Assembly: GCF_963921235.1 (NCBI RefSeq)
Contig: NC_086108.1
Location: 90,460,001-90,524,000 of the forward strand
Origin: Mobula hypostoma
Taxonomy: Eukaryota
Reading direction: 5' to 3'
DNA: 64,000 nucleotides
The notes under the pieces are model-generated. The model made no database searches and was not told the origin of the DNA. It worked only from the letters and a program-made list of their open reading frames with translations. Below, piece after piece: positions 1-64,000 of the stretch (positions within the stretch are counted from its first letter, which is position 1; every line of letters begins with the position of its first letter). Position numbers and translations under genes: made by a program.

Positions 1-255
1 ACAATGTGAACAGTATCGTTCCCAATACTGACCCCCCGAAGAACACCACTAGTCACTGACAGCCAACCAGAAAAAGCCCCCTTTATTCACACTTGCTGCC
101 TCCTGCTGGTCAGCTAATCCTCTATCCATACCAATATCTTTCCTGTAATGCCATGGGATTTTATCTTGTTCAGCAGCCTCGTGTGTCGCACCTTATCAAA
201 TGCCTTCTGAAAATCCAAGTAAATGCCATCCACTGGCTTTCCTTTGTCTGCTCTG
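1..255 (-). mobile_element. CR1 LINE reverse-transcriptase fragment (runs off window start)
   Basis: Reverse complement resembles the CR1 RT segment (AFDKV..., VTSGV.., GSVLG) and matches the copy at ~16190-16430. Confidence 0.75.
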
Positions 256-369
256 TTTGTCCACAGCATCTGTGGAGAGAGAAGAAAGAAAGCTGATGAT
301 ATTTAATCAGAACTTTCAGTTACCCTCTGAAATTGCCAAACAAGTTCAAGATTTGGAATAGGTAATAAA

Positions 370-852
370 GGAAAGAGGACCAGGTCGAGACAACAGAGAC
401 TTTTGGAGAAAAGGAGTACGGTGGGTAATACTGTTCCGGCTGACCAGAAGTGCACCGAGAACGGTAAGCGTAAAGGAGTTGGGTGCTTACTGATCTGGTT
501 AACAACGGGTGGTGCAATCCGGGGTATATTACGATCGAGGAACGTGTTTGCAGACAGGATATTGAACTTTTTACTGTTGGACTTCGGCCACATTCCACCG
601 TGATACAACACTTGGTGGCACGGGAGGTCGTTCCTGCCTGTGGCCATCGAACGTGCAGCTCCTCCCGTGGAGGGTCAGACACCCTGAGCCAATAGGCTGG
701 TCCTGGATTTACTTTCCATCTGGCATAGTTTGCATTTTGTTGTTTGATTGTTGGGGTTTTTTGTATTGCTATATTTACGCTCTATACTTGGTTGGTGCAG
801 CTGTAACGAAACCAAATTTCCCTCGGGATTAATAAAGTATATCTATATATCT
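370..852 (+). mobile_element. 5'-truncated non-autonomous Rex1/Babar-derived retroelement
   Basis: Close match to 39110-39722; ORF 483-695 LVNNGWCNPGYITIEERVC; 3' tail ccctcgggattaataaagtatatctat. Confidence 0.8.
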
Positions 853-1489
853 AAAGATTCGCCTTACCATGAATATGTGCCATTACAGTAAAACTGCAAT
901 TGCTTTAGGATCCAATCATTATCATCAGTAGCTTTCTTTGAGGTGGTGTTTCTACTGCAGTTAATTATCTTAAGATGCTTCACAGAAGCAATAATAAACC
1001 CTGGAGTTAGCCAAACTAAAATCTGTTGTTCAATCAAAAGTTGGCCATACAGATGTAATTTTATTGGTTCAACAATGTTTTTTTTCCTGAATTGGTGCCC
1101 CACCATTCCTTTAATCTTGCGGTAATGGTGTTCAGAGCCTGGTTAAGTATTAAGTGAAGATTTCATTTTATAAATTGAGAATAACTTGGCACATTATTTG
1201 CCACATCAAATGATTAATACTGCTATTTTCAATTAGCCAGATGAAATATTCATTGTCGTTATGCCCAACTAACTTAATCGAAGAGTCAAAAAATGTTAAA
1301 CACTTCACAAGGTCAAAATTTCTCCTTAATCTCGGAAGGATAAATTAACATAGCAATTTATACTGTTTAAAATGACTGACTCGACTGCAGAAGTAGCACC
1401 ACATCATTTCATTAACATTTTTTCCTTTCCTTATATTGTTCAATTTGTTCTTCATGTTGTAAATTATGAAAATTATGAAAATTGGTAGA

Positions 1490-2200
1490 GTTGCGAATTG
1501 AGAGGAAGATTGGAAATTTGACAGAGAAATGGCACATGGATTTAATCCAGACAAATATGAGGTGTTGCATTTTGGGAGGTCATATGTAAAAGGAAAGGAT
1601 ACAGGACCCTTAAGGGCATAGATGTACTGAAGGATCTTGGGTTGCAGCAATACCATCGTTTAAAAAAAAAGCTATATGGAATATCTGCCTTCATTTGTTG
1701 GGGCATTGAGTTTATAAGTTGTGAAGTCATGTGGCATCTATATAAAACTTTGATTAGGCCACATTTGGAGAATTGTGTGCTGTTGCAGTTGCTGTATTGC
1801 AGAAATGATGTGAAGGCTTCGGAGAGGATGCCGAAGAGATTCACCAGGCTGAAGCTTGGATTGGAGAGTATTAAATATAAGGAGAATTTGGACAAATGTG
1901 TATTGTTTTCTCTGGCATGTTGGAGGCTGAGGGGCTGACTTGATCTACGTATATAAGATTATGGAAGGTATAGATGGGGAGTCAGAATCTTTTGCCAAAA
2001 TAGAAATGTCAAATACTACAGGGCATACTGTAGTTTTAAGGGAGACAGAGGAAGTTTAAAGTAGATGTATAAGGCAAGTATTTTTACTCAGGGAGTGATG
2101 TGTGCTGGAATGGATTGCCATTGAGGTGGTAGAAGCAGATACAATAGCAGGTTTAAGAGCCATTTAGTCAGACACAAAACAAAAAGGGAATAGAATGATT
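1490..2200 (+). mobile_element. Old CR1 LINE 3' fragment
   Basis: Degenerate KW...FNPDK.EVLHFGR and LYKTLIRPHLENC..RFTR motifs (ORF 1642-1938). Confidence 0.85.
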
Positions 2201-2486
2201 TTTCAATCACTTTGTATTAAATAGACCTTGAAGTTCGTTTTGTTCTAATTATGTAAGAAACAGAAAGTTGTAATAGTAGGGGATTTTAACTTTCCACATA
2301 TTGACTGGGACTCCCACACTGTGAGAGGGCTGGATGGCTTGGAGTTTGTCAAATGTGTTCAGGAAACTAAATCAATATATAGAGGTACCAACGAGAGAGG
2401 ATGCAGCATTTGATCTCCTATTAGGGAACCAGACAGGTCAGATGTCAGTAGTAGGCATTTTGGGTCCAGTGACCATAATGTCATTA

Positions 2487-2800
2487 AAGGCATCTATTAG
2501 TCTTGCGAGACTATGGATCTGCGCCTGGAAAGTCTTCACTCTCCAGGGCACAGGCCTGGGCAGGATTGTATGGAAGACCAGCAGTTGCCCATGCTGCAGG
2601 TCTCCCCTCTCCTCTCCATGACACCAATGTTGTCCAAGGGAAGGGCATTAGGACCCATACAGCTTGGCACCAGTGTCGTTGCAGAGCAATGTGTGATTAA
2701 GTGCCTTGCTCAAGGACACAACATGTTCCCTCGGCTGGGGCTCAAACTCATGACCTTCAGGTGGCAAGTCCAATGCCTTAACCACTTGGCCACGTGCCCT
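2487..2800 (-). mobile_element. tRNA-derived SINE
   Basis: Reverse complement starts gcacgTGGCCAAGTGGttaaggc (A-box-like) ...GAGTTTGAGCC (B-box-like); TSD cataatgtcatta 2474-2486 / cacaatgtcatta 2801-2813; second copy at 20104. Confidence 0.9.
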
Positions 2801-4014
2801 CACAATGTCATTAGTTTCAGGTTAATGATGGATAAAGATAGACCTGGTCCTCGAGTTGAGTTTCTAAATTGGAGAAAGGCCAATTTTGTGGAGATGAGAA
2901 AGGACCTAGGAAGAGTGGGATAAGTTGTTTTCTGGCAAGGATGTGTTTGGTGAGTGGAAAACCTTCAAAGGCAAGATTTTGAGAGTGCAGAGTTTGCATG
3001 TTCCTGCCAGGATTAAAGGCAAAGTTAACAGGCATAGGGAACCTTGGTTTTCAAGAGATATTGGTGATCTGGTTAACAAAAAGAGAGAGGTGTATAGCAA
3101 GTATAGGCAACTAGGAACAAATGAGGTATTTGAAGAGTATAGGAAGTGTAAGAAAATACTAAAGAAGGAAATCAGGAAGGCAAAAAGAAGACATGAGGTT
3201 GCTTTGGCAGATAATGTGAAGGTAAACCCGAAGGGTTTCTACAAATATATTAAGAGTAAAAGGATAGAAGGGACAAAATTGGTCCCCTAGAAGATCAGAG
3301 TGGTCATCTATGTGTGGAGCCTCACGAGATGGGGGAGATCTTAAACAGTATTTTTTGCATCGGTATTCACTCAGGAAACTGGCATAGTGTATATGGAAGG
3401 AAGGGAAACAAACAGTAGTGTCATGGAACATATAGAGATTAAAGAGGAGGAGGTGCTTGCTGCCTTACAGCGAATAAAGGTAGATAAATCCCCCGGGGCT
3501 GACAGGATATTTCCTTGGACATTGAGAGAGACTAGTGTAGAAATTACCAGGGCCCTGGCAGAAATATTCAAAATGTCCTTAGTCACTGGTGCGGTGCCTG
3601 AGGACTGGAGTGTGGTTCATATTGTTTCGTTGTTTAAAAAAGGCTCTAAAAGTAAACCAGGTAATTACAAACCAATGATCCTGACATCAGTAGTAAGTAA
3701 GTTATTAGAAGGTGTTCTGAGAGATCGGATATACAAGTATTTGGACAACCAAGGGCTGATTAAGGATGGTCAGCATGGCTTTGTGCATGGTAGGTCATGT
3801 TTAACGAATCTTGTAGAGTTTTTTGAGGAGGTTACAAAGAAAGTAGATGAGGGAAAGGCTGCGGATGTTGTCTACATGGACTTTAATAAGGCCTTTGACA
3901 AGGTCCCACATGGGAGGTTATTTCAGAAGGTTCAGACACTTGGGTATCCATGGAGAAGTTGTAAACTGGATTTGAAATTGGCTGTGTGGGGGAAGACAGA
4001 GAATAGTAGTGGAT

Positions 4015-4142
4015 CAACACATGCAAAAAATGCCAGGGTTGACTGTACCTCTTCCTATAGATGCTGCCTGGCCTGCTGAATTCACCAGCATTTTTTGTGT
4101 GTGTTGCTTGAATTTCCAGCATCTGCAGATTTCCTCGTGTGT
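4015..4142. mobile_element. Penelope-like element terminal (pLTR) fragment inserted in CR1
   Basis: gatgctgcctggcctgctgaattcaccagc..ttgaatttccagcatctgcag shared with copies at 25027, 33350, 37536 and 58683. Confidence 0.75.
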
Positions 4143-5199
4143 GAGTGGTGTGCATAATTGCTTCTCAGACTGGAGGCCTGTGACTAGTGGTGTGCCTCAG
4201 GGATCTGTGTTGGGACCATTGTTGTTTGTTGTCTATATCAATGATCTAGGTGAAAATGTAGAAAATTGGATAAGCAAGTTTGCTGATGACACTAAGATTG
4301 GAGGCGTTGTGGACAGCGAGGAAGGCTTTCAAAGCTTGCAGAGGGATCTGGACGAGCTGGAAAAATGGGCTCGAAAATGGCAGATGGAATTTAATGCAGT
4401 CAAGTGTGAGGTGTTGAATTTTGGAAGGACAAATCAAGGTAGGACATACACAGTAAATGGTAGGGCACTGAGGAGTGCAGAGAAACAAAGGGATCTGGGA
4501 ATTCAGATACATAATTCCCTAAAAATGGCATCACAGATGGACAGGGTGGTAAAGAAGGCTTTTGGCATCCTGGTGTTCATAAATCAAAGTATTGAGTATA
4601 GGAGTTCGGATGTTATGGCGAGGTTGTATAAGACATTGGTGAGGCCAAATTTGGAATATTGTGTGCAGTTCTGGTCACCTAACTATAGGAAGGATTTCAG
4701 TATGATTGAAAGTGTGCAGAGAAGATTTACTAGGATGTTGCCAGGTCTTTAAGACATGAGTTACAGGGAAAGATTGAACAGGTCAGGACTTTATTCCTTG
4801 GAGCGTAGAAGAATGAGGGGAGATTTGATAAAGGTTTACAAAATAATAAGGGGTATAGACAGAATAAATGTGAATAGGCTCTTTCCACTTAGATTAGGAG
4901 AGACAAATACGAGAGGACATGGCTTTAGGGTGAAAGGGGAAAGGTTTAGGGGGAACATTAGGGGGAAATTCTTCACTCAGAGAGCGGTGGGAGTGTGGAA
5001 CGAGCTGCCATCTGACGTGGTAAATGCTGGCTCATCTTGCGTTTTAAGAACAAATTGGATAGATACATGGATGGGAGAGGTCTGGAGGGTTATAGACTGG
5101 GAGTGGGTCAATGGGTCTAGCGGAATAAAGTTTCGGCACAGATTAGAAGGGCCGAATTGCCTGCTTTTTGTGCTGTAGTGTTCTTTGATTCTGTGATGT

Positions 5200-5430
5200 T
5201 TCTTGTAAAAATTGTGTAATTATGTTCAGTTTCATTTTTTTCTTGTGAATGCTATTTATTTAATGCTATGTGTCTGAGAGTTTTTCATTGCACCTGAGCA
5301 TACATGTACTCGTGCATATAACAATGAACATAACTATGACTTTTACTCGGATGCCCGCAAGAAAATGTATCTCAGGGTTGTGTATAGTGACTTGTCTGTA
5401 CTTTGATAATAAATTTACTTTGAACTTTGA
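5200..5430 (+). mobile_element. Short LINE 3'-tail remnants (Rex1/Babar-type)
   Basis: gcccgcaagaaaatgtatctcagggttgt..tttgaactttga tail also present at 14020-14086. Confidence 0.6.
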
Positions 5431-5878
5431 TACAGACTGTGCACAGAAAAATGGGACTCATTTAAATTGCCATTATGGTCAGTATAGACGCACTGTGTGG
5501 GCTGAAGTGATTGTTCATGTGCTGTATGTTCCATGTTCTACATCCTGATTCATGATAAATTGGTGTGAGATATCCAATATGTGTTGGAACTTTTTGAGAA
5601 GCTCGCCACACTTGATGGCCCTGCAATTTCCTTTGCTATATTGTCTGGACCTGGCCTGGTGTTCGTACTTGATACGTATGGATGCCTGCCCACACTGACC
5701 TATCCCAGATGGACTGACCCTCTACACCTGTGAGGCAGAGTGAGTTCTGTGAGGTGACTGGGCCATGGAAGTCATATCCTGAAGTTCAATCCTGCAATAA
5801 CCAAATGGCTTTAATAGCTCAGTACTGTCAAAGGTTTTTGAGTAGATTAAAAATGTCTTTGATTGTCAGCTGAATGTA

Positions 5879-6408
5879 CACTCAGTGACCACTTTATTAA
5901 GTACATTTGTACAACTCCTGAATGCAAATATCTAACCAGTCCATCATGTGGCAGCAACTCAATGCAGACATAGTCAAGTGGTTTAGTTTTGTTCAGACCA
6001 AACATCTGAATGGGGAAGAAATGTGATCTAAGTAACTTTGACCATAGAATGATTGTAGATGCCAGATGTGGGTGGCTTGTCTAGCTCAGAAACTGCTGAT
6101 ATCCTGGGATTTTCATGAAAATAGTTTGTAGAGTTTGCAGAGAATGGTGCGATAAACAAAAAACAATCCAGTGAGTAATAGTTCTGTGGGCAAAATGTCT
6201 TGTTAGAGGAGAATGGTCAGACTGGTTCAAGCTGACAGGTAAGCTCAAGTAACTCAGATAAACATGTTTCAACAGTGGTGTGCAGAAGAGCAACTCTAAA
6301 TGCAGAACACATCATACTTCGAAGTTGATGGGCTACAGTAGCAGAAAACCATAAACATGCTCTCTGTAGCTACTTTATTATGAGGTACCTAATAAAGTAT
6401 CCTCTGTC
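5879..6408. mobile_element. Non-autonomous Tc1/mariner-type element
   Basis: TA + cactcagtgaccactttattaagtac at the left end; degenerate inverted gtacctaataaagt... at the right end; internal Tc1-like remnants. Confidence 0.65.
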
Positions 6409-9284
6409 TATAACTTGAGGCCAGGTATGAAGTGCATTGACCCATTTCTTCATCGTGGATGCACTTTAGCATTGTGTTCATTGGTGAGATATCAGGCTAA
6501 CCTCTAACCCATCTCGGACTTCTGCATTTGACCAAACATTCATGGAGACTGAAGATGAAAAAATTCACAAATGGCTGACAGCTGTCAGTTCCCAACAGAA
6601 TGACTGGTTGTCATGCAGTTAAATTCATCTGTATCAAGGGCAAAAGTTTCTGAATTTACATAGTCAATGTAAATTAGCACTAGAAAGTTGATTTAAATAT
6701 AGTCAGTCAAATAAACTGTGTGATCAATTATATTATATCAATAACAAAGAGCGCAATTTTCTATCTCCCCACAGAGTTGTTAATCCCTCTTGTTCATCTC
6801 AGCTGCATTAGTGGAGAGTATAACACATCATTTCTGTTTCTTTCATGTATACTTAAATGCGAAGAAATTGAGGAGAGACTATCACAGCCAGTCTGTTTAA
6901 CAATACAAATACACATTTGTGCTATGTCTGCCACAGTCACGTGTGATGAAAATTGGCAGGGAAGTTTGTGGAATGAATGATACAAACATGAAGCGCCAGG
7001 GGAGATGGGCATAGTCCCAGGAGAAGGACAGTGTTCTCAAGAACTTTAAAGAGAAATAAAGGTGAGAGTTCTAGAGACTAAGGGTGTCTTCTTTTTTTGA
7101 TGAGGTGTGATAATGCTGGATTTGAACAGTGCCTGAAGCGAACAAAGCTTAATTCACTGTCAGCTGTGTAGGATACAAGAGGAACTGATCAAAGCTTTTG
7201 GAAAAACATTCATTCTAATAAGTATATTTACACTATGAAGTGTAAAATATTCCTCAAAGTTGTGGAAGCATTGTGCTTTAACTCTAGCAAAACTGTTGTA
7301 CGTTTTGACATTGAATCCTAGAATTGAATGGCATATTGATCCTTCTGAATAGATCCTTGTCTGTACTTCAAGCCCAATGGGTGATGCAGACATTCTCATT
7401 AGATTGTGTTAGTCCATCTGGCAGTGAGGTAATGGTTGTTTGAAACCCAAAGGACATTACAAAGGTTTTGATTTTCATTTATGAGAGACATGTGTACATT
7501 GATTCTGAACTAGGTGATTGCAATTTACTGAAGTGAAGCAGCTGAACTCGGTATTGCTTTGAGGTGAAAATCAGAACAGACATTAGAGTGCCTCTGGCAA
7601 TTCAGTATGAAAAATTATGGAAGTATTTGTCTTAGACTGCTGTTTCTGTGAACAAACATGACTGGCTGATTGTCTACCAAAATAAATATAATTCAGTTCT
7701 GAAAGTCATATAAAATTTATGTAGTATGGGGACTAAAATCAAATATTATCCCTTCAGAATTGTGGCGATCTCTATATACCGTGTCTGCTTTTTAAGGAAA
7801 AATATATTTTCCCATAATTGTAAGGTCGTTGTCCCCACATGTTTGAAAGTAAATGAATCCATGTGGAAATGCATTTTGCATTCTCAAAGTGGCTTTTCAC
7901 ATAATTGAAGAAATTTACAGAACAAAGTTGGCAATTCAGACCACTCTTTCAGTTGCTCTGGAGCAAGTATCTAGCTTAATCCAATTTGGTCAGTAATCTG
8001 GTGCATGTACAAGAATTATTTTAATGCATTGAGAGCTTCTGCCTCTGTTACTACTTCAAGCAGTATTTCAGCTCTGTTCACCTTTTTTCCTTTTCTTATC
8101 ATGTGCCAATTACATTAAACCTCTGCTGAAGGATATCGGTCCTACTTATCTACACAATGCATACTGTATAAGAATTTAGCCAGTATTTTTAAGTGAAAAT
8201 AATCCAGTCATTTCAGAGTTTGGGAGTATATCCTGCCATCTACAACAATTCTGTGTAGGTCCGTCCACCACTCACAGTGGTTTGAGAAGTCAAACCATCA
8301 TAATCTGTTCAAGAATGATTAGGGGAAAAAAAACAAAATTTGGGTTTATAACCAACAACCTCATCCTGAAAATGAATTGGAAAGAAATATTTTGTAATCT
8401 TCTTTGAATCATTCCTAGTGTAATTGATTACTTTTTTCTTGTGTAGTATTGTCCGCAGTGCTCTGATTGTGGGCCAATTAGTTATTCAAACACAAAATAC
8501 TCATAATGTTGGGGATCTGAGGTTAATGTGTTACTGGTACTCAGCAGGTTGGGCAGCATGTAAGGAAGATGGGGAGCCTATCTTTCTTGTTGTATTTGGA
8601 AGTTTGCGGACTTAAATTCCACTCTCCTTCTATCCTTTGCGTGTCCTACCATTTAGAGAATATGTCCTGATTCTTGCCAATCTACTTGTCTTCTCTCAAT
8701 GTCTCTCGGAATGCATCACTTTTGCATTGGATTGCATGCATCACTTTTCTACCTAACTGCCCAGTCCACGGGCATCTTTGGACAGCCAAACCTTCTCTAT
8801 CTTGCTCTCAATTACATGAACAGTATTAGTTTTGTCAGTGAACTGCTTAATCATGCCTCAAATGGATGCCTAAATTATTGGGTGTACAGATATTAAGGCA
8901 ATCAGCCCTGTCGAACATCGTTGACACAGCTGTATTATCAGTTGAGTACAATATTTTGTTTCCTTCCACTGAGACAACTTTAGATTCAACTTGCTATTTT
9001 TCTATCAATGGGAATACAATTTGCGATATGGGATCTAGCTAAAATTTATGTAGACAGGGAGGAAATTCTCTATCCTCATTGACCTCACCACGCTTTCAAA
9101 AAATGCAATCAAATTTGTCAGACATGACCTTTAACAAATCTCTGCCAACTGATTTTGACTAATGTGCCTTTCTAAATGGTAATTAGCACTGTCCATCACA
9201 CACTTCTGTGCTAATTTTCCCACCACTGATGTGTGGCTGACTGGCTTGTTACTGTTTGGTCCACTCTGCTGACAACACCTCTGT

Positions 9285-10025
9285 CATCACATTCAAGTTT
9301 ACAGACAACACCACTGTCGTAGACCGCGCCAAAGGAGGTGATGAATCAGCATATAGGAGGGAGATTGAAAATCTAGCTGAGTGGTGCCTTAACAACAACC
9401 TCATAGTCAATGTCAGCAAGACCAAGGAGCCGAATATTTACCTTAGGAGAGGAAGAAAGAGGTCCATGAGTCAGTCCTCGTCGGAGGATCAGAGGTGGAG
9501 AGGGTCAGCAGCTTTAAATATGTTGGTGTTGTTATTTCAGAAAAATACTTGGTAGTGCCACTACTTCCTTGGGAGTTTGTGAAGATTCGGCATGACATCT
9601 TAAAATTTTGACACTCTTTTAGTGGAGAGAATATTGACTGATCATTGCCTGGTATGGAAACACCAATACCCTTGAAGAGAAATTGCAACAAAAAATAGTG
9701 TATACAGCCCTGTCCATCACCGGTAAAGCACTCCCCACCACTGAGCGTATCTACATGAAATTCCTTCGCAGGAAGGCAGCATCCATCACCTCGGACAGAC
9801 TCTCTACTTACTGCTGCAATCAGAAAGAAAGTACAGGAGCCTCGAGATTCACACCATCAGATCAGGAACAGTTACTACTCTTGAATCGTCAGGCTCTTGA
9901 GCCAATGGGGATAACTTAACTTACCCCATCATTGAAATGTTCCCACAACCAAAGAACTCACTTTCAAGGACTGTTCACCTCATGTTCTCGATATTTATTG
10001 CTTAATTATTTATTATTTTTCTTTT
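9285..10025 (+). mobile_element. Rex1/Babar LINE RT-3' fragment
   Basis: KFTDNTTVV..GDESAYRREIENLAEWC.NNNL..NVSKTKE (ORF 9256-9555), typical Rex1 RT. Confidence 0.85.
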
Positions 10026-10026
10026 A

Positions 10027-11700
10027 GAGCCAAAGAGTCACAGTAAAGTATAGCAGAGGAACAAGCCCTTTGGCCCATCTAGTCTATGACAAATCATTGA
10101 CATGAACCCAGACAACCACCATCCTTACCCTAATATCTATGTACCTATCCAAACTGAAATATTGAACTCAAGCTCACATGCACCACTTGTGCTGGCAGCT
10201 CGTTCCACACTCTCATGTCCCTCTAAGTAAAGAAGTTTTCCATTGTTCACCTTAAACAGTTCACCTTTCACCCATAACTCATGACCTCTGGTTGTTGTCC
10301 CATTCAACCTCAGTGGAAAAAGCCTACTTGCATTTACCCTATCTATACCCCTCATAATTCTATCAAATCTTCCCTCAATCTTCTACATTCCTAACCTATT
10401 CAATCTTTCCTATTACTCAGGTCCTTCTGTCCTGGCAACATCATTGTAACTTTTCTCTGTACACTTTCAACCTTATTTACGTCTGTCCTTGAGGTAAAAA
10501 CTGCACATAGTACTCAAAATTCAGCCACACCAGTGTCTTATACAACATCAACATAACATCCCATCTCCTGCACTCAATGTTGTGATTTATGAAGGCTATG
10601 TGCCAAAAGCTTTCTTTATGACCCTATCTACCTGTGTTGCCACTTCCAATGAATTCTGGACCTGTATTCCCGGATCCCTTTGTTCTACCACACTCCTCAG
10701 TGCTCTCCCATTTATTGTGTAAGACCTATCCTGGTTGGTCCTACCAAAGTGCAACACCTCGCACTTGTCTGCATTAAATTCCATCTCCCATTTTTCAGCC
10801 CGTTATCCCAGCTGGTCCACATCCCACTGCAAGCTCTGATAGTTCTCCTCGCTATCCACTATATCCCCAATGTTAGTGACATCTGCAAATTTGCTGATCC
10901 AGTTTACCTTATTATCATCCAATTCATTGATATAGATGACAAACAACAACGGATCCAGTGCCAACCCCTGTGGCACTCCACTACTCATTGGCTTCCAGTT
11001 GGAGAGGCAACCTTCTACTACCACTCTCTGGCTTTCCCCCCAATGCCAATGTCTAATCCAATTTACTACCTTATCTTGAATGCTGAGCCACAGAACCTTC
11101 CTGAATAACTTCCCCTGTGGGACCTTGTCAAGTGCCTTGCTAAAGTTCATGTAGACCACATAGACTGCCTTGCCTTCATCAACTTTCCTGGTAATTTCCT
11201 TGAAAAATTCTATAAAATTGGACATGACCTACCACGTACAAAGCCATGCCCTAATCAGTCCCTATCTATCCAAATACTCATATATCCAGTCCCTTGGAAT
11301 ACCTTCCAATAACTTTCCCACTACTGATGTCAGGCTCACTGGCCTATAATTTCAAGGTTTAATTTTAGAGACTTTCTTAAACAGTGGAAAACATTAACTA
11401 TCATCCAATTCTCTGGTACCTCACCTTTCACTAAGGATGATTTCAATTTCTCCGCTGGGGCCCCTGCAATTTCTGCACTTGCCTCTCGTAGGGTCTGAGG
11501 GAACACCTTCTTGGGCCCTGGGAATTTACCTCAAGACAGAAAATGCCGCCTCCTCTGTAAACTGTATATTGTACATGACCTCACTGTTGCTTTGCCTTAC
11601 ATCTAAGGAGTCTTGTCTGTCTCCCGAGTAAATACAGATGCATATGATATATTTAAGATCTTCCCCCATATTGTTTAGTTCAGTGCATAGGTTGCCATAC
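10027..11700 (-). mobile_element. CR1 LINE RT-3' fragment
   Basis: Minus-strand ORFs 10137-11225: FFKEITRKVDEGKAV, GVPQG, KFADVT, MEFNADKCEVLHFGR. Confidence 0.92.
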
Positions 11701-12702
11701 CATTTTGTATTTGCACAGTTTGTTGTCTTTTGAAAACTGGTTGAACACCAAGTTGGTGCAGTCTTTCATTGATCCTGGCATGGTTAATATTCAATGGATT
11801 TTGGTAGCAGTGTACATTTCACCTCAGGCCAATGTCAAATAGGCTCTAGACATGAAACTGCATGCCCCAATGCCTTCTCCATCATTTTGGGGACGTTTAA
11901 CAAGGGCAGCTTGAAAAATTCTCTAAATGATTATTAATAACAAATCACTTATGGTACCAGAGGAAACAGCTGACTGGACCACTGTTATAATACCATCGAG
12001 AGTGCATACTATGCTAACCCACCCCCGCACTTTGCAAAGTCTTATCACCTAACTGTACTCTCTGAGTATAGGCAGAGGCTGAAGACTGTAGCACCAGTAA
12101 TAAAGACCGAGAAGTTAAGGACAGGGAAGGCACAGGAGCACTTACAGGACTGCTTTGAATCAGTATTCAGGGGTTCATCTTTGAGTCTGAATGAGTACAC
12201 CATAGCTGTAACTGACTTCATTAAAAACTTTGTGGATGAGTGTGTGCCTACGAGAACATGCTGTACATACACAAATCAAAAGCCGTAGATGAACCAGGAA
12301 GTTTGTAGACTACTGAGAGCTAGAGCTGTGGCATTTAATTCTGGTGACCCAGGTCTATATAAGTTAAGATTTGCAGAGGGCTATTTCAAGAGTAAGAAAC
12401 AATTCTGAGCGAGTTTGAAGGCAACATTGGATGCACATCAACTCTGACAGGGTTTGCAGGCTGTTACTTCCCACAAAGTGAAACCCAACGTCATGAATGG
12501 CAGAGATGCTTCACTCCCAGACAAGCTCAATGCCTTTTATGCTTGCATTGACAGAGGGAAAAAAACTACAGCTTGGAGGATCTCTGTAGCACCCGTTGAC
12601 CCTGTGATTTCTATCTTGGAGGCTGACATCAGGCTGTCTTTCGGGGGGGAGGGGGGAGTGAACCCTCACAAAGTGGCAGGTCCCAGTGGAGTTCCTGGTA
12701 AG

Positions 12703-12995
12703 TTCCTGCTGTCCAAGTTGCATGCCATCTTGGACAATGTCTTCCATCCACTACATACCACAGAGTGTCATAGGAAGTCATTCCTGCCTGTGGCCATCAA
12801 ACTTTACAACTCCTCCCTTGGAGGGTCAGACACCCTGAGCCAATAGGCTGGTCCTGGACTTATTTCATAATTTACTGGCATAACTTACATAGTACTATTT
12901 AACTATTTATGGTTTTATTACTATTTAATTATTTATGGTGCAACTGTAACGAAAATCAATTTCCCCCGGGATCAATAAAATATGACTATGACTAT
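12703..12995 (+). mobile_element. 5'-truncated Rex1/Babar 3' end inserted in Rex1 copy
   Basis: LSKLHAILDN..HPLH..RKSFLPVAIKLYNSS; tail gggatcaataaa(atgact)n; TSD gtaag 12698-12702 / 12996-13000. Confidence 0.85.
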
Positions 12996-13388
12996 GTAAG
13001 GCTCTGAAAACTTCTACAGATGTACTGCAGAGAGCACTCTCACTGGCTGCTTCAACGTCTGGTATGGAGGTTGCTACTGCAGAGAGTTGTAAAGTTAGTC
13101 AGCTCCACCATGGGCATGAGCCTCCATAGTATCCAAAACACCTTCAAGCAGTGATGCCTCAGAAAGACGGTGTCTGTCATTAAGAACTTCCACCACCCAG
13201 AACATGCACTCTTCTCATTTACCATCAGGATGGAGGTACATAAGCCTTCATAAACATTTCTGAATGGACATTGAATCCATGAGCACTACCTCACTATGTT
13301 TTTATACCTGTCTTTTTGCACTACTTATTGAATTTAACTACTTGATATATACTTAGTGTAATTCCTAGTTTTTCTCTAGATTATCATG

Positions 13389-13929
13389 GTTTTCGGTCGG
13401 GCGCCGGGCGTTCGGAGAGATTTGGCAGGGGGTGGGCGCCCGGCACTCAGCCGGGGCCCATGGTCGAGTGGTCGGCGACTTGGGCCGGCTCCCCCACCGG
13501 ACTTAGTCTGGTGAGGAGGGTGTGAGGACACCCAGCAGGACTGAAAAAAAACAAGACCTGACAAAAGGCGGATGAGTTCCTTGTGAGCCAACGGCCATCT
13601 TCCGTGGAAGAGATTAAAGCCTCACCACGTATTTACGAATCTTATGCTATGCACTTAGTTAGAAGAGAGATGATGAACTTGGGTGCTGCGCCGTGTGCCT
13701 GGACCTGCCCAAGGCCTCCACCTAAGGAAGGGCCGAGCTCGAAGAAGCGGCCGCGGCTGGAGGCCGACACGGCCTCGGGCTCGAGTTCGGCGGGGGCGGC
13801 GGCGGGCGGTGCCAAGGCAGCCAGCGAGAACAAACTGGAGGAGAGGCTGCACTCGGTGCTGTCGCAAGATCGAAGAAGATGGAGGTGCATAGTGGCCAAC
13901 CCTGGATTTGGGACGGCACCCACTGACTG
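13389..13929 (+). mobile_element. Chimeric CpG-rich retro-insertion (unknown GC-rich head + SINE-like segment + CYHR1 fragments + RTE-like tail)
   Basis: Interrupts the Rex 3' UTR (..attatcatg | tattgc..) with ATCATG duplicated at 13383-13388 and 13930-13935; ends QDRRRWRCIVANPG + (actg)n. Confidence 0.85.
13684..13862 (+). pseudogene. CYHR1: Captured fragments of CYHR1/ZFTRAF1 (cysteine and histidine-rich protein 1) N-terminal coding sequence, order permuted
   Basis: 13684-13719 = [12 protein letters not shown]; 13721-13861 = PKEGPSSKKRPRLEA..AAAGG..KLEERLHSVL; vertebrate CYHR1 as I recall it reads ..KKRLR..[29 protein letters not shown]. Confidence 0.88.
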
Positions 13930-14926
13930 ATCATGTATTGCGTTGTACTGCTGCCACAAAGTTAACAAATTTTGTAACATACTCTGGTGATATTAAACCT
14001 GATTTTGATGTTGATTTATTGAGTATGCCTGCAAGAAAATGAATCTCAGGACTGTATATGGTGACTGTATTTTGAACTTTGAACTTAATTTCTCCTTTCC
14101 TAAACAAAGGTCCAATGATAGCTGTGCATCCGTCATCTGGCACCAGGTAGTCACAGTTGAAAGAATAACATTAGCCCTTCCATCCCCTGTGACTCTAAGT
14201 AGGCTTTGATCTATTTTATTTCCAGTTAGTGATTTACACTATTTACAAAAAGCTTTATGTATGTTTATCTAAAATTCCCCTTCAACTAAAATATTGCATT
14301 GTCCCTTCCCCATCAATTATTAAGACCGATGCAAACCTTCCCTGTGTTTTGCCTTATCTACCCTATATGCTGTCCAAGACTTGGAAGCCTCCAGTGTTAA
14401 TGGACTTTTTATTGTGTGGGCTATTTTGCTTGCACCTTCACTATCCATACGGTGAGTATTTCACGCTGCACTGAGGCTGGTTTATTCAGTCCTCCTGCTG
14501 TGTGACTGTTCAATGAAAATGGCCTTTCTCTAATTGAGGATGCTTACTCTGGACCTGTCTTTGACTTTGCTGTCCAATGCTACAGTTAATTAAATTTGCT
14601 TCACTACCTTTCCCACTGTTATTCTTTACACCTATTCCCTAAGTTTTCATTCAATGTAATCATCTCTTCTTGGTCTTGCATAGATTCTTCTTGTTTTCCT
14701 TTTCTGAATTTTTGAGGCTTCACCAATACTGGCTTTTTGTGCTTAAAAGTGATTATCAAAGTAAGATTATAAACTTTCATTAAAAGATTTAAGTAAGCCT
14801 ACTGCCTCTTGCTCATTAATTAGTTACCTCTTTTATCACTTCACTCCTAAGTTAGTAAAGTGAACCGAGCTAGGTTTTAGACAGATTTTTGTCTCTTTAA
14901 CCACCCACTTAATCTGAACACAATTT

Positions 14927-17900
14927 CAGAGTCAGAGTCAGAGCCAGAATCAGGTTTATTATCACTGACATAACCGGTGAAATTTGTTATTTTGCAGAAG
15001 CAGTACAGTGTTGCAAATAAAGTATTCTGTAAATTATAATAAATACATTAAAAAATTAAACTAATGCAAAAACAGAACAAAAATAGTGAGATTGTGTTCA
15101 TGGGTTCATTGTTCAGAAATCTGATGGGAGAGGGGAAGAAGCTGTTCTTAGAATGTTGATGTGTGTCTTCAGGCTGCTGCAATTGTGCTCTGATGGTCAT
15201 ATTGAGAAGACCATAAACAATCATTAGACACAGGAGCAGAATTAAGCCATTCATCCCATCAAGTCTGCTCCACTATTTCATCATGGCTGACCCTAGATCC
15301 CACTCAATCCCCATACAACTGCCTTCTCGCCATATCCTTTGATGCCCTGACCAATCAGGAAACCATTAGCTTCAGCCATAAATATACACATGAACTTGGC
15401 CTCCACTGCAGTCTGTGACAAAGCGTTCCACAGATTCACTCTCTCTGGTTACAAAAGTTCCTCATTACCTCTGTTCTAAAAGGACATCGCTCAATTTTGA
15501 GGCTCTGCCCTCTAATTCTGGATACCCCCGCCATAGCAAACATCCCTTTCACATCCACCCTATCTAATCCTTTCAACATTTGGTAGGTTTCGATGTGACC
15601 CACCCCCACCCCCCTGCATTCTTCTAAATTCCAGTGAGTACAGGCCTAAAACTGCCAAATCCTCTTCATATGTTAATCCTTTCATTCCCAGAATCATCAT
15701 CGTGATCTTCCTCTGGACTCTCTCCAATGAAAACACATCTTTTCTGAGATATGGGGGTCAAAACTGTTGACAATACTCCAAATGCAGCCTGCCAGTGTCT
15801 TATAAAGGCTCAGCATTATCTCCTTGCTTTTATATTCTATTCCCCTTGAAACATTGCATTTGCATTCTTGACAACAGATTCAACCTGTAAATTAACCTCT
15901 GGGGGATTTGTATGAAGACTCCCAACTCCCACTGCACCTCTGATGTTTGAACATTCTCCTCATTTAGATGATAGTACACACTATTGTTCCTTTTACCAAA
16001 ATCCATTTATCATACATTTCCCTAAACTGCTCCATCTGCCTCTTTTTTGCCCAGTTTTTCAATGTTGCTAGGTCCTTTTGCTATCATATTGCTTCCTCAG
16101 CAATACTTACCCCTCTATCTAGCTTCGTATCATCTGAAAACTTTGCCACAAAGCCATGAATTTCACTATATAAATCATTGGCAAACAATGTGAAAAGTAA
16201 CAGCCCCGGTACTAATCCCAGAGGAACACTACCAGTTACTGGCAGCCCGCCAGAAAAGGTCCCTTTTATTCTCACTCGCTGCCTCCTGCCTGTCAGCCAT
16301 TCCTCTATCCACGCCAGTATCTTTTCTGTAACATCATAGGAATTTATCTTGTTAAGTATCCTCACGTGTGACACCTTATCATATGCCTTCTGAAAACCCA
16401 AGTAAATGGTATGAACTGTCTCTCCTTTGTCCACCCTGCTTGTTACTTCCTCAAAGGATCTAACAGATTTGTCAGGCAAGGTTTCCCTTTTCAAAAACCA
16501 TGCTGTCTTTGACTTGTTTTATCATTAGTCTTCAAATACCCTGAAACCTCATCCTTAAATAATAGACTCCAGCACTTTCCCAACCAATGAAGTTAGGTTG
16601 ACTGGCCTATAATTTCCTTTCTTTTGACTTCCTTTCTTCTTAAAGAGTGGTGTGACATTTGCAATCTTCTAGTCCTCTGTGACCATGCCAAAATCAAATG
16701 ATTCTTGAAAGATCATGACCATTATCTCTTCAGCAACCTTTCTTAGGACTCTAGGATGTAGTCCAACTGGTCCAGGTGCCTTATCCACTGTACAACCTTT
16801 GAGTCCGCCTGGAACTTGTTCCTTTGTAATAGCAATGGCACTCACTCCTGCTCCCTGACACTCACGGACCTCTGACACACTGGTGTCTTCCACGGTGAAG
16901 ACAATGCAAAGTTCATCTGCCATTTCTTTGTCCCCCATTACTACCTCACAGGCGTCGTTTTCCATTTTTCTCTTATAGCTTTTTTAGTTGCCTTTTGTTG
17001 AAGTTTAAAAGCTCCACAATCATCCAACTTCCTATTTTTTTTTTTGCTACATTATATGCCCTTTCTTTGGTTTTCATGTGGTCCTTAACTTCTCTTGTCA
17101 GCCACAGTTGCCTACCCCTGCCATTTGAGAATAACTTCTTCTGTGGGATGTATCTATCCCGTGCCTTATGAACTATTCCCTAAATTTCAGCCATTTCTGC
17201 TCTGCCATCATCCCCACCAGTATCTTCATCCAGTCCACCTAGGCAAGCTCCTCTCTCAGGCCTCTGTAGTTCATTTATTCCATTGCTATACCGATACATG
17301 TGACTTGTGCTTCTCCCTCTCAAACTGCAGTATGAATTCAATCATATTAAGATAACTGTCTCCTAAGGGTTCCTTTGCATTAAGCTCCCTACTAAGATCT
17401 GGATTATTACACAACACCTAATCTAAGATAGCTGTTCCCACAATGTCTTACCGACTAATCTCCAATTGTACCACAAGTTTATCCACCTTATTCCAAATGC
17501 TATGCACATTTAAATACAGCACCTCAGTTCTACATTCTTTGCCCTTTTCAATTTCATCTCCATGGTACAATTTAATTCTTTGCTCTGTCTGCATTTGCAC
17601 CCAATCATTTGGCTTGTCTGTCCTTATATTCATGGTACACTCATCATCTACTTGTAAACCTGCTGGCTCATCTCATCCTCAGCTCTATCATACTGGTTTC
17701 AATCCCCCTGCCATATTAGTTTAAACCACTCCTAATAGCTCTAGTAAACTTGTCCACAAGAATATTAGTCCCGCTTAGATTCAAGTGCAACCCGTCCCTT
17801 CTTTATGGGTCCCACCCACTCCGGAAGAGGTCCCAAATATCCGGAAATTTGAATCCCTGCCCTTTGCTCCAATTCTCCAGCCATGTGTTTATCTACCGCC

Positions 17901-18460
17901 TCATCTGTTCCTCGGGCATGTCATGCGTGGTAGGTTTCCTTAATGATGAAATCTCCTTCTTAAAGCATCAGCTTTTGAAGACATCCTCAATGTTTTGGGA
18001 GACTAGTGGCCATGATGGAGCTGGCTGAGTTTATAACTCTCTGCAGATTTTTTTTTTTCAAATCCTGTGCAGTAGCCCCTCCATACCAGAGAGTGATATG
18101 CAGTTAGAATGCTCTCCAATGTATATCTGTAGAAATTTGCTTGAGACTTTTGTGAGATACCCAATCTCCTCAAATTCCTAATGAAATACAGTCACTGAAG
18201 TGTCCTTTTCATAATTGCATCAATATGTTGGGCCCATGATAGATCTTCAGAGATATTGAGACCCAGGAGCTTTGAACTGCTCACCTGTTCACTGCTGACC
18301 CCTCGATGAGGACTGTTGTGTGTTTCCTCAACTTCCCCTTCCTGGAGTCCACAATCACAATCTTGGTCTTACTGACGTTGAATGCAAGGTTATTATTGCA
18401 ACACCACTCAACCAGCTGATCTATCTTACTCCTCGAAACCTCGTATGAGATCCTGCTGTC
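14927..18460 (-). mobile_element. Rex1/Babar LINE 3' part split by a CR1 (pieces 14927-15210 and ~17906-18460)
   Basis: (tcagag)n-aatcaggtttattatcactgac tail; gaggggaagaagctgttc (NSFFPS on minus); RT remnants LALNVSKTK on minus at ~18360-18400. Confidence 0.8.
15211..17905 (-). mobile_element. CR1 LINE with internal deletions
   Basis: Minus ORFs: VLYLNVHSIWNK (APE start), DKAPGP.GLHPRVL, FEEVTSRVDKGE, KFSDDTKL. Confidence 0.9.
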
Positions 18461-19082
18461 AACGTATTTATTAAGGGTTGAAAATTTTTCCTGATATCCA
18501 GATACTTAAATGGAAGCCATGTGGCTAGAAATGATTAAACTTTTTACATTAAGCTAAGTTAAAGGAAATTAAAAGTTTAGATGCCCTTCATGATGTTGAG
18601 GAGGTTTTGCAGTAAAGACTGAAAGGGGTTAATTTAGAGTGATTGATTGACCTGAAAAAATCAGAATTGTGATGTGCACTAAAGGATTTGTGAAATTTAA
18701 TGGTAATATTTTTCTAAGTGCACACGCCTCAGTAATGAAACTGAATAAACCCATTTCAAAGTTAATTTTGTTTATCTGCAAATGCACAATTAGATTGTGC
18801 ATATTGGAATTGCTGTTGTAATCAGGCACTCTTAAAAAAAAAAAGTAGCCAATATTGCAAACACTGACTTATAAGTTTGGCAAACTCACATAGCATACAG
18901 TTATTGGATACAGAGGTAGGCACACACATCGACACCAACCTTGTGACACACACAAGTGTATAAATGGCAACCACGTTACAATCTCTCATTCACACAGACA
19001 CACGCATCCAAAACACATGGTGCTCAGGTACACAATTCAGTTACATGCAGCTCTTCAAGGACATATCTTTATATTTATTATA

Positions 19083-19149
19083 CTGTGTGTGTGTATATAT
19101 ATGTGTGTGTGTGTTTTGTATGTGTGTGTATATATATAATATAAAATTA

Positions 19150-19195
<46 letters not shown>

Positions 19196-19225
19196 TAATA
19201 TTTGAACAATATACAGTATATTTGC

Positions 19226-19290
<65 letters not shown>
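19083..19290. repeat. Compound microsatellite (TG)n/(TA)n/(CA)n
   Basis: Directly visible. Confidence 0.98.
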
Positions 19291-19292
<2 letters not shown>

Positions 19293-19295
19293 TCA

Positions 19296-20455
19296 CAATA
19301 GCTTCCAGTTAATTTGGCCATCAGTTTATCAGGGCAGCTGCTTATTTGGGACAACTTTTAAAGAACAAAAACTAATCAAGAAAATAGCTGGGATTCCCTT
19401 TGTTCGTTTGGGGCACTATGCTGATTAATTGGGACAGGACACTACTGAACGGTTTTTAACTAGCAGCAGTCACACACGCTTGTCTGGCCATGAGACACAA
19501 CAGTGCACTTACAGCAAGTTTTTAAATTGCATCAGTTGCATGTCCTTGTGTTCAAAATGCAGTGATTTTTGTCACTGAGAGTAGGCCAGAGATAATCAGT
19601 AAGACAATTCAGAACTGCCTTTTTCTCATTGTGGTTTCAAGCATTCAGGCTTGGAGGTGCCAGAAACGGTCAGGAATGAAAATGAAACGATTTCATGACT
19701 TCAACTAGTTAGGAAATACAAAAAATTTGAAGATATCATAATCATCTTGAATGTTACAATGTAAATGAAGATTTGAACATTGCAGTTGTTGAAATCATTG
19801 TATGAAGGCAGTCCATTATCTGTACTCGGTGTCTGTACTGATTTTGTTCATTTGCAGTCAATCTACAGAACACAACAGTGTACACTGGATGAATTCCTCG
19901 ATCGATAACTATTAGGAACTAGTACAGTTTTGTAGTACTGTACTAGTATAGGTAGCGTAGTGTTACAATTTCTTCTGTATTTAATTTAAATGCATTATTT
20001 GTTTCTCAGTAACATGACAGTTTGTTTTTTATTTAATATCCTTTAAACTATTTCCATGAAATTTTGAGTAATTAAGGGAGCCGCTTGATTAATCCACATA
20101 GTGTTGGACGTGGCCAACTGGTTAAGGCATCGGTCTGAAGGTCGCTAGCTCGAGCCTCAGCTGAGGCAGTGTGTTATGTCCTTGAGCAAAGCACTTAACT
20201 ACACACTGCTCTGCGAGGACACCAGTGCCAAGCTGTATCGGCCCTAGTGCCCTTCCCTTGGACAACATCGGTGGCGTGGAGAGGGGAGACTTGCAGCATG
20301 GGCAACTACCGGTCTTCCGTACAACCTTGCCTAGGCCTGCACCCTGGAAACCTTCCAAGGCGCAAATCCATAGTCTCACGAGATTAACGGATGCCTATTA
20401 TAATTAGTCCACAATGTACTGGTCCTGATGAGTCTCAATTAACCAGCATCCACTG
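19296..20455. mobile_element. Tigger/pogo-like non-autonomous DNA transposon (contains SINE 20104-20402)
   Basis: Right end caattaaccagcatccactg-TA, degenerate left end; body is the reverse complement of 63183-63972. Confidence 0.8.
20104..20402 (+). mobile_element. tRNA-derived SINE (same family as 2487-2800)
   Basis: acgtggccaactggttaaggc head, gtccttgagcaaagcacttaac body, gatgcctattataa tail; imperfect TSD ttaatccaca / ttagtccaca. Confidence 0.9.
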
Positions 20456-21721
20456 TATATTTTATTTATTTATATATATAAATATTACCCCTTAATCCCT
20501 TTACCTTTACAAATCATGGCTTCCTTTTTCCAACACCCTACACAATTGTCAAGTACTAATTACTTGACAAAGAGTCTATAGAAGTGAAGCAAAGTGACGT
20601 CAACTTCATGGACCCTATACAGATTACAGAGGAGGAAATGCATGCTGTCTTGAGGCCAATCGGGGTGGATAAGGTGTTAGATATGAGCTAGATATGGTGT
20701 TCCCTTGGACCCTACAGGAGGCAAGTGCAGAAATTACTGGAGTCCTAGCAGGGATGTTGAAATCATCCTAATTGACAGGAGGGTACCAGGGTATTGGATG
20801 ATAGTCAATGTTATTCTGTTGTTTAATAAAGGATCTAAACCAGGAAATTACAGGCTAGTGTGCTTGATATCAGTAGTGGGAAAGTTATTGGTAGGTATTC
20901 TAAGGGACTGGATATAAAAGTATTTGGATAGACAAGGACTGATTAAGGATAGTCAGCATGACTTCATGCATGCTAGGTCATGTCTAACCAATCTTAGAAT
21001 TTTTCGAGGAGGTTACCAGGAAAGTGGATGAGGTCAAGATAGTTGATGTTGTCTATATGGACTTTAACATGGAATTTGACAAGGACCTGCACGGGAGGTT
21101 GGTCAAGAAGGTTAAGACTTGGCATTGACAATGAGATAGTTAAATGAATTATTCATGGTTTTGTGGAGAAGCCAGAGAGTGGTAGTAGATGCTTGCCTCT
21201 CTGACTGGAGGCCTGTGACTTGTGGAGTGCTGCAGGGATTAGTGTTGGGGCTATTGTTGTTTGCCATCTATAGCAATGATCTGGATGATAATGTGGTTAA
21301 CTGGATCAGCAAATTTGCAGATGACACCAAATTTGGGGGTGTAGTAGACAATGAGGAAGGCTATCAGAGTTTTTTCAGCAGGATCTGCATCAGCAGGGAA
21401 AGATTGGCTGAAAATGGCAGATGGAATTTAATGCTGACAAGTGCGAGGTGTTACATATTGGTCAGTCCAACTAGGGTAGGTTATACACAGGGATTGGTAG
21501 GGCACAGAGGAGTGTGGTAGAAGAAAGGAATCTGGGAATGCAGGTCCATAATTTGTAAAAATGTGGCATCACAGGAAGGTAGGGTTGTAAATAAAGCCTT
21601 TGGCATGCTGACCTTCATAAATAAATGTATTGAGGTACAGGAGATGGGATGTTGTGTTGTGGTGAAGCGTAATTTGGAATATTGTGTGCAGCTTTGGTGA
21701 CCTACCTACAAAAAAGATGTA

Positions 21722-23375
21722 CAGTGCCTTAAAAAAAAGTATTCACCTCCCTCCTCCCTTGGAAGTTTTCATTTTTTAAATTGTTTTACAATATTGAATT
21801 AGTGGTTTTAATTTGGCTTTTTTTGAGACTGATCAACAGAAAACAACACTTTCGTGTCAAAGTGAAACCCGATCTCTATAAAGAGATCTAAATTAATTAC
21901 GAATTTAAAATACAAAATAATTAGTTGCTTTAGTATTCACTCCCTTTAATATGACACAGATCATTACTGCTGCGGCCAGTTGGTGTTAGAAGTCACATAG
22001 TTAAATAGAGATCACCGTGTGCAGTCAATGTGTTTCAATTGATTGTAGTAAAAAAAATTCACCTGCATCTGGAAGGTCCAACTGCTGGTGAGTCAGTATC
22101 CTGGTAAAAACTACACCATGAAGACAAAAGAACACTCCAAGCAGCTCCACAAGAAGGTTTTTGGAAAGCACAAATCAGGAGATGGATTCTGGAAAATTTT
22201 CAAGTCACTGAATATCCCTTGGAGTACAGTTAAGTCAATCAAGAAGTGGAAAGAATATGGCACAGCTGTAAATCTGCCTAGAGCAGGCCATCCTCAAAAA
22301 CTGAGTGACTGTGCAAGAAGGGGACTAATGAGGGAAGACAGCAAGAGACCTATGACAACCCCAGAGGAGTTACAAACTTCAGTGGCTGATATGGGAAAGA
22401 CTGCACATACAATTGTTGCCTGGGTGCTTCACCAGTTGCAGCTTTATGGGAGAGAGGCGAAGAGAGAGCCACTGTTCAAAAAAAAACTCACATGAAATCT
22501 CGGCTAGAGTTTGCTAGAAGGCATGTTGGAGATCCTGAAGTTAGCTGGAAGAAAGTTCTATGGTCTGATGAAACCAAAATTGAGCCTTTTGACCAACAGA
22601 CTAAACACCTTGTTTGTCATAAGTCAAACACCGCACATCATCAAAAACACACCATCTCTACCGTGAAGCATGGTGGTGACTGCAACTTTGCTGTGGGGAT
22701 GCTTCACTGCAGCAGGCCTGGAAGGCTTGTGAGGGTAAAGAGAAAAATGAATTCAGCTAAATACAGGGAAATCCTGGAGGAACACCTGATGTCTACAAGA
22801 GAACTGTGACTTGGGAGAAGCCTTGTTTTCCAGTACGACAATGACCCCAAGCATAAAGCCAAAGCTACACGGGAGTGGCTTAAAAACAGCAAAGTTAATA
22901 TACTAGAATCTCCAAGTCAGACAGACCTCAATCCAATTGAGAATTTGTGGCTGGACTTGAAAAGGTCTGTTCACTCATGATCCCCTTGCAATCTGACAAA
23001 GCTTGAGCAGTTTTGTAAAGAAGAATGGAAAAAAAATTGCAGAGTCCGGATGTGCAAACCTGATAGAGACCTATCCACACAGACTCAAGGCTGCAATTGC
23101 TGTCAAATTTGCATCTACTAATACTGACTGAAGGGGGTGAACACATATGCAATCAATTATTTTGTGTTTTATATTTGTAATTAATTTAGGTCACTTTGCA
23201 GAGATCTGTTTTCACTTTGACACAAAAGAGTCATTTTCTGTTGATCTGTCTCAAAAAAAAAGCCAAATTTCATCCACTGTGATTCAATGTTGTAAAACAA
23301 TAAAAAATGAAAACATTCCAGGGTGGTGGGGGGGGGGGGAGGAGAGATGGTGGTGAATACTTTTTATAGGCACTG
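21722..23375 (+). mobile_element. Full-length Tc1-family DNA transposon, IR/DR type
   Basis: TA TSD 21720-21721 / 23376-23377; termini cagtgcct..aaaagtattcacc / ggtgaatacttttt.aggcactg; inverted repeats of roughly 220-250 bp; transposase remnants. Confidence 0.97.
22118..23127 (+). pseudogene. Tc1 DD(34)E transposase, frameshifted
   Basis: [68 protein letters not shown]. Confidence 0.95.
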
Positions 23376-25026
23376 TAAATAAGTTTGATAGAGTACAGAG
23401 AAAATTTACAAGGATGTTGCTGGGTCAGGAGAACCTGAGTTATAAGGAAATATTGAATAGATTAGGACTTTATTCCTTAGAATCTAGAAGATGGAGAGGA
23501 GATTTGATAGAAGTATACAAAATTATGAGAGTTCTACTGTTGATAGGATAAATGCAAGCAGATGTTTTTTCACTGAGGTTGAGTGAGACTACAACCAGAG
23601 GTCATGGGATAAGTGTGAAAGGTTTAAGGGGAGCATGAGAGGAAAACTTCTTCCATCAGAGGTCATGAGAGTGTAGTGCATGTGAGCTTAATTTCAATGT
23701 TTAAACAAAGTTTGTATTGGTATATGGATGGTAGGGATCAGTGTGGTTATGGTCCCAGTGCAGGTCTATTGGACTAGGCAGTTTAAATAGCTAAGCATAG
23801 ACTAGATGGGTCAAAGGGCCTGTTTCTCAGTTGTACTTTTCAATGACTCTATGACTCTAAGAGCATTGCTTGATGTTAGATTAAGTTTTGGATTGACAAA
23901 TGCTCAGATAATGCATACGTGAAACATTGAAGTGCAATCAATTAAAGGATAATAAATAATGTCCTTTGCATTATTTATTTTGAATCATTAGAATGCTATC
24001 CAGCTCAAAGGCAATAGTTCCTTTTTTCACTTTTTCCAAGTGCTATGAGCTGTAAGGAACTGCATATTTTTCAGACAGAATTATTGTCCTAAAATCCTTC
24101 CAGTAGCTTAAACTGAGTGAGATGCACCATTTCATCATTTTGCAATGTTTAATTGGTTTCCAGTCAGAGCTTTGATGTGTTATGGCTGGAGGCTCTGCTA
24201 TCTATTGATCTGAGGCATATTTTTCTTATCTTTTATGAAAAGCACCAAAAGTAAGTGTGAAACTCCCAGAAAAACTGTAAGAAAATGCAGTACAGTATCA
24301 TTCAGATACATGTTCACTCTCTTGTTTCTCCACAGAATGAATGGTAGCTTGTCGGGACAGATATTGCAAGGTGGGTGGCAGGTAAATTGGGTGAGCAGAG
24401 ATATATTCCCAATTGAAGAAAGTAACAACTTGACTATTATCAGAGGAAGCAAATTTTCATTTCAGTAGCAATAGGTTGACCCTACTTCTGACAATGGATG
24501 CAGCAAAAGGCAATGGGACCAGATAGTATTCTGGCCTTATTTCTGAATACTTAATTGCGGAGTCAAAGAGCCATACAACAACAAAGCAGGCCTGTGGCTC
24601 GCAGAGTTCTCGTGAACCATCAGCTATGGTGTGTGCCTCAAGCTAAGCTGTAATAGTATAGTGGCTCAGTTGGAATCCACTCAACAATGTGGTAAATTGT
24701 CCGTGTAAATCCTGTTCACGAAAAAAAAAGCTCTACAAGTTGAATCCAGCTAATTATTACTCATTCAGTGTATTCTCTGTCATCTGTAGACAGTTGAAAG
24801 ACGACATCAATGGTCCCATCAAGTGGCAGATACAGTATTGCTCACCATATTCTTTATCCAGACATGGACCATAAATTTGAGTCCCGTAAACGAAATGAGA
24901 GTGACTGTCCTTCCTATCAAGGCAACCTTTGAATGTATGAGTCATCAAGGAGCCATGGCAATGCTGAAGTCAATAGGAATTAAGAGGAAATCAGTCCTTC
25001 AGTCAAATCTCACACAAAGGACCTCT

Positions 25027-25255
25027 ACACAAGGAATTCTGCAGATGCTGGAAATTCAAGCAACACACATCAAAGTTGCTGGTGAACGCAGCAGGCCCTT
25101 CATCAGGACTAACTGAAGGAAGAGCTAGTAAAAGATTTGAATCATTTACTAGCTCTTTCTATCTCTTAAAGGGTCTCGGCCTGAAACGTCGACTGTACCT
25201 CTTCTTAGAGATGCTGCCTGGCCTGCTGCGTTCACCAGCAACTGTGATGTGTGTT
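25027..25255. mobile_element. Penelope-like terminal element with fold-back structure
   Basis: Inverted arms gttgctggtgaacgcagcaggcc / ggcctgctgcgttcaccagcaac; exact 13-bp direct flanks acaaaggacctct 25014-25026 / 25256-25268. Confidence 0.8.
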
Positions 25256-25384
25256 ACAAAGGACCTCTGTTGTATTTAGAGGTCAATCTGCTCAGTCTCA
25301 GGACATCTATGCAATGGATCTGCATTGAATTGCCCTTGGCCCAATGATCTTCAGCTTTTATGACCTTCTGTCCATTATAAGGTC

Positions 25385-25705
25385 AGGTGGCATGGTAGCA
25401 TAGTTGTTACAGTGCTAGAGGTTATCTATTGGGTTTGATTCCCATTGCTGTCTGTGAGGTGTTTGTAGGTTCTCTCCATGGCTGCACGGGTTTCCTACGG
25501 GTTTTCTGGTTTCGGCCCACATTTCAAAGATGTACAGTTAGGGTTAGTGAGTTGTGGGCATGTTCTGTTGGTGCCTGAAGCGTGGTGACACTTGCAAGCT
25601 GCCCCAGCACAATTTTTGGACTCTGTTGGACGTTGATGCAGAATGATGCATTTCACTGTATGTTTCTGTGTTTTGTTGTATGTGTGACAAACGAAACAAA
25701 TCTTC
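25385..25705 (+). mobile_element. V-SINE-like element
   Basis: tRNA-like head, V-domain-like gtttgtaggttctctccatggctgcacgggtttcctacggg..ctggtttc..cccaca, Rex-like tail gcatttcactgtatgtttc. Confidence 0.75.
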
Positions 25706-25799
25706 AGAAGTGGCAAAGATCAGTTCCACTTGCAGATGAATAGCCCTTGCCTTGTCTGTAAACAACTGGAAGATGTCGTCAATGGTCCCATCAAATAGC

Positions 25800-28110
25800 C
25801 ATAGAACCATAGAAACTACAGCACAGAAACAGGCCTTTTGGCCCTTCTTGGCTGTGCCGAACCACTTTCTGCCTAGTCCCACTGACCAGCACACGGACCA
25901 TATCCCTCCATACACCTCCCATCCATGTATCTGTCCAATTTATTCTTAAATGTTAAAAAAGAACCCACATTTACCACCTCGTCTGGCAGCTCATTCCATA
26001 CTCCCACCACTCTCTGTGTGAAGAAGCCCCCCCTAATGTTCCCTTTAAACTTTTCCCCCCTCACCCTTAACCCATGTCTGGTTTTTTTTCTCCCCTTGCC
26101 TCAGTGGAAAAAGCCTGCTTGCATTCACTCTATCTATACCCATCATAATTTTATACACCTCTATCAAATCTCCCCTCATTCTTCTACGCTCCAGGGAATA
26201 AAGTCCCAACCTATTCAACCTTTCTCTGTAACTGAGTTTCTCAAGTCCCGGCAACATCCTTGTAAACCTTCTCTGCACTCTTTCAACCTTATTTATATCC
26301 TTCCTGTAATTTGGTGACCAAAACTGAACACAATACTCCAGATTCGGCCTCACCAATGCCTTATACAACCTCATCATAACATTCCAGCTCTTATACTCAA
26401 TACTTTGATTAATAAAGGCCAATGTACCAAAAGCTCTCTTTACAACCCTATCTACCTGTGATGCCACTTTTAGGGAATTTTGTATCTGTATTCCTAGATC
26501 CCTCTGTTCCACTGTACTCCTCAGTGCCTTACCATTAACCCTGTATGTTCTACCTTGGTTTGTCCTTCCAACGTGCAATACCTCACACTTGTCTGTATTA
26601 AACTCCATCTGCCATTTTTCAGCCCATTTTTCCAGATGGTCTAAGTCCCTCTGCAGGCTCTGAAAACCTTCCTCACTGTCTACTACACCTCCAATCTTTG
26701 TATCATCAGCAAACTTGCTAATCCAATTTACCAGATTATCATCCAGATCATTGATATAGATGACAAATAACAATGGACCCAGCACTGATCCCTGTGGCAC
26801 ACCACTAGTCACAGGCCTCCACTCAGAGAAGCAATTCTCTACCACCACTCTCCAGCTTCTTCCATCGAGCCAACGTCTAATCCAATTTACCACCTCTCCA
26901 TGTATACCTAGCGACTGAATTTTCCTAACTAACCTCCCATGCGGGACCTTGTCAAAGGCCTTACTGAAGTCCATGTAGACAATATCCACTGCCTTCCCTT
27001 CATCCACTTTCCTGGTAACCTCCTCGAAAAACTCGAACAGATTGGTCAAACATGACCTACCACGCACAAAGCCATGTTGACTCTCCCTCATAAGCCCCTG
27101 TCTATCCAAATGCTTGTAGATTCTGTCTCTTAGTACTCCCTCCAATAACTTACCTACTACTGACGTTAAACTCACCGGCCTATAATTTCCCGGATTACTT
27201 TTTGATCCTTTTTTAAACAATGGAACAACATGAGCCACTCTCCAATCCTCCGGCACCTCACCTGTAGACAGCGACATTTTAAATATTTCTGCCAGGGCCC
27301 CCACAATTTCAACACTAGTCTCCTTCAAGGTCTGAGGGAACACCCTGTCAGGTCCCGGGGATTTATCCACTTTAATTTTCTTCAAGACAGCAAGCACCTT
27401 CTCCTTTTCAATCTGTACAATTTCCATGGTCTCACTACTTGATTTCCTCAATTCCATAGATTTCATGCCAGCTTCCTTAGTAAATACAGACGCAAAAAAC
27501 CTATTTAAGATCTCCCCCATTTCCTTTGGTTCCGCACAAAGCCAACCACTCTGATCTTCAAGAGGACAATTTTATCCCTTACAATCCTTTTGCTCTTACT
27601 ATACTTGTAAAAGCTCTTTGGATTATCCTTCACTTTTACTGCCAAGGCAACCTCATGTCTTCTTTTAGCCCTCCTGATTTCTTTCTTAAGTATTTTCTTG
27701 CACTTCTTATACTCAAACACCTGATTTACCCCCTGTTTCCTATACATTTCATACAACTAGGGTTCCTTATTCCTATTCAATTTGCCTTTAATCCTGACAG
27801 GAACATACAAACTCTGCACTCTCAAAATTTCCCCTTTGAAGGCTTCCCACCTACCAATCACATCTTTGCCAGAGAACAACCTGTCCCAATCCACGCTTTT
27901 TAGATCCTTTCTCATTTCTTCAAATTTGGCCTTCTTCCAGTTCAGAACCTCAACCCTAGGACCAGATCTATCCTTTCCGATGATCAAATTGAAACTAATG
28001 GTGTTATGATCACTGGAACCAAAGTGCTCCCCTACACAGACTTCTGTCACTTGCCCTAATTCGTTACCTAACAGGAGATCCAATATTGCATCCCCTCTAA
28101 TTGGTCCCTC
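25800..28110 (-). mobile_element. Young 5'-truncated CR1 LINE (491-aa open RT frame 26045-27520), abutting (TA)n at 28111-28136
   Basis: Complete RT motifs NYRPVSLTS, QHGF, GVPQGSVLGP, FADD; (ctatggtt)n-type tail; atagcc on both flanks. Confidence 0.96.
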
Positions 28111-28626
28111 TATATATATATATATATATATATATAGCCCTTTATATCAAGGGAACTTTTGAAAGTGTGTGGCATCAAAGAGCCCCGATAATGCTGGTCA
28201 ATGGGATTGAAGGGAACAATGATCATGCATTAGCAGGAAGTTTACAAATAACATTTGCATCATGAAGTTTCCAGGCAAAAACCATCTCCCACAAGGAAGG
28301 CTCCAAATATTACCCCTTATATTCAATAGTATTATCATTGTTGAGTCCTCATCAGCAATGTTGTTGATCAGGAGTATAACTACACATTGCACAAAAATAC
28401 CATGGCTTTAGGCTGAGTATCCTACAATGAACGATTCACCTCCTGCCACCCCAGAGTCTGTCAGAGGAGAGTTCTGTCTGCAAGGTGATGAAATATCTTC
28501 CAATTACTTGCAAGAAAGGTCAAGAAATTTGATGCCATTTAGGACAAAACATTGTTTGCATCTCATGAACCAACTTATACATTCATTTCCTCCAACATCT
28601 GCACGTTAGCTCGTGCACTGATGAAC

Positions 28627-31600
28627 CCATAGAGTTACAGAGAAGAAGAAGTGCGCGCGCACACACACAAACACACACACACACACGTGTCTTTTGGCCC
28701 ATCTAGTCCATGCCTAATTCTATTGACCTGCACTGTGACTATAGCCCTCCATACCCAAACTATCCATATACCTATCCAAACTTCTTTTAAACGTTGAAAT
28801 TGAGCTCGCATGCCCCACTGGTGTGGCAGCTCATTCCACACACTCACAACCCTCTGAGTGAAGAACTTACCCCTCTTGTTCCCCTTAAACTTTTCATCTT
28901 TCACCCTTAACACATGATCTCCAGTTATTGTCCAACCAACCTCAGTAGAAAAAGCTTGCTTGCTTTATATATATACCCCTCATCTATACCCCTATCTATA
29001 CCCCTCATAATTTTGTATACATCTATCAAATCTCCCCTCAAACTTCTACATTTCAAGGAATAAAGTCCTTATTCAAACTTTCCTTATAAGTCAGGTCCTC
29101 CAGATCTAGCAACATCCTTGTAAATTTTTTCTGTACTCTTTCAATCTTGCTTACATCTTTCCCTTACGTAGGTGACCAAAACTGCACACAATACACCAAA
29201 ATAAGTCTTCTACAACGTCAGCATAACATCCTATCTCCTGTACTCAATGCATTGATTTATGAAACCAACGTGTCAAAAGCTTTCTTTACAACCCTATCTA
29301 CCAGTGATGCCACTTTCAATGAATTATGGACCTGTATTTCCAGATCCCTTTGTTCTACCACACTCCTTAGTGTCCTGTTCTCTATGCAAGACCTACCCTG
29401 GTTGGTCCTACCGAAGTTCAAAACTTCACACTTGTCTGCATTAAATTCTGTCTGCCAATTTTTCAGCCCATTTTTCCAACTGATACAGATCACCCTAAGC
29501 CATAATAGCCTTATTCATTGACCGCTACGCCCCCAGTTTTGGTGTCAACTGTAAATTTGCTGATCCAGTTAACCACATTATCAACCAGATCATTGATATA
29601 GATGACAAAAGACCCAGCACTGATCCAAGTGGCATACCATTAGTCACAGGCCTCCAGTCAGAGAGGCAACACTCTGCTACCACACTATGGCTTCTCCCAC
29701 AAAGCCAATGTTTAATCCAATTTACTACCTCATCCTAAATTCTGAGTGACTGAACCTTCTTGACATCCTCCCTTGCAGGATTTTGTCAAATGAATTCCAA
29801 AAGTCCATGCAGTCAACATCCACTGCCTTGCCTTCATCCACTTTCTTGGTAACTTCCTCAAAAAACTCTATAAGAATGACTAGACTATAAGATGTAGAAG
29901 CAAAATTAGGCCATTTGGTCCATCGAGTTTGTACCATTTCATCATGGCTGTTCCATTTTTCCTCTCAGCTCCAATCTCCTGCCCTCTCCCTGTATTCCTT
30001 ATGCCCTGAACAATCAAGAATCTATCAATCTCTGCCATAAATATACGTACAGACTGGCCTCCACAGCTGCCTGTGGCAATGAATTCCACAGACATCACCT
30101 ACTACACCCAAAGCCATGCTGACTATCCTTAATCAGTCCATGACTATATCCAAGTATTATATATCTGCTTCCTTAGAATACCTTCCAATAACTTTACACA
30201 ACTGACCTCAGACTCGGGCCTATAGTTATGTTTAGAGCCTTTTTTAAACAGTGGAACAACGCTGGTTATCCTCCAATTCTCTTACACCTCCCCTGTCGCT
30301 AAGGATGTTTCAAGTATCTCTGCTCGGGCTCCGGCATTTTCTGCACTTGCCTCCTGTAGGGTCCGAGGGAGCACTTTCTTGGTTCTGGGGATTTATCCAC
30401 CCTGATTTGCCTCAGCTTAGTAAGCATCTCCTCCTCTGTAATCTGTACAGGGTCCATGAAGTTGATGCTGATTTGCCTCACTTCTATCTCCTGAGTAAAT
30501 ACAGATGCAAAGAATTCATTTAAGATCTCCCCCATCCAGTTTGGCTCCACTCCTGGATTAACTATCTGGTCTTCTAGAGGACCAATTTTGTCTCTTGCAA
30601 TCATTTTGCTCTTAACATAACTGTAGAATTCCTTAGAATTCTCCTCCACCTGTCTGTTAGAGAAACTTAATGTCTTTTAGCATTCCTGATTTCTTTCTCA
30701 AGTGTTCTCTTACATGTCTTATTCTCCTTAAGCACCTCATTTGTTCCTACTTGCCTATACCTGCTATGCACCTCCTTTTCTCTCATTGCCAGGGCCTCAG
30801 TATCTCTTGAAAACCAAGGTTCCTTACACTTGTTATCTTTATTTTTTTTTATTCTGACAGGCACATACAAGCCTTATGCTCTCAAAATTCTAAGTACACC
30901 TTTCCCAGAAAACAGCCTGTCCTAATCCACACTTGCCAGATCATTTCTGATACCTTCAAAATGGGTCTTTCTCCAGTATAGAATCTCAACCCGTAGACCA
31001 GACCTATCTTTTTGCATATTTGCTTTGAAACTAATGGCATTGTGGTCACTGGATGCAAAGTGTTCCCCTGCACTAACTTCTGTCACCAGCCCTGTCTCAT
31101 TCCCTAATAGCAGATCTAGTATCACACACTCTCTCGATGGGACTTTTATGTTTTGATGAAGGAAACTTTCCTGACCACATCTGACAAACTCTATCCCTTC
31201 TAGTCCTTTTACAGTATGGGATTCCTAGTCAATATGTGGAAAGTTAAGATTAACCTTCTTTAATAACCTTGTGTTTCTTGCAATGGTCTACAATCACTTT
31301 ACAGATTTGTTCCTCTAAATCCCTAGGACTGTTGGGTGTTCTGTAATTAAGCTCTATTAATGTGGTCATACATTTCCTCTTTCTCAGTTCCACCCATAAT
31401 GCCTCACTAGTCGAGTTCTCCAGTTTGTCCTGACAGAGCACTGCAGTGATATTTTATTTGACTAGTAACGCCACCCCTCCTCCTTTAAATCCTCCTGCTC
31501 TGTCACATCTAGAACAGAACTCCAGAATATTAAACTGCCAGCCCTGCCCCTTCTGCAGCCAAGTCTCACTAATGGCTTCAGTGTCCTAATTCCAGGTGTT

Positions 31601-32700
31601 GATGCATGTCCTGAGCTCATCCACCTTTCCTACGGTACTTCTTTCATTGAAACATACGTAGCTCAGGACACTCGTCACACCATGTCAACCTTTAGTTTAA
31701 ACCCCACCGCGCAGCATTAACAAACGTTTCTGCTAGGATATTAGTCCTCCTCCAGTTCACAGGCAACCATCCCTTAAGAACAGGTCCCATCTTCTCTGGA
31801 AGAGAGCCCAATGATCCAAAAATCTTATGTACTCCCTCCTACACCAACTCCTTAGCCATATGTTAAACTGAATAATCTTCCTCGGTGTGGCCTCACTATC
31901 ATGTGCTATCAGGTAGCAATCCTGCAATCACAGCCTTGGAGTCCTTCCCTTTAACTTAGCGCCTAACTCCCTGAACTCCCTCTGCAGAACCTTGTCATTG
32001 GTAACTACATGGACCACGACCTTTGGCTGTTCACCCTCCTATTTAAGAATGCTGGACTTGATCCGAGATGTTCCGGACCCTGGCAGTCGGGAGGCAACAT
32101 ATCATCTGGGAATCTCATTATTGCCCACAGAACCTCATGTCCGTTCTCTTAACTAACGAATCCCCTATCACCACAGTGTACCTCTTCTCCTCCCATTCTT
32201 TCTGTGTCACAGAGGCTGACTCAGTGCCAGAGATCCGACCACTGTGACTTTCTTTTGTTAGGTCATTTCCTCCTTCTCCCATCCCCTGACAGCATCCAAA
32301 GTGCTATACCTGTTGTTGAGAGGAATGGCCACAGGGGCACTCTGCATTGGCTCCTTAACCCCTTTCCCCTTCCACCCAGTTTCCTGTGCCCTGCACCTTG
32401 GATGTAGCCTTTCAATTGATCTGGAGGTCATCCAGTTCTAGTTAATGTGGATCGTTAGCAGCTTCAGCTGGAAATACTTTTCACAGTTGTGGTCATTAGG
32501 GACACTGGAAGTGTACCTGTCTTCCCACATCCCTCAAGAGGAGTATTCAACTATCCTGCCTAGTATCTCTACTGTCCTAGCAGAGCAGATTTAAAGAAGG
32601 GAAGGAAAAAAAAACTTTACTTAGGGTTTATCTTTTTCTGCTTTCTCTGATTGAAGCTTTGAAGGGTTAAAGCCTCATGATCACCACTCTAACTCTGTCT
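28627..32700 (-). mobile_element. Long degraded CR1 LINE including APE and upstream (ORF1-side) sequence
   Basis: Minus ORFs 28635-31441: SEALWVELR, ILDLLLGNE, SSDHNAISF, EILNEFFASVFT, EFNADKCEVL. Confidence 0.88.
29878..30097 (-). mobile_element. CR1 3' tail nested within CR1
   Basis: gactataagatgtagaagcaaaattaggccattt tail shared with 15211, 36115, 47413 and 62207. Confidence 0.8.
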
Positions 32701-32984
32701 TCTATGATGATGGTCGCAGTGCTTGACCCTGCCTTCCTGTAATTTGCGCTTGCTAATCTCAAACGGCGATTGGACGCTGGTCAGATTGCTCTCCCTTTCT
32801 CTACTTGGTCAGTGGATGGCGAAAAATGGCAGAGCAGACTTGATGGGCTGAATGGCCTACTTCTGCTCCTAAATCTTCTAAAACCCCCAAACCCCTCCTC
32901 TCAAACATCAGATGTCTGGATTGGTCACTGATCAGAGCTCAATTACAAGTGAAGTCTATAAATCAAGTTGCATGGCACTGTCTG

Positions 32985-33410
32985 GATAGAGGAGCAATGT
33001 ATTCCATCTGGGTAGCCTCCAGTGTGATGGCTTCTCTAATCCCCATTTTGGCTCTCCTCATACTCCTTCTCTTCTCTTCATCTGTCTATCACTTCCCTCT
33101 CTCTCTCTCTCCCGTTTATCCCATGGTCCACTCTCCTCTCCTAATAGATTCCTTTTTTCGTTAGCCCTTTACCTCTTCCACCCATCACTTACCAGCTTCT
33201 CACTTCATCACCCTCCCCAACTCACCCAGCAGACTGGCTTCACCTATCACCTGCCAGTTTGTGCACCTTCTCTTCCCCCACCTTATCCTGGCTTCTTTCC
33301 CCTTCCTTTCCAGTCCTGATGAAGGGTCTCAATTTGAAACGTCATTTGTTCATTCTGCTCCATGGGTGCTGCCCGACCTTCTGAGTTTCTCCAGCATTTT
33401 CTGCTTGTGT
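32985..33410 (+). mobile_element. Penelope-like element 3' end (ORF C-terminus, pyrimidine-rich UTR, pLTR)
   Basis: gaggagcaa..tattccatctgggtagcctccag resembles the PLE C-terminal EEQ..F.LGSLQ; followed by CT-rich tract and cagtcctgatgaagggtctc..gaaacgtc. Confidence 0.75.
33311..33348 (+). ncRNA. Degenerate minimal type-I hammerhead ribozyme motif of Penelope-like element
   Basis: cagtc-CTGATGA-agggtctcaattt-GAAA-cGTC-atttg: core nucleotides intact, stems I and II decayed. Confidence 0.6.
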
Positions 33411-34910
33411 TTCTACAAGATGCTTGGGTGTCTCACAGGCCCATGACTTCTGTCTCCATGATAGACAAGGTCAGCAGGTGGATAAGAGTCATAACAAATG
33501 AAGGTGCATGCCATCCTGACCTGAACTGCTGCTCCTTCATCATCACAAGTCTGAATCCTGGAACACTCTGACAGCACTGTGGGAGTACCTTCACCAGGAG
33601 GTAGCTTAACACCTTCCCAAGGGAAATCAGGAATGGGTAATAAATACTGAGCTTGTCAGTGTCATCCACATCCTCAAAGGTAAATCAGGAAAAAGATAGC
33701 TTACTTCAAACACTGCTGGTGGAGTGTTCCTCCACTTTTTAAAAAATCACAATGGAATTGATGTTAGTATTATTGTCACATGTACCAAGATACAATAAAA
33801 AAAACTTGTCTTGCGTACTGTTTATACAGATCAGATCATTACACAGTGCATTGAGCTGGAATAAAGTAAAAGAATAACAATAACAGTAAAAGGAGATTTG
33901 AGGTTCTTTAACAATCAGATTGAATTATTTTCTTTGTTGTTCACTGGCCTAGAAATTAAACTGCATATAGAAATGTGCCATAAATGACACTGTGCTGGGG
34001 ACATGCATCAGTTAATTATAGGGAAGAAGCAATTTGCTTATCCACATGATGTACAGGAGTGATAGGCATAAATGTTAGAAGTTTTGGACTTTCAGCATGG
34101 TTATGCAAAATGTGAAAACTGTTGAAAACCATAATTGCCCGCTCTTTTAAGGGTTTCTTAAATGTTCTTCTCTCGACAGTGAAGTAAAGATAGCCTGGCA
34201 GTTCAGACTAGGTAACAGCTTCTTCCTCCCAGGCTTGTGACTTTTTAACATCCAGCTGCCACCCAGTACACATGTGCACCCGGTGTGAATACCCTGCACC
34301 ACCACCCCATCCACTCCCCGACCCACAGACACACTGTCATCTTGCACTGGTCACTTTTAATCTTTTATTGCTTCTGTTTCACATAGTTATACTACTGCTT
34401 GTTATATTATAATAGTGCCAGTAATGTTATGCTGTCTTACATAAATTTGCGCCTCACACTTTATATCAATCGTCAGGCCATGCCACTTAGAGACAGTGCT
34501 AATATTTAATATTATTGTATGTCTCCATGTATTGGATCATAACTATATTTGCTGTGTGTGACTGGATGTACTGTGATTTGCAGCTTGGTCCCAGAGGATG
34601 ATAATTTGTTTAGCTGTATACATGTGTATGGTTGAATGACAATAAACTTGAATTAGAAGGAACCCTTGTCTCCAATTATTAATCAGACATTGTAGAGGAA
34701 GAGATATGTACTCATGGAGGCATTTGTTCAGTTGGCTCCCCCCACCTGGCACTCCCCCATGATTGACTAATCCATCAAAGAAAAACAAGCCAACGTTGAT
34801 TGCAGGTTTGTCAGGCCCGACAAGTCTGGATCCCTTGGCTGATATCAATGGCAAATGGCTTGAAAGTGGCTCATAGATCTCCCTTAAAAACTCAGTCCAA
34901 GCATTTTCAT

Positions 34911-35570
34911 GCAGTGAATTCCGGTTAAATTGGGACACATTGAGAAGAGTACATTTTGGTCCAATTAAGTGGCAGCTGCAATTAGCCAAAATGTAATGAA
35001 AATAGTTGAAAAGGTATAAAAGAGACATAATTTTAACTGTGTTGCATCCTAAGTATTTAAATGAAATACAGAGCAAATTTATAACACTACCAAACTGTAC
35101 CAGTTCCTAATAGTTATTGATGGAGGAATTCATCTAGTGTACACTGCCGTGTGTTTTGATTGACTATAAATGAACAATATCAGTGTAGACACTGAGTGCA
35201 GATAATGGGCTGCCTTCATACAATGCTTTCGATGATTGCATCTTCCAGATCTTCATTTTCATTGCAACATACAAGATGATTGTTGATACCTTCAAATTCT
35301 TCATATTTCCTAAATTTGTTGAAGTAGTGAAAGTAATTCAGTTTCACTCCCGCCATTTCTGGCATCTCCAAGCTGAATGCAGCAAGCAAAACAGTTCTGA
35401 ATTGCCTTACTGCTTATTTCTTCCCAACTATCAGTGACAAAAATCACTGCTTTTTGAATACAAATGTATGCAACTGACGCTATTTAAAAACCGCTCTATG
35501 CATGGTGTAGTACCTAACGGCCACACAAGTGCATGTGACTGATGCTAGTTAGAAACTATGCATGGTTTGC
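34911..35570. mobile_element. Tigger/pogo-like non-autonomous element, truncated at right
   Basis: cagtgaattccggttaaattgggacaca terminus; colinear with 63183-63850. Confidence 0.8.
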
Positions 35571-35929
35571 ATGGCGATTAATGTCATTGCTTTGCATCCA
35601 GCAGCTGTGTCAGGATGACTCACACTCGAAGGCCTATGATTCACTTCACACTGTGCTCGATGTATTCAAAACTACTGGCCACAGACTGCGATCAGTTGTC
35701 CATTTCTTATCAGCTCCTGCATCAGCTGACCATGCACCAGGGAACTGAATTTATAGTTTAGCCAAAATCCACACATCATACTCAGAGATATAACTTGCAC
35801 ATTAATCTCACATAGAAATCAAAACAAAAATTGGGAAATACAGATAGTGGGAGAAAAAGAGAGAGAAGAGACCAACTAAAATACAGAAGAAAACACATAT
35901 TGTTAAGGTGAGACAACGAGAATGAGAAA

Positions 35930-37250
35930 TAATCTATTGAAATAGCAGATTACAGGCCCTTTACCCCAGGATGTTATGCTAAATTTTTAATCTACTCCAA
36001 GATCAATCTGTTCCCTCGCACATAGCACTATGTTTCTTTCATCCCTGTACCTATCTGAGAGTCTTTTAAAAGTCCCTAATGCATTTTCCTCTATCACTAC
36101 CCCTGGCAGTGCGGACCATAAGACATAGGAGTAGAATTAGGCTATTTGGCCCATCAAGTCTGGTCTGCCATTCAATTATGGCTTATCCTTTTTTTCCCCT
36201 CTTCAGCCCCACTCCCCGGCCTTCAACCCTGAACCTTTGATGCTGTGTTCAATCAAGACCCTATCAAGCTCTGCCTTAAATACGCCCAGTGACCTGGCCT
36301 CCACAGCGGCGTTTATAATAAATTACACAAGTTCACCACCCTCTGGCTAAAAAAATGTCTCCATATCTCTGTTTTAAATGGATGCCCCTGGATGATCCTC
36401 TATCCTGAGGCTGTGCCCTCTTGTCCTAGACTCACCCACCATGGGAAACACCCTTTCCACATCTACTCTGTCAGTGCCTTTCAATATTTGAAAGGTTTCA
36501 ATGAGATACCCCCCCCCCCCATTCTTCTAAAATCCAGGGAGTACAGACCTAGAGCTATCAAATGTTCCTCGTATAATAACCCTTTCATTACTGGAATCAA
36601 TGCACTTAACACTGTATTTGTAAAACAAAACTATCTCTTTCACATCCCTCTTTCTCTTAAAGTTGTGCCCCTTTATATTAGCCGTTTCCACTCTGGGAAG
36701 AAGTCTCTGGCTGGACTCTCAAACTATTGCTCTTATCATCTTATACACCTCTATTAATTCATCTCTCATCCTCGTTCGCTCCAAAGAGAAAAGCCCTAGT
36801 TTGCTCAACTTATTCTGTAGGACATGTTCTCTAATCCAGGCAGCATCCTGGTAAATCTCTTCTGCACCCTCTTTAAAGCTTCCACATCTTGACCTGAACT
36901 GAAATAAGTGTGGACTAACCGGTGTTTTTTAGAGCTACAACATTGCCTCATGGCTCCTAAACTCAATTCCCCGAATAATGAAGGCCTATATGTCATATGT
37001 CTTCTTGAAATCCTTATCAACTTGCATGACAACTTTGAGAGATCTATATACGTGGACCCCAAGATCCATCTGTTCCTCCATACTGATAGAAATCCTGCCA
37101 TTAACCCTGTATTCTACCATCAGGTCCGAAGTCACTTAACACTTTCTGAATTGATCTCCATCTGCCACTTCTCAGACCAACTCTGCATTCTATCAATATC
37201 CCAATGCAATCTATGACAAACTTCTGCACCATTCACACCATCAACCTTTC
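35930..37250 (-). mobile_element. CR1 3' fragment with a second CR1 tail nested at ~36115-36600
   Basis: ALKRVQKRFTRMLPGLE on minus; nested gaccataagacataggagtagaattagg tail. Confidence 0.8.
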
Positions 37251-37535
37251 AGGTTTGGAGGGAAGTTGGAAAAAAAAATCAATGTGTCAAAATTACAGAA
37301 TTCAGTACACATTTTAACATTAATGCCGAATGAATTAGAAAAAGATTAGCTTTGATAAATCTTCAGGCCTGATGATTTTCACTCTATACCAATAAAAGAG
37401 ATAAATGTAGAAATTACAAAATCAGAAATTAGATAATCATCTTGAGGTTCTGTTACTTTGTTTGGAAACTAACAGTGGTGCTGAAGGCAATGCGGTCGTT
37501 GAGTGCAAATGAACAGAAATTCTGCAAATACAGGT

Positions 37536-37648
37536 GAACGCAGCAGGCCAGGCAGCATCTCTAGGAAGAGGTGCTGCCTGGCCTGCTGCGTTCATCAGCA
37601 ACTTTTATGTGTGTTGCTTGAATTTCCAGCATCTGCAGAATTCCTGTT
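37536..37648. mobile_element. Penelope-like terminal fragment, fold-back
   Basis: Arms tgaacgcagcaggccaggcagca / tgctgcctggcctgctgcgttca; flanks attctgcaaatacaggt 37519-37535 / attcagcaaatacaggt 37649-37665. Confidence 0.8.
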
Positions 37649-38692
37649 ATTCAGCAAATACAGGTTGGGCTGAATGGCTTCTTTCTATGATGTAAGATTC
37701 AAATTGTTTCCTAAGATTAATTCTCTGATATTCAAAATATTTATGAGTGTCATCAAATATTATTCAATTCCAGAATGTTCTGGTGATATTCCCAAGAATA
37801 TTTAAAGTGCTAAGATCACATTACATTATCTGTATTGTATTTTTATAGTTCAGACCAGCACAGATGCTAAATTTATAAGAAATTTATAAGAGAAGATCCA
37901 GGGGAACTTGGCTACATACCTACAGAATTTGCTTGCCCACAGGAGGCAACGGGTGATAGTAGATGGAGTATATTCTGTCTGGAGGTTGGTGACTAGGTTA
38001 GAGATTTGCTCAGGGATCTCTGCTGTTTGTGATTTTTATAAATAAATTGGATGAAGAAGTAGAAGTAGATAGAAAGTTTTCAGATGACATAAGGTCAGTG
38101 GTGCAATGGATAGTGTAAAATGTTTCAGTAGGTTCCAATGACACATTGGTAGGATGCAGACCTGGGCTGAGAAGTGGTACGTAAGAGTTCAGTCTAGAAA
38201 AGTGTGATGTGATTTACATTGCGTGGTCGATCTTGAAGACAGTACACATAATTAACAGTGTGGAGGAACAGAGCGGTCGTGGGTTCCATGTTCATAAAAC
38301 CCTCAAAGTTTCCATGCAAGTTGATAGGGTAGTTAAGGCAAATGGTGCATTGGCTTTCATTAGGCAGGGGATTGAGTTCAAGAGCCACGAGGTGATGTTG
38401 CAGCTCTATAAAACTCTTGTTGGCCAACACTTGATGTATTATGCTCATTTCTGGTCACCTTAGTATATAGGGAGGATAGAGTAGAGGATATTTACCGGGA
38501 TGCTTCCTGAATTAGAGAACATGTCTTTTGAGGATAGGTCATATGAGCTAGGGCTTTTCTTTTTGGTGTGAAAGAGGATTAGAGCAGATTAATAGAGTGT
38601 ACAAGATGATAAGAGGCATAGATTGAGTGGACAGTCAGAGACTTTTTCTCAAGATGGAAATGACTAATATAAGGGAGCATAGCTTTGAGGTG

Positions 38693-40008
38693 GTGGGGTG
38701 GAGACACGTTTCTACCAAAGGAGGGGTAAGGTGCTCCTTCCCTCCACCAGCCTTAGTGTGCATGTGCTGGTTGTGCATACAGCCTGTTACAGCCGTTCCA
38801 GACCAGTATTCTTACTTTTTTCTTCTTACTTTTTAACTTACATTATGTTTTGTACTTTTTTTTGCACATCGAATCTGCACCCTCTCTAACATGCTGGTAG
38901 AGAGAGTTTTATTTGGGTTTTTAGCGCTGGAAATAGTTACATTCCGACACGTCTCATTAGCAGGACAGAAGCATGGTAGCATTGTGTATTCCAGGGACCA
39001 GCTGATTGATCTTATGCTGGCCGGTTTAGCGAACAGAGCGGCGGACACCTCTGCTGAAATCTGGAGATGCATACACACAGCGGATGCAGAGGGGGATCAC
39101 AAAGGTGAGGAAAGAGGACCGGGTCGAGACAACAGAGACTTATGGAGAAGAAGAGTTCGGTGGGTAATAAAATGGACGAGTTCACGGCGCTAGCCAGGCA
39201 TCAGAGAACATTTCGGGAGTGCAGTGTTATGTGTTTCACTGGAACGGGGCTGCACGAGGACATACCCGATCAAAACTTCTCCATGGATGGTTTCCAGACC
39301 CTTCGGGCTGACCGGAAGTGCACTGAGAGCGGTAAGCATAAAGGAGTTGGGTGCTTACTATTCTAGTTAACAACGGATGGTGCAATCCGGGTCATATTAC
39401 GATCAAGGAACGTGTCTGTAGACCGGATATTGAACTTTTTGCTGTTGGACTTCGGCCATATTCCACTGAGATACAACACTGGGCGGCACGGGAGGTCGTT
39501 CCTGCCTGTGGCCATCGAACTTGCAGCTCCTCCCGTGGAGGGTCAGACACCCTGAGCCAATAGGCTGGTCCTGGACTTATTTTCCATCTGGCATAGTTTG
39601 CATTTTGTTGTTTGATTGTTTGTGGTTTTTGTATTGCTATATTTATGCTCTATTCTTGGTTGGTGCGGCTGTAACGAAAGCCAATTCCCCTCGGGATCAA
39701 TAAAGTATATCTATCTATCTATCCTGCAGGTCACCCTTGGGAAAGGTATAGCACCCGATTCGTCCCCGATCAGGGTCACGTGAAGCCATAGGAACAAATG
39801 GTGGAGAGTAGTTGGTGCATATCACAAGTGCTGGCTATGTCACCACTGACGGCAGGCTAACAATCTCTGAAGAGTGTTAATAATGTCTGGTACTACCCAG
39901 AAGGAAGCAATGGCAAACCAGTTGTGCAGAAAAAATTGCCAAGAATAATCAAGGTCATGAGACCATGATCACCTATGTCATACAACATGGCATATAACAA
40001 TGATGCTG
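38693..40008 (+). mobile_element. Non-coding SINE-like retroelement with RTE-type 3' end, split by insertion 38754-39722
   Basis: 14-bp TSD; aaggaagcaatggcaaacca..ggtcatgagaccatg..(atg)n tail; second copy at 40719-43330. Confidence 0.75.
38754..39722 (+). mobile_element. Non-autonomous Rex1/Babar deletion derivative (5' leader + APE N-terminus joined to 3' tail)
   Basis: IVYSRDQL, GNKMDEFTAL..FRECSVMCFT, LVNNGWCNPGHITIKERVC.PDIELFAVGLRPY joined directly to the SFLPVAI-type tail; (atct)n end; cct on both flanks. Confidence 0.85.
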
Positions 40009-40844
40009 ATAGCTTTAAGGTGTTTGTAGGAAGTATAAGGGCGATGTCAGAGGGGTAAGTTTTTTTTTTCAGAGAGTGGTTGTTTTCTGGAATGCCCTGC
40101 CAGTGGTGGTGGTAAAATCAGATACTTCAGGAACATTTAAAAAGATCTTAAATAGTCACATCAGTGAAAGAAAAATGGAGGACTGTGTGGGAGGAAAGAG
40201 TTAGATTGATCTTAGAGTAGAAACACTGCATATTAATTATGTAAATAATATACTGGTATTTAAAAATAGAAAAAAAACATGCAGATGATGGAAATCTGAA
40301 ATAAAAATGTTGTGCTTGAGAAACTCCTTAACTGAGAAAGCATCAATGGAGAAACAAAGATTTATTCGGAAACCTATTACTGTTGTTTTAAGGAGAAATT
40401 TAGGTTTCTGCTGAATTTCTGTGTCTGTAGCAGTCCCTGGTGATGTGATGTTCCATGTTTTATTGAGGACTGAAGCAACTTCAGAACCTTAAGATGTAGC
40501 CAGCAGTAGCTAAAATAATTATCTTCCTCTGCTCGTTATACTGGGAATAGTTTTAAAAACATTCTTGTGCATAGAAATTGGTTAGGATACATTGAAAAAT
40601 ATTGTAATTGGAACTACTCTATAAGAATATAGAATGGAAATGAAATAGAGCTACTCGATGAAAGTCAATAATAATTTGTAAGAATAATACAAGAATTAAA
40701 GGGGAGGTAAGTATCAAAGGGTGGTGGGGGTGATGAAGATACATCTTTAACAAAGGAGGTGTAAGGCTTGCCTTCCCTCCGCTAGCCTACAGGTCATAGT
40801 TGGGCAAGGTGTAGCAACTGCTTAGCCCCATGATTAGGGTCATG

Positions 40845-43077
40845 ATTATCGTCCGGTAGCACTCACATCTACAGTGATGAAATGCTTTGAGAGGTTGGTC
40901 ATGACTAGAATGAAATTGGGGCTGTTGTGGATAGTGTGGAGGGCTGTCAGAGGTTACAGCGAGATAGGATGCAAAACTAGGCTGAGAAGTGGCAGATGGA
41001 GTTCAATCCAAATAAGTGTGAGGTGGTTCATTTTGGTAGGTCAAATATGATGGCAGAATATAGTATTAATGGTAAGACTCTTGGCAGTGTGGAGGATCAG
41101 AGGCATCTTGGGGTCCAAGTCCATAGGACATGCAAAGCTGCTGTGCAGGTTGACTCTATGGTTAAGAAAGCATATGGTGCATTGGCCTTCATCAATCATG
41201 AGATTGAATTTAGGAGCCAAGCGGTAATGTTGCAGCTATGTAGGACCCAGGTCAGACTCCACTTGGAGTACTGTGCTCAGTTCTGGTTGCTTCATTACAG
41301 GAAGGATGTGGAAACCATAGAAAGTGTGCAGAGGAGATTTACGAGGATGTTGCTTGGATTGGGGAGCATGCCTTATGTGAATAGGTTGAGTGAACTCGGC
41401 CTTTTTTCCTTGGAGCGATGGAAGATGAGAGGTGACCTGATAGACGTGTATAAGATGTTGAGAGGCATTAATCCTGTGGATAGTCAGAGGCTTTTTGCCA
41501 GGGCTAAAGTGGCTAGCACTAGAGGGCACAACTTTGTGGTGCTTGGAAGTAGATACAGAGGAGATGTCAGGGGTAAGTTTTTTATGCACAGAGTGGTGAG
41601 TGCGTGGAATAGGCTGCCAGCGATGGTGGTGGAGGTGGATACGATAGGATCTTTAAAGAGGCTCCTGGACAGGTACATGGAGCGTAGAAAAATAGAGGTC
41701 TATGGGTAGCCCTGGGTAATTTTTAAGGTAAAGACATGTTCGGCACAGCTGTGTGGGCTGAAGGGCCTGTATTGTGCTGTAGGTTTTCTATGTTTCTGAG
41801 GACCTGGACCCATTGCATTTTGCCTATCGCCACAAAAGGTCAACAGTAGATGCAATCTCAATGGCTCTTCACATGGCTTTAGACCACATAGACAACACAA
41901 ACACTTTCGTCAGGATGCTGTTCATCAACTTTTACTCAGCATTAAACACCATCTACAATACTAATTGATAAATTACAGAACCTGGGCTTCTGTACCTCCC
42001 TCTCCTATTGGATCCTCGACTTCCAAAGCGGAAGACCACAATTTGTGCGGATTGGTGAAAATATCTTCCCTTGCTAACAATCAACACTGATGCACCTCAG
42101 AGGTGTGTACTTAGCCCACTGCTCTACTCTCTATACACCCATGACTATGTGGCTGAGCATAGCTGTAACACTATCTATAAATTTGCTGATGATACAACCA
42201 TAGTTGGTAGGATCTCAGATGGAGACAAGAGGGCATACAGGAGCGAGGTACACCAACTAGTGGAGTGGTGTCGCAGCAACAGCCTTGTACTCAACATCAG
42301 CAAGATGAAAGAGCTGATTGTGGGCTTCCGGAAGGGTAAGATGAAGGAACACATACCAATCCTCACAGAGGGATCAGAAGTGGAGAGAGTGAGCAGTTTC
42401 AAGTTCCTGGGTGTCAAGATCTCTGAGGACCTAACCTGGTCCCAACAAATCAATGCAACTATAAAGAAGGCAAGACGGTGACTGCACTTCATTAGGAGTT
42501 TAAAGAGATTTGGTATGTCAACAAAAACACGCAAAAAACTTCTATAGATGTACTGTGGAGAGTATTCTGACAGGCTGCATCACCATCTGGTATGTGGGAG
42601 GGGGCTACTGCACAGGACTGAGAGGAGCTGCAGAGGGTGTAAATTTAGTCAGCTCCATCTTGGGTACTAGCCTACAAAATACCCAGGACACCTTCAAGGA
42701 GTGGTGTCTCAGAACGGTAGTGTCCATTATTAAGGAACTCTAGCACCTAGGGCATGTCCTTTCCTACAGAAGGTACAGAAGCCTGAAAGCACACACTCAG
42801 CGATTCAGGAACAACTTCTTTCCCTCTGCCATCCGATTCCTAAGTGGATATTGAACCCTTAGAGACTACCTCACTTTTTTAATATATAGTATTTCTGTTT
42901 TTTGCACAATTTTGATCTATTTAATGTACGAAAAATGTAATTGATTTAGATATTTATTTATTATTATTATTTTATTTTGTTTTTTACTTCTATATTATGT
43001 ATTGCATTGTACTGCTGCTGCTAAGTTAACAAATTTCACGTCACATGCCGGTGATGTTAAACCTGGTTCTGATTCTG
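40845..43077 (+). mobile_element. 5'-truncated Rex1/Babar LINE split by CR1
   Basis: YRPVALTSTVMKCFERLV | DLDPL.FAYR..APQ.CVLSPLLYSLYTHD..KFADDTTIVG; (gattct)n tail. Confidence 0.92.
40910..41797 (+). mobile_element. 5'-truncated CR1 LINE
   Basis: ORF 40996-41709 MEFNPNKCEVVHFGR..HLEYCAQFW..; tail ttctatgtttct. Confidence 0.93.
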
Positions 43078-43392
43078 ATGTGAAGCCTTGGGAGCAGGTA
43101 GTGAATGATCGTATGAGCAGCTGGTGCATATCACAAGTCCTGGTTATGCGACCACTGACGCCAGCCAGACCAGCTCTGAAGAGTATTGATAATGGCTGGG
43201 GTCACCCGTCTTGTAAAGACAGTGCCCAGAAGAAGGCAATGGCAAACCACTTCACTTCTGTAGAAAATGTTGCCAAGAACAATCACGGTCATGGTGTTCA
43301 TCCACATAATATAACACAGCACAAAACAACAAACAAAGAACCAAAAATGAAAAGTGAAAGCTACAGAGTGACTGTGGAGCCTTTTAAACTGA

Positions 43393-43855
43393 TGAATCAG
43401 AATCAGAACCACAATCAGGTTTCTTATCATTGTGAAATTTGTTAACTTAGCAGCAGCAGTTCAATGCAATACGTAATATAGAAGTGAAATAAATAAATCA
43501 ATTACGGTATATGTATATTGAATACATTAAAAATCGTGCAAAGACAGAAGTAATATATATTAGAAATGTGAGGTAGTGTTCACGGGTTCACTGTCTGTTT
43601 AGGAATTGGAAGGCAGAGGGGAAGAAGCTGTTCCTGAATTGCTGAGTGTGTGCCTTCAGGCTTCTGTACCTCCTTCCTGATGGTAACAGTGAGAAAAGGA
43701 CATGCCCTGGGTGCTGGGGTCCTTAATAATGGATGCTGCCTTTCTGAGACACCACTCCTTGAAGATGTCCTGGGTACTTTGTAGGCTAGTACCCAAGATG
43801 GAGCTGACTAAATTTACAACCCTCTGCAGCTTCTTTCGGTCCTGTCCAGTAGCAT
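43393..43855 (-). mobile_element. Rex1/Babar 3' end
   Basis: (aatcag)n tail; reverse complement of 42620-42860. Confidence 0.85.
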
Positions 43856-44882
43856 AGATAGATATGTAGAAGATACTTCTACGATGGAGATCTATAATTA
43901 AGTATCACAAATAAACCCAAAGAAATTTTCAGGAGAAACATCTTTACTGTAAAATTGGTGAGAATGCTGAATTTGCCACCACCTGGAATGCTTGTTGCCA
44001 GCATTTAAAGAACAGCTAGACAAGAGGGTAATCACATTGTGAAAGGGGGATAGAGTTAGGTTAAGCAAGATATGAAGAAGGTTATAAACTCTGGCATGAG
44101 GAGTATAAACACTGGCACACACCTGTTGTGTTCAACAGTAATTTTATGTGCCATTTATTCTAGATATTGAAAGTGGAATCTGCCATAAAGTCTAAAGTAA
44201 GAACAGTAGGAAGAAATGCAAAACACATGCCAAATGTAATATTTCCATGTTTTTTCTTCTTTTGATTTCCACATTATGCTTTCAGATTATGTGGTATCCA
44301 CAGTTGCTTAGTTTACACAATGTCACAGTGAGTAATTTTGCATATACAAAATGATGTCAGAATTCTGCAGTCACAAAACTTGCACATTGTGTGTAGATTT
44401 GTCATTTCCCCCATGAGCCTTTCTTTTAACTGTTCATAAAAGGTAAACATGTCATCAGAAAGTAATTGAAAGAAGTAATTCCTCATGTATTTTATGCATG
44501 CATTTGATCATTGTTATTCTTAACAAGAGTTTGGTTTTATAAAACATTTGTAATGCTGGAAACCAAATTCAGAGAAGGTATTCTAAGAGTATCATCTAAT
44601 AATTTAGGCAAAATATATTTCTAAGGAAAGGAAAATGCTGGAGACTCTGAGGCTGAGAAATCTAGAACTTTATGATTAATGACATGTCTCTCTGACAGTC
44701 TGAGAATCTATTCCAGCAAGCTCATGTTGACTCTTTCTAAGAGCATTCAATCTGTTCTGCAAAATGAAAACCAATCCTAACTTCTCCATTGCACCCACAT
44801 AATTGAAATCCCACATGTTGAAAGCCATTTTGTAAAGTCTTTTCTGCAACCTCTATGAATCTTTATTGTACACTTTCCAAAG

Positions 44883-44951
44883 CAGGGATTCCCAAACTTT
44901 TTGTACCATGGACCCCTTCATGCTCCATCGATCTCAGTTTGGAAGCTCCAG
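44883..44951. mobile_element. Tiny hAT-type MITE
   Basis: cagggattcccaaact / agtttggaagctccag imperfect TIRs; 8-bp flanks ttccaaag 44875-44882 / ttctaaag 44952-44959. Confidence 0.6.
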
Positions 44952-45799
44952 TTCTAAAGATTTCTCAAACTTCTGGAAGTGTTGTGCTGAAATCTGGACA
45001 TAATATTCATGGCTGAACTGGTGCAGACTTAAGCGATTTCGTTCAGAAGTATTTGGAGATTTGATTTTGCTTTCTATGTATCTATTTATAAGCCTAGGAT
45101 CTCAAGGGGATATGTGCAAAAGACAGAATAGAGTAATTCTGCCTGAATCAACATGGTTCAATATTCAACAGTTTATTGATCTGTATTCCCAAAAAGCTTC
45201 ACTCCTCTGCCTCACTTAGCTTCCTGTCTTCCAGCGAATAAATAGCCTCCTTCCAAAATTAGCAACCTCACATTTGCTACATTGAATTTTGTATGCCATT
45301 TATTTGCCTGCCACAAATGGTTTGTCTTTCTGTATTTTGGTGTAGAATTTGCGTTTGCATTTTTAGCCACTTCAAATGCACTGCATTGAATTCCTATCCA
45401 CTATTTTCTGATTTGTTGCTATCTTTTTCCAATTGTAGAAAATTTACAACACAGATGGAAGCCATTCAGTCTTTCATGTCTGTGCAAGCTAAAGGGGATC
45501 TAACTCATCTAATAGCATCTTCTAATGCCCAGTCTATAGCACCACAGATCATATCTTTTCAAATTTAGACCCAGGAACCATATTCAAATGTGATGAGGTT
45601 TTCTGCCACCATCACCTTTCATGTCAAGAATCACTTCAATTGACTGGCTGAATATCTTTTGGCTTCATCACTATCAAATTCTTTCACCAAATAATTTAAA
45701 TGTATTGTACATGGAGTTTGATCTCTTGTTAAAAGCATTGCCTTTGTTATTTTATCAAGTCCAGTCATAGTTTACAAACATGAATTCTCAATGTATTGT

Positions 45800-46450
45800 T
45801 TCAAAGTTCAAAGGAAATTTATTTGTAAAGTTCATATATGTTGCTATATACTCCCAGAGATTATACTTTCTTACAAGCATTCACATAAAAAACAAATAGA
45901 ATTTTATGAAAGCTATACATAAACGAGGACTGAAAAACCAGTGTGCAAAAGAGGATAACCTGTGTAAAGTAAAAATAACATGTGTTGTATAGATGCATTG
46001 AAAGAGAGTCTATACGTCATATAATTAGTTCAGGGTAGTGACATTTGAAGTTATCCACACTGGTACAGGAATCTGAGATAGTAGGCTAATAACTGTTGCT
46101 GAACCTGGTGGTATGGGACCTAAGACTTCTGTACCTCCTGCCTGATGGTAGTAGTGAGAAGAGGGCATGTCCTGGATGGCAGGTACCTTGGATGCTAGAA
46201 GCAGTTTTCTTGTGGCATTGCTTCATGTAAGAGTACTCAACTGATGGGCAGAGAGGGGCTTTGGAGGGCTTTGCCTATGATGGATAGGGCTGTATATACC
46301 TTTCTCTGTAGCTTTTACTATTCCTGAGCATTGGTGTTTCCATACCCGGCCTCGATACAACAAATGAGGGTACTCTCCTCTGTAGAACTATAGAAGTTTC
46401 TCAGTTATTGATGACATGCTCAATCTACACAAACTTCTTAGAAAGTAGTG
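45800..46450 (-). mobile_element. Rex1/Babar 3' end, degraded
   Basis: ttcaaagttcaaag tail; ctgtacctcctgcctgatggtag..gagaagagggcatg. Confidence 0.7.
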
Positions 46451-47412
46451 GTAAGCATCTCCCAACCTATTTAATCTTTACTCATAGCTACATTTTTTGA
46501 ATCCTGGCAACATCTTGTAAATCTCCTCTGAGCCCTCTCCACGACAGAAGTTCCAGGGCCATGTTCTTGCACATGTAGTCAAACAAATGTTGTGCATCCC
46601 CTCATTTCACAGGAGACAAAAAATAAAATCTGCCTCCTGAAATTGGCATTTGACAAGAAACCTGTGACCTGAAGAATGGATGAGGGCTAGAAGAGTGCAG
46701 TAACTATCTGTCAATCTTGAAAATTTATGGACTCACTCATACTGTCTCTGCAGCCTGTGGCAGTACAATCCAAGGCTAACGTACTGAGAACCAGGATGGA
46801 GGCAAACTCTGGCAGAGAGATATTCACATCAGTTGGAATGAGTCCTTCAAAAGCCTCCTGAACCAGACTGTGTCTTTGACTCAAAGAGCATTAACTCCCA
46901 TCCCACAGTATACTCTCCAGTGCAGTCTTGAGGCCACCCATTGCTCAAAGCCCCCTGAAAAATAACAATGCCTCTAGAGCAGATGGCTGAAGTTCAGAAA
47001 CTTGGAGGAAGAGAAATGAAGGCACATGTTCATGACCTCATTTCCAAATTAATAAAGAGCAGGTTGTATCAGAGGACCACAAAGATGCTATAATCATTGC
47101 TATTTTCAAGAAAGAAAATCCAATTATAGCAATTACAGAGGGTTTGTTCTGCTGCTGGCCAAGGGAAAAGTCATCTCTATGATTTTTGGTAACCACCTCC
47201 TCCTAGTGGCCAAAGAGTGGTGTGAATTCTATCTATCCAGCAACAAGCATACTACATGTGATCTTCATCACATTTGAAGTTTTAGTAAGAAGGAAACATC
47301 AACCACTATATATGCCCTTATTTTAAATGTGACAGCCTCTTAAAAAAAATGTTTCTTTTCTATGCCTACTTCACAATCTTATGAAAGCCCAGTGCAGACT
47401 GGACTCAAGCAA

Positions 47413-48030
47413 TGTCCATAAGACCACAAGACATAAGAGCAGAACTAGGCCATTCAGACCATCAGGTCTGCTCTGCCATTCCCTCATGGCTGATTTATTA
47501 TCCCTCTCAACCCCATTGTCTATCCTTCTCCCCATAACATGTGATGCCCTGACTAAACAAGAAAATACCAACCTCTTCTTTAACTATACTTAATGACAAG
47601 GCCTCCACAGCCATCTGTTGGCAATGAATTCCATAGATTCACCATCATCTGGCTAAAGAAATTCCTCCTCATCTCTGTTCTAAATAGAGGTCCCTCTATT
47701 CTAAGGCTGTACCCTCTGGTCCTAGACTAACCTACCTATCCTCTTCACATCCACTCTATCTAGGCCTTAATATGTTCGATAGGTTTCAGTGAGGGTTCCC
47801 CCCAATTCTTCTACACTCTGGTGAGTATAGGCCCAGAGCCTTCAAACACCCTCATACATGAACCTTTCTCCAATGCTGGCACACCTGTTCTTGGATAAGG
47901 GACCTAAAACTGCTCATAATACTCCAAGTCTGACCAATGCCTTATAAAGCCTCAGCATTGCATCCTTGTTCCTATGTTCTAGTCCTCAAAATGAATGTTA
48001 AGATTGCATTTGCCTTCCTTACAACCGAAC
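47413..48030 (-). mobile_element. CR1 3' fragment
   Basis: ccataagaccacaagacataagagcagaa tail; homologous to 62207-62880. Confidence 0.85.
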
Positions 48031-48069
48031 CATTCAGAAAAGACTTTACTTCAATCCATTTTCAGTCTT

Positions 48070-49637
48070 CCTCATCCCAATGACTGCACAATGTTCTACA
48101 CCATTCATGACTCCTCAGATAGTGGAGCAGTTCATACCCAAATGCAGCAGGACCTGGAAAATGTCCTAGCTTGGGCTGACAAGTGCCGAATAACATTCGA
48201 GCCACGCAAGTGCCAGGCAATGACCATCTTGAACATAGAACATAGAATAGTACAGCACAGTACAGGCCCTTCGGCCCACAATGTTGTGCCGACTCTTAAA
48301 CCCTGCCTCCCATATAACCCCCCACCTTAAATTCCTCCATATACCTGTCTAGTAGTCTCTTAAATCTCACTGGTGTATCTGCCTCCGCCACTGACTCAGG
48401 CAGTGCATTCCACACACCAACCACTCTCTGAGTAAAAAACCTTCCTCTGATATCCCCCTTGAACTTCCCACCCCTTACCTTAAAGCCATGTCCTCTTGTA
48501 TTGAGCAGTGGTGCCCTGGGGAAGAGGCACTGGCTGTCCACTATATCTATCTTCCTCTTAATATCTTGTATACCTCTATCATGTCTCCTCTCATTCTCCT
48601 CCTCCTCCAAAGAGTAAAGCCCTAGCTCCCTTAATCTCTGATCATAATGCATACTCTCTAAACCAGGCAGCATAGTGGTAAATCTCCTCTGTACCCTTTC
48701 CAGTGCTTCCACATCCTTCCTATAGTGAGGTGACCAGAACTGAACACAGTACTCCAAGTGTGGCCTAACCAGAGTTTTATAGAGCTGCATCATTACCTCG
48801 CAACTCTTAAGCTCTATCCCTTGACTTATGAAAGCTAACACCCCATAAGCTTTCTTAACTACCCTATCGACCTGTGAGGCAACTTTCAGGGATCTGTGGT
48901 TGAGAGGCTCTAATCATTATCCTTGACGTTCAGTGGCATCACCGTCACTGAATCCCCTACTATCAACATCCCGGGGGTTACCTTTGATAGGAAACTGAAT
49001 TAGTCTAGCCATGTAAACACTGTGACTACCAGAGCAAGTCAAAGGCTAGGAATCTTGTGGCACGTAACTCACCACCTGACTCCCCAAATCCTGTCCAGGT
49101 CGAGGCTCAGGTCAGGAGTGTAATGGAATACTCGCCACTCATCTGGATGAATGGCGAGTAATTCATCAACACTCAAGAAGCTTGACACCATCCAGTACAA
49201 GGCAGCCCACTCGATTGGTACCCCTTCCACAAGCATCCAATCCCTCTGCCATTGACGAACAGTTGCAGCAGTGTGTACTATCTACAAGATGCACTTGCAA
49301 ACAACACACCAGAATCCCTAAGGCTGCACTTTCCAGACCCATGATCACTTTCATCAAGAGGGACGAGAACAGTAGATACTTGGGGACGCCACTACTTGGA
49401 AATCCCCCTCCTCGTCACTCACCATCCTGACTTGGAAACATATCGCCGTTTCTTCATTGTTGCTGGGTCAAAATCATGGAATTCCCTCCCTAACAGCGCT
49501 GTGGGTGTACCTACACCTCAGGGCCTGCAGTGGTTCAAGAAGGCAGCTCACCTCCACCTTCTCAAGGGCAACTAGGGATGGGTGATAAACGCTGGCTTAG
49601 CTGGCGATGCCCACATCCTGTAAATGAATTAAAAAAA
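48070..49637 (+). mobile_element. Second CR1-clade LINE family, 3' part, split by CR1 48232-48898
   Basis: DCTMF..MQQDLENV.AWADK..ITF.P.KCQAMTI; RSVMEYSPL.W; tail gggcaactagggatgg..ataaacgctggc..gcgatgcccacatcc..gaattaaaaaa. Confidence 0.8.
48232..48898 (-). mobile_element. Young 5'-truncated CR1
   Basis: ORF 48296-48841 LYKTLVRPHLEYCVQFWSPHYRKDV; (aacatag)n tail. Confidence 0.93.
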
Positions 49638-51299
49638 CAATATTACACCTCTCCTTCAAGTAGTTTCCCACTAAACTGGAACTAAACTACAAGGGTGACT
49701 TTCATTTCTGCTGCAGAACCAAAATTACTTTAGATGCATTGTGCAATTGATGCTTACTTATGTAAACTTTGCAAAAGCGAATCCAAAGCATCAGTGACTC
49801 ATTCAGTGAAGCACGTGAGCCAGTGGACTTAGATTACAGTATCACTAGCACTTTAGCCTTGCTTTACAATGCCATAAAGCCTTATTAAGAGGTTCTGGAA
49901 AATACAAATTGTTTTTTAAAAGGTCACTTTCAAGCTGTAATACAGCAGGTCATCCATAAAGAGATTGCATTGGCAAAGCCTTTTATCTTCAGAGGGAAAC
50001 GTGTATTAGAAGATGAAGGCCTCAAATCCAGCATGTGCTTGGTCTACCAGGTAGCAGCAATCCCTGCCTTTCTGAATACTTCAGAGACATGGACTACATT
50101 CAGCAGGCACCTCGAAGCCCTGGGCAGTTGTTGTCAATGCTTCCTCTGCAATATCATTGAAATCCACTGTCAGGGTAAACAAATCAATACCATTGTCCAC
50201 TCCCACACCAGCATTTACAGCATTGAGGTATGGATTGTACCCAACCAGCTGCATTAGGTAGGCTATGTTATCTTCACGACTGACACTCAAACTCTAAAGG
50301 AACTGCTGCAGGCTCTCAAATCAAAAGATTTCCAAGACAACATAGATACGATTTCAACAATATTCTCACAGCCTCACTGAAACAATATGCTGCATTGATT
50401 GATCTGTGCTTATCCTTGATAGCACTCAAAAAGGAGAAGGAACATTTGGGAAGGCACTAAGTATCTCAAGTCTTTTTAATGGGAGAAAAAGCTGCAGAAG
50501 AAATGTTGATCTTTCGAACAGCTCTGTCACCTGCCTCTTCAAGCAATTGTTACCCCATCTGTAGCAGGTGTTGTGCATCTCACACTGGCTATATCAGCCA
50601 CCTCAGATTCCCCGAAACTGGAATTACACAAGTTATTGTTAATTTTTAAGATCTGCCTGAGAAGAGGAGTTATAGTTCTAACAATATCCCTCTCTTTTGT
50701 ACTCCGTTCCTTGCCCAGTCAATAAGGCTTAACAACTGCTTTTTTAGCCTATCTTGTCTTTAAAAATCTCTGCACGTACACCCCGAATTTCCTTTGTTCC
50801 TCCACATCTCTTAGCATGCTTCTATTTATTGCATATTTTCTTGTCTTGCTGTATTTTCTAAATGGATTATATTCCATTGCTCTTTTATCTCCAACTGTAT
50901 AAGATGTACTCTCGACCTCAAGCTATCTCATGATCTTGCACCAAATTGCCAATGCGCATTGCACTTTCTTTGTGCCTGTTACATTTTATTCTGTATTGTT
51001 ATTGTTTTACCTTGTACTACTTTAATGGACAATGTAATGGTTTGAGCTATATGAGCAAAATCGGAATCAAGTTTATTATCATTGACATTTGTTGTAATGT
51101 TGCAGAAGTACACTGCTGTCTACTGTATCTCTCTTTCTGGTTAACACGAGAGGGCACAGCTTTAAGGTGCTTGGAAGCAGGTACAGAGGAGGTGTCAGGG
51201 GTAAGTTTTTTTTACGCAAAGAGTGGTGAGTGAGTGGAATGGGCTGCCGGCAATGGTGGTGGAGGTGGATACGATAGGGTCTTTTAAGAGACTCTTGGA

Positions 51300-53999
51300 C
51301 TCTTGCTGGTTAGAGAGGAGATTAATGCAATAGAAAGGAAGGACATTAGCCAGGAGGATGTGGAATCGATATGGGTAGAGTTGCATAACACTAAGGGGCA
51401 GAAAACGCTGGTGGGAGTTGTGTACAGGCCACCTAACAGTAGTAGTGAGGTTGGGGATGGTATTAAACAGGAAATTAGAAATGTGTGCAATAAAGGAAAA
51501 GCAGTTATAATGGGTGACTTCAATCTACATATAGATTGGATGAACCAAATTGGTAAGGGTGCTAAGGAAGAGGATTTCTTGGAATGTATGCGGGATGGTT
51601 TATTGAACCAACCTGTTGAGGAACCAACTAGAGAGCAGGCTATTCTAGACTGGGTATTGAGCAATGAGGAAGGGTTAATTAGCAATCTTGTCGTGAGAGG
51701 CCCCTTGGGTAAGAGTGACCATAATACGGTGGAATTCTTCATTCAGCTGGAGAGTGACATAGTTAATTCAGAAACAAAGGTTCTGAACTTAAAGAAGGGT
51801 AACTTTGAAGGTATGAGATGTGAATTAGCTAAGGTAGACTGGCAAATGACACTTAAAGGGTTGGCGGTGGATATGCAATGGCAAGAATTTAAAGATCACA
51901 TGGATGAACTACAACAATTGTTCATCCCAGTTTGGCAAAAGAATAAATTAAGGAAGGTAGTGCACCTGTGGCTGACATGGGAAATTAGGGATAGTATCAA
52001 TTCCAAAGCAGAAGCATACAAATTAGCCAGAAAAAGTGGCTCACCTGAGGACTGGGAGAAATTCAGAGTTCAGCAGAGGAGGACAAAGGGCTTAATAAGG
52101 AAGGGGAAAAAAGATTATGAGAGAAAACTGGCAGGGAACATAAAAACTGACTGTAAAAGCTTTTATAGATATGTGAAAAGAAAAAGATTGGTTAAGACAA
52201 ATGTAGGTCCCCTACAGACAGTAACAGGTGAATTGATTATGGGGAGCAAGGCATTGGCAGACCAATTGAATAATTACTTTGGTTCTGTCTTCACTAAGGA
52301 GGACATAAATAATCTTCCAGAAATAGTAGGGGACAGAGGGTCCAGTGAGATGGAGGAACTGAGGGAAATGCATGTTAGTAGGGAAGTGGTGTTAGGTAAA
52401 TTGAAGGGATTAAAGGCAGATAAATCCCCAGGGCCAGATGGTCTGCATCCCAGAGTGCTTAAGGAAGTAGCCCAAGAAATAGTGGATGCATTAGTGATAA
52501 TTTTTCGGAACTCTTTAGATTCTGGTCTAGTTCCTGAGGATTGGAGGGTGGCTAATGTAACCGCACTTTTTAAAAAAGGAGGGAGAGAGAAACTGGGGAA
52601 TTTTAGACCGGTTAGCCTGACATCGGTGGTGGGGAAACTGCTAGAGTCAGTTATCAAAGATGTGATAACAACACATTTGGAAAGCAGTGAAATCATCGGT
52701 CAAAGTCAGCATGGATTTGTGAAAGGAAAATCATGTCTGACGAATCTCACAGAATTTTTTGAGGATGTAACTAGTAGAGTGGATAGGGGAGAACCAGTGG
52801 ATGTGGTATATTTGGATTTTCAAAAGGCTTTTGACAAGGTCCCACACGGGAGATTAGTGTGCAAGCTTAAAGCACACGGAATTGGGGGTAAGGTATTGAT
52901 GTGGATAGAGAATTGGTTGGCAGACAGGAATCAAAGAGTGGGAATAAATGGGACCTTTTCAGAATGGCAGGCAGTAACTAGTGGGGTACCGCAAGGCTCA
53001 GTGCTGGGACCCCAGTTGTTTACAATATATATTAATGACTTGGATGAGGGAATTAAATGCAGCATCTCCAAGTTTGCAGATGACACAAAGCTGGGCGGCA
53101 GTGTTAGCTGTGAGGAGGATGCTAAGAGGATGCAGGGTGACTTGGATAGGTTAGGTGAGTGGGCAAATTCATGGCAGATGCAATTTAATGTGGATAAATG
53201 TGAGGTTATCCACTTTGGTGGCAAAAACAGGAAAACAGATTATTATCTGAATGGTGGCCGATTAGGAAAAGGGGAGGTGCAACGAGACCTGGGTGTCATT
53301 ATACACCAGTCATTGAAAGTGGGCATGCAGGTACAGCAGGCGGTGAAAAAGGCGAATGGTATGCTGGCATTTATAGCGAGAGGATTCGAGTACAGGAGCA
53401 GGGAGGTACTACTGCAGTTGTACAAGGCCTTGGTGAGACCACACGTGGAGTATTGTGTGCAGTTTTGGTCCCCTGATCTGAGGAAAGACATCCTTGCCAT
53501 AGAAGGAGTACAAAGAAGGTTCACCAGATTGATTCCTGGGATGGCAGGACTTTCATATGATGAAAGACTGGATGAACTAGGCTTATACTTGTTGGAATTT
53601 AGAAGATTGAGGGGGATCTTATTGAAACGTATAAAATCCTAAAGGGATTGGACAGGCTAGATGCAGGAAGATTTATCCCGATATTGGGGAAGTTCAGAAC
53701 GAGCGGTCACAGTTTGTGGATAAAGGGGAAGCCTTTTAGGACCAAGATGAGGAAAAACTTCTTCACTCAGAGAGTGGTGAATCTGTGGAATTCTCTGCCA
53801 CAGGAAACAGTTGAGGCCAGTTGATTGGCTATATTTAAGAGGGAGTTAGATATGGCCCTTGTGGCTAAAGGGATCAGGGGGTATGGAGGGAAGGCTGGTA
53901 CAGGGTTCTGAGTTGGATGATCGTCCATGACCATACTGAATGGCGGTGCAGGCTCGAAGGGCCGAATGACCTACTCCTGCACCTATTTTGTATGTTTCT
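51300..53999 (+). mobile_element. Young 5'-truncated CR1 LINE inserted in another CR1 tail (51126-51299 + 54000-54120)
   Basis: Host text ttaagagactcttgga | taggtacatggagc matches the intact copy at 41654-41683; own tail tatgtttcta. Confidence 0.96.
51303..53642 (+). pseudogene. CR1 ORF2 (partial APE endonuclease + complete RT), 779 codons open, 5'-truncated with a frameshift near 53610
   Basis: ESIWVEL, GVVYRPP, MGDFN, ILDWVL, SDHN; KSPGPDG, NFRPVSLTS, QHGF, DFQKAFDKV, GVPQGSVLGP, KFADDTK. Confidence 0.93.
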
Positions 54000-54121
54000 A
54001 TAGGTACATGGAGCTTAGAAAAATGGGTCAGCCTAGGTAATTTCTAAAGTAAGTATATGTTCGGCACAGCATTGTGGGCCGAAGGGCCTGTATTGTGCTG
54101 TAGGTTTTCTACGTTCTATGT

Positions 54122-54159
54122 TCTCTCTTTCTCTCTCTCTGTCTCTAGTGTGTGTGTGC

Positions 54160-54200
<41 letters not shown>
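54122..54200. repeat. (CT)n(GT)n microsatellite
   Basis: Directly visible. Confidence 0.97.
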
Positions 54201-57200
54201 GCACACGCGCATGGATTCATTGACCAATGGACCATTCAGAAATCTAATGGCAGAGGGGAAGAAGCTGTTCCTAAAATGTTATGTGTGTGTTTTTAGGGTC
54301 CTGTTCTTACTCTCTGATGGTAGTAATGAGAAGGGTGCATGTCCTGGATTGTGGGGGTCCTTAATGAAGGATGCCACCTTTCTGATGTATCTCCTTTTGA
54401 ATCTGTCCTTGATGGGTGGGTAAGATAGTGTCCGTGATGGAGCTGGCCAGCAGTATGAAGGACAAGCTTTTCACTGTACTTCGATGTATGTAAAAACAAT
54501 AAACTACTTCCAATTCCAACTAGCCATGTCTTCCTAATGTTTTCCTCTCACAGTCAAACTCCCGGTCAATGTTTGTATCACCTGATAACCTATTTATAAT
54601 GATCCTTTGTTAAATCTAAGTCATTTATACATATGTCAAAAAAGGACCCATGTACTGAGTCATGTGGATCCTGCAGATAATAACCTTCAAAAACACCCAT
54701 CAACTGTAATCCTTTGATTTTCCAGTTTTTAATTCAGTTGCCACTCTCCCCTGAATCCCATGAGTTTTTAGTTTTGGTCAGTCTGTCGTGAGGCCCTGAT
54801 TAAAAGCTTTTCTAAAATCCATGCAGACTGTGTTTAGTTATCTTACTGCCATTATTTTGTTTCTGATCAAGGTACTGCTATCAATAAAATTATAAACAGG
54901 ACAGCATTGGAAAAGGCTATTTGTCCATCAAATTTACTCAGGCTCTTTTCAGAACTAGTTTGTCAGATTGGCTGGCACTTTTCCAATATTCACACAATTA
55001 TTTTCTCCATAAAATTTTCTTTTGTCTAATTACCCTTAGTAGCTTCCTATTTAATCCGTTCCCACTTGCACATCAGACAGCAGATTCCAAGTACTGATCA
55101 TTTATTGCTTTTAAATACAAATTCCCAATATTTCAAAATACATTGTTCTCTCAGTTGTTTAAATGGCCATTTTGAGTACTAAGGTTTCTTTAACTTCCAC
55201 TGGTGCAGGCAGATTGGCTTCTGTTTTAAAGTATTCCCTAAAGAATATGAGTGTAAGGGAGATAAAACTTGAAATAATGGTGGGATAAAACAAAGCGATG
55301 GGTGATTATTCTTTACAAGGAAAAGAAATCTAAAAGTTTGTTTCTTTTCTATTGGGGAGCTAGCAATTGTACTACTGAAACACAAGATGAAGCTGATAAC
55401 TTCGATAAAAGACACATGAACCATTGTAGAAGGAAATACACTGAACGCGACAGAAAGGATTTTTTAATTCCCCATGTAAAGTAGAAGGCAAGGGAATTGG
55501 GCAAGGGAACTCTGTCAGAAAATATTGAATTTGGATACTGAACATAATGGATAATAAATTTTGCTTGCATGTCCAAATAACCTACTACAGTTAGAAGTTA
55601 ACATTCCTGCAAGAACACTATAAAGCATCCTGTTCCCTGGTTTGTGCCATATGTGTGTATGTAATAAAGAACTTCAATTCCTAGTGTGCAGTTCAGGCCC
55701 AGTACTGGAAGTCACATTGGTGAGCTGTGCGCATGTGGTCATCTTAGTTGGAGTGTCCCGAATAAAAATGCGTTAGATTTTACCCATACTGTTCGTCTTT
55801 ATGAAGAGAAACTTAACAGGTTCCTTCTTCATCGCCACTGTATATTTTCTTTCTCTCAAGTATCTATCCATTTTCCTTTTGAAAGTGATAACTGTTCTGT
55901 GCCCACCATGCTCAAACCCAGAGAGCCGTGAGCGCTGAGGCATTAAGTGTCATCGAGGCAGAGGTTGCAAGGTTTTGGAACTGCTTGGGAATTAAATATT
56001 AGACAGGGACATGGAGTTGAAGCCAACAATCAGAACATCCTTGATGGGGCTGTGTTTCCTGTGTTTGCTATTTCTATATGATCTGAAGCATTAGGCGATG
56101 AATTTCAGATTATCCTCCGATCATGCTCGCTGCAGGAGGCCTGCATGTTTTAAATTCATTTACTTGGTTTATGATCTTTCCAATGAAAGGGCATTTCTTT
56201 CTTTTCCCCACTTAGCCAAGACACTGAGTATCTCTACCCGCTACTAATCTCAGAATCTCCAATCCGTCCACATTATGGAAGCCCCTCATTCAAAAGATTT
56301 TATTAAATATTTTTATGCACTCTCTGGAGTCTAAAAGTGTTATTTATCTTTGCCACATAACAGATGAATTCTGATCAGAAACAGGTCACTTTATTAAGGC
56401 TTTTGATAAAAGATTTTGTCATCTAGGTTTTCCCTCATGCTGGCCCTATTGTCATCTTACCTTAGTTGTCATTTAGATTATTATGCCCGATTAGTATCTA
56501 GCACAGTCTTTTCATGGATATCAGGATTGTTACCCCTTAACTGAGTGATATTTTAGCATCAGACCATCTAACCAGATTCTGTTTCACAATCCTGTTAAAC
56601 TTAATGTAGAATTTCTTGACCCTGGGCGAAAGTGACTTGCCTGTTCCAATACCTGGATTCATCTCCCCATAGACTGATGCATTCACCATCCACAGCCTAT
56701 CACAAGGCAGCTCTCATATAAGTCAATTTTCATGGCTATTTAAGTATCTGCTTATGTGCTGTTGTGTTCCATCTTCAGTGTAATGAGAACTGTTTTATTT
56801 GTCCTGGAATATGAAAGATCTTGAGTAGGTTGTTATTTGGATTCTTTGAAGACTGCTGCTGGAGAACATGGTTCCATAATATTGTTCAATAAGGAGTGTT
56901 TTTTTTTCTCCCAAGCTATATCCTTCTCTCAATTCCACTCCTGGTTTTGTATTAGAAGAATGAAATAACTGAAATGGTTGCTCTGGGCATAGTTCCTTGA
57001 GGAATTCCAGCAGCATTGCGCTCAAGCCTTGATAATTTATCCCCAACAATCACTGTCACCAGTCCTTGGATGATTCTGGTCACTGGCAGGCCCTAGCTTT
57101 AACATCCAGCTCTTCCCCTCTGCAGCAACACTTCAGCATCAGTAGTAATAAGCCACACTTGACTGAAAACACAAGTAAATCATTGTACTTCATGCAGATA

Positions 57201-58682
57201 GACATTTATATAACTAAATCCTAAGTCATAAGCTAATACAGTAATGTCAACAAATTTTCAGCTGCAACTGTATATTTTTTTTGTCTTCCTCTTACTGTTG
57301 CTATGTTCCCCTTAGGAAAACTCAGTGCAGATGAGCAAGTATTCCAGAATTTTTATTGTCCCTTTTGTAAAGAACTTTGCATTTTTCCATACATTTCCTC
57401 TGTTTCCAAATTGCAAGCATATTCAAATTTTCCCAGCAAGTATCCTGTTCAGTTTCACAATCTGTCACCCTTGCTGGTTTGTGGGCCTGATTCTAAAGCC
57501 ACTAGCCCTGAATGTGGTGGAAATTCTGAGCAGCTCAAATCAGATTAACTTGCTCAGTGCAGAAATATTGAGTTTAATGGCTGCACTTCTCGATTGTTTC
57601 TTGGTTCTATTTGAAGTCCAAAGGCAGTACACAATCTTACTCAGTTCCATAACCATTTTTGCAATGGAGAAGGAGAAGTACAAGATAATATACATGTCTT
57701 AAATTGATTGTGTTTGCTTTAATAGTTTTAAATATTTGCTAATGTTTTTAAAATTTTAAATGTTTCTAAATCATAATTATTAAAAACCAAACAATTTTAC
57801 GTATCTGAGGTGATTATTTCCTACGTTCCTGCTCTCACCGATCCCCCAGTAAATCAAATAGAATACCCCTCGTCCAGTTCAACGTCAGCAGCCTCTGCTT
57901 TCAAATGAAGATATCTGAATGGTTCAGAAGCATTCAGTCATTGACAGCTTTGATATCTGGCAACACTGGTGGTCAACATTCTTTCATTTTGGGTGGGGCT
58001 AGTGTAATGGGGTGGGTTGATCAGGCTCAAAAGATCCAAACCAACTTGAGTGTCCAGGAAATGTGGTAGTAAGCATACAAACCTGACAAAGTAACTTGAG
58101 CCTAATTTGTTATCATTAAAACAGAAAGCACAAGTGAACCACACTAAATACTATGTCATGAGCTACAAAGATTTCAGATTTGATTTGTAGTCTCATGATT
58201 TATAATCTCCATTTGATTGTTGCTTTGTTGGGGGAACAACTAATTCCAACTCGTGAAATCACCCTGGGTCTATCCAAGGCACTGATGATCACATTTTCTC
58301 AGTCCAGGTGAAGTTCCAAGAACTGAGCAAAAGGTACCTCAATAAATAGGGGTTCAATCCACAAGCAGAAAAAATTGCTGGTCTTTTGTTCTCATGCTAC
58401 TAGTGCCTAAGGCCAAAAAGAATCCAGCCACTATTAGCAAGCATTTAACAAACCTACAGTGTTTAACTTGTACAAATATCTTACATGCAGTGAGTTCACA
58501 AGGAGTTAAAGTGTTGCTTGGAATTGTTCAGAGTTTCATCTAATATGTTTACAATATTTAATACACCGCAGCACAGCTAGTTCTGGCATATAAAAGCATT
58601 TTGCAGCTCAAAAATCTGCAGTCATGCAGGGCCTCAACATTTCAGATCTAGATTTCACTTAACAGGAAAGCATCTTTGATAT

Positions 58683-58870
58683 ACACAAAGTGCTGGAGAA
58701 ACTCAGCAGGTCAGGCAGCATCTATAGAGAGGAATAAACAGTCAGTGTTTCAGGCCGAGACTCTTCATCAGGAATGTTTATTCCTCTCCATAGATGCTGA
58801 CTTACCTGCTGAGTTCCTCCAGCATTTTGTGCATGTTGTTCAAGATTTCAAGCAGCTGCAGAATCTCTAG
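58683..58870. mobile_element. Penelope-like fold-back element with hammerhead-like core in the loop
   Basis: ~58-bp inverted arms 58683-58740 / 58775-58832; minus strand of loop reads cattc-CTGATGA-agagtctcggcct-GAAA-cact-gactg. Confidence 0.8.
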
Positions 58871-59074
58871 TGCTTTAACCTTACATTGTAAAAACATAAA
58901 TACAAATGTTTTCTATATGCCTAACAGCAGACATGGTAACTCACCACTGACAACATACCTTAGGTCTCCAGCGACTCCAGGTTGTATTCATTCCTTCAGG
59001 CAGTGAAGAAAAGCCATTAATTACTTCGATCTCTTGTAAATAATAAAGGGTAAAACTGCAAATGCTTTTAGGGT

Positions 59075-59530
59075 CATAATGTCATACAACAATACAGCAC
59101 AGAAACAGGCCTTTTGGTCCATCTAATCCATGTCAAATATTATTCTGGCTAGTCCCATTGACTTGCACCCAAGTCATAGCCCCCCATATGCCTCTCATCA
59201 ATGTACCTATCCAAATTTCTCTTAAATGTTGAAATCAAACACACATCCACTACCTCCTCTGGCAGCTAGTTCCACACTATTAGCACCCTCTGACTGAAGA
59301 TGTTCCCCATTGTGCTCCCCTTAAACATTTTACTTTTCTCCTTTAACCCATGACCTCTAGTTCTAATCTCACCCAACCTCAGTGGAAAAGTCTGCTTGCA
59401 TTTACCCTATTTATGCCCCACGTAATGTTGAACCTCATTCTCCTACGCTCTAGGGAATAAAGTCATATCCTTCTTTAACTCAGGTTCTCAACTCCTGGCG
59501 AAATCCTTATAACTTTTCTGTGCAATCTCT
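59075..59530 (-). mobile_element. CR1 3' fragment
   Basis: acagcacagaaacaggcctttt tail; homologous to 25815-26280. Confidence 0.85.
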
Positions 59531-60561
59531 TTTCTAAATAGTTTCTTGAACAACTGAAAGTTTATGTTGAGGTCAGTGTAAAGTGGGTACGAATAAGATT
59601 CTTCTGCTACAGATGTAATGATAAGGAGGTTATCAAAATTGTTATGTGCAATTTATGGGAAGTGATAATTCAATAATATATAAATAACTATAACAATTCA
59701 TCCAGTGTTGTTTAGGAGGTAATAAAAGAAGAAAAGGAGAATGAGTGGGTTTGATTATGTGCAATGAATCTGAATGATGTCCAAATTATTATGAATTTGC
59801 TGTATTCCTTGCTGTAATCTAATAGTGCTTCATTGTAATTTATGTTCTGGTTTGGAATAAGTCTGTTAAATGCCCTCTCTCTTTTCCTTGTTCTCCTTTA
59901 TTTCCTCTGTTCAATAACCTTCCTTTTTTAATTTATTGCTGCAAATTCCTGTTCTAACATTTGTGTTCTGCTTTCCTTATTCTCTTCCGTTCCCACTTTT
60001 TCTTATTTCTTTTCTAAAACTCCATTTAAAGAAAATTAAATCAAAATATGCTTGGGAATCTAAAAATACCCGGCTGTTTTAAAGACAGCTCTCTTTAAAG
60101 CTGAAGCTCAAAACAACTTGAGAGTATGATTGCTGCTGTTGTGTGTATGTTTTATATTACTTTATTTGTTAGAGACCTGTGATTTATCTTGTCCCAGGGA
60201 TATTTACATCTCACACAGAGTTATTCAGAAGCAGCTAGTTTTCCACCCTTAGAAAAACTGCCTTAGGGAAAACAAACTATTTAAATAGGAAACATATATA
60301 GTTTCAAGCATAAAATATTAAGATATGCATTAGAATGGAGTATTTGTAATCAGATATACATGCTTCGCTTCTTGTGTGCATCCCTCTCATACATGGGGAG
60401 TTAGTGATAAGATTTCCATGACAACCACATTGTGAATAAGATTGACTTTTGGCAGGTTTATAATGTCAATTTTGATTATGCATCGGAGTCACTCCATAGG
60501 ATATGTTGCTTGAAAAGAGATGCGTTTTAATATATGAGAATAAAAGTGAATGCTTATATGA

Positions 60562-60675
<114 letters not shown>

Positions 60676-60684
60676 TAAGTCCAA

Positions 60685-60698
60685 GTCACCATGGCAAC
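60685..60698. promoter_or_regulatory. Candidate RFX X-box motif
   Basis: GTCACCATGGCAAC, 12/14 match to the palindromic X-box GTTGCCATGGCAAC. Confidence 0.35.
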
Positions 60699-62206
60699 AA
60701 TCACCGCCGTGGTAATGAAAAAAGCCATTCTTTATTATTGTGAGGAACAAATGAGTTCATTGCCACCATTCTGATCTTTTCTCTAAGGTATTAATTTGTC
60801 AGTAGAGCATCTTCCCTTGAGGCTGTGCTTAGGTTGCAAGGATGCAGCTAGTTCAGCTTGTGTGTGCACTCAGAATTTAAATAATGTTTTCACTTCAGCT
60901 CCCTGCTACCAGAAGCAAAAAAAAGCTTTTTTTTCTGTAGGTCTTCAACCACTTAAGAGGAGCTCAATCATTTTAGCTCAACTGCTGATTGGTATTATGA
61001 CATTTTCTTCACTCCTGGGAGTACTTTGTGTCTAGAAATATTCCTGTCGAAAGTAAATTTGTAGCAAATTTTATCAATTCCATTCTCTGAATCTTAAATT
61101 TCATAAAAAGTGGATTATTTGCATTTAAACTATGAGATACCATTTTTATTAAAGACGTGTGGTAGTGTAGCTAAAACACTAAAGTGATATGTGAGTTATA
61201 GCTCATTCAGTTGATTTAGTAAAAGTGATGATAAGTTCCCATTTAGATTATTTTACAATCTTTCTATGTCCATTTCTTTGCCCAACTTTGCTGATGTGTT
61301 GGTATTTGTTTGTGGAAAATACCTTCTTAAACAATGTATGGTCATCTGCATAAGATAACGCTGACAAAGAGCAGTCTGCTCCTGTAGAGTTTCAGTGATT
61401 CTTGTACACTTTGATTAAATTTTAATGCCATTTGGGAGCTGATGGGACACTTCATTCTCTGTCAATGCTAACAATGTTAATTCTTAGAAATTGTGTTTGT
61501 AACATAATTGGTGAGGTGCAGTGTATTCAAAAGATATGTAACGTCACCCAACTTGACACGGTGGGCAGATCTTGCTGAAGGGGATTGGCAGTTCTAGTCT
61601 GCTGTCAATCCCAAAACTCAATTCTGTGGCTGGACACCACATTCAGTTTCCAGTGTCATGTTGGAGATAACCCAGCCCCAACTTTCATCCATTATAAATT
61701 GCTACCCTACCATTTGAGAATCAAGGATATGAGATCTACTTCATCTCACCAACATCTTGAAGATGTGGAGGTCTAGTCCCTTTGATCTGGTTCAGATGAA
61801 TGTAGGATAGCAGAAATCACACACCACTACTTTGGGCACTGTGAGATTTGACCCTATCTGTTAAAAATCACATTCTGCTAATTTTCTTTATTATTCTTTA
61901 GATTGATTTAATTTGCATAAATGTTATTGTATATGTAAGTTAGTGGAGGTTAACTCAGCTCAGCAGAGACATGAAATTTCATAACATTGAATGTAACTTT
62001 GACTGCTAACATAATTAATTGTATTATTTATTATAATGTAAGATTTAATTCATCTTTTAAATTTAATTCTATAATAGTTAATAATGATGCCCCATTGAAA
62101 GCAGTAAATTTGAGTCTGACACTGCCATCACCTGAGGGTGAGAATAGAATTGGACAAATTGGCGATATCTTTAATAGCCATCGTCTCTTATATCCATCGT
62201 CTCTTA

Positions 62207-63175
62207 TATCCATAAGATCATAAGACGTATGAGCAGAGTTAGGCCATTTAGCCCTTTGAATCTTCTCCACCATTCAGTCATAAAAGCTGATATATTTTCT
62301 CTCTCAACCCTACTCTTCTGCCTTCTCCCCATAACCTTTGATACCTTACTAATCAAGAACCTATCAACCTCCATTTTAAATATACCGAATGACCTGGCCT
62401 CCACAGCCATGTGTGGCAATGAGTTCCACAGATTCACCGTGCTTTGGCTAAAGAAATTCCCCCTCATATCTATTCTAAAGGAACATTCTTCGACTGTGGG
62501 GCTGTGCCCTCTGGTCCTAGACTCCCCCGCTATTGGAAATGACTTGCTCATGTCCACTCTATCTAGGACTTTCAATATGTGGTAGGCTTTAGTGAGCAAA
62601 GCCCTCATTCTCTAAACTTCAGCAATACAGACCAAGAGCCATTAACCCTTTCATTCTGATACATTAAGACTTTCATTCCTGGGATCAATCTTCTTAAACT
62701 TCTCTGGATCTGCTCCAGTACCAGCAAATCCTTCCTTGGATATAGGGTCCAAACCTGCTCACAATATTCCCAAGTGAGGACTGACCAATGCCGAATAAAG
62801 CCACAGCAATCCATCCTTGCTTTTATTATCTAGTCCTCTCAAAATGAACGTCAATATTGCTTTTTCTTTCCTTACCACAGACTCAACTTGCAAGTTAACC
62901 TTTAGGGAATCCTGCACTAGGACTCCCAAATCCCTTTACACCTCCAATTTCTGAACTCGTTCTCCATTTAGAATATAGACTATGCCTTTATTCCTCCTTT
63001 CAAAGTACATGACCATACACTTCCCTATGCCGATTTTCCATTTGCCACTTCTTGACCCGTTCTCCTAATATGTCTAAGTCCTTCTGCAGACTTTCTGCTT
63101 CCTTGCCCCTCCACCTATCTTTGCATCTTTGGAAACATAGCCTCAAAGCCAACAGTTCCGTTATTCAGGTCATTA
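62207..63175 (-). mobile_element. CR1 RT-3' fragment
   Basis: Minus ORFs 62204-62814 (FFSQ..VNLWNSLP, EYCEQVW); cataagatcataagac tail. Confidence 0.88.
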
Positions 63176-63182
63176 AAATATA

Positions 63183-63972
63183 CAGTGGATATTGGTTAAT
63201 TGGGACACATCAGGAACAATTTCATTTTGGCCCAATTAGCCAATGTTTCATGGAAAATATTTAAAAGATATTTAAGTGACCAACTACCATTTAACTGAGA
63301 AACAAATTATGTATTTAAGTGAAATACAGAACAAATTAAAACACTACCAATCCTACTAAATTACTGTAAATCTGTATTAGTTCCTAATAGTTATCAACAG
63401 AGTTCATCCAGTGTGCGCTGCCATTTTTTTGTGATTGACTGTAAATGAATAAAATCAGCGCAGACTCCTAATCAGATAATAGACTGCCTTCATACAATGC
63501 TTTTGACAACTGCATATCTCAAGTCTTCATTTTCATTGTAACCTTCAAGATGATTGTGGATACCTTCAAATTATTCATATTTCCTAGCTTGTTGAAGTAA
63601 TGAAATTGTTTCATTTCCTCTCCTGCTTGTTTCTGCCATCTCCAAGCCCGAAATCCCGGTGAGCAGAACATTTCATAATTTTCTTACTGCTTAATTATCA
63701 CCCACTATCAGTGACAAAAATCACTGCTCTTTGAACAGAAACACACGCTATTTAAAAACTGTTTGCTCTAAGCAAGGTGTAGAGTCTAATGGCCATACAA
63801 GTGCTCACGACTAATACCACTTAGAAACTATTTGTCAACAGTTTCCTGTCCCAATTAAGTGGCATAGTGTCCCAAAAGAACAAAGGGAATTCTTTTTTGT
63901 TCTTTAAAAGAATTGTCTCAAATAAGTAGCTGCCCTGGTTAACAGATAGCCCGATTTAATTGGAATCCACTG
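63183..63972. mobile_element. Complete Tigger/pogo-like non-autonomous DNA transposon
   Basis: TA-cagtggatattggttaattggg ... cccgatttaattggaatccactg-TA; three copies in the window. Confidence 0.85.
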
Positions 63973-64000
63973 TAATGTGAAAAGCAGCAGATCCGACACC

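Follow-up and report, generated by a model that had tools for sequence, protein, structure and literature searches.

The window analyzed here, a 64,000-nt stretch of Mobula hypostoma DNA (NC_086108.1, positions 90,460,001 to 90,524,000), contains a copy of a non-autonomous retroposon of about 570 bp, in which a permuted piece of a host gene lies between the two ends of one LINE. The initial annotation had described a capture event inside DPYD. We found instead one of many hundred retroposon copies, whose founder captured the gene piece once. The element is composite. From 5′ to 3′ it consists of a hairpin, the LINE 5′ end, 178 nt of ZFTRAF1 (CYHR1) exon 1 with the 3′ piece placed before the 5′ piece, the last 68 nt of the LINE and a short-repeat tail (Table 1). 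It has the hallmarks of mobilization in trans, namely both ends of the LINE, the absence of an RT and TPRT-type features; its insert is a single lap and its hairpin is marked by A>G changes. We are almost certain that this is a non-autonomous family mobilized in trans by an RTE-type LINE. It is a bipartite RTE element with a permuted host exon, and in resemblance it is also circRNA-pseudogene-like.

Table 1. Features of the retroposon copy and its surroundings, in positions of the window
Feature	Position	Strand	Evidence or remark
Retroposon copy	13385..13930	+	All-against-one BLAST, 30 loci: 5′ ends ragged, one sharp 3′ end in common at 13930
Left target-site duplication (likely), 6 nt, running into the start of the element	13383..13388	+	Same 6-mer at 13930-13935; short, to be read with caution
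Fold-back hairpin at the 5′ end, with an inversely duplicated LINE 5′ end and inner arms; ADAR-like A>G; left arm truncated here	13385..13486	+	
Parent RTE-type LINE, 5′ UTR and first codons; compared with three LINE copies, 7 nt and 10 nt are deleted	13459..13684	+	83-88% identity to L070, L072 and L073
ZFTRAF1 exon 1, 3′ piece, ending 4 nt before the splice donor	13685..13724	+	g1784-1823 = G000:C5:228091045-228091006; consensus and gene differ at 1/40 bases
ZFTRAF1 exon 1, 5′ piece	13725..13862	+	g1646-1783 = G000:C5:228091183-228091046; consensus and gene differ at 2/138 bases
RTE-type LINE, final ~68 nt, with the C-terminal codons, the stop and a 4-nt repeat tail	13863..13930	+	Common to 25/25 cut LINE loci; consensus equals the LINE majority at 79/79 aligned positions
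DPYD exon 3 (context)	60592..60674	+	DPD residues 53-77, E = 1e-9

A search with a 179-nt query gave 924 candidates, and all of the 40 that were scored matched over at least 177 nt at 94-100% identity. These 40 copies are located on many contigs and keep the same swapped order without exception; therefore, the order is due neither to chance nor to an assembly chimera. In the 30 loci that share window 13385-13930, the single sharp 3′ end is followed by a 4-nt repeat tail. Repeats of at least 7 nt were found at 25 of the 40 rows, and, judged by eye, a duplication of 7-13 nt abuts both ends in 16 of the 39 distinct copies (one row, L036, repeats L026). The present copy does not have approximately the first 23 nt found in the longest copies. 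An Rfam scan of window 13300-14000 gave no match near the gathering score and thus no sign, in that segment, of a head derived from tRNA, 7SL or a ribozyme. Some copies have been rearranged. At L029 (G000:C80:8176859-8180036), two retroposon copies stand head to head, ~355 nt apart, and form an inverted repeat of ~420 bp, and the copies at L006 and L019 are interrupted by sequences of ~250 and ~640 nt that were inserted later.

The location inside a DPYD intron stands as a description, although it is incidental to the origin of the element. Because exon 3 lies downstream in the window and no candidate for exon 2 was found within the window, the copy is likely in intron 2; exons 1 and 2 were not placed, and later DPYD exons and domains lie 130-540 kb downstream. 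This intron presumably also holds several LINE remnants that encode RT, one of them with an open frame of 784 aa, and what is left of a Tc1-like transposase, at 3345-5178, 26045-27571 (-), 51288-53642 and 22052-22968 of the window.

CYHR1/ZFTRAF1 had been named as the source of the insert, and this identification was confirmed. The 47-residue 5′ gene piece matches a single protein, ZFTRAF1 of the sawfish Pristis pectinata (P0001, 67% identity, E = 5e-8). The host gene was located in the same genome on the minus strand of contig G000:C5, with four exon matches among 102 scored matches. The remaining 98 cover only residues ~43-113, and no second copy in native order is present among the 102, in agreement with the earlier view that the insert is not a processed pseudogene.

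In the coordinates used below ('g', locus L034 read on the ZFTRAF1 gene strand), exon 1 ends at g1827. Window 13725-13862 aligns with g1646-1783 (134/138 identical) and window 13683-13719 with g1782-1818 (36/37 identical). The two pieces are neighbors in the gene, and their order is reversed in the window. The translations first read from 13684-13719 and 13721-13861 were correct, and the alignment bears out the adjacency in exon 1 (g1646-1783 and g1784-1823) that had been proposed for the pieces. Across the whole lap, 3 of 178 bases separate the element consensus from the gene. The insert amounts to exactly one lap, since its outer ends are adjoining gene bases with zero overlap; it opens between g1783 and g1784, which directly adjoin. 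Nothing was lost there, as had been claimed, and nothing was repeated. The 2-nt overlap once assigned to this point is specific to the present copy. Position 13684 is C in 31 of the 40 aligned rows, in 82 of the 100 genome matches listed and in the LINE; the overlap is therefore zero, and the apparent 2 nt reflect C>T decay of a CpG in this copy. Similarly, bases 13721-13724 do not begin the 5′ piece, as was first supposed, but end the 3′ piece (g1820-1823, with one T>C). The lap has replaced ~2.9 kb from the middle of the LINE. It lies in the mRNA sense with respect to the element and contains no intron base, and both LINE-gene joints are blunt with no base in common. A small circle, as had been suggested, is the likely template.

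The inner junction, where the exon piece is joined to itself, closes at a weak acceptor-like AG and ends 4 nt before the splice donor of exon 1. Because of these two features, an RNA circle and a mononucleosome-sized DNA circle are both viable. The junction can be read in three ways. In the first, g1823 is joined directly to g1646 with one substitution, which gives 178 nt. In the second, the donor end g1827 is joined to the AG before g1648, which gives 180 nt (g1648-1827) in frame and without a stop, and 2 nt are lost afterwards. This second product is only a 2-nt deletion and one substitution away from the element junction, and it is what would be expected from back-splicing, or from a DNA circle using a 3-nt motif common to both ends. 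As microhomology at the closing junction, this motif applies only if the 2 nt were lost later. The third reading is a templated insertion of an 8-mer located 13 nt upstream (7/8 match), which is a sign of DNA end-joining. The AG at g1646-1647 is weak (GAG, 9/20 upstream pyrimidines, tied ninth among the 28 AGs of the exon), and a better acceptor (CAG, 15/20 pyrimidines) lies 24 nt upstream. No copy was found that keeps the two missing bases: the longer junction occurs in just two genome matches, which we rejected as copies with the full exon end because both are local duplications. A gene-like T at g1820 appears in 2 of the 40 rows and fits back mutation. The founder also carries two other small deletions, of 7 nt and 10 nt.

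We put the chance that the lap was copied from an RNA circle at about even. An RNA template is backed by the sense orientation, the absence of intron bases and the closure 4 nt from the donor. Two features of circRNA pseudogenes, a non-colinear exonic junction and the absence of poly(A), are present; the junction itself lies 4 nt short of the donor, or is exact after a 2-nt deletion, and its acceptor is weak and unannotated. A true back-splice would account for about half of the chance given to an RNA circle. Against back-splicing speak the weak acceptor, the better one upstream of it and the failure to find any copy that retains the 2 nt; back-splicing from a first exon is also unusual.

It is quite possible, if short of probable, that the same retroposon took its lap from a microDNA circle of mononucleosome size, derived from the CpG-rich first exon. 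Such a circle, once opened, would either have been end-joined into an RTE copy that was broken or undergoing an internal deletion, or have served the RTE RT as a DNA template, and the nearness of the donor would be a coincidence or an effect of nucleosome positioning. The size (178-180 bp), the GC-richness and the position at the 5′ end of a gene are those of germ-line microDNA: spermatogenic eccDNA has a single size peak at ~180 bp, shows enrichment at 5′ UTRs and often has microhomology of <5 bp (PMC10581685). No splice acceptor would be needed, nor any 2-nt deletion if the circle was g1646-1823. However, the sense orientation then becomes a 1-in-2 chance, we estimate the chance of an end no more than 4 nt from the donor at a few per cent, and a simultaneous 2.9-kb deletion is required. 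The change from A-B to B-A is itself a published sign of circular DNA intermediates, as in human segmental duplications (PMC7450558) and tilapia vasa (PMC3245284). Published duplications of this kind are large single events with microhomologies or short indels, whereas here 178 bp with blunt outer joints and zero loss from the circle were subsequently amplified in a retroposon.

A third explanation, which we consider improbable, needs no closed circle. RT would have made three jumps among linear pieces from a single (pre-)mRNA cut at g1783/1784, or would have jumped back within one linear RNA. The opening point falls at a stem/bulge border in three of four folds, and the start of the 5′ piece lies inside a stable hairpin, at which RT might pause, in all four; structured open RNAs can also mimic non-colinear junctions (PMC4897178). 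Yet base pairing between the lap ends in the mRNA was not predicted in any of the four folds (pair probability at most 0.013), one extra jump is needed, and both products of a single cut must have been used. That the structure is merely a one-off DPYD insertion or an assembly artefact has a negligible probability, as nothing except location speaks for it, while the LINE-to-gene left-junction pattern gave 439 exact matches against 0 for the control, and sequencing runs under five organism labels contain 23-67% of the words of the element.

All 100 of the junction matches that were listed run on into the gene piece. We estimate the family at 800-1000 copies, allowing for divergence. In a sample skewed to the best matches, 356 of 14203 non-CpG bases and 353 of 2672 CpG bases differ from the consensus. 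The CpG at the junction had decayed in 42 of the 100 matches listed, which indicates that the family is older on average than the best-match sample. As for expression, no RNA run was among those listed with element words. Shared non-CpG changes, in L012 and L027 (both on G000:C96) and in 12 copies with one G>A in common, point to secondary source copies.

The parent LINE was recovered with the 3′-end pattern taken without gene context. It gave 143 matches, and all 25 of the cut loci align to the LINE 3′ part. Three of four extended loci were full-length (~3.2 kb), with one broken ORF carrying endonuclease and RT motifs, and Pfam identified Exo_endo_phos. The closest full-length relatives are single endonuclease-RT proteins of 1000-1015 aa (PF03372, PF14529 and PF00078). 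Several of them are named CFDP2-like, a kind of name that marks RTE/BovB endonucleases. We call the parent LINE RTE-type from its architecture and from these names. The single ORF of ~1000 aa with APE endonuclease and RT and the length of ~3.2 kb are those of the autonomous partner of bipartite RTE elements. The parent majority was based on three LINE copies, and it is relative to these that the 5′ part of the retroposon shows its 7- and 10-nt deletions. The left flank of the insert was considered as a LINE C-terminus and this was ruled out; it is the LINE 5′ UTR and ORF start. A search for an empty element, with both flanks within 30 nt, gave 0 exact matches, a search that a precursor with longer LINE remnants would escape.

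Several LINE copies had features of their own. Two of the three full-length LINEs (L070 and L073) share a further 5′ stretch, ~45 nt upstream of the shared LINE start, that is absent from the retroposon, and the LINE may not always begin at the same point. At L071 (2677-3191), L054 and L061, the 5′ part of the LINE copy is inverted, resembling the products of twin priming; fold-backs at 5′ ends do occur in this LINE family. The loci L055 and L058 (G000:C2) show that an RTE copy was retrotransposed again together with a 340-nt insertion nested in it, giving two copies that are 98% alike with different flanks. We ruled it out as a second gene capture, since it is a LINE with a nested insertion that retrotransposed again. 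The RTE LINE readily re-mobilizes RNAs with internal passengers.

Like Bov-A, WALLSI3 and RTESINE1/2 (PMC5786205 and PMC7245038), the element combines a LINE 5′ UTR with the extreme 3′ end and microsatellite tail of the same LINE, has no RT and is mobilized in trans. R2 SIDEs (PMC3414825) likewise have LINE ends and no RT and move in trans. The copies are dispersed, with a fixed 3′ end, 5′ truncation and TSDs, as in bipartite RTE elements. The LINE parts are not alone, however, being accompanied by the 178-nt host insert and the hairpin head. The element is therefore a variant rather than a plain member of that group. Bipartite RTE derivatives are common and their heads are RNA-derived (PMC5786205, PMC7245038). 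The present element has a fold-back hairpin instead of a tRNA, 7SL or snoRNA head, and a swapped piece of a host protein-coding exon between its LINE parts, a filler absent from the portions of those descriptions that were available. PMC6007223 also belongs to the comparison literature. No description of this retroposon family, or of a permuted exon within an RTE derivative, was found in the literature covered; Repbase, Dfam and most subscription journals were outside this scope, and a prior description may exist.

The longest copies open with an inverted copy of the first ~27 nt of the LINE and with inner arms. In a consensus of 15 aligned copies, 6-7 of which extend to the far end, the arms fold into a long double-stranded stem of 51 pairs (33 G-C, 14 G.U and 4 A-U) with one mismatch and terminal bulges. 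The consensus hairpin has a z-score of -9.6, with none of 200 shuffles as stable; for the present copy, z is -2.4. Seven of the 11 LINE adenines in the arms read G (3/5 left, 4/6 right), compared with 1 of 76 elsewhere in the LINE-derived sequence (Fisher test, P = 4e-7). All seven changes at arm adenines are A>G, and they are clustered, confined to the duplex and on the transcribed strand. Among copies that include these positions, the majority of the G's are close to fixation. Two further differences in the left arm are not A>G; one is a consensus-calling error and the other is CpG decay in the LINE copies. Three of the 14 G.U pairs could be CpG decay, and the other 11 are outside such a context, including four consecutive U facing four G. 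The polarity of the changes was read from three LINE copies for the outer half of the stem only, and that of the inner arms was taken from symmetry.

Such a pattern is what a perfect fold-back would leave if its RNA underwent A-to-I editing on both arms and was later reverse-transcribed. These patterns make it quite probable that the founder RNA was edited by ADAR before the family was amplified. If so, the expansion came after two or more rounds of retrotransposition. G is depleted upstream of ADAR-edited sites (PMC4365171); the comparison of this preference in the hairpin gave 6/14 and 3/4, a difference that is not significant (P = 0.58). Clustered A>G changes in both arms of a long hairpin resemble hyper-edited inverted repeats (PMC4365171, PMC4982230). 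Unlike in those cases, the changes here are fixed in genomic DNA as characters of a whole retroposon family. What part ADAR editing has in how Alu subfamilies evolve was given as undetermined in a 2016 review (PMC4982230).

In the scenario we propose, exon-1 RNA would have closed on itself near the splice donor, by back-splicing to the cryptic AG, by ligation or by an RT jump onto the exon 3′ end. In one retrotransposition, the RTE RT may have left the LINE RNA after 68 nt, copied the circle once round (or a once-cut circle from one end to the other) and returned by a jump to the 5′ part of the LINE. A 5′ fold-back would have yielded the hairpin of ~50 bp, whose transcript may have been A-to-I edited and recopied into DNA; the capture may have come before or after the fold-back and its editing. 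The edited copy would then have founded the family, and the LINE would have spread it to ~800-1000 sites. Double template jumps by LINE RTs have been published (PMC2104539 and PMC3414825). Taken from RNA closure through one-lap copying, fold-back and editing to amplification, the complete scenario stands at roughly even probability. It is a tentative and rather doubtful idea that the element is a double fossil of germ-line RNA, in which the copying of exactly one lap of a first-exon circRNA by the RTE RT between two jumps was followed by ADAR hyper-editing of the fold-back head. The edited form would have become the master copy for a family more numerous than the parent LINE, perhaps because the G.U-rich arms evade dsRNA sensing or silencing. 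Such a non-LTR retroposon family would owe its birth to a circRNA and its fixation to RNA editing.

The closest parallel on the RNA side is the circRNA pseudogenes, among them the 33 mouse circRFWD2 copies near LTRs (PMC4897178), which share the non-colinear exon junction, the absence of poly(A) and multiplication with a retroelement. The circRFWD2 copies differ in deriving from a multi-exon circle with annotated splice sites on both sides and a known expressed circRNA, and in being tens of copies of varying length in an LTR context. In our case, the insert is part of one first exon with an unannotated weak acceptor and 2 nt missing, the RNA circle is putative, the carrier is non-LTR, and one exact lap is present in hundreds of copies. 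Tripartite LINE chimeras made by a double template jump also fuse a foreign RNA copy to a LINE and have TSDs (PMC2104539). They are single copies of colinear RNAs, whereas here the middle part is permuted and lies between the ends of one LINE, and a family arose from it.

The route by which circular RNA or DNA enters genomes is an open question, and the mechanism was called mysterious for the circRFWD2 pseudogenes (PMC4897178). Hundreds of copies fix the founder junctions of this element at single-base precision, with one lap, no loss and blunt joints to a non-LTR element, and this constrains the mechanism. The family-wide A>G changes limited to the hairpin are a direct candidate for RNA editing that became heritable via retrotransposition and helped to shape a retroposon family. 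In practice, element copies will yield false ZFTRAF1 gene matches and false back-splice calls in ray genomes. Copies transcribed in antisense could putatively act on ZFTRAF1 mRNA. We also observed a 122-codon open frame across the insert (window 13562-13930, +). From a LINE-derived Met (93 aa), it reads through the 5′ piece of ZFTRAF1 in the frame native to that gene and finishes with the C-terminal codons and stop of the LINE; the chance of such a frame coincidence across the insert is about 1 in 9.

Follow-up and report, generated by a model that had tools for sequence, protein, structure and literature searches.

The insert at positions 13389–13929 of the window (the whole 64,000-nt stretch of DNA analysed here) belongs, as one copy among many, to a non-autonomous retrotransposon family with a 572-nt consensus in which two ends of an RTE-type LINE enclose a piece of the host gene CYHR1. 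Our preferred reading, with a probability of roughly 0.8, is that of a bipartite RTE family which carries a permuted piece of CYHR1 exon 1 and whose fold-back hairpin was likely hyper-edited by ADAR before the founder copy integrated. The preliminary description had assigned the insert to at least four unrelated templates. These reduce to two sources, a LINE and CYHR1, since the head, the segment described as SINE-like and the tail all derive from a single ~3.35-kb LINE encoding an APE endonuclease and a reverse transcriptase (RT).

The hexamer ATCATG is duplicated on either side of the insert (13383–13388 and 13930–13935; all features are given on the forward strand). When the flanks are joined without the insert, they align unbroken with the uninterrupted tail of the host repeat at 42993–43079, so that the host repeat resumes exactly, as had been described. 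This repeat is presumably a Rex element, a label taken over from the preliminary description; a Pfam scan of one open stretch of it matched no family. Two tails of the host repeat form an inverted pair in the window (42768–42955 and 43487–43674, 531 nt between them), and another short repeat (~43080–43320) lies between them. The start of the insert had to be revised in part. The target site duplication (TSD) is real, but the CATG at the end of its left copy belongs to the element consensus as well, i.e. there is a 4-nt microhomology at the 5′ end of the window copy, and the 5′ end of the family lies 27 nt further upstream. The window copy lacks these first 27 nt of the consensus and is thus 5′-truncated. 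Among the contigs from four runs that covered the left flank, none showed the empty ATCATG site, which points neither way.

The abundance of CpG against a depleted background was confirmed. The observed/expected ratio was 0.92 in the head, 0.84 in the CYHR1 part and between 0.58 and 0.92 over the modules, compared with 0.25 for the whole window. That the event is recent holds only in part: the window copy differs from the consensus by 4.3% (2.5% without CpG sites), and 40 copies from contig C1 differ from it by 6.0% (3.0% outside CpG).

The genome from which the window was taken contains hundreds of copies of the element. Searching it with the insert returned 2285 candidates, and the 40 that were scored (the window copy and 39 others, 90–93% identical) were all full-length. 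The 572-nt consensus was built from 87 distinct copies. An exact 23-nt pattern across the junction of CYHR1 and tail gave 521 matches and its control none; as 22 of 30 copies in one set and 34 of 47 in another, both obtained by other means, contained this pattern, the family comprises an estimated ~700 copies. A rough ceiling is set by the 923 candidates obtained with the CYHR1 part as query. The corresponding exact pattern for the parent tail gave 168 matches, i.e. the composite outnumbers its parent about 3:1 at the tail. A pattern from the LINE 5′ part gave 386 matches, with the base of the composite in 96 of 100 among the matches listed, and all 30 loci sampled from them carried CYHR1 sequence, which indicates a single lineage. 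Contigs from four of four runs (organisms A–D, A possibly being the species of the window) cross the hairpin and the junction of a 98-nt deletion, so that this head is not private to one genome. In all four runs contig depth, when summed, was ~10–50 times as great over the RTE 5′ part (13459–13656) as over the hairpin, and many contigs over this interval lacked the inserted T at 13482. A diverged repeat may share the RTE 5′ part; the exact-pattern search of the own genome returned none.

Mobility was assessed on 40 copies taken in genome order on contig C1 from the first 46 junction matches listed. Ten of them share the full 5′ end, 20 begin inside the first 57 nt and four begin past nt 326. 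TSDs of at least 7 nt (7–14 nt) flank 21 of the 40, compared with 0.5 for shuffled pairs. Family copies are thus dispersed, with TSDs of their own, a common 3′ end and variable 5′ truncation. Among family copies L125, L136, L143, L187 and L176, internal deletions affect the hairpin or the sequence that follows it, and one copy is split by ~350 nt. In the 47 target sites with TSD among 97 family copies, T reached 57–68% at positions −13 to −11 and 68% at −1. This matches the pattern given for RTE-mobilised elements in the available part of PMC6007223, namely a T stretch ~10 nt ahead of a TSD whose first base is T. This insertion-site pattern and the identity of the tail to that of the parent support the earlier suggestion that priming took place on the 3′ end of an RTE. 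Divergence of the parent outside CpG was 2.2% (16 copies, chosen by likeness to one copy), and its similarity to the 3.0% of the composite suggests that family and parent were active around the same time.

A survey of the tail at 30 loci found seven that run upstream into an RT reading frame, 22 composites and one locus cut at the junction. Three of 20 fetched LINE copies were near-full-length parents, and these hold the 5′ parts of the composite. The parent has one long ORF with endonuclease and RT (Pfam: Exo_endo_phos and RVT_1), with its stop codon placed within the (ACTG)n tail. The nearest intact relatives of this ORF were 1010-aa APE and RT proteins at 65% (P0121, P0122), and no named vertebrate protein was present among its 13 matches. 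RTE-clade elements are characterized in the accessible part of PMC1291365 by one long APE and RT ORF and a 3′ UTR that is very short and composed of tri- to pentamer repeats. The parent would belong to this type, an assignment based on its structure and on the insertion pattern of the family copies and not on a tree. A guessed join of the 5′ part to the start of the endonuclease gave no matches; the real parent has ~60 extra codons there.

The parent 5′ consensus was made from 19 of 30 fetched copies and may not equal the exact donor subfamily. Compared with it, the composite keeps the first segment, lacks the following 98 nt and continues with 210 parent nt, which differ by deletions of 7 and 10 nt and by four substitutions, one of which is an artefact of aligning a run of As. 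This RTE 5′ region with the start of the ORF occupies 13489–13684. About 2.9 kb of the parent middle is absent, and the last 68 nt of the family consensus are identical to the parent. In the window the RTE 3′ end lies at 13863–13929 and consists of the last ORF codons, the stop and (ACTG)n, in agreement with the earlier view of the ~68-nt end as an RTE ORF end and tail. By contrast, the segment described as a SINE with its own gagatgatga tail aligns to the 5′ region and ORF start of the LINE and is thus LINE 5′ sequence; the apparent tail is the junction of the 10-nt deletion together with one substitution private to a few copies. A classical SINE with a tRNA, 5S, 7SL or snRNA head was rejected, as no Rfam family came near its gathering score and the head aligns to the RTE. 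Nor was there an abundant separate SINE with this segment in the own genome, all 30 sampled loci being composite. The composite SINE family that had been offered as an alternative was therefore correct as to a mobile family with gene fragments, but the element has no SINE head and is a bipartite RTE derivative.

The first ~100 nt of the parent are themselves ~80% similar to the antisense of the 5′ UTR CpG island of DAXX (own genome, C12, ~2012000–2012100; L117:1501–1595), the gene being a single one whose Daxx domains are encoded 4 kb further on (L200:4978–6249). A>G was the commonest difference in this comparison but was not dominant. The sequence was probably transferred from host to LINE. 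A search of the ESM Atlas with the DAXX-like exon gave no usable match. Two GC-rich heads, of ~170 nt and of 35–90 nt, lie upstream, each common to one group of parents (L088, L090, L103, L099, L100; and L089, L092, L105, L109). Five of the 17 parent copies examined carry 5′ inversions (L096, L099, L100, L109, L110), and these ends resemble twin-priming products of L1. The DAXX-like end, the varied heads and the inversions indicate that pick-up of CpG-island sequence and 5′ inversion recur in the parent lineage. In one lone internally deleted parent (L092) the 5′ part is joined to the 3′ end of the ORF at other breakpoints, and CYHR1 sequence is absent.

The only non-LINE source consists of 178 contiguous nt of CYHR1 coding exon 1, and the two CYHR1 pieces of the preliminary description were confirmed by their match to this exon. 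Piece A (13685–13724, 40 nt) is identical to the gene at 39 of 40 positions and piece B (13725–13862, 138 nt) at 136 of 138, and the pieces abut exactly. In the element A precedes B, whereas in the gene B directly precedes A, i.e. the order is a circular permutation with 0 bases lost and 0 repeated at the break. The junction predicted for gene order, B followed by A, had one exact match genome-wide. The piece is in sense orientation and entirely exonic. Piece A ends 4 nt before the splice donor of exon 1, which excludes splicing as the capture route. At the junctions of the CYHR1 piece there was neither microhomology nor a splice signal pointing to one particular mechanism of capture. The source is a CpG-island coding exon, onto which the N-termini of five chondrichthyan CYHR1 proteins map, and the next exon, ~91 kb on, is that of CYHR1/ZFTRAF1, with 99% identity to skate and sawfish proteins. 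The first intron of the gene accordingly measures ~91 kb (L081 to L192; own genome C5, 228.09–228.00 Mb). A homolog search with the 46 aa encoded by piece B returned none at E ≤ 1.

The first 57 nt of the element correspond, in reverse complement, to the deleted parent segment and fold back on the sequence that follows. In the window the 5′ arm, which duplicates the deleted RTE 5′ end in inverted form, covers 13385–13414 (consensus 28–57). The extreme 5′ segment of the RTE (13413–13458), which in the parent is similar to the DAXX 5′ UTR antisense, forms the loop and the first half of the 3′ arm; the second half (13459–13488) is joined to it over the 98-nt deletion. When folded, the 131-nt head has 56 pairs, including 15 G·U pairs, with −107.6 kcal/mol as compared with −125.3 for the unedited form. 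The gccgggcg/cgcccggc stem noted earlier is present, as a small part of this 56-pair hairpin. The fold-back head, its A>G cluster and the permuted order of the CYHR1 pieces go beyond the preliminary description.

Compared with the parent, the loop and 3′ arm show 12 A>G and 1 A>T and have gained one T, the cluster continuing into the second half of the arm. In the 5′ arm, the departures from the sequence expected there are 3 A>G, 1 T>G and 1 G>A. Of the 18 substitutions in the head, 15 are thus A>G when read on the sense strand, and they occur in both arms. This exceeds the 10% share of A>G in parent copies (binomial 7e-13), and 15 of 23 hairpin As were changed, whereas 0 of 103 were changed elsewhere in the element (Fisher p 5e-14). 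No A>G was found in the 210 nt of adjoining RTE sequence, in the tail or in the exon. As following G were changed at 5 of 11 sites and other As at 10 of 11 (p 0.06 two-sided, 0.03 one-sided), so that avoidance of a 5′ G is suggestive. A>G clusters in long duplexes with 5′-G avoidance are named as a hallmark of ADAR in the available part of PMC2873906. One paired site is ambiguous, with A>T in one arm and T>G in the other. G is the consensus at all changed sites across the family, so the edits predate amplification. The remaining stem A opposite C is G in 10 of 57 copies, compared with 1.6% at As outside the hairpin, which represents either the ancestral state or repeated editing. The clustering of A>G on the sense strand within a long duplex corresponds to an ADAR hyper-editing signature that would have been fixed in the founder and then amplified.

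The following course of events is proposed. An RTE transcript or insertion would have lost ~2.9 kb of its middle and taken up the CYHR1 piece. RT primed at the RTE tail may have jumped end-to-end onto fragment B, then onto fragment A and back to the RTE 5′ part, A and B being two adjoining products of one cut in one CYHR1 RNA. Serial RT jumps of this kind are the most likely route of capture, with about even chances of being the actual one. Non-LTR RTs can copy physically separate templates in one run, according to the accessible part of PMC8857657, where it is also pointed out, as a caution, that RNA ligation comes first in the formation of L1 chimeras. The template jumping of the preliminary description is thus displaced from the window locus but would be retained as a founder event that took place once, elsewhere. 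The 98-nt deletion and the 5′ fold-back would then have produced a perfect ~55-bp inverted repeat. Editing of the hairpin transcript from A to I in both arms, followed by reverse transcription that fixed 15 G·U pairs, is very probable. Finally, a single edited founder lineage may have spread in trans through the parent APE and RT recognising the retained tail; the defined 5′ end and the CpG-island content suggest a putative internal Pol II promoter. The order of these steps is inferred, as an unedited precursor with the deletion and a CYHR1-free sister formed after the 10-nt deletion both gave 0 matches in exact-pattern searches of the own genome, which could miss old copies.

Other histories of the composite were weighed against this one. 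A one-off chimera of four unrelated templates, made by several jumps at the window locus, was the main reading of the preliminary description and would account for the single TSD that brackets all modules. It is refuted by the junction test proposed there and can practically be dismissed, since every junction is common to hundreds of copies, as the 521 exact matches of CYHR1 and tail showed, and three of the modules are one LINE. Sequential nested insertion of independent elements is very improbable. A 7-nt repeat does seem to bracket the CYHR1 part in the window copy, but it arose there by CpG decay and is absent from the consensus; moreover, neither tails nor TSDs occur inside the composite, the junction lacks 2.9 kb of the parent, and exact-pattern searches and sampled loci of the own genome gave no partial forms. 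The capture of the CYHR1 piece has a more serious competitor, which we hold as a tentative second choice: the piece may have arrived as a circle of 178 nt, opened at a different position and used to patch a break in the RTE. Such a circle could have been nucleosome-sized extrachromosomal DNA from a CpG island or a small circular RNA. It would explain why the permutation is exact, with nothing lost or repeated at the break, and both the length of 178 nt and the origin from a CpG-island exon fit microDNA. On the other hand, the closing joint has neither microhomology nor splice signals, and the piece is in sense and wholly exonic, as an RNA template would be.

The A>G cluster might also have arisen without ADAR, by RT error, by GC-biased conversion or by C>T decay of an ancestral G-C hairpin. 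In the parent copies A>G already makes up 10% of substitutions, and one of the 15 sites, at which the DAXX source has G too, could be ancestral. An origin of this kind is nevertheless unlikely, because the parent consensus has A at the changed sites, the partner arm keeps T, and the change is on the same strand in both arms. Moreover, runs of four and three As were converted completely while three As of the loop were left unchanged, and none of the 103 As outside the hairpin was altered. Editing by ADAR accounts for this distribution and is retained as the preferred explanation.

A chimeric reading frame of 85–86 codons (13670–13930) starts in RTE sequence, reads piece A out of frame and piece B in frame, and finishes in the RTE end. 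At least 80 codons of it are kept in 49 of 75 copies. Pfam gave one weak match only (E 0.33). The share of non-synonymous changes in the 85-codon frame was 0.588 compared with 0.63 expected (nominal p 0.005; the counts share history). Selection on this frame was not accepted, as the counts share history and another reading frame deviates as much in the opposite direction. The frame appears chance-like, with no clear sign of selection. The element most likely has no host function and is a parasite of the RTE.

The family resembles several known systems in part. Bipartite non-autonomous RTEs and RTE-mobilised SINEs such as Bov-A, RTESINE1/2, WALLSI3 and RTE-N2_Lch, as presented in the available part of Kojima 2018 (PMC5786205), likewise combine an RTE 5′ part with the extreme 3′ end and its microsatellite tail, after internal deletion and with spread in trans. 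The present body is not LINE-only, since it includes 178 nt of CYHR1, and its fold-back A>G hairpin head also sets it apart from the elements in that part of the source. The AviRTE SINEs BuceSINE and ManaSINE2 have a GC-rich non-tRNA head on a bipartite RTE body (PMC4844689, accessible part); in contrast to what is given there, the present head is traced to the inverted, DAXX CpG-island-like 5′ end of the LINE, and the gene cargo is internal. Amplification of a GC-rich host first exon by a non-autonomous subfamily is shared with SVA_F1 (MAST2 exon 1) and pt_SVA_D6 (STK40 exon 1), whose exons, according to the available part of PMC6139936, were spliced to the 5′ end and reached 84–94 copies with L1 machinery. 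The CYHR1 piece, on the contrary, is internal, permuted, 4 nt short of the donor and present in >500 copies spread by RTE machinery.

A fusion of a LINE 3′ end with a cellular RNA in sense, as in LINE-1/RNA chimeras such as U6/L1, is a likely origin of the founder; such chimeras arise by template switch or RNA ligation and are mostly separate events in the accessible part of PMC13174262, whereas here one product went back to the 5′ part of the LINE and gave rise to a family. Clusters of a single substitution type fixed in genomic retroelements are also known from APOBEC G>A editing (PMC2873906, available part). Those described there are dead single copies, while the present cluster is A>G in a dsRNA hairpin and belongs to the founder of a successful family. 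A 2016 review, in its accessible part, called the role of ADAR in how Alu subfamilies evolved undetermined (PMC4982230). In titles and abstract openings of the literature we found no account of the family or of an ADAR-edited founder; the family may be catalogued in Repbase or Dfam, which lay outside this search. Single-copy precedents are the A>G-hypermutated avian retroviral proviruses.

The success of the composite over its parent may stem from its short length alone. A bolder reading is that it profited from the edited hairpin or from CpG-rich promoter activity. We regard it as doubtful that editing licensed the element, through a G·U hairpin with few editable As that escaped dsRNA surveillance, so that it outran its parent, and that this RTE lineage routinely harvests CpG-island first exons. 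If true, one round of germline hyper-editing would have made a founder from a perfect 55-bp duplex, and the harvest of DAXX, CYHR1 and further heads would be a retrotransposon counterpart of Pack-type gene capture. In practice, copies of the family will mimic CYHR1 in annotation and read mapping. RTE machinery has spread a piece of a host coding exon to >500 sites, and its exact circular permutation is a clue to how RT picks up cellular sequence. The family would represent a clean fossil of A-to-I editing returned to germline DNA and amplified several hundredfold, and both the parent LINE and the partner arm allow its unedited state to be recovered.
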